IMG/VR virus record: IMGVR_UViG_2693429774_000016 | Origin: a virus | Taxonomy: Duplodnaviria > Heunggongvirae > Uroviricota > Caudoviricetes | Direction: 5' to 3' (one strand) | Length of the DNA: 10,951 bases | In this document: positions 1 through 10,951 of the stretch, in pieces | Layout: each line of letters opens with the position of its first letter | Numbering within the stretch: position 1 is the first letter of the stretch | Program-made: the position numbers and the translations under genes | Notes under the pieces: model-generated | Database searches by the model: none | The model's input: the letters and a program-made list of their open reading frames with translations, nothing else | What the model was told of the DNA's origin: nothing

Positions 1-180
1 GCTTATATTCCTACAGGGATTGCTTATGCTATCTGGTCAGGAGTCGGTATTGTCCTGATTAGCTTACTATCATGGGGATTTTTCGGCCAACGGTTGGACC
101 TGCCAGCCATTATAGGCATGATGTTGATTTGTGCCGGTGTGTTGGTTATTAATTTATTGTCACGAAGCACGCCACATTAA
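1..180 (+). CDS. emrE: SMR-family multidrug efflux transporter EmrE, C-terminal 59 codons (5' end lies outside the window)
   Basis: Frame 1 translation [59 protein letters not shown] ends at TAA 178-180 and matches the C-terminus of E. coli EmrE as I recall it, with one conservative I/V difference. Recalled sequence, not a database hit. Confidence 0.9.
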
Positions 181-210
181 AAATAATTTGTTTTTAAACG
201 ACTAAAATAT

Positions 211-255
211 GGAGGCTCGTATATTTATATGGGCCTCGTTTTATGCTTTTTGTTA
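211..255 (+). terminator. Weak candidate intrinsic terminator downstream of emrE
   Basis: Short GAGGC (212-216) / GCCTC (233-237) stem with an AT-rich loop, followed by a T-rich stretch GTTTTATGCTTTTTG. The stem is only 5 bp, so this is tentative. Confidence 0.25.
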
Positions 256-435
256 ATGTCTTTAGTTTTTATTCATTCTTTTGTGCTTTCAAGATTATGG
301 TGTAAGAAAATTGCAATACGATTATTGTTGTATATTCAAGATAATGTGACCTTAATTGTCTTTTTAAATAAAAATTAAACAAAAATCATATCTCACCACT
401 AAGGTTTATAAAAGCATACTTTAGCAGGTGTCACC

Positions 436-1962
436 ATGAAAAAAGCCATAGCATATATGCGATTTTCATCACCAAGTCAGATGTCTGGTGATTCATTAAA
501 CCGCCAGAGAAGGCTTATTACTGAATGGCTAAAGGTAAATAGTGATTATTACCTTGATACCGTAACGTATGAAGATTTGGGGTTAAGCGCATTCAATGGA
601 AAGCATGCACAATCAGGAGCTTTTTCGGAATTTTTAGATGCTATAGAACATGGTTATATATTGCCAGGGACTACATTGTTAGTTGAAAGTCTGGACAGAC
701 TTTCAAGAGAAAAAGTCGGTGAGGCGATTGAGCGTCTGAAATTGATTTTGAATCACGGTATTGATGTTATAACTCTTTGCGATAATACAGTCTATAATAT
801 TGACTCATTGAATGAGCCATATTCATTAATAAAAGCCATACTTATAGCACAAAGGGCAAATGAAGAAAGCGAGATAAAGTCAAGTCGGGTTAAATTATCA
901 TGGAAGAAAAAACGGCAGGATGCACTGGAGTCAGGCACGATTATGACGGCGTCTTGTCCGAGATGGCTCTCATTGGATGACAAAAGAACGGCTTTTGTTC
1001 CAGACCCCGACAGGGTGAAAACTATTGAGCTAATTTTTAAACTCAGGATGGAAAGGCGCTCATTGAATGCAATAGCCAAGTATTTAAATGATCATGCTGT
1101 AAAGAATTTCTCAGGAAAAGAAAGTGCATGGGGACCTTCTGTAATTGAAAAATCATTAGCGAATAAAGCTCTGATAGGTATATGCGTACCTTCATATCGT
1201 GCAAGAGGTAAAGGAATAAGTGAAATCGCTGGCTATTATCCCAGAGTCATATCAGATGATTTGTTTTACGCTGTGCAGGAAATTCGGTTGGCACCTTTTG
1301 GTATTAGCAATAGTAGCAAAAATCCTATGTTGATAAATCTACTTCGAACAGTTATGAAGTGCGAGGCTTGTGGTAATACCATGATTGTTCATGCGGTATC
1401 TGGAAGTTTGCATGGCTATTATGTTTGTCCGATGAGAAGACTGCATCGATGTGACAGACCATCAATAAAGAGAGATTTGGTTGATTATAATATCATTAAT
1501 GAGTTGCTTTTTAATTGTAGTAAAATCCAACCAGTTGAAAACAAGAAAGATGCTAATGAAACTTTAGAGTTGAAAATTATTGAGCTCCAGATGAAAATTA
1601 ATAATTTAATTGCTGCATTATCTGTTGCGCCTGAAGTTACCGCTATAGCAGAAAAAATCAGAGTATTAGATAAGGAATTACGAAGGGCTTCTGTATCATT
1701 AAAAACTTTGAAGAGTAAAGCGGTGAGTTCACTTGGTGATTTTCATGCTATTGACTTAACCAGTAAAAATGGGCGAGAGCTATGTCGTACACTTGCCTAT
1801 AAAACATTCGAAAAAATCATAATCAATACAGATAATAAAACCTGTGATATCTATTTTATGAATGGCATTGTTTTTAAACACTATCCTTTAATGAAAACAA
1901 TATCCGCCCAGCAGGCGATAAGTACTCTCAAATATATGGTTGATGGTGAGGTTTATTTTTGA
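436..1962 (+). CDS. ybcK: Large serine recombinase (resolvase/invertase-type catalytic domain plus zinc-ribbon recombinase domain); likely prophage integrase/recombinase
   Basis: 508-aa ORF with SD AGGTG 5 nt upstream of the ATG. N-terminus YMRFSSPSQ fits the serine-recombinase catalytic-Ser motif. A Cys-x2-Cys ... Cys-x6-Cys segment (CEACGNT...YYVCPMRRLHRCD) is typical of the zinc ribbon of large serine recombinases, followed by a coiled-coil-like region. Size and position directly after emrE match the K-12 DLP12 gene ybcK; the symbol is from memory. Confidence 0.85.
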   Translation: MKKAIAYMRFSSPSQMSGDSLNRQRRLITEWLKVNSDYYLDTVTYEDLGLSAFNGKHAQSGAFSEFLDAIEHGYILPGTTLLVESLDRLSREKVGEAIERLKLILNHGIDVITLCDNTVYNIDSLNEPYSLIKAILIAQRANEESEIKSSRVKLSWKKKRQDALESGTIMTASCPRWLSLDDKRTAFVPDPDRVKTIELIFKLRMERRSLNAIAKYLNDHAVKNFSGKESAWGPSVIEKSLANKALIGICVPSYRARGKGISEIAGYYPRVISDDLFYAVQEIRLAPFGISNSSKNPMLINLLRTVMKCEACGNTMIVHAVSGSLHGYYVCPMRRLHRCDRPSIKRDLVDYNIINELLFNCSKIQPVENKKDANETLELKIIELQMKINNLIAALSVAPEVTAIAEKIRVLDKELRRASVSLKTLKSKAVSSLGDFHAIDLTSKNGRELCRTLAYKTFEKIIINTDNKTCDIYFMNGIVFKHYPLMKTISAQQAISTLKYMVDGEVYF

Positions 1963-2073
1963 GTAATAATCACTTTTTCAACCGTGCTATAGTAAGAAAG
2001 TTAGGTAAGTACAATAAAATTATCTATCCTGAACGAAGCGTCCTGAGCTATGGTTTTACTATAGGGACTGCCA

Positions 2074-2373
2074 ATGGATGCTGGCGTTCTCGTTCTAGCA
2101 GTTCAACAATACCCAATCACAAAACAATTCACTGATAACAAACTTTGTGCACGTGCTTGGTTATGGCGAGCAGGTGATGTGATGTTAACTGCCTGCCAGA
2201 ACGTTACTCCACTACTTCAGGTTGCGGAGCACCGCGAAGCCGGCCGCTTTACTTCTATCGAGCAAGAATATCCCCAGATACTCAACAGAGCGCGAGCAAT
2301 CCTCGCCAGAGAAACGGCACATGTAAAATTCCAGCCGTGGCTGGATGATAAGTGGAGTCGAGTGTTACCATAA
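2074..2373 (+). CDS. Hypothetical protein (99 aa), unknown function; possibly phage cargo or a gene remnant
   Basis: ORF with a GGGA-type weak RBS and a good stem-loop plus T-run terminator 45 nt downstream. No family recognised from the sequence. Confidence 0.45.
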   Translation: MDAGVLVLAVQQYPITKQFTDNKLCARAWLWRAGDVMLTACQNVTPLLQVAEHREAGRFTSIEQEYPQILNRARAILARETAHVKFQPWLDDKWSRVLP

Positions 2374-2416
2374 TTCCGTCAGAATCTGTTCCAATAAAGT
2401 CACTAGTTAGAAATAC

Positions 2417-2456
2417 TGCCAGCATTCTACGATGACGGAAGTGCTGGCATTTTTTG
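2417..2456 (+). terminator. Rho-independent terminator candidate
   Basis: TGCCAGCA (2417-2424) pairs perfectly with TGCTGGCA (2442-2449), with extra TTC/GAA pairing inside, followed by TTTTTT at 2451-2456. Confidence 0.55.
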
Positions 2457-2631
2457 GGTAATATGCGAGTCCATTTCATAAAATACGGGTGCTGTAAACT
2501 GGACGATATAATCTAAAATATACCATTACCAGTAGCGTTCAAATCGCTATGTGCCGATACGGATAAAATTATATTGATTGTGCACATACCTTATTGGATA
2601 TTACTGAGGGGTATTTATATAAGGTGTAACG

Positions 2632-3141
2632 ATGATGTGGAACTTTGACAGTGCCGACTTAAGTGCAATAGCAGCAGGTATTTCTGCGTTTGGCACATTA
2701 GCCGCAGCGGGGTCGGCGCTTGCAAGTTGGTACACGTCAAAAAAAGCGCTGCAGCTACAAAATAGAGTTTACCTTTATGAGTCTTTAAAGGCTTGCGCTG
2801 AGAGAGCCAATTCATCAGCTAAAGATAAGCGCGGATCTGAATGGAGCGTTAATGATGCAGCGGATATCATCAGGTGCCTAGTACGGGCGATGGAGATCAT
2901 CAAGCAGGATAGCCAGCAGAAAGAAGGTAATCAGGCATTAATGTTGAAACAGTACTTTGTTAATCTGCTAATAATGGAACTGTACGAGGAAGTTCATAAC
3001 GGTGATGCGGCTGATTCTGTTTTTAAAAGTACGGAACCTACACAAGTACTTGATAACTTATGGAGCAAATGGCAGGAGGCTATAGCTTTTTTTGATATTT
3101 GGAATTACCCAGTTGCGACTGAGGAAGACTTGGCAGACTAA
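2632..3141 (+). CDS. Hypothetical protein (169 aa) with an N-terminal hydrophobic, probably membrane-spanning segment and an acidic helical C-terminal domain; unknown function
   Basis: SD AAGGTG 5 nt upstream of ATG 2632. Residues ~10-35 (LSAIAAGISAFGTLAAAGSALASWY) form a hydrophobic helix. No recognisable family. The K-12 DLP12 neighbours ybcL and ybcM, as I recall them, are not here. Confidence 0.6.
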   Translation: MMWNFDSADLSAIAAGISAFGTLAAAGSALASWYTSKKALQLQNRVYLYESLKACAERANSSAKDKRGSEWSVNDAADIIRCLVRAMEIIKQDSQQKEGNQALMLKQYFVNLLIMELYEEVHNGDAADSVFKSTEPTQVLDNLWSKWQEAIAFFDIWNYPVATEEDLAD

Positions 3142-3335
3142 TTTTCAGCACATTTGATTTCCAATAATCAACCAGCCATAATCATGCCATTGGGGCCTGA
3201 ACAACTCCGGTGACTTCTGCGCTAAACGGGGACGTTTATGCGCACATACAATCCAACCTCTCTTCTCCATTCACAGATGCAGAAATGCACCTGCGATATT
3301 TTGCATCCAGCGTTTGATCTCTGCGGAGGTGAAGC

Positions 3336-3590
3336 GTGAACCTCCCACAAGATGGTATCAAATTGCATCGCGGTAACTTCACCGCTATCGGTCGGCAGAT
3401 CCAGCCTTATCTGGAGGACGGCAAATGCTTTCGCATGGTGCTTAAACCGTGGCGCGAGAGACGCAGTCTTTCCCAGAATGCACTCAGCCACATGTGGTAC
3501 AGCGAAATCAGTGAATACCTCATCAGCAAGGGTAAAACGTTCGCCACTCCAGCTTGGGTATCCGCACCGGCGGGCGCGTGCTGGCGGTAA
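3336..3590 (+). pseudogene. ybcN: NinB/YbcN-family protein, 5' fragment, truncated by fusion to tail-fibre DNA
   Basis: GTG start with GGAGG 8 nt upstream. The first ~73 codons contain WRERRSLSQNALSHMWYSEISEY, resembling the conserved RSLDQN...W core of lambda NinB and the recalled K-12 YbcN. Homology ends at about 3552 and the reading frame runs into J-like sequence. Confidence 0.55.
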
Positions 3591-4537
3591 ACAGCCAGAC
3601 CCGGACGCTGACGCTCGACCGTGAAATCACGCTGCCATCTTCCGGCACCACGCTGATAAGCCTGGTTGACGGGCAGGGGAGTCCGGTCAGCGTGGAGGTT
3701 CAGTCCGTCACCGACGGCGTGAAGGTGAAAGTGAGCCGTGTTCCTGACGGCGTTGCTGAATACAGCGTATGGGGGCTGAAGCTGCCGACGTTGCGCCAGC
3801 GCCTGTTCCGCTGCGTGAGTATCCGTGAGAACGACGACGGCACGTATGCCATCACCGCCGTGCAGCATGTACCGGAAAAAGAGGCCATCGTGGATATTGA
3901 GAACACCCCTGACGGCATGCAGAGTCAGGTGCTGCTGGCGGCGGACAGGATTGCGATGGTTAATCCTGCGAATGGCAACACAAAACCGATGTTTGTTGGT
4001 CAGGGCGATCAGATATTCATGAACGACGTGTTCCTGAAACGCCTGACGGCCCCCACCATTACCAGCGGTGGAAATCCACCGGCATTTTCCCTGACACCGG
4101 ACGGAAAGCTGACCGCTAAAAATGCGGATATCAGTGGCAGTGTGAATGCGAACGCCGGGACGCTCAACAATGTCACGGTAAATGAAAACTGTACGATTAA
4201 GGGCATGCTGGAGGCGACTCAGGTCAGAGGTGACTTCGTTAAAGCTGTATCCAAATCATTCCCGAAACAGGCTGGTACGTGGGGTAATACGGAAACACCA
4301 AACGGGACGGTTACAGTCACCATCAGCGATGATCATAACTTTGACCGTCAAATCATTATTCCGCCCATTATCTTTAACGGAATAGCGTATAGCGATCCGG
4401 GAAGTGGTAATATTGGTGCTCATACGCACTCCGTTGCGATTGGCTCACATGGACACACCATCACCGTTAACGCTGCTGGTAACGCGGAAAACACCGTCAA
4501 AAACATCGCATTTAACTACATTGTGAGGCTTGCATAA
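3554..4537 (+). CDS. Lambda J-like host-specificity / tail-tip protein fragment: central segment plus C-terminal region with internal deletion and a divergent C-terminal tip; likely a remnant
   Basis: Translation contains [22 protein letters not shown]...[18 protein letters not shown]...[35 protein letters not shown] and later [56 protein letters not shown]. Both match lambda J segments as I recall them, but the intervening J sequence is missing and the last ~60 residues differ. No genuine N-terminus: the ORF begins at a TTG just after the ninB-like junction. Confidence 0.7.
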
Positions 4538-5121
4538 TGGCATTCAGAATGAGTGAACAACCACGGACCATAAAAATTTATAATCTGCTGGCCGGAACTA
4601 ATGAATTTATTGGTGAAGGTGACGCATATATTCCGCCTCATACAGGTCTGCCAGCAAACAGTACCTATATTGCACCGCCAGATATTCCGGTAGGCTTCGT
4701 GGCTGTTTTCAACAGTGATGAGGCATCGTGGCATCTCGTTGAAGATCATCGGGGAAAAACCGTCTATGACGTGGCTTCCGGCGACTCGTTATTTATTTCT
4801 GAACTCGGACCTCTACCGGAAAATATCACCTGGTTATCCCCGGAAGGGGAGTTTCAGAAGTGGAACGGCACAGCCTGGGTGAAGGATACGGAAGCAGAAA
4901 AACTGTTCCGGATCCGGGAGGCGGAAGAAACAAAAAACAGCCTGATGCAGGTAGCCAGTGAGCATATTGCCCCGCTTCAGGATGCTGCAGATCTGGAAAT
5001 CGCAACGGAGGAAGAAACCTCGTTGCTTGAAGCCTGGAAGAAGTATCGGGTGTTGCTGAATCGTGTTGATACATCAACTGCACCTGATATTGAGTGGCCT
5101 GCAATCCCTGTTATGGAATAA
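4537..5121 (+). CDS. tfa: Tail fibre assembly protein (lambda Tfa family), apparently full length
   Basis: 194-aa ORF beginning [39 protein letters not shown], near-identical to recalled lambda Tfa. Its ATG overlaps the upstream stop (TAATG), the usual fibre/chaperone coupling. Confidence 0.9.
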
Positions 5122-5240
5122 TAGTTTTGTGATATGCCGCAGAAACGTTATATGCAATAACGTGCTGCGGTTGGCTGATGTACTTTCGAGAGTGTATTGA
5201 ATAATTTCCAACCGTCATTAATTTTATTTATTTTTTGTAT

Positions 5241-5264
5241 GAGAGGATTTGAACCTCCGAGCCT
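5241..5264 (-). other. tRNA-Pro 3' fragment (T-arm relic), probable integration-site scar or module junction
   Basis: Minus-strand sequence TCGGAGGTTCAAATCCTCTC (plus 5241-5260) has a canonical T-arm (GGAGG stem, TTCAAAT loop, CCTCT). It matches the T-arm region of E. coli tRNA-Pro (proL-type) as I recall it over about 20 nt. No acceptor stem, CCA end or 5' half is present. Confidence 0.5.
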
Positions 5265-5454
5265 CGACACCTTATGACAACGCGATATTGCCTTGATGAC
5301 CGCCATGTGCCAAAATAACCAATTGATAAATAAGTTGATTTTAATTGGTTGGAAGCAAGTCAGGTCAAATTCAGCATTCCGCTCTCTGTATCGGATAGTT
5401 AAATTTTTCTATAACTGATAGTAATATGTTAAAACTCACACAGATAAATTATCA

Positions 5455-7437
5455 TTGCTCAACAAGTATAATGGAGTTCCCGTGGATACAGCAGAACATG
5501 ATGGCAAGTTTGCTTGGGCTAGTTTTTATGAGGCTTTTGCCAACGCGTTACTGACTTGGCGAAATCGTAGAGATGAATTAGTCAAAGGTATTCATCTAAT
5601 TGCCTCGGGTGTGGAAGGAATGTCCCATCTGCAGGACAAATCTATTATGGGAGAGATCTTTCCCTTAAAAGACATTTGTCCGTTTACTACTATGGGCTTG
5701 TTCAATCGTAACTTGACCGACAGCAATCGCAAAATTATTGCTGCCAAGCTAGCGAATTTGTTGGGCGTGAACGAACCGATTCCTGACTCCTTTGCCGGAA
5801 TCCCTCTGTTGAATAACCAAAAATCTTGGTTCTTTGGTTATGAAAAGTCACGCGACCCTAATGACATTGAATGCTTGTGGGAAATGTTCTCACAGGCAAT
5901 GATCTTTGCGGATAACCAGAATACTAACTCTGCAGACTTCACTGCCGCATATGACATCGCTTCTACAGTAATGAATGTCGGTTGGAATCTCACCATGGGG
6001 TTGTACTGGACCCGTCCTTGGTTCTACCCCACTTTAGATAGCCAGTCGCAGTATTACATTCAGACAGTGTTAAACATTAAGATCATTAAAAACGGGGCAA
6101 AAGGTCGCTGTAGTGGACAAAGTTACCTGAGTCTTATGCGGGCGCTGAACGAGGTCTTTACCCAACCAAACTATCCGGTTCATTCTTTCCCAGAACTTTC
6201 CTTATCAGCGTGGAATACAGATCTTAGCCAGTCTAAAGATGAGGTGGCAAATAGAACGTGGAAAGCCTCTTTACTGAATAAAATTAAGGCGTTATGCCTG
6301 AAAAAAAATGGCCCTTATTTCACTGCTTCGGAGTTGGAAGAAAACTACTTGGACGTATTCAAGGTAGAGCATCCTGAGAGCAAAACTGTTACAAGCTCAA
6401 TCTACTTTTATCTACAGAAACTATGCAATGATGATGAGTTAAAGTCCCTCGAGTCCGGAAATTATGAATACCTGAATTTTGAGAAAAACGAATCCCAGAC
6501 GATAACTGAGGAAACTGTCGAAGAGAGTGCGCTGTTGCCAAAACTCACCCACGTTCCTTATGACATCAGTCATCTGGTGCAGGATGGCTGTTTCTTGGAA
6601 GAGGCTAAGATCCAACTCACACTTCAGCGCCTGATCGACAAGAAAAACCTGATATTACAAGGACCACCCGGAACTGGAAAAACTTGGTTAGCGCGACGTC
6701 TGGCGTACTGCTTGATGGGAGAAAAAGCACCTGAGCGTATTAGCGCGGTGCAATTTCACCCGAACCTCTCTTACGAAGACTTTATTCGAGGCTGGCGTCC
6801 AGGTAAAGAAGGGCAATTGACGCTAATTGATGGACCTTTTGTAAATGCAATCAAAACTGCAGTCAATAATCCTACCTCGAAATATGTGGTGATAATTGAA
6901 GAGATTAATCGTGGCAATCCGGCGCAAATCTTCGGTGAAACACTCACGTTGATGGAAGCAGATAAACGCACGCCGACTGAGGCATTATCTCTTTCCTATC
7001 CTAAAAATGCTGATGAAAAAATATACATTCCTGAGAATCTATATATCATCGGTACGATGAATATTGCAGACCGCTCACTCGCACTACTTGACCTAGCGCT
7101 GCGCCGTCGTTTCGCGTTTATCGATCTAAAGCCAGCTTTTAATGACGCGTGGAGAAACTGGGTAAATTATAATTACGCAATTGATTTTGACATGTTAGCA
7201 TTCATCAAATCTCGACTGACGGTATTAAACGATATGCTGGCAAAAGATGTTACCTTAGGACCACAGTTTTGTATCGGTCACAGCTATGTCACCCCAGCTA
7301 TCGGCCAAAAAATCAACGATGCCCAGGCTTGGTATGAACAAGTCGTTGATACAGAGATCTGCCCTTTGCTCGCCGAATATTGGTTCGATGCTCCAAATAA
7401 AGTCGATGAAGCCAGAAAAGTGTTATTAGCAAAATGA
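5455..7437 (+). CDS. McrB-like GTPase subunit of a type IV modification-dependent restriction system, with an unrecognised ~400-aa N-terminal domain
   Basis: C-terminal ~260 aa align to recalled K-12 McrB: Walker A GPPGTGKT (6661-6684), Walker B-like VVIIEEINRGN, GTP-specificity motif MNIADRSLA, and RRRFAFIDL. The ORF begins at TTG 5455; GTG 5482 preceded by GGAG with a 5-nt spacer may be the true start. The N-terminal domain resembles nothing I recognise. Confidence 0.85.
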   Translation: MLNKYNGVPVDTAEHDGKFAWASFYEAFANALLTWRNRRDELVKGIHLIASGVEGMSHLQDKSIMGEIFPLKDICPFTTMGLFNRNLTDSNRKIIAAKLANLLGVNEPIPDSFAGIPLLNNQKSWFFGYEKSRDPNDIECLWEMFSQAMIFADNQNTNSADFTAAYDIASTVMNVGWNLTMGLYWTRPWFYPTLDSQSQYYIQTVLNIKIIKNGAKGRCSGQSYLSLMRALNEVFTQPNYPVHSFPELSLSAWNTDLSQSKDEVANRTWKASLLNKIKALCLKKNGPYFTASELEENYLDVFKVEHPESKTVTSSIYFYLQKLCNDDELKSLESGNYEYLNFEKNESQTITEETVEESALLPKLTHVPYDISHLVQDGCFLEEAKIQLTLQRLIDKKNLILQGPPGTGKTWLARRLAYCLMGEKAPERISAVQFHPNLSYEDFIRGWRPGKEGQLTLIDGPFVNAIKTAVNNPTSKYVVIIEEINRGNPAQIFGETLTLMEADKRTPTEALSLSYPKNADEKIYIPENLYIIGTMNIADRSLALLDLALRRRFAFIDLKPAFNDAWRNWVNYNYAIDFDMLAFIKSRLTVLNDMLAKDVTLGPQFCIGHSYVTPAIGQKINDAQAWYEQVVDTEICPLLAEYWFDAPNKVDEARKVLLAK

Positions 7438-8555
7438 CGACAATAACCGGGAGTGAGCAACATACAGCATCACGTATTCCCATGCGAAATATCTGGATGC
7501 TGATGCTGTACGCTTCAGATCTGTTTCGCCAGTTAGGGCGCAATCAGATCGCAGTAGAAGATAACCCAGCAGAAATCCCCGACCTGGTGGCGACAATCCT
7601 CCTTCATGAGATTACGCTGCGCCGACGTCGCAATTTAAATATGGGATACCAAACTTGTCATGCGGCCCTGAACCGGGTGAGAGGGCGCATTGACATACTG
7701 TATACTGCCAGTCATCAACTGCTGGAACGGGGACAGGTTGCCTGCCATTTTCAAGACATAACCCTCAACACCCCCCGAAATCGCTATGTTCGCTGTGCGT
7801 TAGAACGTCTGGCCTCAATCATAGTGAAACCGTCTTTGGCGGCAGATTGCCATTTTATGGCAATATCACTTCGCCGTGAGGGGATAAATGGAGGATATCC
7901 TGCCCCCCGCGAATTACCCTCAGTGTGGCGTTTTGGACGCCATGATGCCGCAGATAAACCGATGGTCGATGCCGCACGATTAGCTTTTGAACTGCTGATG
8001 CCGACCGAAGATCAAGGCCAATATCTTTTACCTGCGCCCTCAAATAACCTTTACTGGATGAGAAGACTATTTGAAAAAGGTATCGCTGGCTTATATCGTG
8101 TACACCTTGCCAAAACAACTTGGCAGGTCTCTGCAGGGAAAGAGCTGAAATGGGCGTTGAGCGATCAAAGTGCAGGTAGTGCAGAGATTTTCCCGACAAT
8201 GAAGTCAGACATTATTCTGGAACACAAGACTGCCCAGCGGCGTATTATTATCGATACCAAATTTAATTCGATTCTGACAAAGGGTTGGCATCGGGAGCAA
8301 TCACTACGTAATGGCTATATTTATCAGCTATATACCTACCTTAGAACACAGGAGAACAAGACGGATCCGCTTTCGCTCAATGCCGCTGGTCTTCTACTTC
8401 ATCCAGCTGTTGGCTATATGCTTAATGAGTATGTTGTCACTCAGGGACATAAGATCCATTTTGCTACAGTAGATATGACGGTAGATGCTAAAGCAATTAA
8501 AAAACAATTGCTGGCAATAGCCCATGATTGTGCAGGAGTCGCGGTTGATGACTAA
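7434..8555 (+). CDS. McrC-like PD-(D/E)xK endonuclease subunit of a type IV restriction system
   Basis: 373-aa ORF whose ATG overlaps the McrB-like stop (ATGA at 7434-7437). The N-terminal PMRNIWMLMLYA resembles K-12 McrC PVRNIYYMLTYAW. SDIIL ... IIIDTKF parallels McrC TDITI ... IVDAKYY, so the catalytic D ... D-x-K appears intact. Confidence 0.85.
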   Translation: MTTITGSEQHTASRIPMRNIWMLMLYASDLFRQLGRNQIAVEDNPAEIPDLVATILLHEITLRRRRNLNMGYQTCHAALNRVRGRIDILYTASHQLLERGQVACHFQDITLNTPRNRYVRCALERLASIIVKPSLAADCHFMAISLRREGINGGYPAPRELPSVWRFGRHDAADKPMVDAARLAFELLMPTEDQGQYLLPAPSNNLYWMRRLFEKGIAGLYRVHLAKTTWQVSAGKELKWALSDQSAGSAEIFPTMKSDIILEHKTAQRRIIIDTKFNSILTKGWHREQSLRNGYIYQLYTYLRTQENKTDPLSLNAAGLLLHPAVGYMLNEYVVTQGHKIHFATVDMTVDAKAIKKQLLAIAHDCAGVAVDD

Positions 8556-8911
8556 CCATCCTATAAGGCACTGGCTGTAATATAATCAATAGTTTCAATT
8601 AAGTAGCTGTTATCCGTGCTTAGTCATCATATGACGCACCACGGTCTAATTTTCCTGCTCATACATTGATATATCCTTGTCGTGCCCGGAAAGTCGCAGT
8701 CCACTATGAGGTATACCGATTGCCAGCACCAAAAGCTTCTTTGTGATTATTATATCGGGGAATGCCTATTTTTTTAGTGACAATATCAGATAGCAATTAA
8801 TAAGCGGTGCCGGTAATGGATGTTATGTTTAATGTATAGACACAGCCATCATAAACTAAACGTCTGTTGTTCGCTCATAACCGACATTTATCTCAGTTAT
8901 GGAGGATAATT

Positions 8912-8992
8912 ATGTATGCAGATAATGGGGCAGACAGTCGTGGAGTAAACAAGGTTTTGCACTGCTTGGCGGCATCGTTATCTTATTTTTAA
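8912..8992 (+). CDS. Candidate small ORF (26 aa, MYADNGADSRGVNKVLHCLAASLSYF) with a strong Shine-Dalgarno; speculative
   Basis: GGAGG at 8901-8905 sits 6 nt upstream of ATG 8912; stop TAA at 8990-8992. It lies in an otherwise ORF-free arm. No homology recognised. Confidence 0.2.
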   Translation: MYADNGADSRGVNKVLHCLAASLSYF

Positions 8993-9255
8993 TTATGTGC
9001 CTCTTAACATAAGTTGGGACAAAACAGAGACACATAAGGTCTCACAAAGGTCTGCAAGGCCTCACATGTATTGAGATGTTAATAAAATGTAGACTTGTAA
9101 TTTGGATATAAATGGTAGAGAAAACCTTTCCCCAAAATAAAAACGAACGTCAATGAAATCAAACGGTTGAATAAAGTTTATTTTGGCTAATAAAAAGACA
9201 ATAAAATAATTTTTATCGTTAAATATCAATGACTTGAATTCATGGTTTTTATATA

Positions 9256-9420
9256 CTGCTGCGCCATATGGGTTGGACTGAAGCGGCTGACCTGATTGTT
9301 AAAGGTATGGAAGGCGCAATCAATGCCAAGACCGTAACTTATGACTTCGAACGTCTGATGGAAGGCGCTAAGCTGCTGAAATGTTCAGAGTTTGGTGAAG
9401 CGATCATCGAAAACATGTAA
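9256..9420 (+). pseudogene. icdC: Isocitrate dehydrogenase 3' fragment (icdC-type attachment-site duplication), last ~55 codons only
   Basis: Translation [54 protein letters not shown] matches the C-terminus of E. coli Icd as I recall it. The sequence upstream of 9256 is non-coding and AT-rich, so this is an isolated fragment. Its length, about 165 bp, equals the icd duplication known for e14-type integration. Confidence 0.85.
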
Positions 9421-9443
9421 TCTCTCCATGTGTTAAATATTGA

Positions 9444-9475
9444 AACGGGCGTATAACACGCCCGTTGTTTTATTT
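9444..9475 (+). terminator. Rho-independent terminator (icd-type), placed between the convergent icdC fragment and iraM
   Basis: AACGGGCG (9444-9451), loop TATAACA, CGCCCGTT (9459-9466), then GTTTTATTT. Confidence 0.8.
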
Positions 9476-9522
9476 ATGTGGATATTATTAATAGCATATC
9501 GAGCATATTTATATGAAGCCCA

Positions 9523-9846
9523 TTACTTGAGCCCATATGGGCATATTTTTATAATGCAACTATTATGTAAACATTTATTTGTTATTTTGCTTTCTCCTGG
9601 AGGACACTCTTGACTGCTTTTGAGTAAACTCCATAAATCCTTGTTGAATGGTGCGATGTGATAAATAGTAATAGGATATTCTTTATCCTTAAGGATAATA
9701 CCAGACTTAACCGGTGTAAATATACTGCCAGGAGGGAGAAATATAGTAGATTGATACCAGATGATCATTTTCATATTACCCCATATGGCTGAAAAAGATA
9801 TACCACATGTAGGTTGAATTACCGTGTCAATTACTATCCACTTCAT
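9523..9846 (-). CDS. iraM: Anti-adaptor protein IraM (inhibits RssB-mediated RpoS degradation)
   Basis: 107-aa minus-strand [35 protein letters not shown]... matches K-12 IraM (formerly YcgW) as I recall it in length and sequence. Its position next to icdC agrees with the K-12 gene order. Confidence 0.85.
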
Positions 9847-10309
9847 TTGTTATGTCTTATCCCACGGTATTTAATATGGTTCATTAGGATGTTTATTTCT
9901 TGATTTTGCATATGAGTATATTACCCCCCCCCTCAAAAAAATAAATTAATTAAAATGATGGCTTATATAAAATAAAATTTAAAGCAAGGAATCTCAATGG
10001 ATGTTAAACAAAATGAGATTTTGTGAAAGCAATAAATTATTGACTTCGTTTTAGATTTGTTTAGCTATAATGTTATACATTCAAATGACTGAACATCCTG
10101 TAATTAAAACATAGCCTTTATGCTACTTTGTGCCAATTTGCTAAACATTATGGTTGCCTTTTTATATAACGATAATAATGAATATAAGCATGACATGAGA
10201 ATAAGGTTTCAATTTTTGAGTTATATAGGAATGATTTAACCTGTTCCTGGCTAAAATACATATAACCGGATGATGACTAAACCAAAATACATGTGCGTTA
10301 AGTATTGAA

Positions 10310-10337
10310 ACGGACGTGTGGCACGGCCGTTGTTTTT
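10310..10337 (+). terminator. Second, degenerate icd-type terminator copy (stem-loop plus T-run)
   Basis: ACGGACGTG / CACGGCCGT stem with one mismatch, followed by TGTTTTT. The preceding ~25 nt (CATGTGCGTTAAGTATTGAAACGG) closely resemble the sequence before the 9444 terminator (CATGTGTTAAATATTGAAACGG). Confidence 0.5.
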
Positions 10338-10546
10338 ATAAATATGTTAACCGTTATAAAATAACGTATCAAAAGTCAAGTGATCACATTTCAAATATCA
10401 AGTTGATAGTATTAGTCTGGTGATTATTTATGGGTGACAATAAAAAGACAGTATTAATCATCCATAGAGATAGTCTCTGCACTTTTATTTCCATTATGCT
10501 AATGCCTTACTGAATTATGAAGCATTTCTTAAGTATCCAACTTTAG

Positions 10547-10951
10547 CTAGATTAATGGTTTATTATTTTCTACATCTTCAATATATAAAAGCGTATTATC
10601 AATGGCGTAGTAACTGCGTTTGTTATGATTAACATCAGTAACCCACCGGAAAACGCCCGCACCTGCCAGTGTTGAACAGTATTCCCGAAATGTAGATTTT
10701 CCGCAAATATGAAGCAATGCGGCCTCTTTTATTTTAGCAGGGTTCTTGGTCGTACTAACTTTTAACAGGTTCCTGGTTCCTCTTAATAACAAAACCGTAT
10801 CATCGTGAGTAATAATTCTGATGTTATCCGTAGCCAGATAATAAATGTAATGTGCAATACGGTGATGTTTTAATTCTGAATAAAACCAGGAGAAGTTTTG
10901 CTCTTTTCTCACTTGCTCAAACATCTTTTGAAAAACAACGACCTGATCCAT
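10547..10951 (-). CDS. ycgX: Conserved hypothetical protein (YcgX-like); start codon is the last three bases of the window
   Basis: 134-aa minus-strand ORF beginning at the window edge (reverse complement of CAT at 10949-10951). In K-12 the gene next to iraM is ycgX, a protein of this size. Symbol assigned by synteny and memory only. Confidence 0.6.
   Translation of the reverse strand: MDQVVVFQKMFEQVRKEQNFSWFYSELKHHRIAHYIYYLATDNIRIITHDDTVLLLRGTRNLLKVSTTKNPAKIKEAALLHICGKSTFREYCSTLAGAGVFRWVTDVNHNKRSYYAIDNTLLYIEDVENNKPLI

Follow-up and report, generated by a model that had tools for sequence, protein, structure and literature searches.

A swapped cassette in the pre-ninB slot of lambda-like prophages carries an antirepressor-like gene remnant and an intact member of PHROG 1779

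Introduction

Which genes fill the slot ahead of ninB in this prophage, and could either of them serve the lysogen against other phages? In the window (the whole 10,951-nt stretch of viral DNA analysed, IMG/VR record IMGVR_UViG_2693429774_000016), the initial annotation described two unrecognised cargo ORFs at this position and regarded the second, a small and apparently membrane-anchored protein, as a candidate superinfection-exclusion or abortive-infection factor. Our analysis separates the two. ORF1 is almost certainly the 3' half of a Bro-N/P22AR_C gene ('Rha', Ant-like) that retains the P22AR_C portion, and ORF2 is, with the same near-certainty, a genuine gene.

Results

The interval is a single swapped cassette

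Both ORFs lie on the plus strand where they were first described, within a cassette that replaces two genes of the K-12 prophage DLP12:

2002..3152, no strand: cassette in place of K-12 DLP12 ybcL-ybcM (blastn against K-12), bounded on the left by the ybcK 3' flank and on the right by the ninB/ylcH leader
2074-2373, plus strand: ORF1, 99 aa, remnant of a Bro-N/P22AR_C gene
2632-3141, plus strand: ORF2, intact, 169 aa, PHROG 1779 member
3142..3335, plus strand: ninB/ylcH leader, the conserved right bound of the cassette, outside the cargo (alignment with K-12 and diverse loci)

A blastn comparison of K-12 with the window returns matches only at 1-2001 (95%) and 3153-3560 (92.6%), and because K-12 homology stops at 2001 and resumes at 3153, the swapped cassette is exactly 2002-3152. 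The K-12 layout described in the initial annotation was accurate, as the annotation of that strain reads ybcK-ybcL-ybcM-ylcH-ybcN, and so was the description of the downstream gene as a ninB remnant, which matches PHROG 72 (1.7e-21) over residues 1-75 only. The interval is one swapped cassette in a variable slot of lambda-like prophages that extends from the replication genes (P, ren) to the ninB leader. In other strains the gene found there encodes a 260-aa PHROG 6544 protein or, in antisense, an alpha/beta hydrolase, and in PhiR26_1-type phages SNIPE/PD-lambda-1, which scores 6e-198 in PADLOC, also lies within the ren-ninB interval as a neighbour of the ORF2 homologue. The leader itself contains a promoter-like TTGATT-N17-CATAAT (3154-3182) and a terminator-like hairpin (3278-3295), both found by scan, while an Rfam search of positions 1900-3700 gave no match. 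P22 NinA, a positional analogue upstream of ninB, was considered as an ORF2 counterpart and rejected because it is only 26 aa long.

ORF1 is the remnant of an antirepressor-like gene

Two further features define the history of ORF1:

2066..2100, plus strand: ORF1 junction zone, where similarity to full-length rha starts, with a 1-nt indel (alignment)
2417..2455, plus strand: ORF1 intrinsic terminator, stem 2418-2427/2438-2448, T-run to 2455

The initial annotation held that neither ORF matches anything that can be named, which fails for ORF1: its residues 15-85 match Pfam P22_AR_C (PF10548) with E = 9e-13 and 48.6 bits, against a cut-off of 22.4, and it also matches PHROG 7640 and Ant PHROGs. 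The protein aligns with residues ~100-202 of the 202-aa Rha of PhiR26_1, and the ORF is 83-88% identical to the 3' part of a full-length gene that occupies the same position in intact phages. These full-length relatives combine a Bro-N domain, at residues ~17-100 or 52-147, with P22AR_C. Bro-N is absent from ORF1, where the alignment starts only at residue ~100 and in-frame stops directly precede the ATG. To the left of the junction lies a segment for which no origin was identified (2002-2065), and the junction itself, found in 522 E. coli genomes, has a near-identical offset (-546 to -550) in all loci that carry emrE-ybcK.

The reading frame has also decayed at its other end. In the window a TAT->TAA change truncates ORF1 nine codons ahead of the ancestral stop, while the O104:H4 copy carries a separate premature stop, GAA->TAA, elsewhere in the gene and is called a pseudogene ('internal stop') by PGAP. 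A disrupted frame in close relatives had been named beforehand as the mark of a decayed fragment, and this is what the O104:H4 copy presents. ORF1 is not a cargo gene, as had been proposed, but a dead remnant that lost its 5' half at the emrE-ybcK module junction and is now gathering nonsense mutations, independently in two lineages. The terminator ascribed to it does exist directly 3' of the ORF, as a hairpin with a 10-bp GC-rich stem and U6 (-19.4 kcal/mol, z = -2.96); it is also kept in PhiR26_1 and PhiR5_1, and is the old terminator of the ancestral rha gene.

We consider it very improbable that ORF1 still functions as a stand-alone P22AR_C protein, for instance by acting in a regulatory or dominant-negative manner. 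With its ATG, a weak upstream GGGA and the old terminator it does form a complete ORF, its 99- and 107-aa forms are frequent enough to make up PHROG 7640, and its 69-member cluster is found on >1000 contigs. Against this stand the missing Bro-N domain, the different nonsense mutations of the two lineages, and the many shorter variants within its 90% cluster. The low dN/dS measured against full-length alleles (0.12-0.18) could be taken as a sign of function, but it stems from divergence among the ancestral full-length alleles, as the window and O104:H4 copies differ by one non-synonymous and no synonymous change.

ORF2 is an intact gene of a small phage family

ORF2 matches PHROG 1779 ('unknown function') over its entire length (1.2e-102, residues 1-169/169) and corresponds to RefSeq WP_000990013.1, a 'hypothetical protein'; WP_000017329.1 is also listed with this PHROG, and the distant homologues that were tested belong to it as well. 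Searches of ORF2 against Pfam, NCBIfam and PADLOC gave no match, a sequence-profile search of the PDB returned nothing, no fold match was obtained, and PADLOC-DB 2.0 contains no family at E <= 1 for either ORF. A profile search of 1.84 billion representative proteins recovered 35 relatives, none of them annotated, and a second, word-indexed profile search recovered 26, none with a Pfam domain. Among 50,697 phage records, tblastn found only two near-identical matches, both 'hypothetical'. A literature search with the accessions, the phage names and the PHROG identifier found nothing, and the depositors of PhiR26_1 and PhiR5_1 named the known defence genes of these phages and left the ORF2 homologue 'hypothetical'. 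The PhiR phages may stem from Brenes and Laub 2025 (Cell Host Microbe 33:1004), to judge solely by what they are called and by the defence genes annotated in them. UniRef gives a sister allele (A0A0K3T8Z2) the name DUF4760, on which the literature is essentially empty; when ORF2, the L007 allele and a further 30 members were run through hmmscan, none of them matched the DUF4760 model. An hhalign comparison of ORF2 with the second, 171-aa ORF in locus L060 was likewise negative.

The ORF2 frame is intact in all 59 of the 59 loci fetched. The gene is present in 207 of 5426 genomes, and in about 3% of complete E. coli genomes, O104:H4 among them. As most E. coli copies are at least 99% identical, an intact frame within this species is by itself of little weight. 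Homologues in Enterobacter, Scandinavium, Phytobacter and Pantoea, at 44-76% identity, keep the length, motifs and frame, and where dS is measurable, against homologues that are 70-75% identical, dN/dS is 0.086-0.095. ORF2 belongs to a small family of Enterobacteriaceae phages, in which it is intact and under purifying selection. A non-functional relic that looks intact only because the region is young would suit the near-identity of the E. coli copies and the dN/dS of 0.26-0.79 among near-identical alleles, which rests on very few changes, but the preservation of the distant homologues, with a ratio of about 0.09, makes this scarcely credible and already close to refuted.

ORF2 combines a marginal hydrophobic helix with an acidic C-terminus

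The N-terminal hydrophobic helix and the acidic C-terminus reported for ORF2 are both present. The helix (residues about 10-34) is rich in Ala, Gly and Ser, which make up 42-68% of it across the family with the exception of one member, and throughout the family its N-flank is acidic and its C-flank basic. Its best 19-mer has a KD of 1.59 and a Hessa sum of +2.7 kcal/mol, compared to -1.3 for SieA, -6.5 for SNIPE and +7.5 to +9.1 for cytoplasmic controls. With a score between those of true transmembrane helices and cytoplasmic proteins, the segment is probably a marginal membrane anchor that may fall short of spanning the membrane. It was rejected as a Sec signal peptide on sequence grounds, given the acidic n-region and the basic residues that follow the helix.

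The AlphaFold2 (AF2) model of ORF2 is confident, with a pLDDT of 83.6, and the protein forms an all-helical domain. Alignments reveal motifs that are invariant across the family; a nuclease motif is not among them, nor is any His or Cys broadly conserved. The protein is acidic overall (pI 4.6), with five acidic and no basic residues among the last 20, and it ends in a conserved acidic peptide, T-[ED]-[ED]-D-L-x-D.

A promoter-like element overlaps a hairpin ahead of ORF2

Three short elements precede the ORF2 start codon:

2574..2602, plus strand: promoter-like element of ORF2, -35 TTGATT (2574-2579), 17-nt spacer, -10 GATATT (2597-2602)
2586..2614, plus strand: inverted repeat ATACCTT...GGGGTAT, which encloses the -10 of the ORF2 element and folds at -12.4 kcal/mol
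2621-2626, plus strand: ORF2 Shine-Dalgarno sequence (SD) AAGGTG, read from the sequence

The SD noted for ORF2 in the initial annotation is this AAGGTG, which lies 5 nt ahead of the ATG at 2632 and 8 nt ahead of a second ATG at 2635. The real start may be 2635, as codon 1 is ATA in some alleles. The promoter-like element matches 8/12 of the consensus only and is absent from the scan output. Its TTG and GATATTA are invariant among homologous loci in which the ORF2 proteins are 60-75% identical and the flanking sequences differ, from which we infer a putative promoter, TTG-N17-GATATT; the conserved bases could instead be a protein or RNA site. If transcribed from upstream, the inverted repeat might act as a weak terminator-like hairpin. 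It occurs in a single copy per locus, and its use as a multi-site operator was rejected for this reason.

A hairpin that overlaps the promoter-like element is found in all ORF2 subgroups. In three loci (L007, L010 and L011) a 9-11 bp hairpin holding TATAAT lies directly 5' of the ATG, with a GAGGGG in its 3' arm that we read as an SD, and in L007 and L010 this hairpin is followed by a U-run. Strong intrinsic terminators lie directly 3' of the ORF2 homologue in L052-57, L060, L062 and L071, and in the window the first terminator-like hairpin beyond ORF2 is the one inside the ninB leader. The presence of ORF2 varies between otherwise collinear phages, the cassette being missing in K-12 DLP12, where other cargo fills the slot, and the GC content of the ORF2 cargo is low (42-44%). 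An obligate two-gene module of Rha and ORF2 was rejected because the upstream neighbours vary by lineage. To judge from this arrangement, it is fairly probable that ORF2 is organized as a moron, an insulated unit with a private promoter-like element. The description of the interval as moron cargo is supported for ORF2 by its polymorphic slot, promoter-like element, terminators, low GC and marginal anchor, and does not extend to ORF1.

Discussion

Possible functions of ORF2

Our best guess, which we offer tentatively, is that ORF2 would be a protein for exclusion or abortive infection, which the prophage expresses and which is tethered to the membrane. Because the -10 of the ORF2 element would lie inside the hairpin or in its 5' arm, read-through transcripts from upstream would be terminated or have their SD masked, while transcripts from ORF2's own promoter would be translated, and terminators would flank the unit. 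The protein would sit in the inner membrane with its short acidic N-terminus outside, leaving a helical domain of roughly 135 residues and the acidic C-terminal peptide in the cytoplasm. Made in the lysogen, it would interfere with a superinfecting phage, either by acting at DNA entry or by oligomerisation of the small-residue-rich helix, which would compromise the membrane after the cytoplasmic domain has detected a phage product.

An early lytic role is a serious rival, if on balance an unlikely one. ORF2 would then be an accessory protein of the lytic cycle, produced by delayed-early transcription under N-type antitermination rather than as an exclusion factor of the lysogen; it would act on some process of the host or phage, and could, for example, use its helical domain and acidic tail to tether or sequester at the membrane a factor of replication, recombination or defence. 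Gene position speaks for such a role. The close relatives, ~195 bp upstream of ninB, are always found between the replication genes and ninB and always in the orientation of the early operon. The distant homologues have one of two locations: an early-left arm, with N or exonuclease genes on one side and xis/int on the other, or the stretch that separates replication genes from nin genes. Such a placement of the distant homologues in early lytic operons would fit a lytic-cycle role equally well. In L062/L063 the start of the homologue overlaps the stop codon of a DNA_pol3_theta (Hot-like) gene, an arrangement that in L062 suggests co-translation with early lytic genes, and in L064/65 the homologue follows such a gene. 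The conserved acidic C-terminal peptide, moreover, resembles a docking motif. The conserved promoter-like element and insulating hairpin directly upstream, the terminators immediately 3' of the gene in several lineages, and the unrelated upstream neighbours from lineage to lineage are, however, harder to reconcile with an early operon gene. The sporadic occurrence of ORF2 among otherwise near-identical early regions also argues that it is dispensable for lytic growth.

The same moron-like layout would suit a lysogenic-conversion gene outside phage-phage conflict, encoding an envelope, stress or colonisation factor like ybcL, bor or lom. The slot is that of K-12 ybcL-ybcM, and relatives occur widely among both commensal and pathogenic strains of E. 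coli, O104:H4 being one of them. We regard this as quite improbable, since insertion of the helix in the direction suggested by its flanking charges would leave most of the protein in the cytoplasm and not exposed at the surface, members of the family are found only in prophage early regions, and no similarity to known virulence or stress families emerged in Pfam and NCBIfam.

Returning to the exclusion protein, its boldest form is one that we consider possible but doubtful. PHROG 1779 would be a new single-gene anti-phage system, membrane-tethered and without a structural relative, whose promoter would lie hidden within a terminator hairpin and so confine expression to the lysogen. Its cytoplasmic domain and acidic peptide would sense or block lambdoid phages, and the pre-ninB slot would be a defence hotspot, shared with SNIPE and present in the O104:H4 lineage, among others.

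While ORF1 represents ordinary prophage decay, ORF2 is a conserved and easily cloned 169-aa gene whose value is modest but real. Clinically relevant lineages of E. coli carry its family, for which no function is annotated and no structural relative could be detected, and the interval that it occupies holds SNIPE, a mechanistically proven defence gene, in some phages. Should ORF2 block phage, the catalogue of prophage defences would gain both a family and a hotspot that are new to it; with a role in the lytic cycle, ORF2 would represent a new early accessory function. The promoter inside a hairpin would, in addition, be a compact and testable example of how a moron is insulated from the surrounding operon.

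Comparison with known systems

ORF1 shares the P22AR C-terminal domain with proteins of the P22 Ant/BRO type (Bro-N plus P22AR_C; 'Rha' in PhiR26_1 and PhiR5_1), but it lacks Bro-N and the last nine codons and is a pseudogene fragment rather than a functional member. ORF2, by comparison, is a full-length member of PHROG 1779 that does not differ from the rest of this family, to which no function is assigned.

Several lambdoid morons, including lambda rexAB and sieB, P22 sieA and sieB, and HK97 gp15, have a private promoter and terminator and are active in the lysogen. ORF2 is likewise a small accessory gene, dispensable and sporadic, between conserved phage genes, with a promoter-like element of its own, a hydrophobic segment at the N-terminus and, in several lineages, a terminator directly after the gene. 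It has no sequence or profile similarity to the Sie proteins of lambda and P22 or to RexB (hhalign probabilities of 0.04-0.2% against lambda SieB and RexB and P22 SieA and SieB), nor does it match any Sie-annotated PHROG at E <= 1, and these comparisons together with PADLOC revealed no resemblance to a known Abi or defence family. P22 SieA is also plainly the more hydrophobic protein: its sequence contains several long stretches of hydrophobic residues, that of ORF2 the one marginal helix. If this helix inserts with its N-terminus out, most of ORF2 would lie in the cytoplasm.

SNIPE/PD-lambda-1 is a membrane-bound nuclease that cleaves injected phage DNA, and its role in defence has been shown experimentally (PMC13190303). 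Like ORF2, it is encoded in the variable ren-ninB interval of PhiR26_1-type phages, and its N-terminal membrane anchor and cytoplasmic domain resemble the arrangement that the marginal predicted helix suggests for ORF2. The two are unrelated in sequence: SNIPE contains DUF4041 and T5orf172 nuclease domains, whereas ORF2 has no nuclease motif, and the transmembrane segment of SNIPE is strongly hydrophobic, unlike that of ORF2. Finally, ybcL-ybcM of K-12 DLP12 occupy exactly the same slot as the ORF1/ORF2 cassette, from ybcK to the ylcH/ybcN leader, but the genes are unrelated, with YbcL being periplasmic and YbcM a putative DNA-binding transcriptional regulator according to the K-12 annotation.

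An accessory gene and a pseudogene in a mosaic cryptic prophage

ORF2 is a genuine accessory gene with no assigned function, and ORF1 is a decaying pseudogene fragment. Both lie exactly where the initial annotation had placed them, in a mosaic cryptic prophage at the icd (e14) site with the following features:

436-1962, ybcK-type large serine recombinase
2074-2373, plus strand, ORF1 (99 aa)
2632-3141, plus strand, ORF2 (169 aa)
3336-3590, truncated ninB
5455-8555, McrB-family AAA+ protein (660 aa, intact) and McrC (373 aa), adjoining the icd' duplication
9268-9420, icd' duplication
within the window, tail-tip and tail-fibre-assembly fragments

The K-12 DLP12 gene order is ybcK-ybcL-ybcM-ylcH-ybcN, in agreement with the initial annotation for ybcK, ybcL and ybcM. 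Because K-12 homology covers only 1-2001 and 3153-3560 of the window, a single cassette (2002-3152) stands in for ybcL-ybcM. Its first ~64 nt (2002-2065) fall outside both the K-12 and the rha homology and accompany the ybcK/truncated-rha junction in hundreds of genomes. Further downstream, the ninB/ybcN match ends after residue 75, with K-12 homology stopping at 3560, and passes directly into a phage tail-tip (J-like) fragment from near 3554; this join is a deletion junction at which Q, the lysis and head genes, and most tail genes were removed. McrB and McrC form a type IV restriction pair that the e14-site element carries as cargo at its end. E. coli ML35 carries a related arrangement: its left end has intE/xisE, a DLP12-like ren-emrE-ybcK block sits centrally, and the counterpart of window 1963-3335 is 100% identical; the same mcrB is interrupted there by an IS3.

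ORF1 is a remnant of rha

ORF1 had been taken for unrecognised cargo matching nothing nameable, yet it matches Pfam P22_AR_C (9e-13) as well as Ant-type PHROGs. At its position the intact lambdoid phages PhiR26_1 and PhiR5_1 encode a full-length Rha protein (202 or 249 aa; Bro-N plus P22AR_C), to which ORF1 aligns only over Rha residues ~100-202, and in-frame stops lie immediately upstream of the ORF1 ATG. All loci carrying emrE-ybcK are cut at essentially one point in rha (offsets -546 to -550), so the truncation was a single ancestral event. The ybcK/truncated-rha junction (window 1990-2110) is carried by 522 E. coli genomes; fewer, 207, have an ORF2 match. Decay shows in the frame as well: a TAT to TAA change ends it in the window 9 codons ahead of the ancestral stop, a different nonsense codon (GAA to TAA) interrupts the counterpart in the O104:H4 lineage, which PGAP flags as a pseudogene, and the 90% cluster contains many additional shortened forms. 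With the frame so disrupted in close relatives, the cargo reading of ORF1 is refuted. The terminator credited to it is present (2417-2455, -19.4 kcal/mol), but it originally served the ancestral rha gene and is conserved.

ORF2 is a conserved gene in a variable cargo slot

For ORF2, the initial reading as accessory cargo stands. The protein is already catalogued: it aligns with PHROG 1779 ("unknown function") over its entire length (1.2e-102) and appears in RefSeq as the hypothetical protein WP_000990013.1. Of 5426 complete E. coli genomes, 207 have a match, O104:H4 among them, and in 180 the match spans 80% or more of the ORF2 length; best matches are mostly at least 99% identical. The frame is intact, at 166-170 codons, in all 59 fetched loci, and comparison with 70-75%-identical homologues gives a dN/dS of ~0.09 (dN 0.15-0.21; dS saturated or ~1.6-2.4). 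With 35 representatives in a set of 1.84 billion proteins, the family is small and, where taxa are identifiable, belongs to Enterobacteriaceae and relatives (Escherichia, Enterobacter, Klebsiella, Scandinavium, Phytobacter, Pantoea). Since ATA replaces the first of two ATG codons (window 2632-2637) in several alleles (PhiR5_1 and fetched loci L042-L048), the second ATG, at 2635, is probably the start used.

ORF2 lies ~195 bp upstream of ninB/ybcN in most fetched close relatives and ~250 bp in L052-L054 and L057, with a conserved leader in between that K-12 shares; no ninB was detected downstream of the homologues in L055 and L056. Its upstream neighbour is variously full-length Rha, truncated Rha, a DUF551 protein or unrelated hypothetical proteins. 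Strain 600468 instead has a 260-aa PHROG 6544 protein (unknown function) in the ORF2 slot, after the same rha terminator, and in strain CU42ET-1 an antisense alpha/beta hydrolase occupies it. The alternative-cargo loci are:

L069 4083-4865
L068 3821-4864

PhiR26_1-type phages also carry SNIPE/PD-lambda-1 within the ren-ninB interval (PADLOC 6e-198); experiments have demonstrated that injected phage DNA is cleaved by SNIPE (PMC13190303). The position immediately preceding the ninB leader therefore accommodates varying cargo, and of the genes in the surrounding ren-ninB interval at least one has a proven role in defence. GC content in the ORF2 region is 42-44%.

Upstream of ORF2, an A/T-rich stretch precedes TTGATT (2574-2579), a 17-nt spacer and GATATT (2597-2602). 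This element matches 8 of 12 consensus positions and was not reported by a promoter scan; its TTG and GATATTA are nevertheless invariant among loci that share only 60-75% protein identity and differ in their surroundings. An inverted repeat, ATACCyT...rGGGTAT, is present once per locus and has the putative -10 in its loop. In the subgroup L007, L010 and L011, the ATG is immediately preceded by a 9-11 bp hairpin whose 5' arm contains a perfect TATAAT and whose 3' arm holds GAGGGG, read as a Shine-Dalgarno sequence; in L007 and L010 this hairpin has a U-run after it. Read-through transcripts would fold the hairpin, leading to termination or masking of the Shine-Dalgarno sequence, while transcripts from the putative private promoter would begin inside it and be translatable. 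Together with strong intrinsic terminators after the ORF2 homologue in several lineages, these sequence features suggest an insulated moron.

ORF2 protein and its possible function

The protein begins with a short, acidic N-terminus with conserved Trp and Asp. The N-terminal hydrophobic helix noted initially exists (residues ~10-34, Ala/Gly/Ser-rich), but its hydrophobicity is marginal: the Hessa 19-mer sum is +2.7 (family range -1.2 to +4.3), against -6.5 to +1.7 for true transmembrane helices and +7.5 to +9.1 for cytoplasmic controls. As the following segment is basic, the orientation would be N-out/C-in if the helix inserts. Next comes an all-helical domain in which ERAN, W-x-F-x(2)-AANI, P-D and FF motifs are conserved, and the acidic C-terminus previously described ends in a conserved peptide, T-[ED]-[ED]-D-L-x-D. 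A second AlphaFold model is confident (pLDDT 83.6, pTM 0.70). In one homologue (P0002; L050 5998-6510) the N-terminus is scrambled and non-hydrophobic (IIWGFDGSDWSCNGG...) and the C-terminal domain normal, a pattern suggestive of either a sequencing error or a compensated frameshift in the stretch encoding the helix.

In keeping with the impression that ORF2 resembles nothing nameable, searches of Pfam, NCBIfam, PADLOC and PDB sequences gave no match, and profile comparisons with lambda SieB and RexB and P22 SieA and SieB were negative. The UniRef name of a sister allele, "DUF4760", was not reproduced. As the best-supported mechanism we tentatively put forward a membrane-tethered protein that is expressed in the lysogen and acts in exclusion or abortive infection. 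A serious rival, if a somewhat unlikely one, is an early lytic accessory function, because ORF2 is always oriented with the early operon and distant homologues lie inside early operons, some between N or exonuclease genes and xis/int, others between replication and nin genes. Two of them (L062 5762-6540, in Pantoea; L064 5804-6519, in another prophage remnant) directly follow a DNA polymerase III theta (Hot-like) gene, whose stop overlaps the homologue's start in L062; this adjacency may hint at a link to replication. Some other lysogenic conversion role is improbable.

The ninB/ylcH leader

The ~190-nt leader (3142-3335) is common to K-12 DLP12 and every aligned ninB-linked ORF2-family locus, and contains:

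3154-3182, promoter-like TTGATT-N17-CATAAT with a TTGAT..ATCAA palindrome
3188-3212, hairpin with invariant loop GCCUGAACA and stems covarying between loci
3219-3243, second hairpin with a GGGA loop, its 3' arm holding the ATG of the ylcH-like ORF
3238-3339, ylcH-like ORF (33 aa)
3278-3295, terminator-like hairpin

The leader has no match in Rfam, and at its position lambda has the tR2 terminator only.

Follow-up and report, generated by a model that had tools for sequence, protein, structure and literature searches.

When a prophage in icd of E. coli ends with a McrBC-like operon, at the place where the e14 element of K-12 carries mcrA, the question is what kind of locus this prophage end is and which genes it takes up. 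The window, which means here the whole analysed stretch of 10,951 nucleotides (IMG/VR record IMGVR_UViG_2693429774_000016), contains such an end. The initial annotation gave the K-12 gene order as pinE, mcrA, icdC, iraM, which is correct, and reported a McrBC-like operon ahead of icdC-iraM, which the Pfam, NCBIfam and PDB matches of the ORFs 5482-7437 and 7434-8555 confirm. The features from the last tail gene into the chromosome are listed below by window position.

4537-5121, plus strand: tfa, tail fibre assembly gene (Pfam Caudo_TAP, E 7e-44), the conserved left flank of the slot
5122-5373: left spacer of the slot, non-coding, outside the portable cassette
5374-8586, plus strand: McrBC cassette of two genes and about 3.2 kb, made of about 100 bp of upstream sequence, the mcrB-like gene and mcrC
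5482-7437, plus strand (ORF 5455/5482-7437): McrB-like GTPase, 651 aa, with a GTG start and a GGAG ribosome-binding site upstream
5482-6225, plus strand: DUF8425 (PF28527), N-terminal domain of McrB, residues 1-248
6226-6486, plus strand: DpnI_C-like winged-helix domain of McrB, residues ~249-335
6592-7437, plus strand: AAA+ GTPase domain and lid of McrB (Pfam AAA_5, NCBIfam McrB, PDB 6hz4/6ut6)
7434-8555, plus strand: predicted McrC nuclease subunit, whose ATG overlaps the mcrB stop (ATGA); RefSeq start 7482
8556-9001: right spacer of the slot, with no ORF of 50 aa or more on the plus strand and one short ORF preceded by a ribosome-binding site
9002-9253: attP arm (P arm), the conserved right flank of the slot, matching in position the lambda P arm beside the b region
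9254-9420, plus strand: icdC, the displaced original 3' end of icd (Pfam Iso_dh C-terminus), with attR at its left edge
9523-9846, minus strand: iraM (NCBIfam IraM, 172.6 bits against a cut-off of 121), annotated in K-12 and in identical genomes
10547-10951: ycgX

The start of mcrB was chosen from the RefSeq annotation in identical genomes together with the sequence. The McrB-like ORF matches Pfam AAA_5 (E 8e-27), NCBIfam McrB (residues 378-654, E 6e-78) and the solved EcoKMcrB structures (E ~1e-75, best 6e-76). Its C-terminal part (280-282 aa) is 47% identical to EcoKMcrB, and the motifs align in both the Walker A (GPPGTGKT vs GPPGVGKT) and the NxxD segment (MNIADRS vs MNTADRS). For McrC, the matches are Pfam McrBC PF10117 (E 5e-21) and NCBIfam McrC NF007277 (356 bits, cut-off 338), and the D...D-x-K residues are aligned with those of EcoKMcrC (SDIIL...IIDTK vs TDITI...IVDAK). 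PADLOC matched McrB solely through its ATPase domain and had no model that recognised McrC. The ATG of mcrC (7434) overlaps the TGA of mcrB (7435-7437), a coupled-translation arrangement with mcrB first. No methyltransferase ORF was found in the slot, where mcrB and mcrC are the sole long ORFs between tfa and attR and the remaining listed ORFs reach at most 114 aa, and neither protein has a methyltransferase domain in Pfam or NCBIfam. These matches are not due to chance, and judged by them 5482-8555 is predicted to encode a McrB-type GTPase and a McrC nuclease. EcoKMcrBC has the same overlapping gene pair and the same lack of a methyltransferase, and its McrC likewise joins a DUF2357-type N-terminus to the D...DxK nuclease. 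The differences are that McrC is only 24% identical, that the cassette is carried by a prophage whereas EcoKMcrBC lies in the hsd-mrr "immigration control" region, and that the N-terminal 370 aa of the cassette McrB are unrelated to the 5mC-binding domain of EcoK (DUF3578/ADAM), with DUF8425 and the DpnI-like winged helix found instead.

This N-terminus is the least-known part of the cassette. DUF8425 is presumed to be a sensor of DNA or of its modification, and homologues in other genera, 66-88% identical over the N-terminal region, retain the McrB architecture. By architecture, the cassette can be likened to "NTD-wH-NTPase + McrC", which has been listed as an uncharacterised putative type IV group (Front Microbiol 2024, PMC11037411); that report merely lists the architecture, and its single purification attempt failed. 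Characterised winged-helix fusions sense Dam-type G6mATC, which the cassette presumably could not attack without killing its E. coli host. It is conceivable, though improbable, that DUF8425 is a diverged HhH-GPD DNA-glycosylase-like reader which flips bases and, together with the winged helix, aims McrBC at a modification other than 5-methylcytosine. Non-Dam N6-adenine methylation or a hypermodified phage purine would be the candidate targets of such a reader, and a McrBC class of wide occurrence, with at least 1,343 protein clusters, would then use a new recognition principle.

The operon sits in a decayed lambda-like prophage inserted in E. coli icd, whose gene content is lambda/DLP12-like and which is heavily deleted, with an IS3 insertion, a truncated J and no head genes. 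For comparison, in strain 027_SK3 the structural genes from nohD to tfa form a complete module immediately upstream of the McrBC operon, and the prophage is apparently complete. The boundary between prophage and chromosome (attR) lies at 9253/9254, and iraM is the neighbouring chromosomal gene, the first one beyond the prophage. Window 9254-10951 is 99.8% identical to K-12 1211411-1213107 (icdC-iraM-ycgX), and the start of this homology differs by no more than 2 nt from the right end annotated for e14 (1211412). At attL of an identical genome, the phage-borne replacement 3' end of icd is 92.6% identical to window 9257-9473 (icdC included); an insertion at the 3' end of icd that duplicates an icd fragment is thus a feature shared with the e14 family. 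The integrases are related as well (60% identity to IntE), and in both elements the gene nearest to attR is one for type IV restriction, transcribed towards attR. The likeness ends there. The backbone of e14, which has the pin invertase and tail genes of P2/Mu type, is unrelated; McrA consists of one HNH protein alone, and blastn (word size 11) found zero nucleotide similarity between window 1-9253 and the interior of e14. A relative of e14 was rejected as the identity of the window prophage, whose backbone lacks e14 similarity and carries lambda-like genes instead. The position said to be equivalent to that of mcrA is therefore the same with respect to the chromosomal junction, to within 2 nt, but it is a positional analogy only.

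To describe the variation at this end, we drew genome counts from 5,426 complete E. coli genomes, a clonally biased collection. The 250-bp attP arm is found in 1,476 of them, of which about 1,187 carry it at 91-97% identity without the McrBC module. The module itself occupies the slot in 289 genomes, where it shows 98.8-100% conservation from end to end. The site is empty in at least 2,976 of the 5,426 genomes, with icd contiguous with iraM-ycgX, so that the operon is not core flanking sequence shared by strains without an element. Nor is the locus invariant: the interval from the last tail gene to attR differs between strains, with seven configurations among 13 sampled loci. The commonest occupant is the metal transporter sitABCD with a hypothetical gene (at least 740 genomes), and a 256-aa protein travels with sit. 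The other sampled contents include Septu with a TIR protein (PtuA 2e-197, PtuB 3e-116, ThsB-like TIR 4e-40), PDC-S31 candidates, a DUF2971/DUF4236/DUF3800 set, and a catalase/OmpT/acetyltransferase set with catalase/ferritin-like stress genes.

The 3' end of tfa and the attP arm flank every sampled variant. In other icd prophages the left homology breaks off between ~5058 and 5174, and 3' fragments of tfa (~4956-5076) recur ahead of cargo blocks. On the right, homology resumes at 9002-9016 in each of the seven variant loci that were compared with the window (L003-L009). In L003, whose slot is of the sit type, a segment of the left spacer (5153-5258) reappears ahead of sitA with 82% identity. 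The left spacer also has a tRNA-like T-arm fragment, for which ARAGORN and Rfam make no call. In lambda, the b region (ea47, ea31, ea59) is likewise non-essential accessory DNA located between tfa, whose product is 95% identical in amino acids (lambda orf-194/tfa), and the attP arm, while its gene content is different and lambda integrates at attB-lambda instead of icd. The lambda b region is used by engineers as a payload site.

Taken together, the region is best read, with a probability of roughly 0.8, as the accessory-gene slot of a lambda-like icd prophage, equivalent to the b region and occupied here by a self-contained McrBC-family cassette of 3.2 kb. The location inside attR, the conserved flanks, the alternative contents elsewhere, the absence at empty icd sites and the occurrence of the cassette in unrelated Salmonella and Pectobacterium contexts all agree with it. 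The slot is a general cargo locus, and defence is some of the cargo but not all. The suggested exchangeable defence-cargo end holds in that the contents vary, but not in that they would be defence genes throughout, and exchangeability does not extend to e14's own end, where pinE-mcrA is kept in 329 of the 339 genomes with an e14 arm.

That anti-phage systems are put by selection specifically at the end next to attR, in e14 and lambdoid icd prophages alike, is possible but doubtful. It would explain why two unrelated phage backbones both have type IV restriction beside attR at icd, and the Septu/TIR and PDC-S31 variants fit it, as does lambda's own slot, where ea59/ea31 score as a Septu-like pair of ATPase and HNH protein. 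According to Hochhauser et al. 2023 (PMC10121019), the icd site is defence hotspot #24 (ycgX-icdA), with prophages that carry Lit, RM type IV (one-gene and two-gene) and AVAST II. Against a dedicated defence site speak the predominance of sitABCD over McrBC, the stress genes, OmpT and acetyltransferases of other variants, and the near lack of variation at the e14 end.

The cassette might also be a small autonomous mobile element that entered the prophage at a later stage, with the slot as a merely tolerated landing site. Its portability is consistent with this: 5386-8551 is 87% identical in nucleotides to part of a Salmonella CP4-like island (L010), and 5374-8586 is likewise 87% identical to a Pectobacterium chromosomal islet (L013), in both cases with unrelated flanks and with the same 4-nt overlap of mcrB and mcrC. 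The cassette thus appears in three unrelated contexts and three genera with sharp boundaries, between spacers unrelated to it; the left spacer is missing from the Salmonella and Pectobacterium copies, and the right spacer from 8587 is shared neither with copies in other genera nor with other slot variants. Such an element is nevertheless unlikely, as the ORFs of the cassette include no transposase or recombinase gene, its borders lack terminal repeats, direct or inverted, and its E. coli location is a single one, next to icdC in all sampled matches.

The operon is very unlikely to be a non-functional remnant in decay that persists only because it rides along in a defective prophage: the prophage of the window is badly deleted, a search upstream of mcrB gave no consensus sigma-70 promoter, and IS1 truncates mcrC in at least one genome, which means that the cassette is not always maintained, but both ORFs are intact with conserved catalytic motifs, the architecture is kept in other genera, and the conservation in the 289 genomes includes the apparently complete prophage.

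Returning to the accessory-gene slot, its cargo would change mostly through recombination of one lambdoid prophage with another within the conserved flanks, to judge from the breakpoints alone. The scattered breakpoints and the tfa scar fragments would be traces of this swapping, and a dedicated cassette integrase would not be its agent. Among 50,697 records of sequenced phages none has the cassette or any DUF8425 protein, so that transfer in virions is at most a possibility. Going by its sequence, the cassette may act as a type IV (modification-dependent) restriction system, in which DUF8425 and the DpnI-like winged helix of McrB would recognise some feature of foreign DNA, the GTPase ring would translocate DNA and recruit McrC, and the PD-(D/E)xK site of McrC would cut. 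Because the EcoK-type domain is absent, the target would not be 5-methylcytosine read through that domain. A Dam+ host would also rule out Dam-methylated GATC, and the probable target is a modification of phage type in some other context. A lysogen would be protected against such DNA, which may have helped even a badly decayed prophage to stay.

An exchangeable icd site is not a new idea. Besides hotspot #24, the site is catalogued as the "PAI-icd" island in ExPEC, with the Sit system and Iss (PMC7545054). In the consulted parts of these two catalogues, the intra-prophage slot from tfa to the attP arm and the cassette borders are not defined, and the McrB variant is not described. The "pathogenicity island" and "defence hotspot" views concern one locus. 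A parallel exists in the defence hotspots of P2 and P4 (Rousset et al. 2022), which reportedly have a fixed position between conserved phage genes and interchangeable cargo that includes defence; they belong to another phage family, and much of what the icd slot carries is not defence.

In conclusion, this is a real yet fairly ordinary case of exchangeable prophage accessory genes, and it does not overturn current understanding. The conserved flanks could serve as handles for collecting uncharacterised cargo, among it the DUF4236/DUF2971/DUF3800 set and the sit-associated protein of 256 aa, and the McrBC variant offers an easy way into the specificity of a large uncharacterised McrB family. 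The icd insertion with its slot between tfa and the attP arm provides a quantified example of one site that spreads restriction, Septu/TIR defence, metal uptake and stress genes.

Eighteen complete E. coli genomes match the window over its full length at 99.8-100% identity. In the identical genome L001 (one of the loci read for comparison, L001-L024), the whole element runs in the order icd, integrase, excisionase, IS3, exo, P, ren, emrE, ybcK, J', tfa, two restriction genes, icdC, iraM, and it is therefore a decayed lambdoid prophage of about 16 kb inserted in icd. The ORF list and domain searches gave the following content for the window.

Genes of the window (coordinates, strand, product)
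436-1962, +, YbcK-like large serine recombinase, 508 aa
2074-2373, +, P22AR_C fragment
2632-3141, +, 169-aa hypothetical protein without family match
3554-4537, +, tail-tip protein J, truncated
4537-5121, +, tfa, tail-fibre assembly
5482-7437, +, McrB-like protein, 651 aa
7434-8555, +, McrC
between McrC and icdC, 700-bp stretch without long ORFs
9254-9420, +, icdC, 3' fragment of icd
9523-9846, -, iraM
10547-10951, -, ycgX

The first three genes (436-3141) lie in the deleted middle of the prophage, and L001 has emrE upstream of them; in this gene content the segment resembles DLP12.

The initial annotation stated that e14 of K-12 ends with pinE and mcrA before icdC and iraM, and that a McrBC-like operon precedes this junction here. 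Both statements agree with the data: the right end of e14 is annotated in K-12 as pinE, mcrA, icdC, iraM, window 9254-10951 aligns with K-12 1211411-1213107 at 99.8%, and the annotated e14 end is 1211412, which puts the McrBC-like genes immediately on the prophage side of that same junction with the chromosome. The integrase of the window's prophage is 60% identical to IntE, which fits an attachment site common to both prophages, and blastn with 11-nt words found nothing in window 1-9253 that also occurs in the interior of e14. As for the proposed equivalence with the slot of mcrA, the attachment site is the same, but the likeness is a positional analogy between unrelated phages, and the slot is not homologous to that of e14.

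The tfa of the window is 95% identical to lambda orf-194, and the lambda order is tfa, ea47, ea31, ea59, attP, int, xis. In 027_SK3, a 99% identical copy of the operon lies downstream of an apparently complete lambda-type structural module (nohD/terminase, J, lom, stf, tfa). These likenesses in sequence and gene order indicate that the operon occupies the counterpart of the non-essential lambda b region. In PADLOC, lambda ea59/ea31 (L024 9510-11974) score as a Septu-like ATPase and HNH pair (PtuA 5e-184 / PDC-M01A, PDC-M01B), and this pair occupies the slot where PRO_A-1422 (L004) carries Septu.

For the occupancy of the site, we searched a synthetic “empty site” query, in which the 5' part of icd is joined to icdC-iraM-ycgX, with a criterion of at least 80% coverage in one place. 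It turned out that at least 2,976 of 5,426 complete E. coli genomes have an empty icd site, which is a lower bound because of B2-type strains without iraM. The module (5122-9253) reaches at least 80% coverage in 289 genomes, so the operon is not core sequence shared by strains without the element. Genomes with any module match have it in one place (median) and in two at most, and the sampled full-length matches lie in one place each, with icdC under the match. In about 1,187 more genomes the match is confined to the final 250 bp of the module, window 9002-9253 (the attP arm), at 91-97% identity, and the slot content upstream of this arm was read in eleven of them.

Slot content upstream of the attP arm in the eleven loci
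L006, L008, L009, L019, L020: sitABCD alone
L003: sitABCD and a 256-aa hypothetical protein
L021: sitABCD with GNAT, HTH and acetyltransferase genes
L004: Septu PtuA/PtuB, ThsB-like TIR protein and PDC-M50A
L005 (4275-8777): DUF2971 (PDC-S31), DUF4236, 209-aa hypothetical protein, DUF3800
L007 (1-9000): Mn-catalase/ferritin-like/YciE/con-10, methyltransferase, second tfa fragment, alpha/beta hydrolase, OmpT, HTH, acetyltransferase
L022: IS1-truncated mcrC, a remnant of the module

The locus content is therefore not invariant. The version with sit and the hypothetical protein occurs in 740 genomes; in L003 this protein (WP_000567449.1, 8011-8781) is flanked by sitA and the attP arm and has no Pfam or PADLOC match. 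The set in L005 may be an uncharacterised candidate defence set. In L022 (6248-7462, strain WCHEC050613), only 132 aa of McrC are still encoded beside the attP arm, mcrB and the 5' portion of mcrC having been lost through an IS1 insertion or deletion. The sampled sit-carrying strains (L003, L006, L008, L009, L019-L021) lack iraM and ymgK (window about 9473-10290) and have icdC followed directly by ymgL and ycgX; therefore the gene adjoining attR itself varies between lineages.

When the variant loci were aligned to the window, homology on the left stopped at 5058-5174, in or just past tfa, and restarted on the right at 9002-9016, a tight boundary that fits a functional attP arm. The cargo blocks are preceded by short tfa 3' fragments. 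The scattered left boundary and these scars would fit repeated recombination in tfa, and not a site-specific cassette mechanism. In L007, a second tfa 3' fragment separates two cargo blocks, from Mn-catalase to methyltransferase and from alpha/beta hydrolase to acetyltransferase, and this layout suggests stepwise stacking of cargo through recombination in tfa. Window 4880-5078 matches Rfam IS009 (RF02111, a candidate E. coli intergenic sRNA) with 214 bits against a gathering score of 117. The match does not extend beyond the 3'-terminal part of the tfa reading frame, and in other prophages the same piece recurs as scar fragments before cargo blocks; this Rfam family may thus be no more than a model of a conserved tfa remnant.

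For e14, the 231-bp arm is found in 339 genomes, 329 of which have pinE-mcrA-arm, and a divergent, more complete e14-like prophage also terminates in pinE-mcrA. Among these 339 genomes and this prophage, essentially no e14-type prophage with another terminal gene was found; therefore exchangeability is demonstrated in the lambdoid family, not in e14.

The cassette itself, from window 5374/5386 to 8551/8586, recurs at 87% DNA identity in two other contexts. In Salmonella (L010) the surroundings resemble a defence island: the cassette lies in a CP4-type island with CbtA/CbeA, RadC, antirestriction and DUF932 genes, and it is directly followed by a protein of 1,345 aa that matches NACHT and DUF8371 faintly (13389-17426). 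In Pectobacterium it is a two-gene islet flanked by metabolic genes. The ORF list shows no recombinase gene in the cassette, and a search for transposon-like ends or terminal repeats found none. Neither the cassette nor any DUF8425 protein was found in sequenced phages (megablast, tblastn), and plasmids gave only distant relatives of at most 47% identity from other phyla. Upstream of mcrB, no consensus promoter was found on the + strand, where site counts equal the shuffled expectation. A tRNA or att remnant there was rejected, since ARAGORN and Rfam called nothing; by eye only, a T-arm-like string, GGAGGTTCAAATCCTCT, with an acceptor-like end can be seen on the minus strand of the tfa-cassette spacer (about 5236-5279). 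The segment around it (5153-5258) partly recurs in L003 upstream of sitA.

That the operon is McrBC-like is borne out by strong matches: the McrB-like protein hits NCBIfam McrB (E 6e-78, residues 378-654) and PDB McrB structures (E about 1e-75), and McrC scores 356 bits against a curated NCBIfam cut-off of 338. The two genes overlap by ATGA, and a methyltransferase is absent. PADLOC did not recognise McrC and matched McrB through its ATPase only. Over its C-terminal 280 aa, McrB shares 47% identity with EcoKMcrB, and the Walker A and NxxD motifs line up; McrC and EcoKMcrC share 24% identity, and the nuclease residues D...DxK line up as well. By homology with EcoKMcrBC, for which this is established, the products of the cassette are predicted to be a ring-forming translocase powered by GTP and a PD-(D/E)xK nuclease that it activates.

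The N-terminal 370 aa, in contrast, differ from EcoKMcrB. Homologues bear the new Pfam labels DUF8425 (PF28527), McrB_lid and, weakly, DpnI_C. DpnI was not detected directly by sequence from the winged-helix region. The DpnI-type winged helices that have been characterised recognise GATC methylated by Dam; as E. coli is itself Dam+, the target of this cassette would have to differ. The DUF8425 family is large (1,343 clusters at E <= 1e-10), with AAA_5 C-terminal to the domain in 10 of 10 long homologues scanned. In many members (P0121-P0268) the domain begins near residue 160, after an extra N-terminal region without Pfam match in any long homologue scanned; DUF8425 occurs two or three times in some proteins, and a long TPR array is present in one. 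A relation to HhH-GPD glycosylases was rejected and remains a low-probability lead: Foldseek E-values were 0.25 or above, a profile search of PDB sequences was empty, none of 16 members had an HhH-GPD match in Pfam scans, and hhalign against Nth and MutY gave a probability of 0.5% with a different segment aligned. A 2024 paper (PMC11037411) lists the architecture “NTD-wH-NTPase + McrC” as a group of putative type IV systems that is still uncharacterised.

In conclusion, the initial annotation proposed that this prophage end is an exchangeable defence-cargo locus. This proposal is supported in part: the varied slot content supports exchangeability, but sitABCD, stress and OmpT cargo show that the locus is not defence-specific. 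Nor is it new: ycgX-icdA is hotspot #24 among the defence islands of Hochhauser et al. 2023 (PMC10121019), who detected it in 897 genomes and found it occupied in 150. Their entries for this site include K-12 (Lit and RM type IV), strain C4 (AVAST II) and strain S30, in which a 51-kb prophage carries RM type IV as a gene pair located two genes from the ycgX side, and they state generally that dedicated positions in one mobile-element type hold differing defence cargo; ExPEC reviews describe the same prophage as “PAI-icd” with Sit and Iss (PMC7545054). The idea is therefore correct in substance, but the pattern was known and the site already catalogued; the remaining interest lies in the clear boundaries of slot and cassette and in the putative sensor module of the McrBC variant, which is uncharacterised.

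Follow-up and report, generated by a model that had tools for sequence, protein, structure and literature searches.

Between the tail-fibre genes and a McrBC-like restriction operon of an e14-like prophage inserted at icd in E. coli lies a sequence that resembles tRNA-Pro on the minus strand, and we asked what this sequence is and how it came to be there. It is textbook knowledge that islands and prophages can be bordered by partial copies of tRNAs and that attP sites can contain the 3′ portion of a tRNA gene. The original prediction had described a T-arm relic of roughly 20 nt and had offered two readings: either the restriction module arrived on a separate tRNA-targeting element, or the piece is an old att scar inside the mosaic. 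The DNA analyzed here is a stretch of 10,951 nucleotides, termed the window, which holds the right end of this prophage.

Setting of the tRNA-like sequence at the prophage end

From left to right, the window encodes a large serine recombinase (436–1962, 508 residues), which is its sole recombinase, an antirepressor fragment, a tail-fibre gene (3554–4537) and the tail fibre assembly gene tfa, followed after a gap of 330 bases by the McrB-like and McrC-like genes (Table 1). Positions 4411–9016 are identical to strain FORC 064 and the sequence from 9254 to 10951 matches K-12 from icdC, the pseudo-3′ end of icd, through iraM to ycgX at 99.8% identity, which places the end of the prophage at 9253/9254. 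Positions 9257–9473 share 92.6% identity with the 3′ end of icd. At the corresponding prophage end, e14 of K-12 carries pinE and mcrA, and the e14-type integrase of FORC 064 is located at the opposite end of the prophage. The prophage is heavily rearranged: its left part is unlike FORC 064, identity to that strain starts only at 4411, and the segment 436–3141 comprises the serine recombinase, the antirepressor fragment, which is of the P22 type, and an unassigned 169-codon open reading frame directly before the truncated tail-fibre gene.

At the DNA level, tfa is 94% identical to orf-194/tfa of lambda. An Rfam scan of the region returned only the family IS009 (183.7 bits), at 4900–5078 within the 3′ part of the tfa coding sequence, so that this 'RNA family' match overlaps a conserved protein-coding region in the window. 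A conserved non-coding block that starts with a hairpin follows tfa. The hairpin stem is kept in lambda, HK97 and PhiR11_1_star, with a different inner-stem sequence in the latter, and lambda (NC_001416) possesses two copies flanking ea47 at about 22565–22608 and 24161–24250. The hairpin has no U-tract and is therefore not termed a terminator here. The homology of several prophage variants to the window begins in the middle of this hairpin, at 5139 or 5151; among them, strain YJ1 shows contiguous homology of 97.8% over 5139–10951 and carries a pin pseudogene rather than tfa upstream. Block and hairpin are found after tfa in many lambdoid phages, such as HK97, HK106, mEp460 and Stx phages. HK97 and HK106 have the block after tfa and, immediately beyond it, sib and attP. 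In the window, the tRNA-like sequence occupies the position between this block and about 4 kb of cargo ending at attR.

The cargo starts with the McrB-like gene, for which the RefSeq annotation of FORC 064 uses a start at 5482. In the McrB-like protein, the AAA_5 domain begins at residue 398, and the first approximately 380 residues (5455–6600) are without a Pfam match.

Table 1. Features at the right end of the prophage (positions in the window)
Feature	Position	Strand	Basis or remark
Tail fibre assembly gene tfa, final late gene ahead of the relic	4537–5121	+	Pfam Caudo_TAP, E = 7e-44
Conserved hairpin CCGCAG...CTGCGG, start of the non-coding block after tfa	5137–5170		Folds at -18.8 kcal/mol
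Rest of the conserved lambdoid 'end of late operon' block	5171–5229		70–81% identity to lambda, sit-carrying phages and SPF_0923
A-run AAAAAAT, adjoining the truncated 3′ end of the relic	5230–5236	-	Found in all 29 relic versions
proL-derived tRNA-length relic (tRNA positions 70 back to 1)	5237–5312	-	Alignment to proL
Relic part: acceptor 3′ remnant CATAC	5237–5241	-	Alignment to proL
Relic part: T arm	5242–5258	-	Exact proL copy
Relic part: variable loop and anticodon arm	5259–5285	-	Alignment to proL
Relic part: pseudo-D region and 5′ acceptor remnant	5286–5312	-	Alignment to proL
A+T-rich spacer between relic and McrB-like gene	5313–5454		Always accompanies the window-type relic
McrB-like AAA+ GTPase gene	5455–7437	+	Pfam AAA_5, E = 8e-27
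McrC-like gene	7434–8555	+	Pfam McrBC, E = 5e-21
attR, right end of the prophage with duplicated icd 3′ end	9254–9473	+	Comparison with K-12

A tRNA-length relic of proL

The resemblance to tRNA-Pro on the minus strand proved to be real. The minus strand at 5242–5258 reads GGAGGTTCAAATCCTCT, which equals the T arm of E. coli proL (tRNA-Pro GGG) without a single mismatch; this sequence occurs once in the window, whereas about 0.04 matches with up to three mismatches would be expected. We then used the minus strand of 5232–5320 as a blind blastn query against 5426 complete E. coli genomes (28 Gb). The annotated tRNA-Pro at the proL position was matched in 5426 of 5426 genomes, with 34 of 38 identical positions over 5241–5278 (E = 4e-4 in 28 Gb). 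Local alignment of the relic to proL gave z = 18.6, a score that none of 500 dinucleotide shuffles reached, and when the relic was aligned to individual tRNA genes proL scored higher than proM, proK, argX, hisR and leuT. Searches of phage genomes with the relic piece also match tRNA-Pro genes of unrelated phages.

The similarity is longer than the roughly 20 nt initially noticed. The 34/38 match extends from the T arm through the variable loop into the anticodon arm, of which it includes the 3′ strand and the loop; this best-preserved part corresponds to tRNA positions 30–67, and beyond it a degenerate 5′ half extends to 5312, where a 5′ acceptor remnant (TGGCACA, 5312–5306 on the minus strand) is found. 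At the other end, the relic reads CTCTCATAC and then runs directly into AAAAAAT: the 3′ end of proL, CCGACCA, is replaced by the A-run, which fits a deletion of 5 nt. The relic thereby lacks the last six nucleotides of the tRNA, that is the last two stem bases, the discriminator and CCA. Of the original statement that there is no acceptor stem, the loss of pairing holds, with 3 of 7 pairs left between TGGCACA and CATACAA and the 3′ end missing, but remnants of both strands are present.

Compared to proL on its own, the 5′ half gives a marginal signal, with 87 of 2000 to 174 of 2000 shuffles reaching the scores of the window, lambda and PhiR11_1_star (L009) copies and no signal for the copies in L006 and SPF_0923. 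We thus judged the origin of this half by comparison with phage-borne sites (see below). That the sequence as a whole is a genuine relic derived from proL is close to certain. A chance resemblance could at best appeal to the shortness of the piece originally noted and is practically negligible, given the alignment statistics above and the different proL characters kept by independent relatives.

The relic is neither a tRNA gene nor an active attachment site

ARAGORN predicted no tRNA gene at the relic, neither in default mode nor with the pseudogene settings -ps, -ps90 and -ps80; at -ps70 and -ps60 it made scattered calls whose anticodons were inconsistent, and we disregarded these. The Rfam tRNA model found no match at E ≤ 10 in 4900–5700, and an Rfam scan of the lambda-type copy described below returned only chance-level matches. 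The anticodon is changed from GGG to AAG and the D region is 5 nt too long. To assess the fold across the family, 13 relics and proL were scored against the proL cloverleaf in comparison to column shuffles. This set is paired in 61.6% of the cells, which is no better than the shuffles. By stem, pairing amounts to 49% in the acceptor stem, 50% in the anticodon stem, which is paired in the window-type relic, and 93% in the T stem. The T stem shows no two-sided changes, and covariation does not exceed that of the shuffles. The family is thus not maintained as a tRNA-like fold, and 5237–5312 is not a tRNA gene.

An active attP would have to be identical to the tRNA gene from the crossover to its 3′ end, while the relic agrees at 34 of 38 positions and misses the last 6 nt. 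No tyrosine recombinase is encoded between tfa and the end of the prophage. The 10,951 bases contain no second, directly repeated copy of the T arm with up to three mismatches, as an attL/attR pair would require. An invertase crossover site, which might have explained the match otherwise, was not found either: no Gin/Hin/Pin core (AAACC-NN-GGTTT) occurs near the relic, and the sole match of the gix/hix type, with one mismatch, lies at 3983–3994 inside the tail-fibre gene. Intrinsic terminators (G+C-rich hairpin plus T-run) were absent from both strands of 5080–5480, and promoter-like matches around the relic did not exceed those in shuffled sequences. A 52-codon open reading frame on the minus strand (5148–5306) overlaps the relic; it has no Pfam match and was treated as spurious. 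Every tested defining feature of an active attP or a tRNA gene is missing, and the relic is not an active site and has no detectable activity as a tRNA, a terminator or a recombination site.

Lambda and other phages carry homologous relics at the same position

Lambda itself contains a homologous relic (NC_001416, 24266–24341), between ea47 and ea31. On the same strand and after the same block, further copies are present in the sit-carrying phages of the Lambda_4B5 group, Salmonella phage SPF_0923, PhiR11_1_star and 43 IMG/VR loci, amounting to 29 distinct versions in total. We found no description of this family, including the copy in the b region of lambda, in the literature searched. In all 29 versions, the truncated 3′ end CAT(A/G)C-AAAAAAT abuts the same conserved block. 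The DNA to the right of the relic differs, with the McrBC-like operon in the window, ea31/ea59 in lambda, sitDCBA in SPF_0923 and genes of unknown function elsewhere. The relic thus marks where the conserved late-operon end gives way to a variable terminal cargo region.

The relics of lambda and the sit-carrying phages share with that of the window the left flank (block and A-run), the truncated 3′ end, length, spacing and strand, while they differ in the variable-loop, anticodon and pseudo-5′ parts, in the T loop and in the cargo. Window-type and lambda-type relics are 79–85% identical up to the T arm and 35–57% identical beyond about position 5262. The T loop is mutated in lambda-type relics (TGCAAAT or GGTACAAAT) and intact in the window; conversely, lambda retains the proL character CGGCACATAGC. 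Independent decay from a proL-like ancestor would produce such a loss of different proL characters in each lineage.

About 300 of the 5426 E. coli genomes carry a window-type relic. The McrBC-like operon is present at 11 of 11 loci with this relic type, which was found only together with that operon. In E. coli AR_0128, a decayed relic with its block lies 2.7 kb from a perfect proL site of the kind described below. In Escherichia ruysiae (NZ_CABVLQ010000001.1, a 4.65-Mb contig), the relic pattern occurs at two loci (L266, 5903–5928; L279, 7442–7467), which may lie near each other. The pattern also appeared in assemblies of Pseudomonas, Shewanella, Streptomyces, Enterococcus and others (genome contigs L265, L268, L280 and about fifteen short contigs); these contigs, which are either of low coverage and about 48.4 kb or short fragments, look like contamination with lambda DNA.

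Phage-borne sites with a perfect proL 3′ half

We compared the relic to phage-borne sites that derive from proL. In Escherichia phage Flotzy, a tyrosine-integrase phage, a perfect proL 3′ half of 47 nt, from the anticodon loop to CCA (positions 30–76), is followed by a terminator and lies 126 nt from the integrase gene. Relative to the tail-fibre gene, its tRNA sense runs the opposite way, which is also the geometry of the relic. The relic and the Flotzy attP are both derived from proL and both follow the late genes, at the start of the accessory and att region, and the best-preserved part of the relic falls within the positions that Flotzy shares with proL. Unlike the Flotzy attP, the relic has no adjacent integrase, no terminator and no last 6 nt, shows 4 mismatches in its 38-nt core and has a different arm.

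Scanning IMG/VR for the exact proL 3′ end yielded at least 120 loci. In the 80 loci for which it was measured, exact identity to proL extends over 34–55 nt from the 3′ end. Of the at least 120 loci listed, 22 have a Flotzy-like integrase no more than 400 nt away, and another 15 have one at a distance of 1.1–3.2 kb, with cargo in between. None of the at least 120 loci listed has McrBC-like genes beside the perfect site.

In the relatives of the relic among these loci, identity to proL stops sharply at the anticodon arm, 46–55 nt from the 3′ end. About a dozen of the listed loci then show a degenerate image of the 5′ half, which reads GTCCGCTYC-TGGCACATAGCAGCC followed by 21 variable nucleotides and CATGG. 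This pseudo-5′ half is 5 nt longer than that of proL, and the relics have the same additional 5 nt, column for column. Lambda-type relics furthermore have about 10–20 nt upstream of the pseudo-5′ half in common with these sites, including the GTCCGCTYC motif. The relic of PhiR11_1_star agrees with the site of locus L113 at 23 of 23 positions (E = 2.6e-8), and the arm of the window relic agrees with that of L143 at 31 of 50 positions at a fixed offset, compared to a background mean of 12.6 and maximum of 24 among 5000 random 50-mers. The conserved block is likewise found at such perfect sites, 0.9–3 kb to their tail-fibre side. Hence, the colinear alignment, the additional 5 nt and the shared arms show that the relic stems from the proL-derived sites of phages rather than straight from the host gene. 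This colinearity reaches beyond the part taken from the host tRNA; the sites with a relic-type arm are themselves putative attP sites. At the 3′ end, perfect sites read CGTGCCGACCAAAAAT where relics read CATGC-AAAAAAT or, more generally, CAT(A/G)C-AAAAAAT, which suggests a deletion of 5 nt in the relics; the terminator is absent from the latter and the block abuts directly.

Perfect sites with a relic-type arm, carried for example by the prophages IMGVR_UViG_2922317101_000005 and 2651869826_000005, differ from those of the Flotzy type. None has an adjacent Flotzy-like integrase, and among the best 80 of 160 matches no such integrase was found on the same contigs. They also lack the approximately 120-nt conserved arm of Flotzy-type sites, and no attR combining a relic-type arm with the native proL end was detected in any of the 5426 E. 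coli genomes. At least two unsplit perfect sites lie near the ends of prophages inserted elsewhere, one beside purB and one in the thrW array. On the far side of the former (L074), a DUF7380/DUF4209 gene, an SRAP gene and a further gene precede host purB; in E. coli strain D2, where we followed the DUF4209 gene, the prophage context is unrelated. The latter is the site of E. coli AR_0128 (NZ_CP021722.1, 4017208–4017289; L179, 5009–5090), the closest perfect relative, which is part of an e14-like remnant with HEPN-domain cargo between site and host DNA. RefSeq annotates it as an 82-nt 'tRNA-Pro', but ARAGORN finds none and its score with the Rfam tRNA model is 15 bits, below the threshold of 29, so that it is probably not a real tRNA gene. 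At the AR_0128 site and other perfect sites, a terminator is retained whose stem differs from that of the native proL terminator by compensating changes. An interpretation of the perfect sites as secondary-site junctions of Flotzy-like phages was not supported, the far end of the AR_0128 element carrying no proL piece.

Twelve loci (L059, L069, L074, L100, L103, L113, L119, L123, L124, L127, L143 and L146) combine a perfect proL 3′ half of 46–55 nt and a terminator with widely differing pseudo-5′ halves. These sites are unsplit and 1–5 kb from the prophage ends, and they are followed by defence-like cargo (DUF7380/DUF4209, HEPN, SRAP) and then host genes such as purB. Neutral decay cannot explain perfect 3′ halves beside such different 5′ halves; the sites may serve, or recently have served, as attP, may exchange sequence with working sites, or may go back to proL-type phages inserted at secondary sites. 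A comparable piece, consisting of the proL T arm, the 3′ acceptor strand and the CCA end plus terminator, is present in the Salmonella prophage Gifsy-2 (NC_010393.1, 44275–44334) about 1.5 kb from its right end near sseI, and Gifsy-2 is not inserted at proL. Flotzy-type arms (L005, 3048–3170), which belong to proven proL attP sites, show a faint, insertion-bearing likeness to the proL 5′ half, for example TAGCGCGGCTC compared to TAGCGCAGCCT, which suggests that the whole attP family arose from a complete tRNA gene.

Origin of the relic

Taken together, we consider it likely that 5237–5312 is the non-functional vestige of a lambdoid attachment-site module derived from proL, in other words a fossil attP. 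This agrees with the second of the two original readings, the old att scar, for which the orientation and position relative to the tail-fibre genes, both as in Flotzy, speak in addition to the colinearity and the 5 additional nucleotides. In phages that integrate at proL, the attachment site follows the tail-fibre genes with its tRNA sense on the opposite strand. Its perfect proL 3′ half and terminator allow the tRNA gene to be restored upon integration, and its other side is a degenerate image of the 5′ half. A common ancestor of lambda, the sit-carrying phages and these e14-like prophages would have integrated at proL via this site, before its proL-specific integrase was replaced by another module, such as att/int of lambda or the e14 integrase with icd. 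The disused site would no longer have been under selection; a deletion may have removed 5 nt from its 3′ end, the terminator being lost as well, before further decay, and its location, with the conserved late-operon end on one side and the cargo on the other, may be the reason for its survival. We infer this order of events, from integrase replacement through deletion to decay.

An alternative starting point would be a tRNA-Pro(GGG) gene that was carried as cargo after the tail-fibre genes, once complete and working with its own terminator, and that has since decayed. The likeness along the full length of a tRNA and the traces of the two acceptor strands would suit such a gene, as would the RefSeq annotation at AR_0128 and the terminators preserved with compensating stem changes. 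However, the relatives with a perfect 3′ half already possess a degenerate, highly variable 5′ half that is 5 nt longer, and the sharp stop of identity at the anticodon arm is the pattern of an attachment site and not that of a gene for a folded tRNA. The AR_0128 site itself fails as a tRNA in ARAGORN and Rfam. We thus regard a cargo tRNA gene as unlikely.

It is similarly doubtful that the relic and the perfect proL sites together constitute a recombination joint at which lambda-like prophages exchange their terminal defence or cargo island, be it that proL-type integrases use them as secondary landing sites or that they are a homology patch kept by selection. If true, this would explain why an unsplit perfect 3′ half with terminator is found in prophages inserted at other loci.

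The other half of the original prediction, that the restriction module arrived on its own tRNA-Pro-targeting element whose att scar is the relic, found little to sustain it, and we consider it improbable. The strict association of window-type relic and operon and the drop of identity to lambda-type relics inside the relic are what such an element might leave behind. But no integrase is encoded between 5313 and the prophage end at 9253, and the window has no second T-arm copy. Elements that target tRNA genes insert at the 3′ side of the tRNA, whereas the McrBC-like operon lies on the 5′ side of the tRNA-like sequence, and in other phages the relic family precedes ea31/ea59, sitDCBA and unrelated genes. 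Moreover, the arm of the window relic agrees with perfect sites at 26–31 of 50 positions, marginally more than with lambda-type relics (23–26 of 50). The identity drop suggests a mosaic joint inside the relic, and these arm comparisons do so weakly; recombination within the tRNA-like sequence may have brought in the right part of the relic along with the McrBC-like operon, from another such phage.

Equally improbable in our view is that the relic works in its present form, as a secondary att site, a signal for RNA processing or stabilization, or a homology patch for cargo exchange. Its T-arm hairpin is largely paired across the family, it is invariably located right where conserved DNA meets variable DNA, and neutral decay leaves the unsplit perfect relatives in prophages elsewhere unexplained. 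Against this stand the covariation, which does not exceed that of the shuffles, the absence of terminator-like features and the chance level of promoter-like matches. The anticodon-loop region, where identity of Flotzy to proL ends and where the crossover presumably takes place, is changed at 4 of 17 positions in the window, the 3′ end is deleted, and the orientation of the relic relative to neighbouring genes differs between lambda and the window.

Relation to known systems and implications

As a fossil attP, the relic is a decayed member of a familiar kind, the tRNA-derived att remnants of prophage mosaics. Like the tRNA repeats of attL/attR pairs, it is a piece of tRNA origin that lies where two modules of a mosaic prophage meet. 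Such repeats consist of the tRNA 3′ part only, are paired and flank the insert, whereas the relic is single, spans the whole tRNA length and has the cargo on its 5′ side. Lambdoid phages also possess boundary sequences, short conserved non-coding stretches between modules where mosaic joints cluster. Block and relic resemble them in being conserved non-coding DNA at which the relatedness of phages starts or stops, but differ from generic boundary sequences in having an identifiable origin, a tRNA-derived attachment site.

For annotation, these results are a warning, since relatives of the relic are being called 'tRNA-Pro' genes. The signature of block and relic is the inner border of a terminal cargo region that holds McrBC-like, sitABCD, HEPN, DUF4209 or ea31/ea59 genes, and it could help to locate defence and virulence cargo in lambdoid prophages. 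For lambda, the relic at 24266–24341 suggests that the ancestor of its b region belonged to a phage that integrated at proL.

Follow-up and report, generated by a model that had tools for sequence, protein, structure and literature searches.

In icd, a decayed e14-like prophage carries at its attR end two overlapping genes that probably encode a functional type IV restriction system of the McrBC family, as a ~3.8-kb cargo cassette. The system is real, probably active, and ordinary in its mechanism. The window, i.e., the whole stretch of DNA that was analysed, is 10,951 nucleotides long. A preliminary description of it had proposed an intact rather than a decayed McrBC-like operon, and this reading holds: the catalytic and assembly motifs are whole, and the gene pair is found at identities of at least 99% in 305 genomes. 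The large subunit is not an equivalog of EcoKMcrB because its sensor differs. Feature positions are given in Table 1, in which motif numbering refers to the 651-aa form of the mcrB-like product (protein 1) and the 373-aa form of McrC (protein 2).

Table 1. Features of the McrBC-like cassette and its prophage surroundings.
Feature	Position	Strand	Residues	Basis or remarks
Antirepressor fragment	2074-2373			
Truncated tail-tip J fragment	3554-4537			
Intact tail-fibre assembly gene	4537-5121			
5' flank of cassette	5151..5481	+		AT-rich, non-coding, presumed promoter region
mcrB-like gene	5482..7437	+	651 aa	RefSeq start and end, GGAG, homologue N-termini, family matches; product WP_000379040.1, annotated "AAA family ATPase"; DUF8425, then winged helix, then McrB-type AAA+ GTPase with McrB lid
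DUF8425 domain (Pfam PF28527)	5482..6216	+	aa 1-245	Presumed target-recognition module
DUF8425 conserved motif DICPFTTMGLFNR	5671-5709	+	aa 64-76	
DUF8425 conserved motif GLYWTRPWFYPTLD	5998-6039	+	aa 173-186	
Diverged DpnI_C-type winged helix	6229..6480	+	about aa 250-333	
Winged-helix recognition helix SSIYFYLQKLCND	6394-6432	+	aa 305-317	
McrB AAA+ GTPase domain	6583..7434	+	aa 368-651	EcoKMcrB identity, phmmer, NF008457
Guanine-reading loop region DGCFL	6583-6597	+		Alignment to EcoKMcrB
Walker A GPPGTGKT	6661-6684	+	aa 394-401	
Walker B VVIIEEINR	6886-6912	+	aa 469-477	
Signature MNIADRS	7057-7077	+	aa 526-532	NxxD type
Arginine fingers RRRF within RRRFAFIDL	7102-7128	+	aa 541-544 within aa 541-549	
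mcrC gene	7434..8555	+	373 aa	From the ATGA-overlap start; NF007277, PF10117, EcoKMcrC alignment
McrC basic finger R169	7938-7940	+	R169	Alignment to EcoKMcrC K157
PD-(D/E)xK residue D259	8208-8210	+	D259	Alignment to EcoKMcrC
PD-(D/E)xK residue D274	8253-8255	+	D274	Alignment to EcoKMcrC
PD-(D/E)xK residue K276	8259-8261	+	K276	Alignment to EcoKMcrC
3' tail of cassette	8556..9015	+		No RefSeq gene annotated
Right end of icd-integrated (e14-like) prophages and displaced icd 3' end	9016..9420	+		Attachment scar
icd', duplicated icd 3' end	9268-9420			Iso_dh C-terminal match; RefSeq partial isocitrate dehydrogenase; followed by iraM and ycgX

The protein-coding open reading frames listed for this region are 5455..7437 (+, 660 aa from a TTG codon) and 7434..8555 (+, 373 aa). 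Both genes are intact and overlap by ATGA, as had been described: positions 7431-7440 read AAAATGACGA, in which the ATG of gene 2 and the TGA of gene 1 share the four nucleotides 7434-7437. The TTG start at 5455, by contrast, had to be corrected. Gene 1 most likely begins at the GTG codon at 5482, since a GGAG is located 5 nt 5' of this codon, RefSeq places the start there, and the N termini of the nearest homologues of protein 1, MDA(A/V)E, coincide with it. The RefSeq mcrC product (WP_001486526.1) begins at ATG 7482, and public annotations hold both 373-aa and 357-aa forms of McrC. The ATGA-overlap start at 7434 is favoured here over that of RefSeq because homology to EcoKMcrC in the pairwise alignment starts at residue 15 (IPMRNI versus IPVRNI), before Met17, because the ATGA overlap recurs in the Leclercia ortholog along with a conserved McrC N terminus, and because the K-12 mcrB and mcrC genes also overlap, by 1 nt.

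The cassette extends from about 5151 to 9015, flanked on one side by tail-fibre remnants and on the other by the e14-like prophage's duplicated icd 3' end. Cassette-specific sequence starts somewhere between about 5151 and 5260: generic lambdoid tfa backbone homology ends by about 5175-5260, one genome with McrBC matches from 5151 onward only, and the exact tfa junction occurs in only 52 genomes, versus 305 with the operon. A consensus scan upstream of the operon found no promoter in excess of that in shuffled sequences. The 3' tail, which contains a 26-codon ORF (8912-8992) with GGAGG in front, is confined to the ~300 operon-carrying genomes; positions 9016-9260 are common to 1466 genomes, in which these ~245 bp of the prophage right end match at 91-95% and always adjoin a partial icd. 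The preliminary description had placed the operon among degraded phage genes, directly inside an attachment scar, as terminal prophage cargo. Each element of this placement was recovered, in the form of the truncated tail-tip J and antirepressor fragments, of the duplicated icd 3' end (whose equivalent position is occupied in K-12 by icdC), and of different cargo in the equivalent slot of related prophages, namely sitABCD in ST131-type prophages and mcrA in the cryptic prophage e14 of K-12. The latter gene likewise has a tail-fibre/invertase module on one side and, on the other, the displaced icd 3' end by iraM, but EcoKMcrA is a single HNH protein with a NEco reader and is homologous to neither gene described here. 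Neither the cassette nor the rest of the 10.9-kb window contains a methyltransferase gene, and none is present near the Leclercia copy.

The profile searches proposed in the preliminary description as its check returned strong matches for both proteins. Neither outcome that would have spoken against it, a lack of significant McrB/McrC matches or a second ORF lacking the PD-(D/E)xK fold in an unrelated AAA+ pair, was obtained. Protein 2 exceeds the cut-off of the NCBIfam McrC equivalog NF007277 (356 bits versus 338, 2e-106, residues 12-365) and the threshold of Pfam McrBC PF10117 (75.4 bits versus 23.9, 5e-21), and it aligns over its full length with the solved EcoKMcrC structure (residues 6-342) at 24% identity. 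The intact D...DxK motif that had been pointed out is in register with EcoKMcrC, as is the basic finger, with SD259IIL opposite ETDITI, IIID274-T-K276 opposite IVDAK, and FGR169HD opposite GGK157N in the pairwise alignments. The catalytic residues of EcoKMcrC are reportedly D244, D257 and K259 in the numbering of Pieper and Pingoud from 2002. EcoK K157 is the basic finger of McrC that activates McrB (PMC7680126).

In protein 1, the C-terminal ~280 aa exhibit 47% identity to EcoKMcrB 178-457 (282 aa aligned), with a phmmer E value of 5e-76 to the solved structure 6hz4_A and an AAA_5 match at 8e-27. The NCBIfam McrB model NF008457 matches this GTPase part at 6e-78 over model positions 176-452, with a score of 262.5 bits that lies below the equivalog cut-off of 637. 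The family matches of both proteins are highly significant and lie well outside what chance would give. All of the McrB GTPase motifs noticed earlier (GPPGTGKT, the NxxD-type MNIAD, and RRRFAFIDL) are present in protein 1, and the phmmer alignment pairs its DGCF with NDLF of the EcoKMcrB guanine loop. The roles of these motifs in McrB, including the guanine-reading loop D176-F178 of EcoKMcrB, have been described (PMC7680126). Assignment to the CoCoNuT or NxD-clade McrBC systems, which are predicted to target RNA and whose hallmarks are an NxD signature, fusions to long coiled-coils and additional nucleases (PMC11090510), was rejected, as the signature N-I-A-D is of the NxxD type, the model contains no coiled-coil and the window contains no extra genes.

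The McrB-like reading of protein 1 stands for its motor half and not for its N-terminal 370 aa, which comprise DUF8425 and a diverged winged helix in place of the EcoK 5mC domain. A Pfam set without the PF28527 model matches nothing in aa 1-363, even at an E value of 10, and finds no MrcB_N/DUF3578 domain; with BLASTP, nothing in the first 370 aa resembles EcoKMcrB residues 1-177. By these comparisons the N-terminal region is unrelated to the EcoKMcrB 5mC reader, so the target modification cannot be deduced from EcoKMcrBC. Residues 1-245 match representatives of 1942 clusters (50% identity clusters), the best at 3e-108, and the DUF8425 assignment rests on the closest relatives carrying a precomputed PF28527. 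The fold is modelled with confidence and has no solved structural relative; membership in the HhH-GPD DNA glycosylase superfamily was considered and rejected, as neither fold nor profile similarity to EndoIII, MutY or OGG was detectable. A presumed role of DUF8425 as the target-recognition or sensor module is suggested by the company it keeps. The domain is widespread and almost always joined to a McrB-type motor: the McrB-type AAA_5 domain is present in 53 of 65 sampled DUF8425 proteins, some members bear interchangeable modified-DNA readers (DpnI_C, Mrr_N or HARE-HTH), some have tandem DUF8425 copies, and one (P0231) is fused directly to an HNH_2 nuclease. Another adjoins a type I R-M system on the Proteus mirabilis plasmid pR997. 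Each of the N-terminal domains of protein 1 has a net charge of -4, which is atypical of DNA binders.

The isolated winged-helix segment of protein 1 scores 14.5 bits (E 0.04) against PF17726 (DpnI_C), below the gathering threshold of 23 bits; for this reason its DpnI_C homology was drawn from the matching segments of the homologues P0002, P0055, P0005 and P0013, which score 36-61 bits. In DpnI, the methyl-pocket and base-contact residues are E228, K229, R231, Q232 and Q235 (PMC3424567). Only one of these five, Q235, is kept in the alignment, the others being replaced as E to S, K to S, R to Y and Q to F. DpnI R231-Q232-Q233 accordingly reads Y-F-Y in protein 1, while its relatives have (A/N/D)-R-(Q/H/N) at this position. 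The wing is modelled at low confidence, and the winged helix may serve as a structural linker and not read DNA. It is conceivable, and is put forward here tentatively, that DUF8425 is an unrecognised modified-DNA-reading fold with a specificity beyond those of the known E. coli type IV enzymes McrA, EcoKMcrBC, Mrr and GmrSD, accompanied by a winged helix retuned (RQQ to YFY) to tolerate Dam in enterobacterial hosts. If true, its specificity could be directed at, e.g., a hypermodified phage base, and the e14-slot cassette would offer native and genetically tractable access to a family of ~1900 sequence clusters.

A mechanism can be proposed in which DUF8425 and the retuned DpnI-type winged helix would bind foreign DNA with a modification absent from Dam-/Dcm-methylated E. 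coli DNA. The AAA+ domain, given its identity to EcoKMcrB and its intact motifs, would bind GTP and hexamerise. McrC, translationally coupled through the ATGA overlap, is predicted from its alignment to put its N-terminal finger into the ring, where R169 would stimulate GTP hydrolysis. Following the EcoKMcrBC paradigm, GTP-driven translocation would make complexes meet or stall, and the PD-(D/E)xK site of McrC (D259, D274, K276) would then cut both strands. If expressed in the lysogen, the system would protect both host and prophage remnant from modified phages or plasmids. We infer the modification dependence of the operon from its membership in the McrBC family and from the lack of a methyltransferase in the window.

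Of 5426 complete E. coli genomes, 305 (~6%) carry the operon, always on the chromosome, and 289 of the 305 cover at least 80% of a 3.4-kb query spanning it; the exact proteins occur on at least 1000 public contigs. The near-identity of the E. coli copies may reflect recent spread instead of selection. Between E. coli and Leclercia, identity is 84% for the AAA+ domain, 77% for McrC, 66% for DUF8425 and 42-44% for the winged helix, by which measure the sensor region is evolving faster than the motor. Where measurable, dN/dS against Leclercia is low, with 0.047 in the AAA+ domain and 0.083 in McrC; for the sensor, saturation of dS precludes a measurement of purifying selection.

These values bear on whether the cassette is an inert remnant, its ORFs hitch-hiking with a decaying prophage after restriction was lost. 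The neighbouring genes are truncated phage genes, the promoter scan was negative, the operon is interrupted in strain ML35 by an IS3 insertion, and within-species identity is too high to reveal selection; H-NS silencing of AT-rich E. coli immunity loci is also described in a preprint (bioRxiv 10.64898/2026.09.05.749240). Such a state is nevertheless unlikely in view of two long ORFs (651 and 373 aa) with all catalytic residues intact, the conserved overlap architecture, the low dN/dS of AAA+ domain and McrC, and the extent of query coverage among carrier genomes. It is equally doubtful that the operon is a plain EcoKMcrBC equivalent, cutting DNA with 5-methyl- or 5-hydroxymethylcytosine at R-mC sites. 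Motor and nuclease are clearly homologous to those of EcoKMcrBC, and RefSeq labels the second gene "5-methylcytosine-specific ... McrC", but the EcoK 5mC-flipping domain is absent by Pfam and BLASTP alike, and the McrB model matches from position 176 only, far short of its cut-off. Cytosine modifications are possible targets via a different reader.

E. coli Dam methylates GATC, and the winged helix could be taken to make the system 6-methyladenine-dependent, reading fully methylated G6mATC or 6mApT like the winged-helix-nuclease fusions reported in 2024. Residues 250-333 are homologous to the C-terminal winged helix of DpnI; in that work, DpnI-motif fusions proved toxic to Dam+ E. coli, and for four of the five fusion classes in vitro cleavage of Dam-methylated DNA by representatives was shown (PMC11037411). 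This is an improbable reading for an operon kept intact in 305 genomes of a Dam+ host, with a single DpnI pocket or base-contact residue retained, Y-F-Y in place of RQQ, and a Pfam score well under those of its relatives; moreover, a GATC/6mA motif is found in only about 10% of winged-helix fusions. 6mA outside the GATC context is a possible target. Least probable, and very much so, is a McrBC-like enzyme with sequence specificity, of the LlaJI/LlaI/BsuMI type, which would cleave sites lacking modification and depend on a methyltransferase for protection. Site-specific DNA-binding modules are known from non-canonical McrBC homologues (PMC1459862 and the LlaI preprint), and a distantly related DUF8425 McrB, encoded on pMP1 of D. 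radiodurans, has two DNA methyltransferases 3-5 kb away. Neither the cassette and window nor the surroundings of the Leclercia copy contain such a gene, however, the operon consists of two genes and not three, and 87% of the genes for winged-helix fusions lack a methyltransferase within a distance of three genes (PMC11037411).

On its predicted domain order, an N-terminal domain followed by a DpnI-type winged helix and a McrB-like NTPase with a separate McrC-like gene, the operon preferred here as a type IV system belongs to the "NTD-wH-NTPase + McrC-like" putative type IV class, which was noted as uncharacterised in 2024 (Helbrecht et al., PMC11037411) and for which the single reported purification attempt failed. 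Within this class the E. coli member is set apart by its unusually diverged recognition helix (YFY) and its Dam+ host. It differs from DpnI itself and from the fusions FcyTI, HhiV4I and Ahi29725I in that four of the five DpnI residues are replaced, the Pfam threshold is not reached, and the winged helix is located between DUF8425 and the GTPase, with no nuclease fused to it. The second-best PDB family for protein 1 (9e-38) is Thermococcus gammatolerans McrBC (6ut3, 6ut5), an archaeal system with a far more distant motor and a YTH/PUA reader in place of DUF8425 and winged helix. Its YTH-type 6mA reader illustrates that unrelated readers join McrB motors while the McrC-stimulated GTPase mechanism is kept (PMC7680126). 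McrBC motors recur with many readers, and the reader sets which phage DNA modifications a host restricts. As far as is known, the readers of McrB homologues that have been characterised structurally are all DUF3578, YTH, PUA/EVE or B3-like domains. Carried by ~6% of E. coli genomes in the slot of K-12 mcrA, the cassette is a convenient system for finding the ligand of DUF8425 and offers a way to test if retuning allows a DpnI-type winged helix to coexist with Dam; in carrier strains, such a system could narrow the host range open to phage therapy or hinder transformation with modified DNA. Should the target turn out to be one already known, the locus would be one more McrBC variant.

EcoKMcrBC of K-12 (6hz4, 6ut6, 7vsr) is likewise encoded by two overlapping genes with mcrB upstream, and it shares with the present system the GTPase with its Walker A and B, MNxxDRS and arginine-finger motifs, as well as a McrC in which an N-terminal finger domain is combined with an activating basic residue and a PD-(D/E)xK site. 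Apart from the unrelated N-terminal region and the low McrC identity, the two differ in Walker B, which has DE in EcoKMcrB and EE in protein 1, and in location, EcoKMcrBC being found in the immigration control region and the operon described here in a prophage cargo slot at icd.

The window covers E. coli chromosomal DNA where an e14-like cryptic prophage, integrated in icd, has its right end, and its locus is identical to the RefSeq-annotated locus of E. coli O157:H16 98-3133. As had been proposed in the preliminary description, the mcrBC-like operon sits among degraded phage genes, represented by fragments of a tail-tip J gene and an antirepressor gene, just inside the attachment scar formed by the duplicated 3' end of icd (icd'). 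The J fragment (window positions 3250-4250) has a G+C content of 0.55-0.59; the McrBC cassette is lower, at 0.40-0.48, and the flanking chromosome lowest, at 0.29-0.35. These steps mark a mosaic with three or more origins. The serine recombinase lies inside the remnant, and in related genomes the e14-like element has its tyrosine integrase at the opposite end. The 169-aa phage ORF has a hydrophobic N-terminal stretch and no match in Pfam, NCBIfam or PADLOC. A match to the Rfam IS009 RNA family spans 4880-5078 (+), within the 3' portion of the tail-fibre assembly gene; it scores 214 bits, where the gathering score is 117. A tRNA fragment suspected at ~5220-5290 found no support from ARAGORN or Rfam.

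Features of the window and domains of the McrB-like protein
Feature	Position	Strand	Basis or remark
Large serine recombinase, intact, 508 aa	436-1962	+	Resolvase, Recombinase and Zn_ribbon_recom domains; phrog_95 integrase; RefSeq "ybcK"
Antirepressor fragment	2074-2373		Upstream of operon
Phage ORF, 169 aa, function unassigned	2632-3141	+	phrog_1779 end-to-end match, 1e-102
Tail-tip J fragment, truncated	3554-4537		
Tail-fibre assembly gene, intact	4537-5121		Last gene upstream of operon
mcrB-like gene, 651 aa	5482-7437	+	
DUF8425 (Pfam PF28527)	McrB-like protein residues 1-245		Homologue searches
DpnI_C-type winged helix	McrB-like protein residues ~250-333		Homology via relatives
mcrC, 373 aa	7434-8555	+	
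Duplicated last 50 codons of icd (icd')	9268-9420		Iso_dh C-terminus match
iraM	9523-9846	-	Order as in RefSeq O157:H16 98-3133 locus and K-12
ycgX	10547-10951	-	Order as in RefSeq O157:H16 98-3133 locus and K-12

The ORF listing places the two operon genes on the plus strand at 5455-7437 and 7434-8555. TTG 5455 was dropped as the start of the first gene in favor of GTG 5482, which is most likely the true start and gives a 651-aa protein. This codon has GGAG 5 nt upstream and is the start used in RefSeq (WP_000379040.1, 651 aa), and the closest homologues begin with MDA(A/V)E at the residue it encodes. The previously described ATGA overlap was confirmed, bases 7434-7437 forming a 4-nt overlap. 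RefSeq starts mcrC at ATG 7482 (357 aa), and both 373-aa and 357-aa forms are present in public databases. Conservation suggests that the ATG of the overlap at 7434 (373 aa) is the true start and is better supported than 7482: similarity to the K-12 protein EcoKMcrC starts at residue 15 (IPMRNI vs IPVRNI), ahead of Met17, the Leclercia ortholog (77% identity overall) shares the ATGA overlap and is conserved at its N-terminus, and mcrB and mcrC of K-12 likewise overlap.

Profile searches, proposed earlier as a check on both proteins, returned strong matches. Residues 368-651 of the McrB-like protein are a McrB-type AAA+ GTPase (Pfam AAA_5, 8e-27); NCBIfam NF008457 (McrB) matched at 6e-78 in this C-terminal part, covering model positions 176-452 only and missing the equivalog cut-off of 637 bits. 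By BLASTP, the motor is 47% identical to EcoKMcrB residues 178-457. A phmmer search against the solved EcoKMcrB structure gave 5e-76 and aligned a counterpart of the EcoKMcrB loop that reads the guanine base (PMC7680126). Walker A, Walker B, the NxxD signature and the arginine fingers are all intact, with Walker B reading EE in this protein and in the whole subfamily consensus, whereas EcoKMcrB has DE. The second protein passed both the NCBIfam McrC equivalog (356 bits against a cut-off of 338) and Pfam McrBC (75 bits), and showed 24% identity to EcoKMcrC in an alignment spanning residues 6-342. In agreement with the McrC-like N-terminus and intact D...DxK motif noted earlier, McrC D259, D274 and K276 aligned with the EcoK PD-(D/E)xK residues, and R169 aligned with the GTPase-activating K157 of EcoKMcrC; the motifs quoted for both proteins were all found. 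Homology and intact motifs show a predicted GTP-driven McrB ring and an McrC nuclease with a putative activating basic finger. In the PADLOC library, the matches of the McrB-like protein were limited to generic models (type II REase, AAA), and McrC had no match. A CoCoNuT-type system was ruled out by the NxxD signature and the lack of a coiled coil.

The N-terminal 370 aa of the McrB-like protein share nothing with the 5mC-flipping domain of EcoKMcrB: BLASTP against that domain detected no similarity, and a Pfam search of the region gave no match even at an E of 10. Homologue searches resolved two modules here, DUF8425 and a winged helix. DUF8425 is strongly conserved, with motifs DICPFTxMGxFNR and GLYWIRPxxFxxLD, and its AlphaFold2 model has pLDDT >90. 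Foldseek with this model against PDB gave nothing at E <=0.001, a profile search of PDB sequences was empty, and the BFVD viral structure library returned noise only. Nearly all of the Foldseek PDB matches, none at E <=0.001, were to OGG, MutY or Ogg2, and residues 150-186 contain a helix-hairpin-helix, after which come a Pro-rich loop and a conserved Asp. These two features had suggested an HhH-GPD glycosylase, a reading that was rejected; the EndoIII profile used in the glycosylase test was built from matches >=86% identical only and makes a weak test.

A full-library search found 1942 cluster representatives of DUF8425 homologues. A McrB-type AAA_5 domain is present in 53 of 65 sampled representatives, and some of the 65 carry added DpnI_C, Mrr_N or HARE-HTH modules, all known or predicted modified-DNA readers. 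Variant architectures include a direct fusion to an HNH_2 nuclease (P0231) and proteins with two or three tandem DUF8425 copies (P0121, P0122 and P0123 are among the variants). From these domain contexts we infer the pattern of a target-recognition module in type IV restriction enzymes. In many cases an additional domain of ~150 aa, itself unassigned, stands ahead of DUF8425. In Proteus mirabilis, plasmid pR997 has a member adjoining a type I R-M system (locus L008, 4527-7852); R997 is an SXT/R391-family integrative conjugative element. Plasmid pMP1 of D. radiodurans R1 (locus L007, 5277-9214) encodes a distant DUF8425 McrB of 870 aa together with its McrC, and two class I SAM-dependent DNA methyltransferases are encoded 3-5 kb upstream of this pair.

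Judged from sequence, the protein pair corresponds exactly to the "NTD-wH-NTPase plus McrC-like subunit" class of Helbrecht et al. 2024, which was listed and left uncharacterised after one failed purification (PMC11037411). For this pair, the RefSeq annotation goes no further than "AAA family ATPase" and McrC. Literature searches found no paper that mentions DUF8425, nor any experimental work on the domain, the operon or an McrBC located in the e14 slot. The DUF8425-winged helix region would select modified foreign DNA, GTP hydrolysis would drive translocation, and McrC would cut upon collision, as EcoKMcrBC does. We consider the finding real and the motor and nuclease ordinary; interest is moderate and stems from a reader belonging to a large, uncharacterised family and from a copy native to E. 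coli.

An EcoK-like enzyme directed at 5mC is unlikely, as the EcoK reader domain is absent. The winged helix could point instead to an enzyme dependent on Dam or 6mA. The E. coli segment scored only 14.5 bits against DpnI_C (E of 0.04), the corresponding segment in relatives 36-61 bits, and a search with the segment alone recovered 3 near-identical fragments only. In DpnI, recognition-helix residues E228, K229, R231, Q232 and Q235 provide the pocket for two G6mATC methyls and base contacts (PMC3424567). Only Q235 is retained in the E. coli protein (EKIRQQLQ to SSIYFYLQ in the alignment with DpnI); the helix reads ST(I/V/L)-x-R-x-(L/F/M)-Q in non-enteric relatives, and (S/H)-Y replaces R-Q in the two closest relatives, one of them Leclercia. 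In E. coli, GATC is methylated by Dam. DpnI-like specificity would be self-destructive because of this methylation and because winged-helix fusions carrying the DpnI motif are toxic to Dam+ cells (PMC11037411); only ~10% of winged-helix fusions carry the GATC/6mA motif. With the methyl pocket lost and a Dam+ host to contend with, a Dam/6mA-dependent enzyme is quite improbable. The divergence of the helix is compatible with retuning of the reader or with its degeneration.

That the operon is an inert remnant also seems unlikely, since neither its ORFs nor its motifs are damaged and dN/dS against Leclercia is low wherever measurable, at 0.05-0.08 for motor and nuclease (the sensor domains were not computable, dS being saturated). 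A LlaJI-type enzyme dependent on a methyltransferase is very improbable, no methyltransferase being present. Homology, whole ORFs, intact motifs and low measurable dN/dS instead favor the initial view of an intact, not decayed, McrBC-like type IV system. Identity to the Leclercia proteins falls from motor to sensor (AAA+ 84%, McrC 77%, DUF8425 66%, winged helix 42-44%), so that the recognition end evolves fastest.

Of 5426 complete E. coli genomes, 305 carry the operon at >=99% identity; it is chromosomal in every carrier, and an IS interrupts it in one strain. In the slot that separates icd' from the tail-fibre genes, K-12 e14 (locus L006) has pinE-mcrA and ST131-type icd prophages (loci L004 and L005) have sitABCD, which bears out the earlier designation of the operon as prophage cargo, with mcrA, sitABCD or the McrBC cassette occupying the slot depending on the strain. 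The Leclercia copy lies outside any prophage, and neither gene matched among 50,697 phage genomes; together these observations indicate that the cassette moves independently and landed in the cargo slot. In PHROGs, the McrB-like protein had only generic AAA+/ATPase-family matches and McrC none. The cassette is ~3.8 kb long. On its right, 8600-9015 is restricted to operon carriers, and the 245 bp ahead of icd' (9016-9260) are common to 1466 genomes; on its left, generic tfa-backbone similarity stops by ~5175-5260, and the exact junction is common to only 52 genomes. Within the 460-bp cassette tail, otherwise without annotation, lies a 26-codon ORF at 8912-8992 (+), MYADNGADSRGVNKVLHCLAASLSYF, with GGAGG upstream at ideal spacing.

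Follow-up and report, generated by a model that had tools for sequence, protein, structure and literature searches.

Modification-dependent restriction by McrBC is textbook knowledge, and its specificity resides wholly in the N-terminal head of McrB. In EcoKMcrBC of Escherichia coli K-12 the reader is a DUF3578/ADAM domain of 160 amino acids that flips methylcytosine. It precedes an AAA+ GTPase with Walker A, Walker B and NxxD motifs, and the partner protein McrC carries a PD..DxK nuclease. The K-12 genes, in the order mcrB-mcrC, belong to the immigration control region (hsdRMS, mcrBC, mrr). EcoKMcrA, a type IV restriction enzyme encoded by the prophage e14, consists of a single chain with an NEco reader and an HNH nuclease and is NTP-independent.

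Several further systems are related to the locus described here. The list of Helbrecht et al. 2024 (PMC11037411) contains, as a putative type IV group, fusions of the 'NTD-wH-NTPase' type whose partner is McrC. [quoted passage not shown] END nucleases (PMC12191111, bioRxiv 2025) are type IV defence systems with a helical sensor related to HhH-GPD glycosylases. Inactivated Ogg/EndoIII-like sensor domains of this kind also occur in fusion with McrB-like GTPases and detect hypermodified phage DNA, while the END effectors under study are PLD or PD-DExK nucleases made of a single chain and not McrBC (PMC12191111). Finally, R.DpnI carries a C-terminal winged helix next to its PD-(D/E)XK nuclease, and this winged helix needs K229 and R231 to work (PMC4117772).

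Here we describe a two-gene operon in a 10,951-nt stretch of viral DNA (IMG/VR record IMGVR_UViG_2693429774_000016; hereafter the window), which is a member of the NTD-wH-NTPase/McrC group. It is likely a prophage-borne McrBC in which the K-12 methylcytosine reader has been exchanged for a two-module head, with DUF8425 as the primary target recognition module and a winged helix as accessory. The architecture itself was already catalogued in 2024; new is that the NTD is DUF8425 and that this domain is the constant element of the family. No papers on WP_000379040, DUF8425 or DUF6308 were found in a literature search.

Gene organisation and translational start

The open reading frame 5455-7437 comprises 660 codons if counted from a TTG. 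GTG at position 5482 is the likelier start of the McrB-like protein (651 aa), because a GGAG Shine-Dalgarno sequence, the start given in RefSeq and the position of Met1 in aligned homologs from Enterobacter and Leclercia agree. At least 1000 contigs carry exactly this RefSeq protein. An in-frame ATG does not occur before codon 56 of the TTG reading frame; it cannot be the start because conservation within the family sets in at aa 10-12 of the GTG protein, and an ATG at 5426 is out of frame and opens a short ORF only. A start further downstream, which would leave the N-terminal extension untranslated, was ruled out by conservation from aa 10 onwards and by orthologs that start at the same codon. 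The features of the operon are compiled in Table 1.

Table 1. Features of the McrBC-like operon and its surroundings (window positions; aa numbers refer to the GTG protein).
Feature	Position	Strand	Basis or remark
Shine-Dalgarno sequence GGAG	5472..5475	+	6 nt 5' of the GTG start; read from sequence
McrB-like gene, 651 aa: DUF8425, winged helix, linker, AAA+ GTPase	5482..7437	+	identical to RefSeq WP_000379040.1 'AAA family ATPase'
DUF8425 (Pfam PF28527), aa 8-247	5503..6222	+	all-alpha with one small hairpin; proposed target-sensing module; assigned via homologs annotated PF28527
Most conserved DUF8425 motif VGWNLTMGLYWTRPWFYPTLDS, aa 166-187	5977..6042	+	resembles a helix-hairpin-helix followed by Asp
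DpnI-type winged helix, aa 247-330	6220..6471	+	family profile matches DpnI with E 1.3e-12; model has winged-helix topology
Acidic linker between winged helix and GTPase, aa ~338-371	6493..6594	+	predicted disordered
McrB AAA+ GTPase and lid	6586..7410	+	aligns to K-12 McrB residues 176-450
Walker A GPPGTGKT	6661..6684	+	read from sequence; fits GxxGxGK[ST]
Walker B IIEEIN	6892..6909	+	E-E encoded by GAA GAG at 6898-6903; IIDEIN in K-12 McrB
McrB signature NxxD (NIAD)	7060..7071	+	inside GTMNIADR (7051-7074)
mcrC, 373 aa	7434..8555	+	Pfam McrBC 5e-21; NCBIfam McrC equivalog 356 bits, above the cut-off of 338
McrC nuclease motif SDI...IIDTKF	8205..8264	+	aligns to K-12 McrC TDI...IVDAKY
Duplicate of the icd 3' end (icdC-like, attR)	9257..9473	+	right end of the e14-like prophage; 92.6% identity to the genuine icd 3' end

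As in K-12, mcrB is followed by mcrC, and in the window the mcrB stop codon and the ATG of mcrC share bases (ATGA), a sign that translation of the two genes is coupled. K-12 McrC (PDB sequence) matched the mcrC product with an E-value of only 2.6e-15. The K-12 counterpart of its nuclease motif is D244...D257-x-K259, and by this alignment the PD..DxK motif of the window McrC is intact.

The GTPase core is that of an McrB protein

The similarity to K-12 McrB is confined to the GTPase part. In a search against PDB sequences, aa 360-643 alone aligned to K-12 McrB (residues 168-450; 6hz4/6ut6) with an E-value of ~1e-75 over ~280 residues. The Pfam AAA_5 match (8e-27) falls into the same part, and only positions 176-452 of the NCBIfam McrB model were matched. 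The equivalog model for EcoKMcrB (NF008457) scored 262 bits vs a cut-off of 637, its N-terminal methylcytosine-binding part remaining unmatched. The PDB and NCBIfam searches thus bear out the earlier impression that the N-terminal region is unlike the N-domain of K-12 McrB. Walker A, Walker B and the NxxD motif, defined as McrB signature in PMC11090510, are all present and McrC adjoins; by these motifs the protein is a member of the McrB family of AAA+ GTPases.

Walker B reads VVIIEEIN and fits the hhhhDE pattern with Glu for Asp at the first acidic position. The first-pass annotation had correctly read this E-E variant and its codons against the D-E of K-12. It is not a peculiarity of the gene: among the nearest relatives, E-E is present in 56 of the 57 whose motif could be read, and the 82 more distant DUF8425-McrB representatives are divided into 35 with E-E and 47 with D-E. 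Judged by its distribution, E-E is a conservative, recurrent and normal variant of this McrB branch, and a loss of GTPase activity is not expected from it.

The N-terminal head consists of DUF8425, a winged helix and a linker

The same annotation had reported an unrecognised N-terminal domain of about 400 residues. The region indeed lies upstream of Walker A and ends exactly at 6660, but it measures ~370 aa and is not one domain: DUF8425 is followed by a winged helix and a disordered linker. The first 243 aa yielded no match in Pfam (E <=10; in a copy lacking PF28527), NCBIfam (E <=10) or PADLOC (E <=0.01). The assignment to DUF8425 came from homologs: aa 8-250 share 47-73% identity with more than 100 proteins carrying the precomputed annotation PF28527. 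The AlphaFold model of the domain has a pLDDT of 92.8.

A profile built from DUF8425 proteins found 2435 protein clusters at 50% identity. Nearly all full-length representatives (60 of 63) contain the McrB AAA_5 domain, and 31 of 104 representatives have no domain besides the GTPase other than DUF8425. Two or three copies of DUF8425 are present in ~14 of 146. An insert of at least 100 aa at the position of the winged helix occurs in only about a quarter of the DUF8425-McrB representatives, and the accessory winged helices differ in kind (DpnI_C, Mrr_N or HTH_24). These domain counts show DUF8425 to be the constant, modular element of the family and the winged helix to be optional. About 45% of the representatives have an extra N-terminal domain of ~155 aa, which is absent from the window. 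It appears EVE/PUA-like by eye (E 0.34 to the UPF0310 protein MJECL36, PDB 2p5d; one Pfam EVE match with E 0.6), and in the relatives that carry it this domain might be the true reader.

A search of the N-terminal region for a winged-helix fold, proposed in the first-pass annotation, succeeded at aa 247-330, where both the family profile and the model point to the DpnI type. With a fold closest to DpnI and the profile match, the domain belongs to the DpnI_C winged helices by fold and by family-level sequence homology. The E. coli copy departs from the family at three conserved, near-invariant positions (NNN to ESK, LRD to LCN, F to S), which include residues of the recognition helix, and it matched Pfam DpnI_C (PF17726) with an E-value of only 0.037. 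The positions of DpnI K229 and R231 are occupied by Ser and Tyr in the window protein and by T/S and A/N/S elsewhere in the family. Unlike in R.DpnI, the fusion partner of the winged helix is a GTPase. The host species, E. coli, is Dam+ and carries the system stably, intact and with at least 99% identity in about 300 complete genomes. Neither the missing K229/R231 nor the host methylation fits a reader of Gm6ATC. We infer that Dam Gm6ATC is not the target of the McrB head, because these two residues are missing, the winged helix is degenerate and the host is Dam+. In the linker, pLDDT values fall below 50 at model residues 95-119 and 125-128.

A tentative link of DUF8425 to DNA glycosylases

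The only structural neighbours of DUF8425, all of them weak, are Ogg2, OGG1 and MutY. Among 149 DUF8425 domains, 102 have N and 29 have K at position 169, within the most conserved motif, the window protein having Asn; at position 186, 133 have D and 10 have E. This family-wide [N/K]-x16-[D/E] signature parallels the division of HhH-GPD glycosylases into monofunctional and bifunctional enzymes. A divergent family member matched Pfam DUF6308 over exactly the stretch aa 166-187 (E 1.2e-4).

Sequence comparisons gave no statistical backing for a common origin. The DUF8425 profile had no match among PDB sequences at E <=10, and Pfam scans of 45 DUF8425 domain sequences (E <=10) revealed no match to HhH-GPD, Ogg-HhH or PF21790, the Pfam model through which the END sensor was compared. 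Alignments with hhalign were calculated between a purpose-built Ogg2 alignment and two DUF8425 alignments, one of them from 149 diverse domains. The hhalign scores ranged from 13 to 22, and for the full domains the result was at noise level. The C-terminal halves align with Ogg2 in a collinear and plausible-looking way (HhH hairpin, Asp, YL, ELxLxxW), but 25% of the column-shuffled controls score as high, 38 of 150 reaching 13.1. GVGW-[N/K]-x16-D comes to lie opposite GIGYK...D147 of Ogg2 in a non-significant hhalign alignment that is one column off at Lys129 and Asp147. Homology of DUF8425 and Ogg2 is not claimed here, as the hhalign score lies within the shuffled controls and the K129...D147 resemblance has no statistical support. 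A NucS_C protein encoded beside a metagenomic DUF8425-McrBC showed no similarity to DUF8425.

DUF8425 could nevertheless be a highly diverged base-flipping inspector of the Ogg2/EndoIII type (HhH-GPD). The locus would then be an McrBC counterpart of END nucleases, in which a broad sensor of hypermodified phage DNA (e.g. modified guanines, glucosyl-hmC) is combined with a GTP-driven translocating nuclease. We put this forward tentatively and on balance lean against it. If it were true, the ~20% of members with Lys may still excise a base, and ~2,400 bacterial clusters, including those in ~6% of complete E. coli genomes, would possess an unrecognised glycosylase-derived modification sensor.

The operon occupies the mcrA slot of an e14-like prophage

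Within an e14-like prophage at icd, the two genes form the cargo nearest to attR, and ORF 9268-9420 translates to the C-terminus of Icd. In K-12, the e14 slot holds mcrA, located between pinE and icdC. The window operon and EcoKMcrA thus share the same cargo slot, from the tail-fibre/recombinase module to icdC at the right prophage end, whereas the proteins are unrelated. EcoKMcrBC, in contrast, is not prophage-borne. The McrBC variant is present in ~6% of complete E. coli genomes. Both ORFs are intact, and in 305 of 309 matching genomes the two-gene stretch is at least 99% identical. In some strains IS elements are inserted beside or within the operon (ISCro1 in FORC064, IS3 in ML35).

What the head is likely to recognise

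Extrapolating from EcoKMcrBC, the McrB GTPase would form a hexamer that recruits McrC; binding of the N-terminal heads to target sites would be followed by GTP hydrolysis, driving DNA translocation and cleavage. The anatomy of the family suggests that DUF8425 acts as the primary target-recognition module and the winged helix as an optional accessory DNA-binding module whose recognition-helix residues have been lost in E. coli. Considering the biology of the host, the target would be a DNA modification absent from the repertoire of E. coli itself, not Dam Gm6ATC, with modified or hypermodified phage bases as the most plausible candidates. Several observations count against this explanation: DUF8425 is unusually conserved for a reader, many relatives have the extra N-terminal domain, a simple consensus scan revealed no convincing sigma-70 promoter on the + strand 5' of 5482, and sequenced phage genomes yielded no copy.

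Alternatively, DUF8425 may be a regulatory, oligomerisation, partner-binding or small-molecule-binding domain, which would leave the reading of DNA to accessory domains or to the GTPase-McrC core. The identity of DUF8425 across phyla, 47-60%, is unusually high for a reader domain and could likewise reflect an enzymatic function or the binding of a partner. Many invariant polar residues (R30, D64, T69, N75, R83, D186, Y215), the frequency of extra reader-like domains at the N-terminus or after DUF8425 and the lack of significant similarity to known DNA-binding folds point in the same direction. We nonetheless consider this unlikely, given the proteins in which DUF8425 is the only domain besides the GTPase, its tandem duplication, which is typical of reader modules, and its structural neighbours, however weak, which are DNA glycosylases that bind flipped bases.

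Less probable still is a system in which sensing falls to the DpnI-type winged helix and DNA with N6-methyladenine outside Dam GATC sites is restricted, DUF8425 being a spacer of structural or regulatory function. The match to the winged helix of DpnI is clear in fold and in family profile, and winged-helix fusions to four nuclease types are 6mA-dependent, but only ~10% of winged-helix fusions have a 6mA/GATC motif (PMC11037411). Moreover, most DUF8425-McrB proteins do without a winged helix, the accessory helix-turn-helix domain may instead be Mrr_N or HTH_24, and neither the two DpnI residues nor, in the E. coli copy, the three near-invariant positions are conserved, in line with its poor DpnI_C match. 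That the locus is a decaying, inactive remnant in a cryptic prophage, as the altered winged helix, the non-canonical Walker B, the non-ATG start and the neighbouring IS elements could imply, is very improbable in view of two intact, almost invariant ORFs, a complete set of catalytic motifs, an E-E that is the norm of the clade and a GTG start with a good Shine-Dalgarno sequence shared with orthologs.

The locus is a real and probably functional type IV restriction variant. Its specificity, which had been supposed to be different and undescribed, is very probably different because the N-terminal region is unrelated to the methylcytosine-reading domain of K-12; 'undescribed' applies less well, the architecture being listed in PMC11037411.

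DUF8425 is among the commoner McrB heads in nature (~2,400 clusters at 50% identity), and here it lies on a genetically tractable prophage of E. coli, in the slot of K-12 mcrA. Identification of the target would give DUF8425 a function, show how a Dam+ host can tolerate a DpnI-like winged helix and tell whether McrBC, like END nucleases, uses glycosylase-derived sensors. The system could yield a new reagent for the detection of a DNA modification, and it may hinder transformation or phage therapy in ~6% of E. coli strains.

Composition of the N-terminal head

The ORF at 5455-7437 with a TTG start is present as the first-pass annotation gave it. GTG 5482 is more likely than TTG 5455 to be the true start of the McrB-like gene, because a GGAG lies 6 nt upstream, the RefSeq start is identical and the starts of orthologs are aligned with it: proteins from Enterobacter and Leclercia begin with 'MDAVEQD...' or 'MDAAEKD...', exactly opposite 'VDTAEHD' in the window. 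Comparison with homologs revealed family-conserved residues from aa 10-12 onward (counted from the GTG). The N-terminal region is therefore translated, and a start far downstream that would leave the extension untranslated is ruled out. Upstream of the gene, an out-of-frame ATG at 5426 begins a short ORF (5426-5551; MLKLTQINYHC...) that overlaps the gene start. A perfect TATAAT is located at 5466-5471, just 10 nt before the GTG; a -35 element to go with it was not found.

Searches of PDB sequences with the McrB-like protein gave no match to the K-12 McrB N-domain. Residues 168-450 of K-12 McrB aligned with aa 360-643 only (~280 residues, E ~1e-75), and the NCBIfam McrB equivalog matched at model positions 176-452 only, with a score far under the cut-off. 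As both sets of matches are confined to the GTPase part, the earlier view that the N-terminal region is distinct from the K-12 N-domain was confirmed. Using aa 1-371 as query, we retrieved 283 proteins. Identity over the first ~240 aa is 47-73%, in members of the Enterobacteriaceae, Desulfuromonadaceae, Syntrophobacteraceae, Acidobacteriota, Omnitrophota, Spirochaetales and other groups. The Pfam annotation of these homologs, precomputed from a newer release than our local copy, comprises PF28527 (DUF8425), PF28529 (McrB_lid) and AAA_5, and in a subset PF17726 (DpnI_C). Ahead of the GTPase, DUF8425 (aa 8-247) is followed by a DpnI-type winged helix (aa 247-330) and then by a linker (aa ~338-371). 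Hence, this region is not a single unrecognisable domain of ~400 aa, as first proposed, but a composite of ~370 residues.

GTPase motifs and coupling to mcrC

All GTPase motifs are present in the McrB-like protein, and the Walker B codons read as initially stated. The E-E Walker B was found in 56 of 57 close relatives. Among 82 distant DUF8425-McrB representatives, 35 carry E-E and 47 D-E. Judged by this distribution, E-E is a recurrent conservative variant and no anomaly, so that its suggested unusual character was not borne out.

Features of the window
Feature	Position	Strand	Remark
Large serine recombinase, 508 aa	436-1962		Resolvase + Recombinase + Zn_ribbon_recom
ORF, 169 aa	2632-3141		without family match
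Chimeric tail-tip/fibre ORF	3554-4537		G+C-rich (56-59%)
Rfam IS009 match	4880-5078	+	214 bits, full length; within tail-fibre assembly gene (4537-5121)
Walker A GPPGTGKT	6661-6684	+	
Walker B IIEEIN	6892-6909	+	GAA GAG at 6898-6903
McrB NxxD signature (NIAD)	7060-7071	+	

The mcrC ATG at 7434 overlaps the stop codon of the McrB-like gene (ATGA). RefSeq places the mcrC start at 7482 (357 aa), while the 373-aa form from ATG 7434 also appears in some database entries. The RefSeq version probably lacks 16 codons at its start, because McrC models and the alignment with K-12 McrC cover the longer form already from residue 12-15. The nuclease motif SDI...IIDTKF of McrC aligned to TDI...IVDAKY of K-12 McrC.

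The winged helix

The middle segment of the window protein matched DpnI_C with an E of 0.037 only, and orthologs reached 3.7e-7 and 2.8e-12. A family profile of this segment matched the C-terminal winged helix of DpnI (4esj_A residues 185-256) at E 1.3e-12. The AlphaFold model of aa 244-371 displayed an H-b-H-H-b-b topology with a pLDDT of 84-91 over aa 253-333, followed by a disordered acidic linker.

In DpnI, K229 and R231 are each needed for winged-helix function (PMC4117772). The PDB chain is numbered native +3, the sole offset placing K and R at 229 and 231. With this offset, both residues align to family columns occupied by T/S and A/N/S; in the McrB-like protein, their counterparts are Ser and Tyr. 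Furthermore, three sites that are nearly invariant in the family are changed in the window winged helix (NNN to ESK, LRD to LCN and F to S). Both E. coli and Enterobacter are Dam+. Since K229/R231 are not kept, three family positions are altered and the operon is stably maintained in Dam+ hosts, the sequence comparison implies that Gm6ATC cannot be the target and that the winged helix is no Dam reader.

The DUF8425 family

An exhaustive profile search with DUF8425 yielded 2435 clusters (50% identity) at E <=1e-3 and 937 at 1e-30. The McrB AAA_5 domain was found in 60 of 63 full-length representatives. Among 104 representatives containing both DUF8425 and Walker A, DUF8425 (single or tandem) is the only extra domain in 31. 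In 47, DUF8425 adjoins the GTPase and is preceded by a further N-terminal extension of 100 aa or more; in ~26, 100 aa or more are inserted between the two, at the position of the window winged helix. Tandem arrays of two or three copies are seen in ~14 of 146 representatives (P0241-P0386). The accessory helix-turn-helix domains vary by member (DpnI_C; Mrr_N after DUF8425; HTH_24 before it). Because architectures and accessory domains vary around DUF8425, this domain is the head's constant element, with the winged helix as an optional accessory.

About one third of these 146 relatives carry a conserved ~155-aa N-terminal domain (WFVGA...GDxIAIK...EWYFYT...) of EVE/PUA-like look, with an E of only 0.34 to the UPF0310 protein MJECL36 (PDB 2p5d) and, in one member, a Pfam EVE match at E 0.6. 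DUF8425-McrB was also detected on a 177-kb Deinococcus radiodurans plasmid (H27-H30). Rare non-McrB contexts of DUF8425 were also seen, namely in FRG-domain proteins of Bacteroides plasmids and, as a stand-alone paralog, beside a DUF8425-McrBC operon. In the former, ~190 aa of DUF8425 lie inside an 'FRG domain-containing protein' on Bacteroidales plasmids (H24, H26; Bacteroides/Parabacteroides). The latter, a divergent 251-aa protein lacking the conserved Asp, precedes the McrB/McrC operon of a metagenomic chromosome locus (L004 4948-5703). The same operon is followed by a 386-aa NucS_C (PD-DExK) protein (L004 9269-10429) with a 260-aa C-terminal part without assignment; it recalls the NucS-like END nuclease of PMC12191111, and no similarity to DUF8425 was detected in it.

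Fold of DUF8425

Structure prediction of aa 1-255 with AlphaFold (pLDDT 92.8, pTM 0.91) gave an all-alpha fold with one small hairpin. Nearly all of the top 50 Foldseek matches were HhH-GPD glycosylases from five families (SsOgg, MjOgg, Tm1821, OGG1 and MutY). With a best match at E 0.22, probability 0.6 and TM ~0.3, these searches of a predicted model point weakly toward such enzymes. A DUF8425 profile retrieved nothing from PDB sequences at E up to 10, and none of 45 DUF8425 domain sequences matched Pfam HhH-GPD, Ogg-HhH or PF21790.

DUF8425 was compared by hhalign with an Ogg2 alignment assembled from MjOgg and relatives. Full domains gave no signal. The C-terminal halves were collinear with a score of 13.1; 38 of 150 column-shuffled controls scored as high. 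GVGW-N was placed opposite GIGY-K129 of Ogg2 with a one-column shift at the Lys. LD186 fell opposite D147, exactly in one of the runs and shifted by one column in the second. Y215-L was paired with Y172-L, and ELSLxAW with ELDLYLW198. In a set of 149 DUF8425 domains, 102 have N and 29 have K at position 169, 133 have D and 10 have E at position 186, and P67 and W133 are invariant. In the divergent first DUF8425 copy of one relative (P0347), aa 159-211 matched Pfam DUF6308 at E 1.2e-4, below the gathering score. This match, to a family itself uncharacterised, falls exactly on the HhH-like motif '...VGPVKLSQALYAVRPRHYPVLD...' and suggests that both domains have an HhH-like element in common. An Ogg/EndoIII-like origin of DUF8425 is plausible but unproven, and we regard it as possible rather than probable.

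Location in an e14-like prophage

The window is a piece of E. coli chromosome and lies at the right-hand end of an e14-like prophage that is inserted in icd. Positions 4411-9016 are 100% and 8988-10951 are 99.6% identical to FORC064, in which ISCro1 (IS66 family) separates the two stretches ~460 bp downstream of mcrC (window ~9016; 12847-15462 of the FORC064 prophage locus L001). The icd 3′ end is copied at 9257-9473 with 92.6% identity, and translation of the ORF at 9268-9420 yields the Icd C-terminus; this copy is the icdC-type attR duplication. Beyond it follow iraM and ycgX, as in K-12. Whereas mcrA occupies the slot between the tail-fibre/pin module and icdC in K-12 e14, the McrB-like gene and mcrC are located there in the window. 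Window 1-4410 diverges from the FORC064 prophage, and the left-side differences (recombinase, 169-aa ORF and chimeric fibre ORF) indicate a mosaic prophage.

The 3.4-kb stretch with both genes occurs in 309 of 5426 complete E. coli genomes, always on the chromosome, and 305 of these copies are at least 99% identical. The exact McrB-like protein is recorded on at least 1000 contigs under the sole name 'AAA family ATPase'. IS elements hit the surroundings of the operon: ISCro1 in FORC064 and an IS3-family element in strain ML35 (H1), where the transposase lies under the match and the gene is annotated 'McrB family protein'.

Prior description and proposed function

A literature search for DUF8425, DUF6308 and WP_000379040 (the McrB-like protein) found no paper mentioning any of them, and the searched passages of the survey of McrB heads by Bell et al. 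2024 (PMC11090510) make no mention of a winged-helix or glycosylase-like head. Helbrecht et al. 2024 (PMC11037411) list an 'NTD-wH-NTPase'/McrC group, with one failed attempt at purification and no activity measurement; the architecture is therefore not new, only uncharacterised. The initial claim of a probably different and undescribed specificity is partly right: the head differs, so that another specificity is very probable, but the architecture had already been catalogued.

The locus combines a defined domain anatomy, intact catalytic motifs, operon coupling and a cargo position in the prophage. By homology with EcoKMcrBC, the McrB-like GTPase would form a hexamer and recruit McrC, and GTP-powered translocation would end in DNA cleavage. 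Family anatomy suggests that DUF8425 is the anchor of the complex on target DNA, with the winged helix contributing non-specific or auxiliary affinity. Considering host biology, the target would be a DNA modification that E. coli itself lacks, with modified or hypermodified phage bases as the most plausible candidates; speculatively, such a base might be flipped into an Ogg-like pocket.

The locus is a variant of a known system type with a truly uncharacterised head domain. In END nucleases, inactivated EndoIII/Ogg-like domains act as sensors and hypermodified phage DNA is restricted, and an END-type sensor also occurs fused to a McrB-like GTPase (PMC12191111, 2025 preprint). These sensors give relevance to the possible Ogg/EndoIII-like origin of DUF8425.

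Follow-up and report, generated by a model that had tools for sequence, protein, structure and literature searches.

We observed that iraM, in the DNA analysed here, is enclosed by two homologous copies of the leader and terminator that follow icd. The copy beyond iraM (copy 2) is probably the remains of a once-working icd end, which was displaced by an earlier insertion of a mobile element, and this is the best explanation we can offer for the whole arrangement. The iraM gene encodes a PhoPQ-controlled stabiliser of RpoS, the regulator of the general stress response. The window, by which we mean the whole analysed stretch of 10,951 nucleotides, was 100% identical to E. coli strain E2 in sequence comparison. 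Rightward of a resident prophage it contains, in this order, an icd fragment, a leader with a terminator (copy 1), iraM, an AT-rich region, copy 2, ymgL and ycgX.

The prophage forms the outermost layer, which we count as the third. Its right part occupies positions 1..9255 (plus strand); according to the annotation of strain E2 it is a lambdoid prophage located in icd, and this part includes tail fibre genes and the recombinase gene (436-1962). Its cargo, an McrB-like AAA protein and McrC (5455-8555), was recognised by Pfam AAA_5 and McrBC matches. A motif search located the motif TTTCCCCAAAA of the P arm at 9127-9137. The prophage is followed on its attR side by a displaced icd 3' fragment at 9256..9420 (plus strand), composed of the last 54 codons and the stop codon. 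In strain E2, which is 100% identical, RefSeq labels 9256-9420 a pseudogene fragment of icd, and similarity to intact icd and to phage-borne icd modules begins at 9256-9262.

Copy 1 lies at 9427..9471 (plus strand). It consists of the post-stop leader and the intrinsic terminator of icd, with the stem-loop GGGCGTATAACACGCCC at 9444-9466 and a T-run behind it. The hairpin has nine pairs (-18.4 kcal/mol, z = -4.0) and shows the features of a Rho-independent terminator, which are degenerate in copy 2. The copy 1 terminator is probably bidirectional and may also end transcription of iraM. In about 50 E. coli-type copies, either host or phage-borne, the stem-loop GGGCGTATAACACGCCC was nearly invariant, with one variant; the leaders vary. 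Between this terminator and the iraM stop codon there is a spacer of 51 nt (9472..9522, no strand assigned), delimited by alignment with a diverged haplotype that is described below. There, iraM's own hairpin terminator stands at the place of copy 1.

Further, we compared the sequences that follow the T-run of icd ends and found three kinds. They are a phage arm, either 21-type (ATGATGATGTAAAATCTTCCCCAAAAC) or e14-type (TTGTTAGNCTGCTAACGGTTATCAAAA), the flank of iraM (ATTTATGTGG) and the flank seen at sites empty of iraM (TATAAATATGTTAACC). In icd-integrating phages (phage 21, lambda-like) the icd 3' end, leader and terminator form a module of 218 nt, and the phage-host homology in present-day icd phages stops exactly after GTTGTTTT. 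The first nucleotide of the iraM segment therefore stands where phage DNA starts in attL.

Copy 2, which we read as a relic of a former icd 3' end, is located at 10290..10336 (plus strand) and retains a partial leader and a degenerate terminator (GGACGTGTGGCACGGCC). When 10290-10336 was aligned with 9427-9471, 39 of the 47 columns were identical, with 6 mismatches and a 2-nt gap. The alignment score was 53, compared with 19.8 +/- 2.3 and a maximum of 33 in 1000 dinucleotide shuffles (z ~14). The likeness covers the unpaired leader and the loop besides the stem. In a blastn search of 2.3 Gb of phage genomes, all matches to 10200-10345 were icd terminators, carried by phages that integrate in icd (E = 2e-4). 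In copy 2 a mismatch interrupts the stem, the most stable predicted fold is no longer the terminator hairpin (z = -0.75), and what could be detected of the hairpin was a remnant of five pairs. Direct repeats of the icd 3' end thus stand on both sides of the inserted DNA; in the window as well as in the diverged haplotype, the repeat stops short of the integrase crossover core, which lies some 165 nt ahead of the icd stop codon. Nucleotide local alignment with shuffles detected no icd coding sequence left of copy 2 in the window, and no third icd-end relic was found downstream, up to minD or umuC.

These results bear on the preliminary description of the locus, which had named a 165-bp icd 3' fragment with its terminator and a degenerate second copy of leader and terminator past iraM. 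The fragment was borne out (9256-9420, with the terminator reaching 9471), and the second copy proved to be real, at coordinates which we refined to 10290-10336. Its alignment with the icd 3' region, proposed as a check, was highly significant (53 versus 19.8 +/- 2.3), which is the opposite of the outcome that would have spoken against it. The statement that there are two icd-type 3' sequences holds in part: the two copies are homologous, but copy 2 is the shorter one, limited to leader and terminator and devoid of icd codons in the window. As described, iraM and its AT-rich upstream region are sandwiched, and both lie exactly between copies 1 and 2. As to the suggested correlation of iraM with the second copy, the copy-2-type stem-loop, GGACGT[G/A]TGGCACG[G/C]CC, always had the iraM-side left flank (13/13 occurrences in IMG/VR and 28/28 in metagenomes), and in these two collections it was not found in any non-iraM context. 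In sequence, a minority allele of copy 2, GGACGTATGGCACGCCC, stands between the major allele and copy 1, which indicates that copy 2 kept diverging within E. coli.

The diverged haplotype was reached through an IraM homologue of 73% identity, which led to the Logan contig L238, and a YcgX homologue of 89% identity, which led to L242, and from there to complete genomes. We found the diverged, larger island at this locus in 19 complete E. coli genomes, for example in strain 2013C-4282 (L245). The order in this strain is rluE, intact icd, terminator, a well-preserved e14-type P' arm, a gene for a 455-aa hypothetical protein, an IS5 fragment and trkG, followed by a separate hairpin terminator, iraM, a ymgB-like gene, the AT-rich region (74% identity to that of the window), 243 extra nt, a relic, ycgX and bluR. 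The island of 6.3 kb opens at the working icd end, is closed by the relic and includes iraM at its attR-proximal end; no integrase was found in it.

The relic of 2013C-4282 and L238 reads CATGCTATCAAGAATATGTTAA-cgctatacctaTTAAGTACTGAACGGGCATATAACACGCCCGTTGTATTT and comprises the seven final codons and the stop codon of icd together with leader and terminator. From Ile-413 through the terminator, the relic of 2013C-4282 agreed with the icd end in 56 of 67 columns (score 77 versus 18.8 +/- 2.4 in shuffles). Its flanks on both sides are homologous to those of copy 2 in the window, and the two haplotypes share the order of iraM, AT-rich upstream region and relic. In a three-way alignment the window showed a deletion of about 257 nt exactly at the site of the codons. 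The leader variant TTAAG is common to both relics, in contrast to TTAAA or a further variant in copy 1 and the other icd-type leaders that we saw. In the 243 extra nt, icd sequence beyond the roughly seven codons (about 21-24 nt) was sought by nucleotide alignment, by tblastn and in a phage database, and none was detected. The presence of icd codons between homologous flanks indicates that copy 2 is what was left of an icd 3' end after its displacement, and more than a duplicated terminator. It follows that the DNA from the working icd end to the relic, including iraM, is inserted DNA.

The right flank of copy 2 points in the same direction. The stretch at 10337..10386 (plus strand) aligned with e14-type P' arms, including that in attL of e14 of K-12, and appears to be a relic of such an arm with degenerate GTTATCAAAA-like repeats. 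We compared it with nine e14-type P' arms, K-12 e14 among them, all lying at that same distance from the terminator, and obtained scores of 27-35 (17-19 +/- 2-2.6 in shuffles). For six of the nine arms none of 300 shuffles scored as high, and for the others no more than 2 of 300 did. The similarity spans only about 45 nt. Within it we observed the layout of an e14-type attL, whose GCTAACGGTTATCAAAA...TTATCAAAA repeats, here degenerate, stand at a set distance behind the terminator. The repeats at 10337-10386 are putative Int-binding sites. The copy 2 flank had no match to the 21-type arm, and the motif of that arm was absent from the iraM segment. The sequence of 10337-10386 also follows the single terminator of iraM-less genomes. 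The degeneracy of the GTTATCAAAA-like repeats suggests a decayed arm rather than a source sequence copied by a phage. Since the right flank resembles an e14-type P' arm at the same offset, copy 2 would be a former phage-supplied icd end, that is, an old attL.

Beyond the arm relic are the small ORF ymgL (10384..10494, minus strand, annotated in strain E2) and ycgX (10547..10951, minus strand), a DUF1398 gene of phage-moron type. YcgX belongs to phrog_413, and in E. albertii prophages it is a moron between Rz and Nu1. In Citrobacter-like genomes, as in E. coli without iraM, we found ycgX adjacent to the icd terminator. One Citrobacter-like scaffold (L235) contains icd, the terminator, a relic of a 21-type arm and ycgX, without iraM; in Citrobacter sp. 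(L233) and in L178 the order is icd, terminator, IS200 remnant and ycgX. Judging by these loci, phage ends have been deposited beside icd repeatedly, and in more than one genus. In the search for YcgX homologues, Citrobacter-like genomes were the only source of icd-ycgX adjacency outside E. coli. We also considered YcgX homologues as outgroup anchors and rejected them, as the closest ones in other Escherichia are situated at fliT-yedD or in prophages, not at icd.

The gene iraM itself (9523..9846, minus strand) encodes the anti-adaptor of RssB. The protein is identical to the characterised IraM of K-12 (WP_001295666.1), the same in strain E2, strain 167 and K-12 MG1655, and can be assigned by its sequence to the IraM/RssC family. 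Within the AT-rich upstream region (9847..10289, minus strand, 26-32% GC) lie the small annotated ORF ymgK (10104-10148) and, at 9924-9932, a poly-C tract that varies; the right edge of the region is the junction of the deletion of about 257 nt mentioned above. Between the copies in the window (9472-10289) we found iraM and small ORFs only, and no integrase, excisionase or structural phage gene, an absence that is compatible with a decayed remnant but no positive sign of one. IraM matched phrog_4407 over its full length (E = 4e-51). Homologues with 62-70% identity are present in lambdoid prophages, between Q or stx and the lysis genes and antisense to late transcription; as morons of Stx2 and other lambdoid phages they were detected in 45 Stx2-phage genomes and more than 200 IMG/VR contigs. 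The bracketed DNA is thus foreign and phage-type in content, as judged from the phrog_4407 match, the phage homologues and the GC content of 26-35%. Outside the coding region and about 15 further nt, chromosomal iraM shows no homology to the phage copies, and the AT-rich upstream region had no match in phage collections. In the same collections we found no iraM-like gene beside the icd attP module of present-day phages. IraM of the diverged haplotype was 72% identical to that of the window, about as distant as the homologues of Stx phages, and the two may therefore be separate acquisitions.

We assessed the distribution of iraM in a set of 5426 complete E. coli genomes. The iraM segment was present in 3943 of them (about 73%), and a clean empty site was found in 1037, with a single terminator, the leader and stem-loop of copy 1 type and the right flank of copy 2 type. 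NC101 is one of these 1037/5426 genomes that carry an allele without the insert, with the same outer flanks and one copy of the repeat. Apart from the 19 with the diverged island, the remaining genomes, e.g. O157:H7, are without the whole ymgL-ycgX flank. Universal presence of iraM, which would have counted against an insertion at icd, was thus not observed (3943/5426 with iraM and 1037 clean empty sites). Strains without a prophage in icd nonetheless carry iraM and copy 2, so iraM is not part of e14.

All sampled empty sites were displaced fragments behind an island in icd, in B2-type strains such as NC101, CFT073 and LF82. The right flank of the empty sites was 96-97% identical to that of the window, and that of the diverged haplotype 77-93%. 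Provided that the relics are orthologous, the most parsimonious account of these identities is that B2-type strains lost iraM when the two terminator copies, then still more similar to each other, recombined. We lean slightly towards such loss, and not an ancestral state, as the origin of the empty sites. Recombination may have shuffled the flanks, and no hybrid products were seen: a chimeric query for iraM-less sites with the copy 2 stem-loop, the products expected from recombination between the two terminators (T1 x T2), gave 0 hits in 5426 genomes.

Several other explanations of copy 2 and of iraM have to be weighed. That copy 2 is an unrelated terminator of ycgX-ymgL, similar to that of icd by chance or convergence, is barely conceivable. 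It is situated just downstream of ymgL, and its hairpin still forms on the minus strand (-10.8 kcal/mol), but chance or convergence would have to account for a similarity (z ~14) that includes the unpaired leader and loop, for database matches to icd terminators only and for an orthologue with icd codons. A direct insertion of iraM by recombination in the terminator, without a crossover in the icd coding sequence, would use the element's own diverged terminator or produce a long target duplication. It would agree with a repeat that is limited to leader and terminator in the window, with an iraM-less allele that is a clean indel bounded by the repeat, and with the observation that copy 2 differed from copy 1 at at least five positions already in the ancestor of its two E. 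coli alleles. We nevertheless regard it as very improbable. The orthologous relic holds seven icd codons and the stop codon, so the displaced piece began within the gene, and the flank of copy 2 is an arm of e14 type, as expected for a former working icd end. The relic of 2013C-4282 and L238 contradicts such an insertion unless its 21-nt coding match is fortuitous; its exact 13-mer was matched in 3 of 500 shuffles, but the match is collinear with the leader.

The other alternative accepts an old integration scar at icd and differs in the history of iraM, which would have entered the decaying remnant later, by a moron-type insertion or by phage recombination. The known iraM-like genes of phages sit between Q and the lysis genes and not by att, the confinement of phage homology to the coding region and about 15 nt fits such an entry, and the two chromosomal IraM alleles, which differ by 28%, point to a replacement or to more than one acquisition. 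We consider later entry unlikely, as iraM occupies the attR-proximal position in the diverged island, which is the usual position of cargo in icd phages, and its synteny with the AT-rich upstream region and the relic is common to both haplotypes. Such attR-side cargo is exemplified by mcrA in e14 and by the McrBC-like genes in the prophage of the window. It is likely that iraM arrived as cargo of an older element, a view supported by its attR-proximal position in the larger island. Of the earlier proposals on the history of the locus, successive integrations at icd are supported, most strongly by the relic with icd codons in the diverged haplotype. The proposal that iraM was cargo of an older event fared well as to the bracket left by an old icd insertion; the status of iraM as its cargo is likely, and a later entry is possible.

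The displacement of a formerly working icd end by an earlier element could have proceeded as follows. Integrases of e14 and phage 21 type recombine inside icd, about 165 nt before its stop codon, and their elements bring a replacement 3' end with a terminator. As the replacement end is carried by the element, each integration moves the resident 3' end and the DNA downstream of it to the far side. In the first step, an e14-like element would have supplied an icd end and a P' arm, and the arm would have survived at 10337-10386 by ymgL and ycgX. Next, a second icd-targeting element may have integrated, displaced that end and decayed to iraM with its AT-rich control region (9472-10289). The displaced end would then have lost its coding part, and its hairpin would have degenerated. 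Finally, the present prophage would have integrated and pushed the then-working end to 9256-9471 (the 165-nt fragment and copy 1). Judged from its sequence, the window would hold at least three insertion layers at icd. The order of events, the role of integrases as agents of insertion and the delivery of iraM by the second element are what we infer from the arrangement.

A more far-reaching joint reading can be offered only tentatively. The region downstream of icd might be a layered record of at least three integrase insertions, with iraM as a domesticated moron from the middle layer. The ymgL-ycgX end, possibly with the bluRF / ymg biofilm module, might have entered within or behind the e14-like element, and the two terminator copies might still be substrates for iraM loss, as in B2 strains. 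We would not be surprised if this combination as a whole proved wrong.

These results correct the placement of iraM: it is not part of e14, and it would not be native chromosome either, but would belong to an older insertion layer at icd. Such a placement would explain why about 73% of E. coli genomes possess a gene that B2-type strains are without. The locus also offers an example of a gene-internal attachment site that gathers cargo in layers, each marked by a decaying 3' end of the gene. The underlying process, with replacement 3' ends, att relics and morons, is well understood, and our result refines this knowledge and does not overturn it. Phage-borne replacement icd ends and the e14/icd/icdC arrangement are textbook matter; what is new is the relic beyond iraM as an instance of the known process. 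We found no earlier description of this relic in the literature searched.

A similar accretion of islands at one attachment site is known for tRNA genes, where successive integrations leave nested repeats of the target 3' end with cargo between them. At icd, unlike there, the target is protein-coding, and the older repeats are without the recombination core and are therefore unusable by an integrase. Present-day phage 21 and lambda-like icd phages (INPHARED OL657228, NC_049946, NC_049948) resemble the locus in that their 218-nt module ends where the iraM segment starts. They differ in that their arm with TTCCCCAAAAC repeats is absent next to copy 2 and that those examined have no iraM-like gene by the module.

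The closest known counterpart of copy 1 is e14 of K-12, with its arrangement of icd and icdC (Hill, Gray and Brody 1989, as cited in PMC6379469 and PMC13626634). In attL and attR of e14, as at copy 1, the element carries an icd 3' end and a terminator, and the resident end is displaced as a direct repeat; the P' arm at attL of e14 is matched by the flank of copy 2. Unlike the e14 repeat, copy 2 is much older and truncated (47 nt), with no coding part in the window and a degenerate hairpin, and it lies outside e14 and every current prophage, without an integrase or phage body. Genes of the IraM family, in turn, resemble other lambdoid morons and iraL in being small, AT-rich, independently transcribed, borne on phages or islands and variable among E. 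coli strains. Hryckowian et al. (2014, PMC4045071) describe iraL on the potB island of CFT073 and place iraM 'on the e14 prophage'. In contrast to that statement, the present data put iraM outside e14, in an older layer, also in strains without a prophage in icd.

We observed that the hairpin of copy 1, the icd terminator beside the resident prophage (9444-9466), folded equally well on both strands (-17.3 kcal/mol on the minus strand) and lay 57 nt beyond the stop codon of iraM. The convergent transcripts of icd and iraM are probably both ended by this hairpin. In the diverged haplotype, found in 19 E. coli genomes, its place was taken by a different hairpin, which was iraM's own. On the other side of the gene, a poly-C tract (9924-9932) preceded the start codon of iraM by approximately 80 nt. 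Its length varied from C7 to C10 among the E. coli loci compared, and interrupted forms such as CCCCTTC were also present. The control region of iraM may hold a tract prone to slippage; alternatively, the variation may come from sequencing error.

Further, we compared the diverged haplotype with other strains. These 19 genomes carried a gene for a 455-aa protein and a copy of trkG between icd and iraM (16357-20134 in L245, the locus of strain 2013C-4282, and also in the related locus L242). The 455-aa protein had no Pfam match. In K-12, trkG belongs to the Rac prophage. Between this haplotype and common E. coli, the ycgX-pdeG region (6.4 kb) had an identity of only 93.5%. By contrast, NudJ, encoded upstream of icd, had the RefSeq accession that other strains share; the accessions of RluE and Icd differed. 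The low identity despite an unchanged NudJ suggests that the haplotype is old or introgressed.

In O157:H7 genomes (L004 and others) the query matched in the icd part only, and iraM, copy 2, ymgL and ycgX were all absent. Therefore these genomes have a larger deletion or replacement beyond their icd prophage. Within the genomes of Escherichia sp. E10V10 and its relatives (L118-L121, L237), the closest homologue of YcgX (77% identity) was encoded near fliT and not at icd, with yedF / tusA-like on one side and an acetyltransferase gene on the other. The chromosomal location of DUF1398 genes thus differs between related species. Another homologue of IraM (66% identity), in E. coli contigs (L239-L241), adjoined an IS21-family element, a GGDEF gene and perC, which is neither an icd nor a phage late region context; it may be located on a plasmid or island.

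In L235, a metagenome scaffold of Citrobacter-like type, three TTCCCCAAAAC-like repeats of the phage-21-type arm lay next to the icd terminator, and ycgX came immediately after them (4440-4570, minus strand). This arrangement looks like the scar of a different integrase family at the same position. The resident prophage itself encodes a McrB-like AAA protein (660 aa, AAA_5) and McrC (373 aa) at 5455-8555, adjoining its attR, and in e14 the same cargo position is occupied by mcrA.
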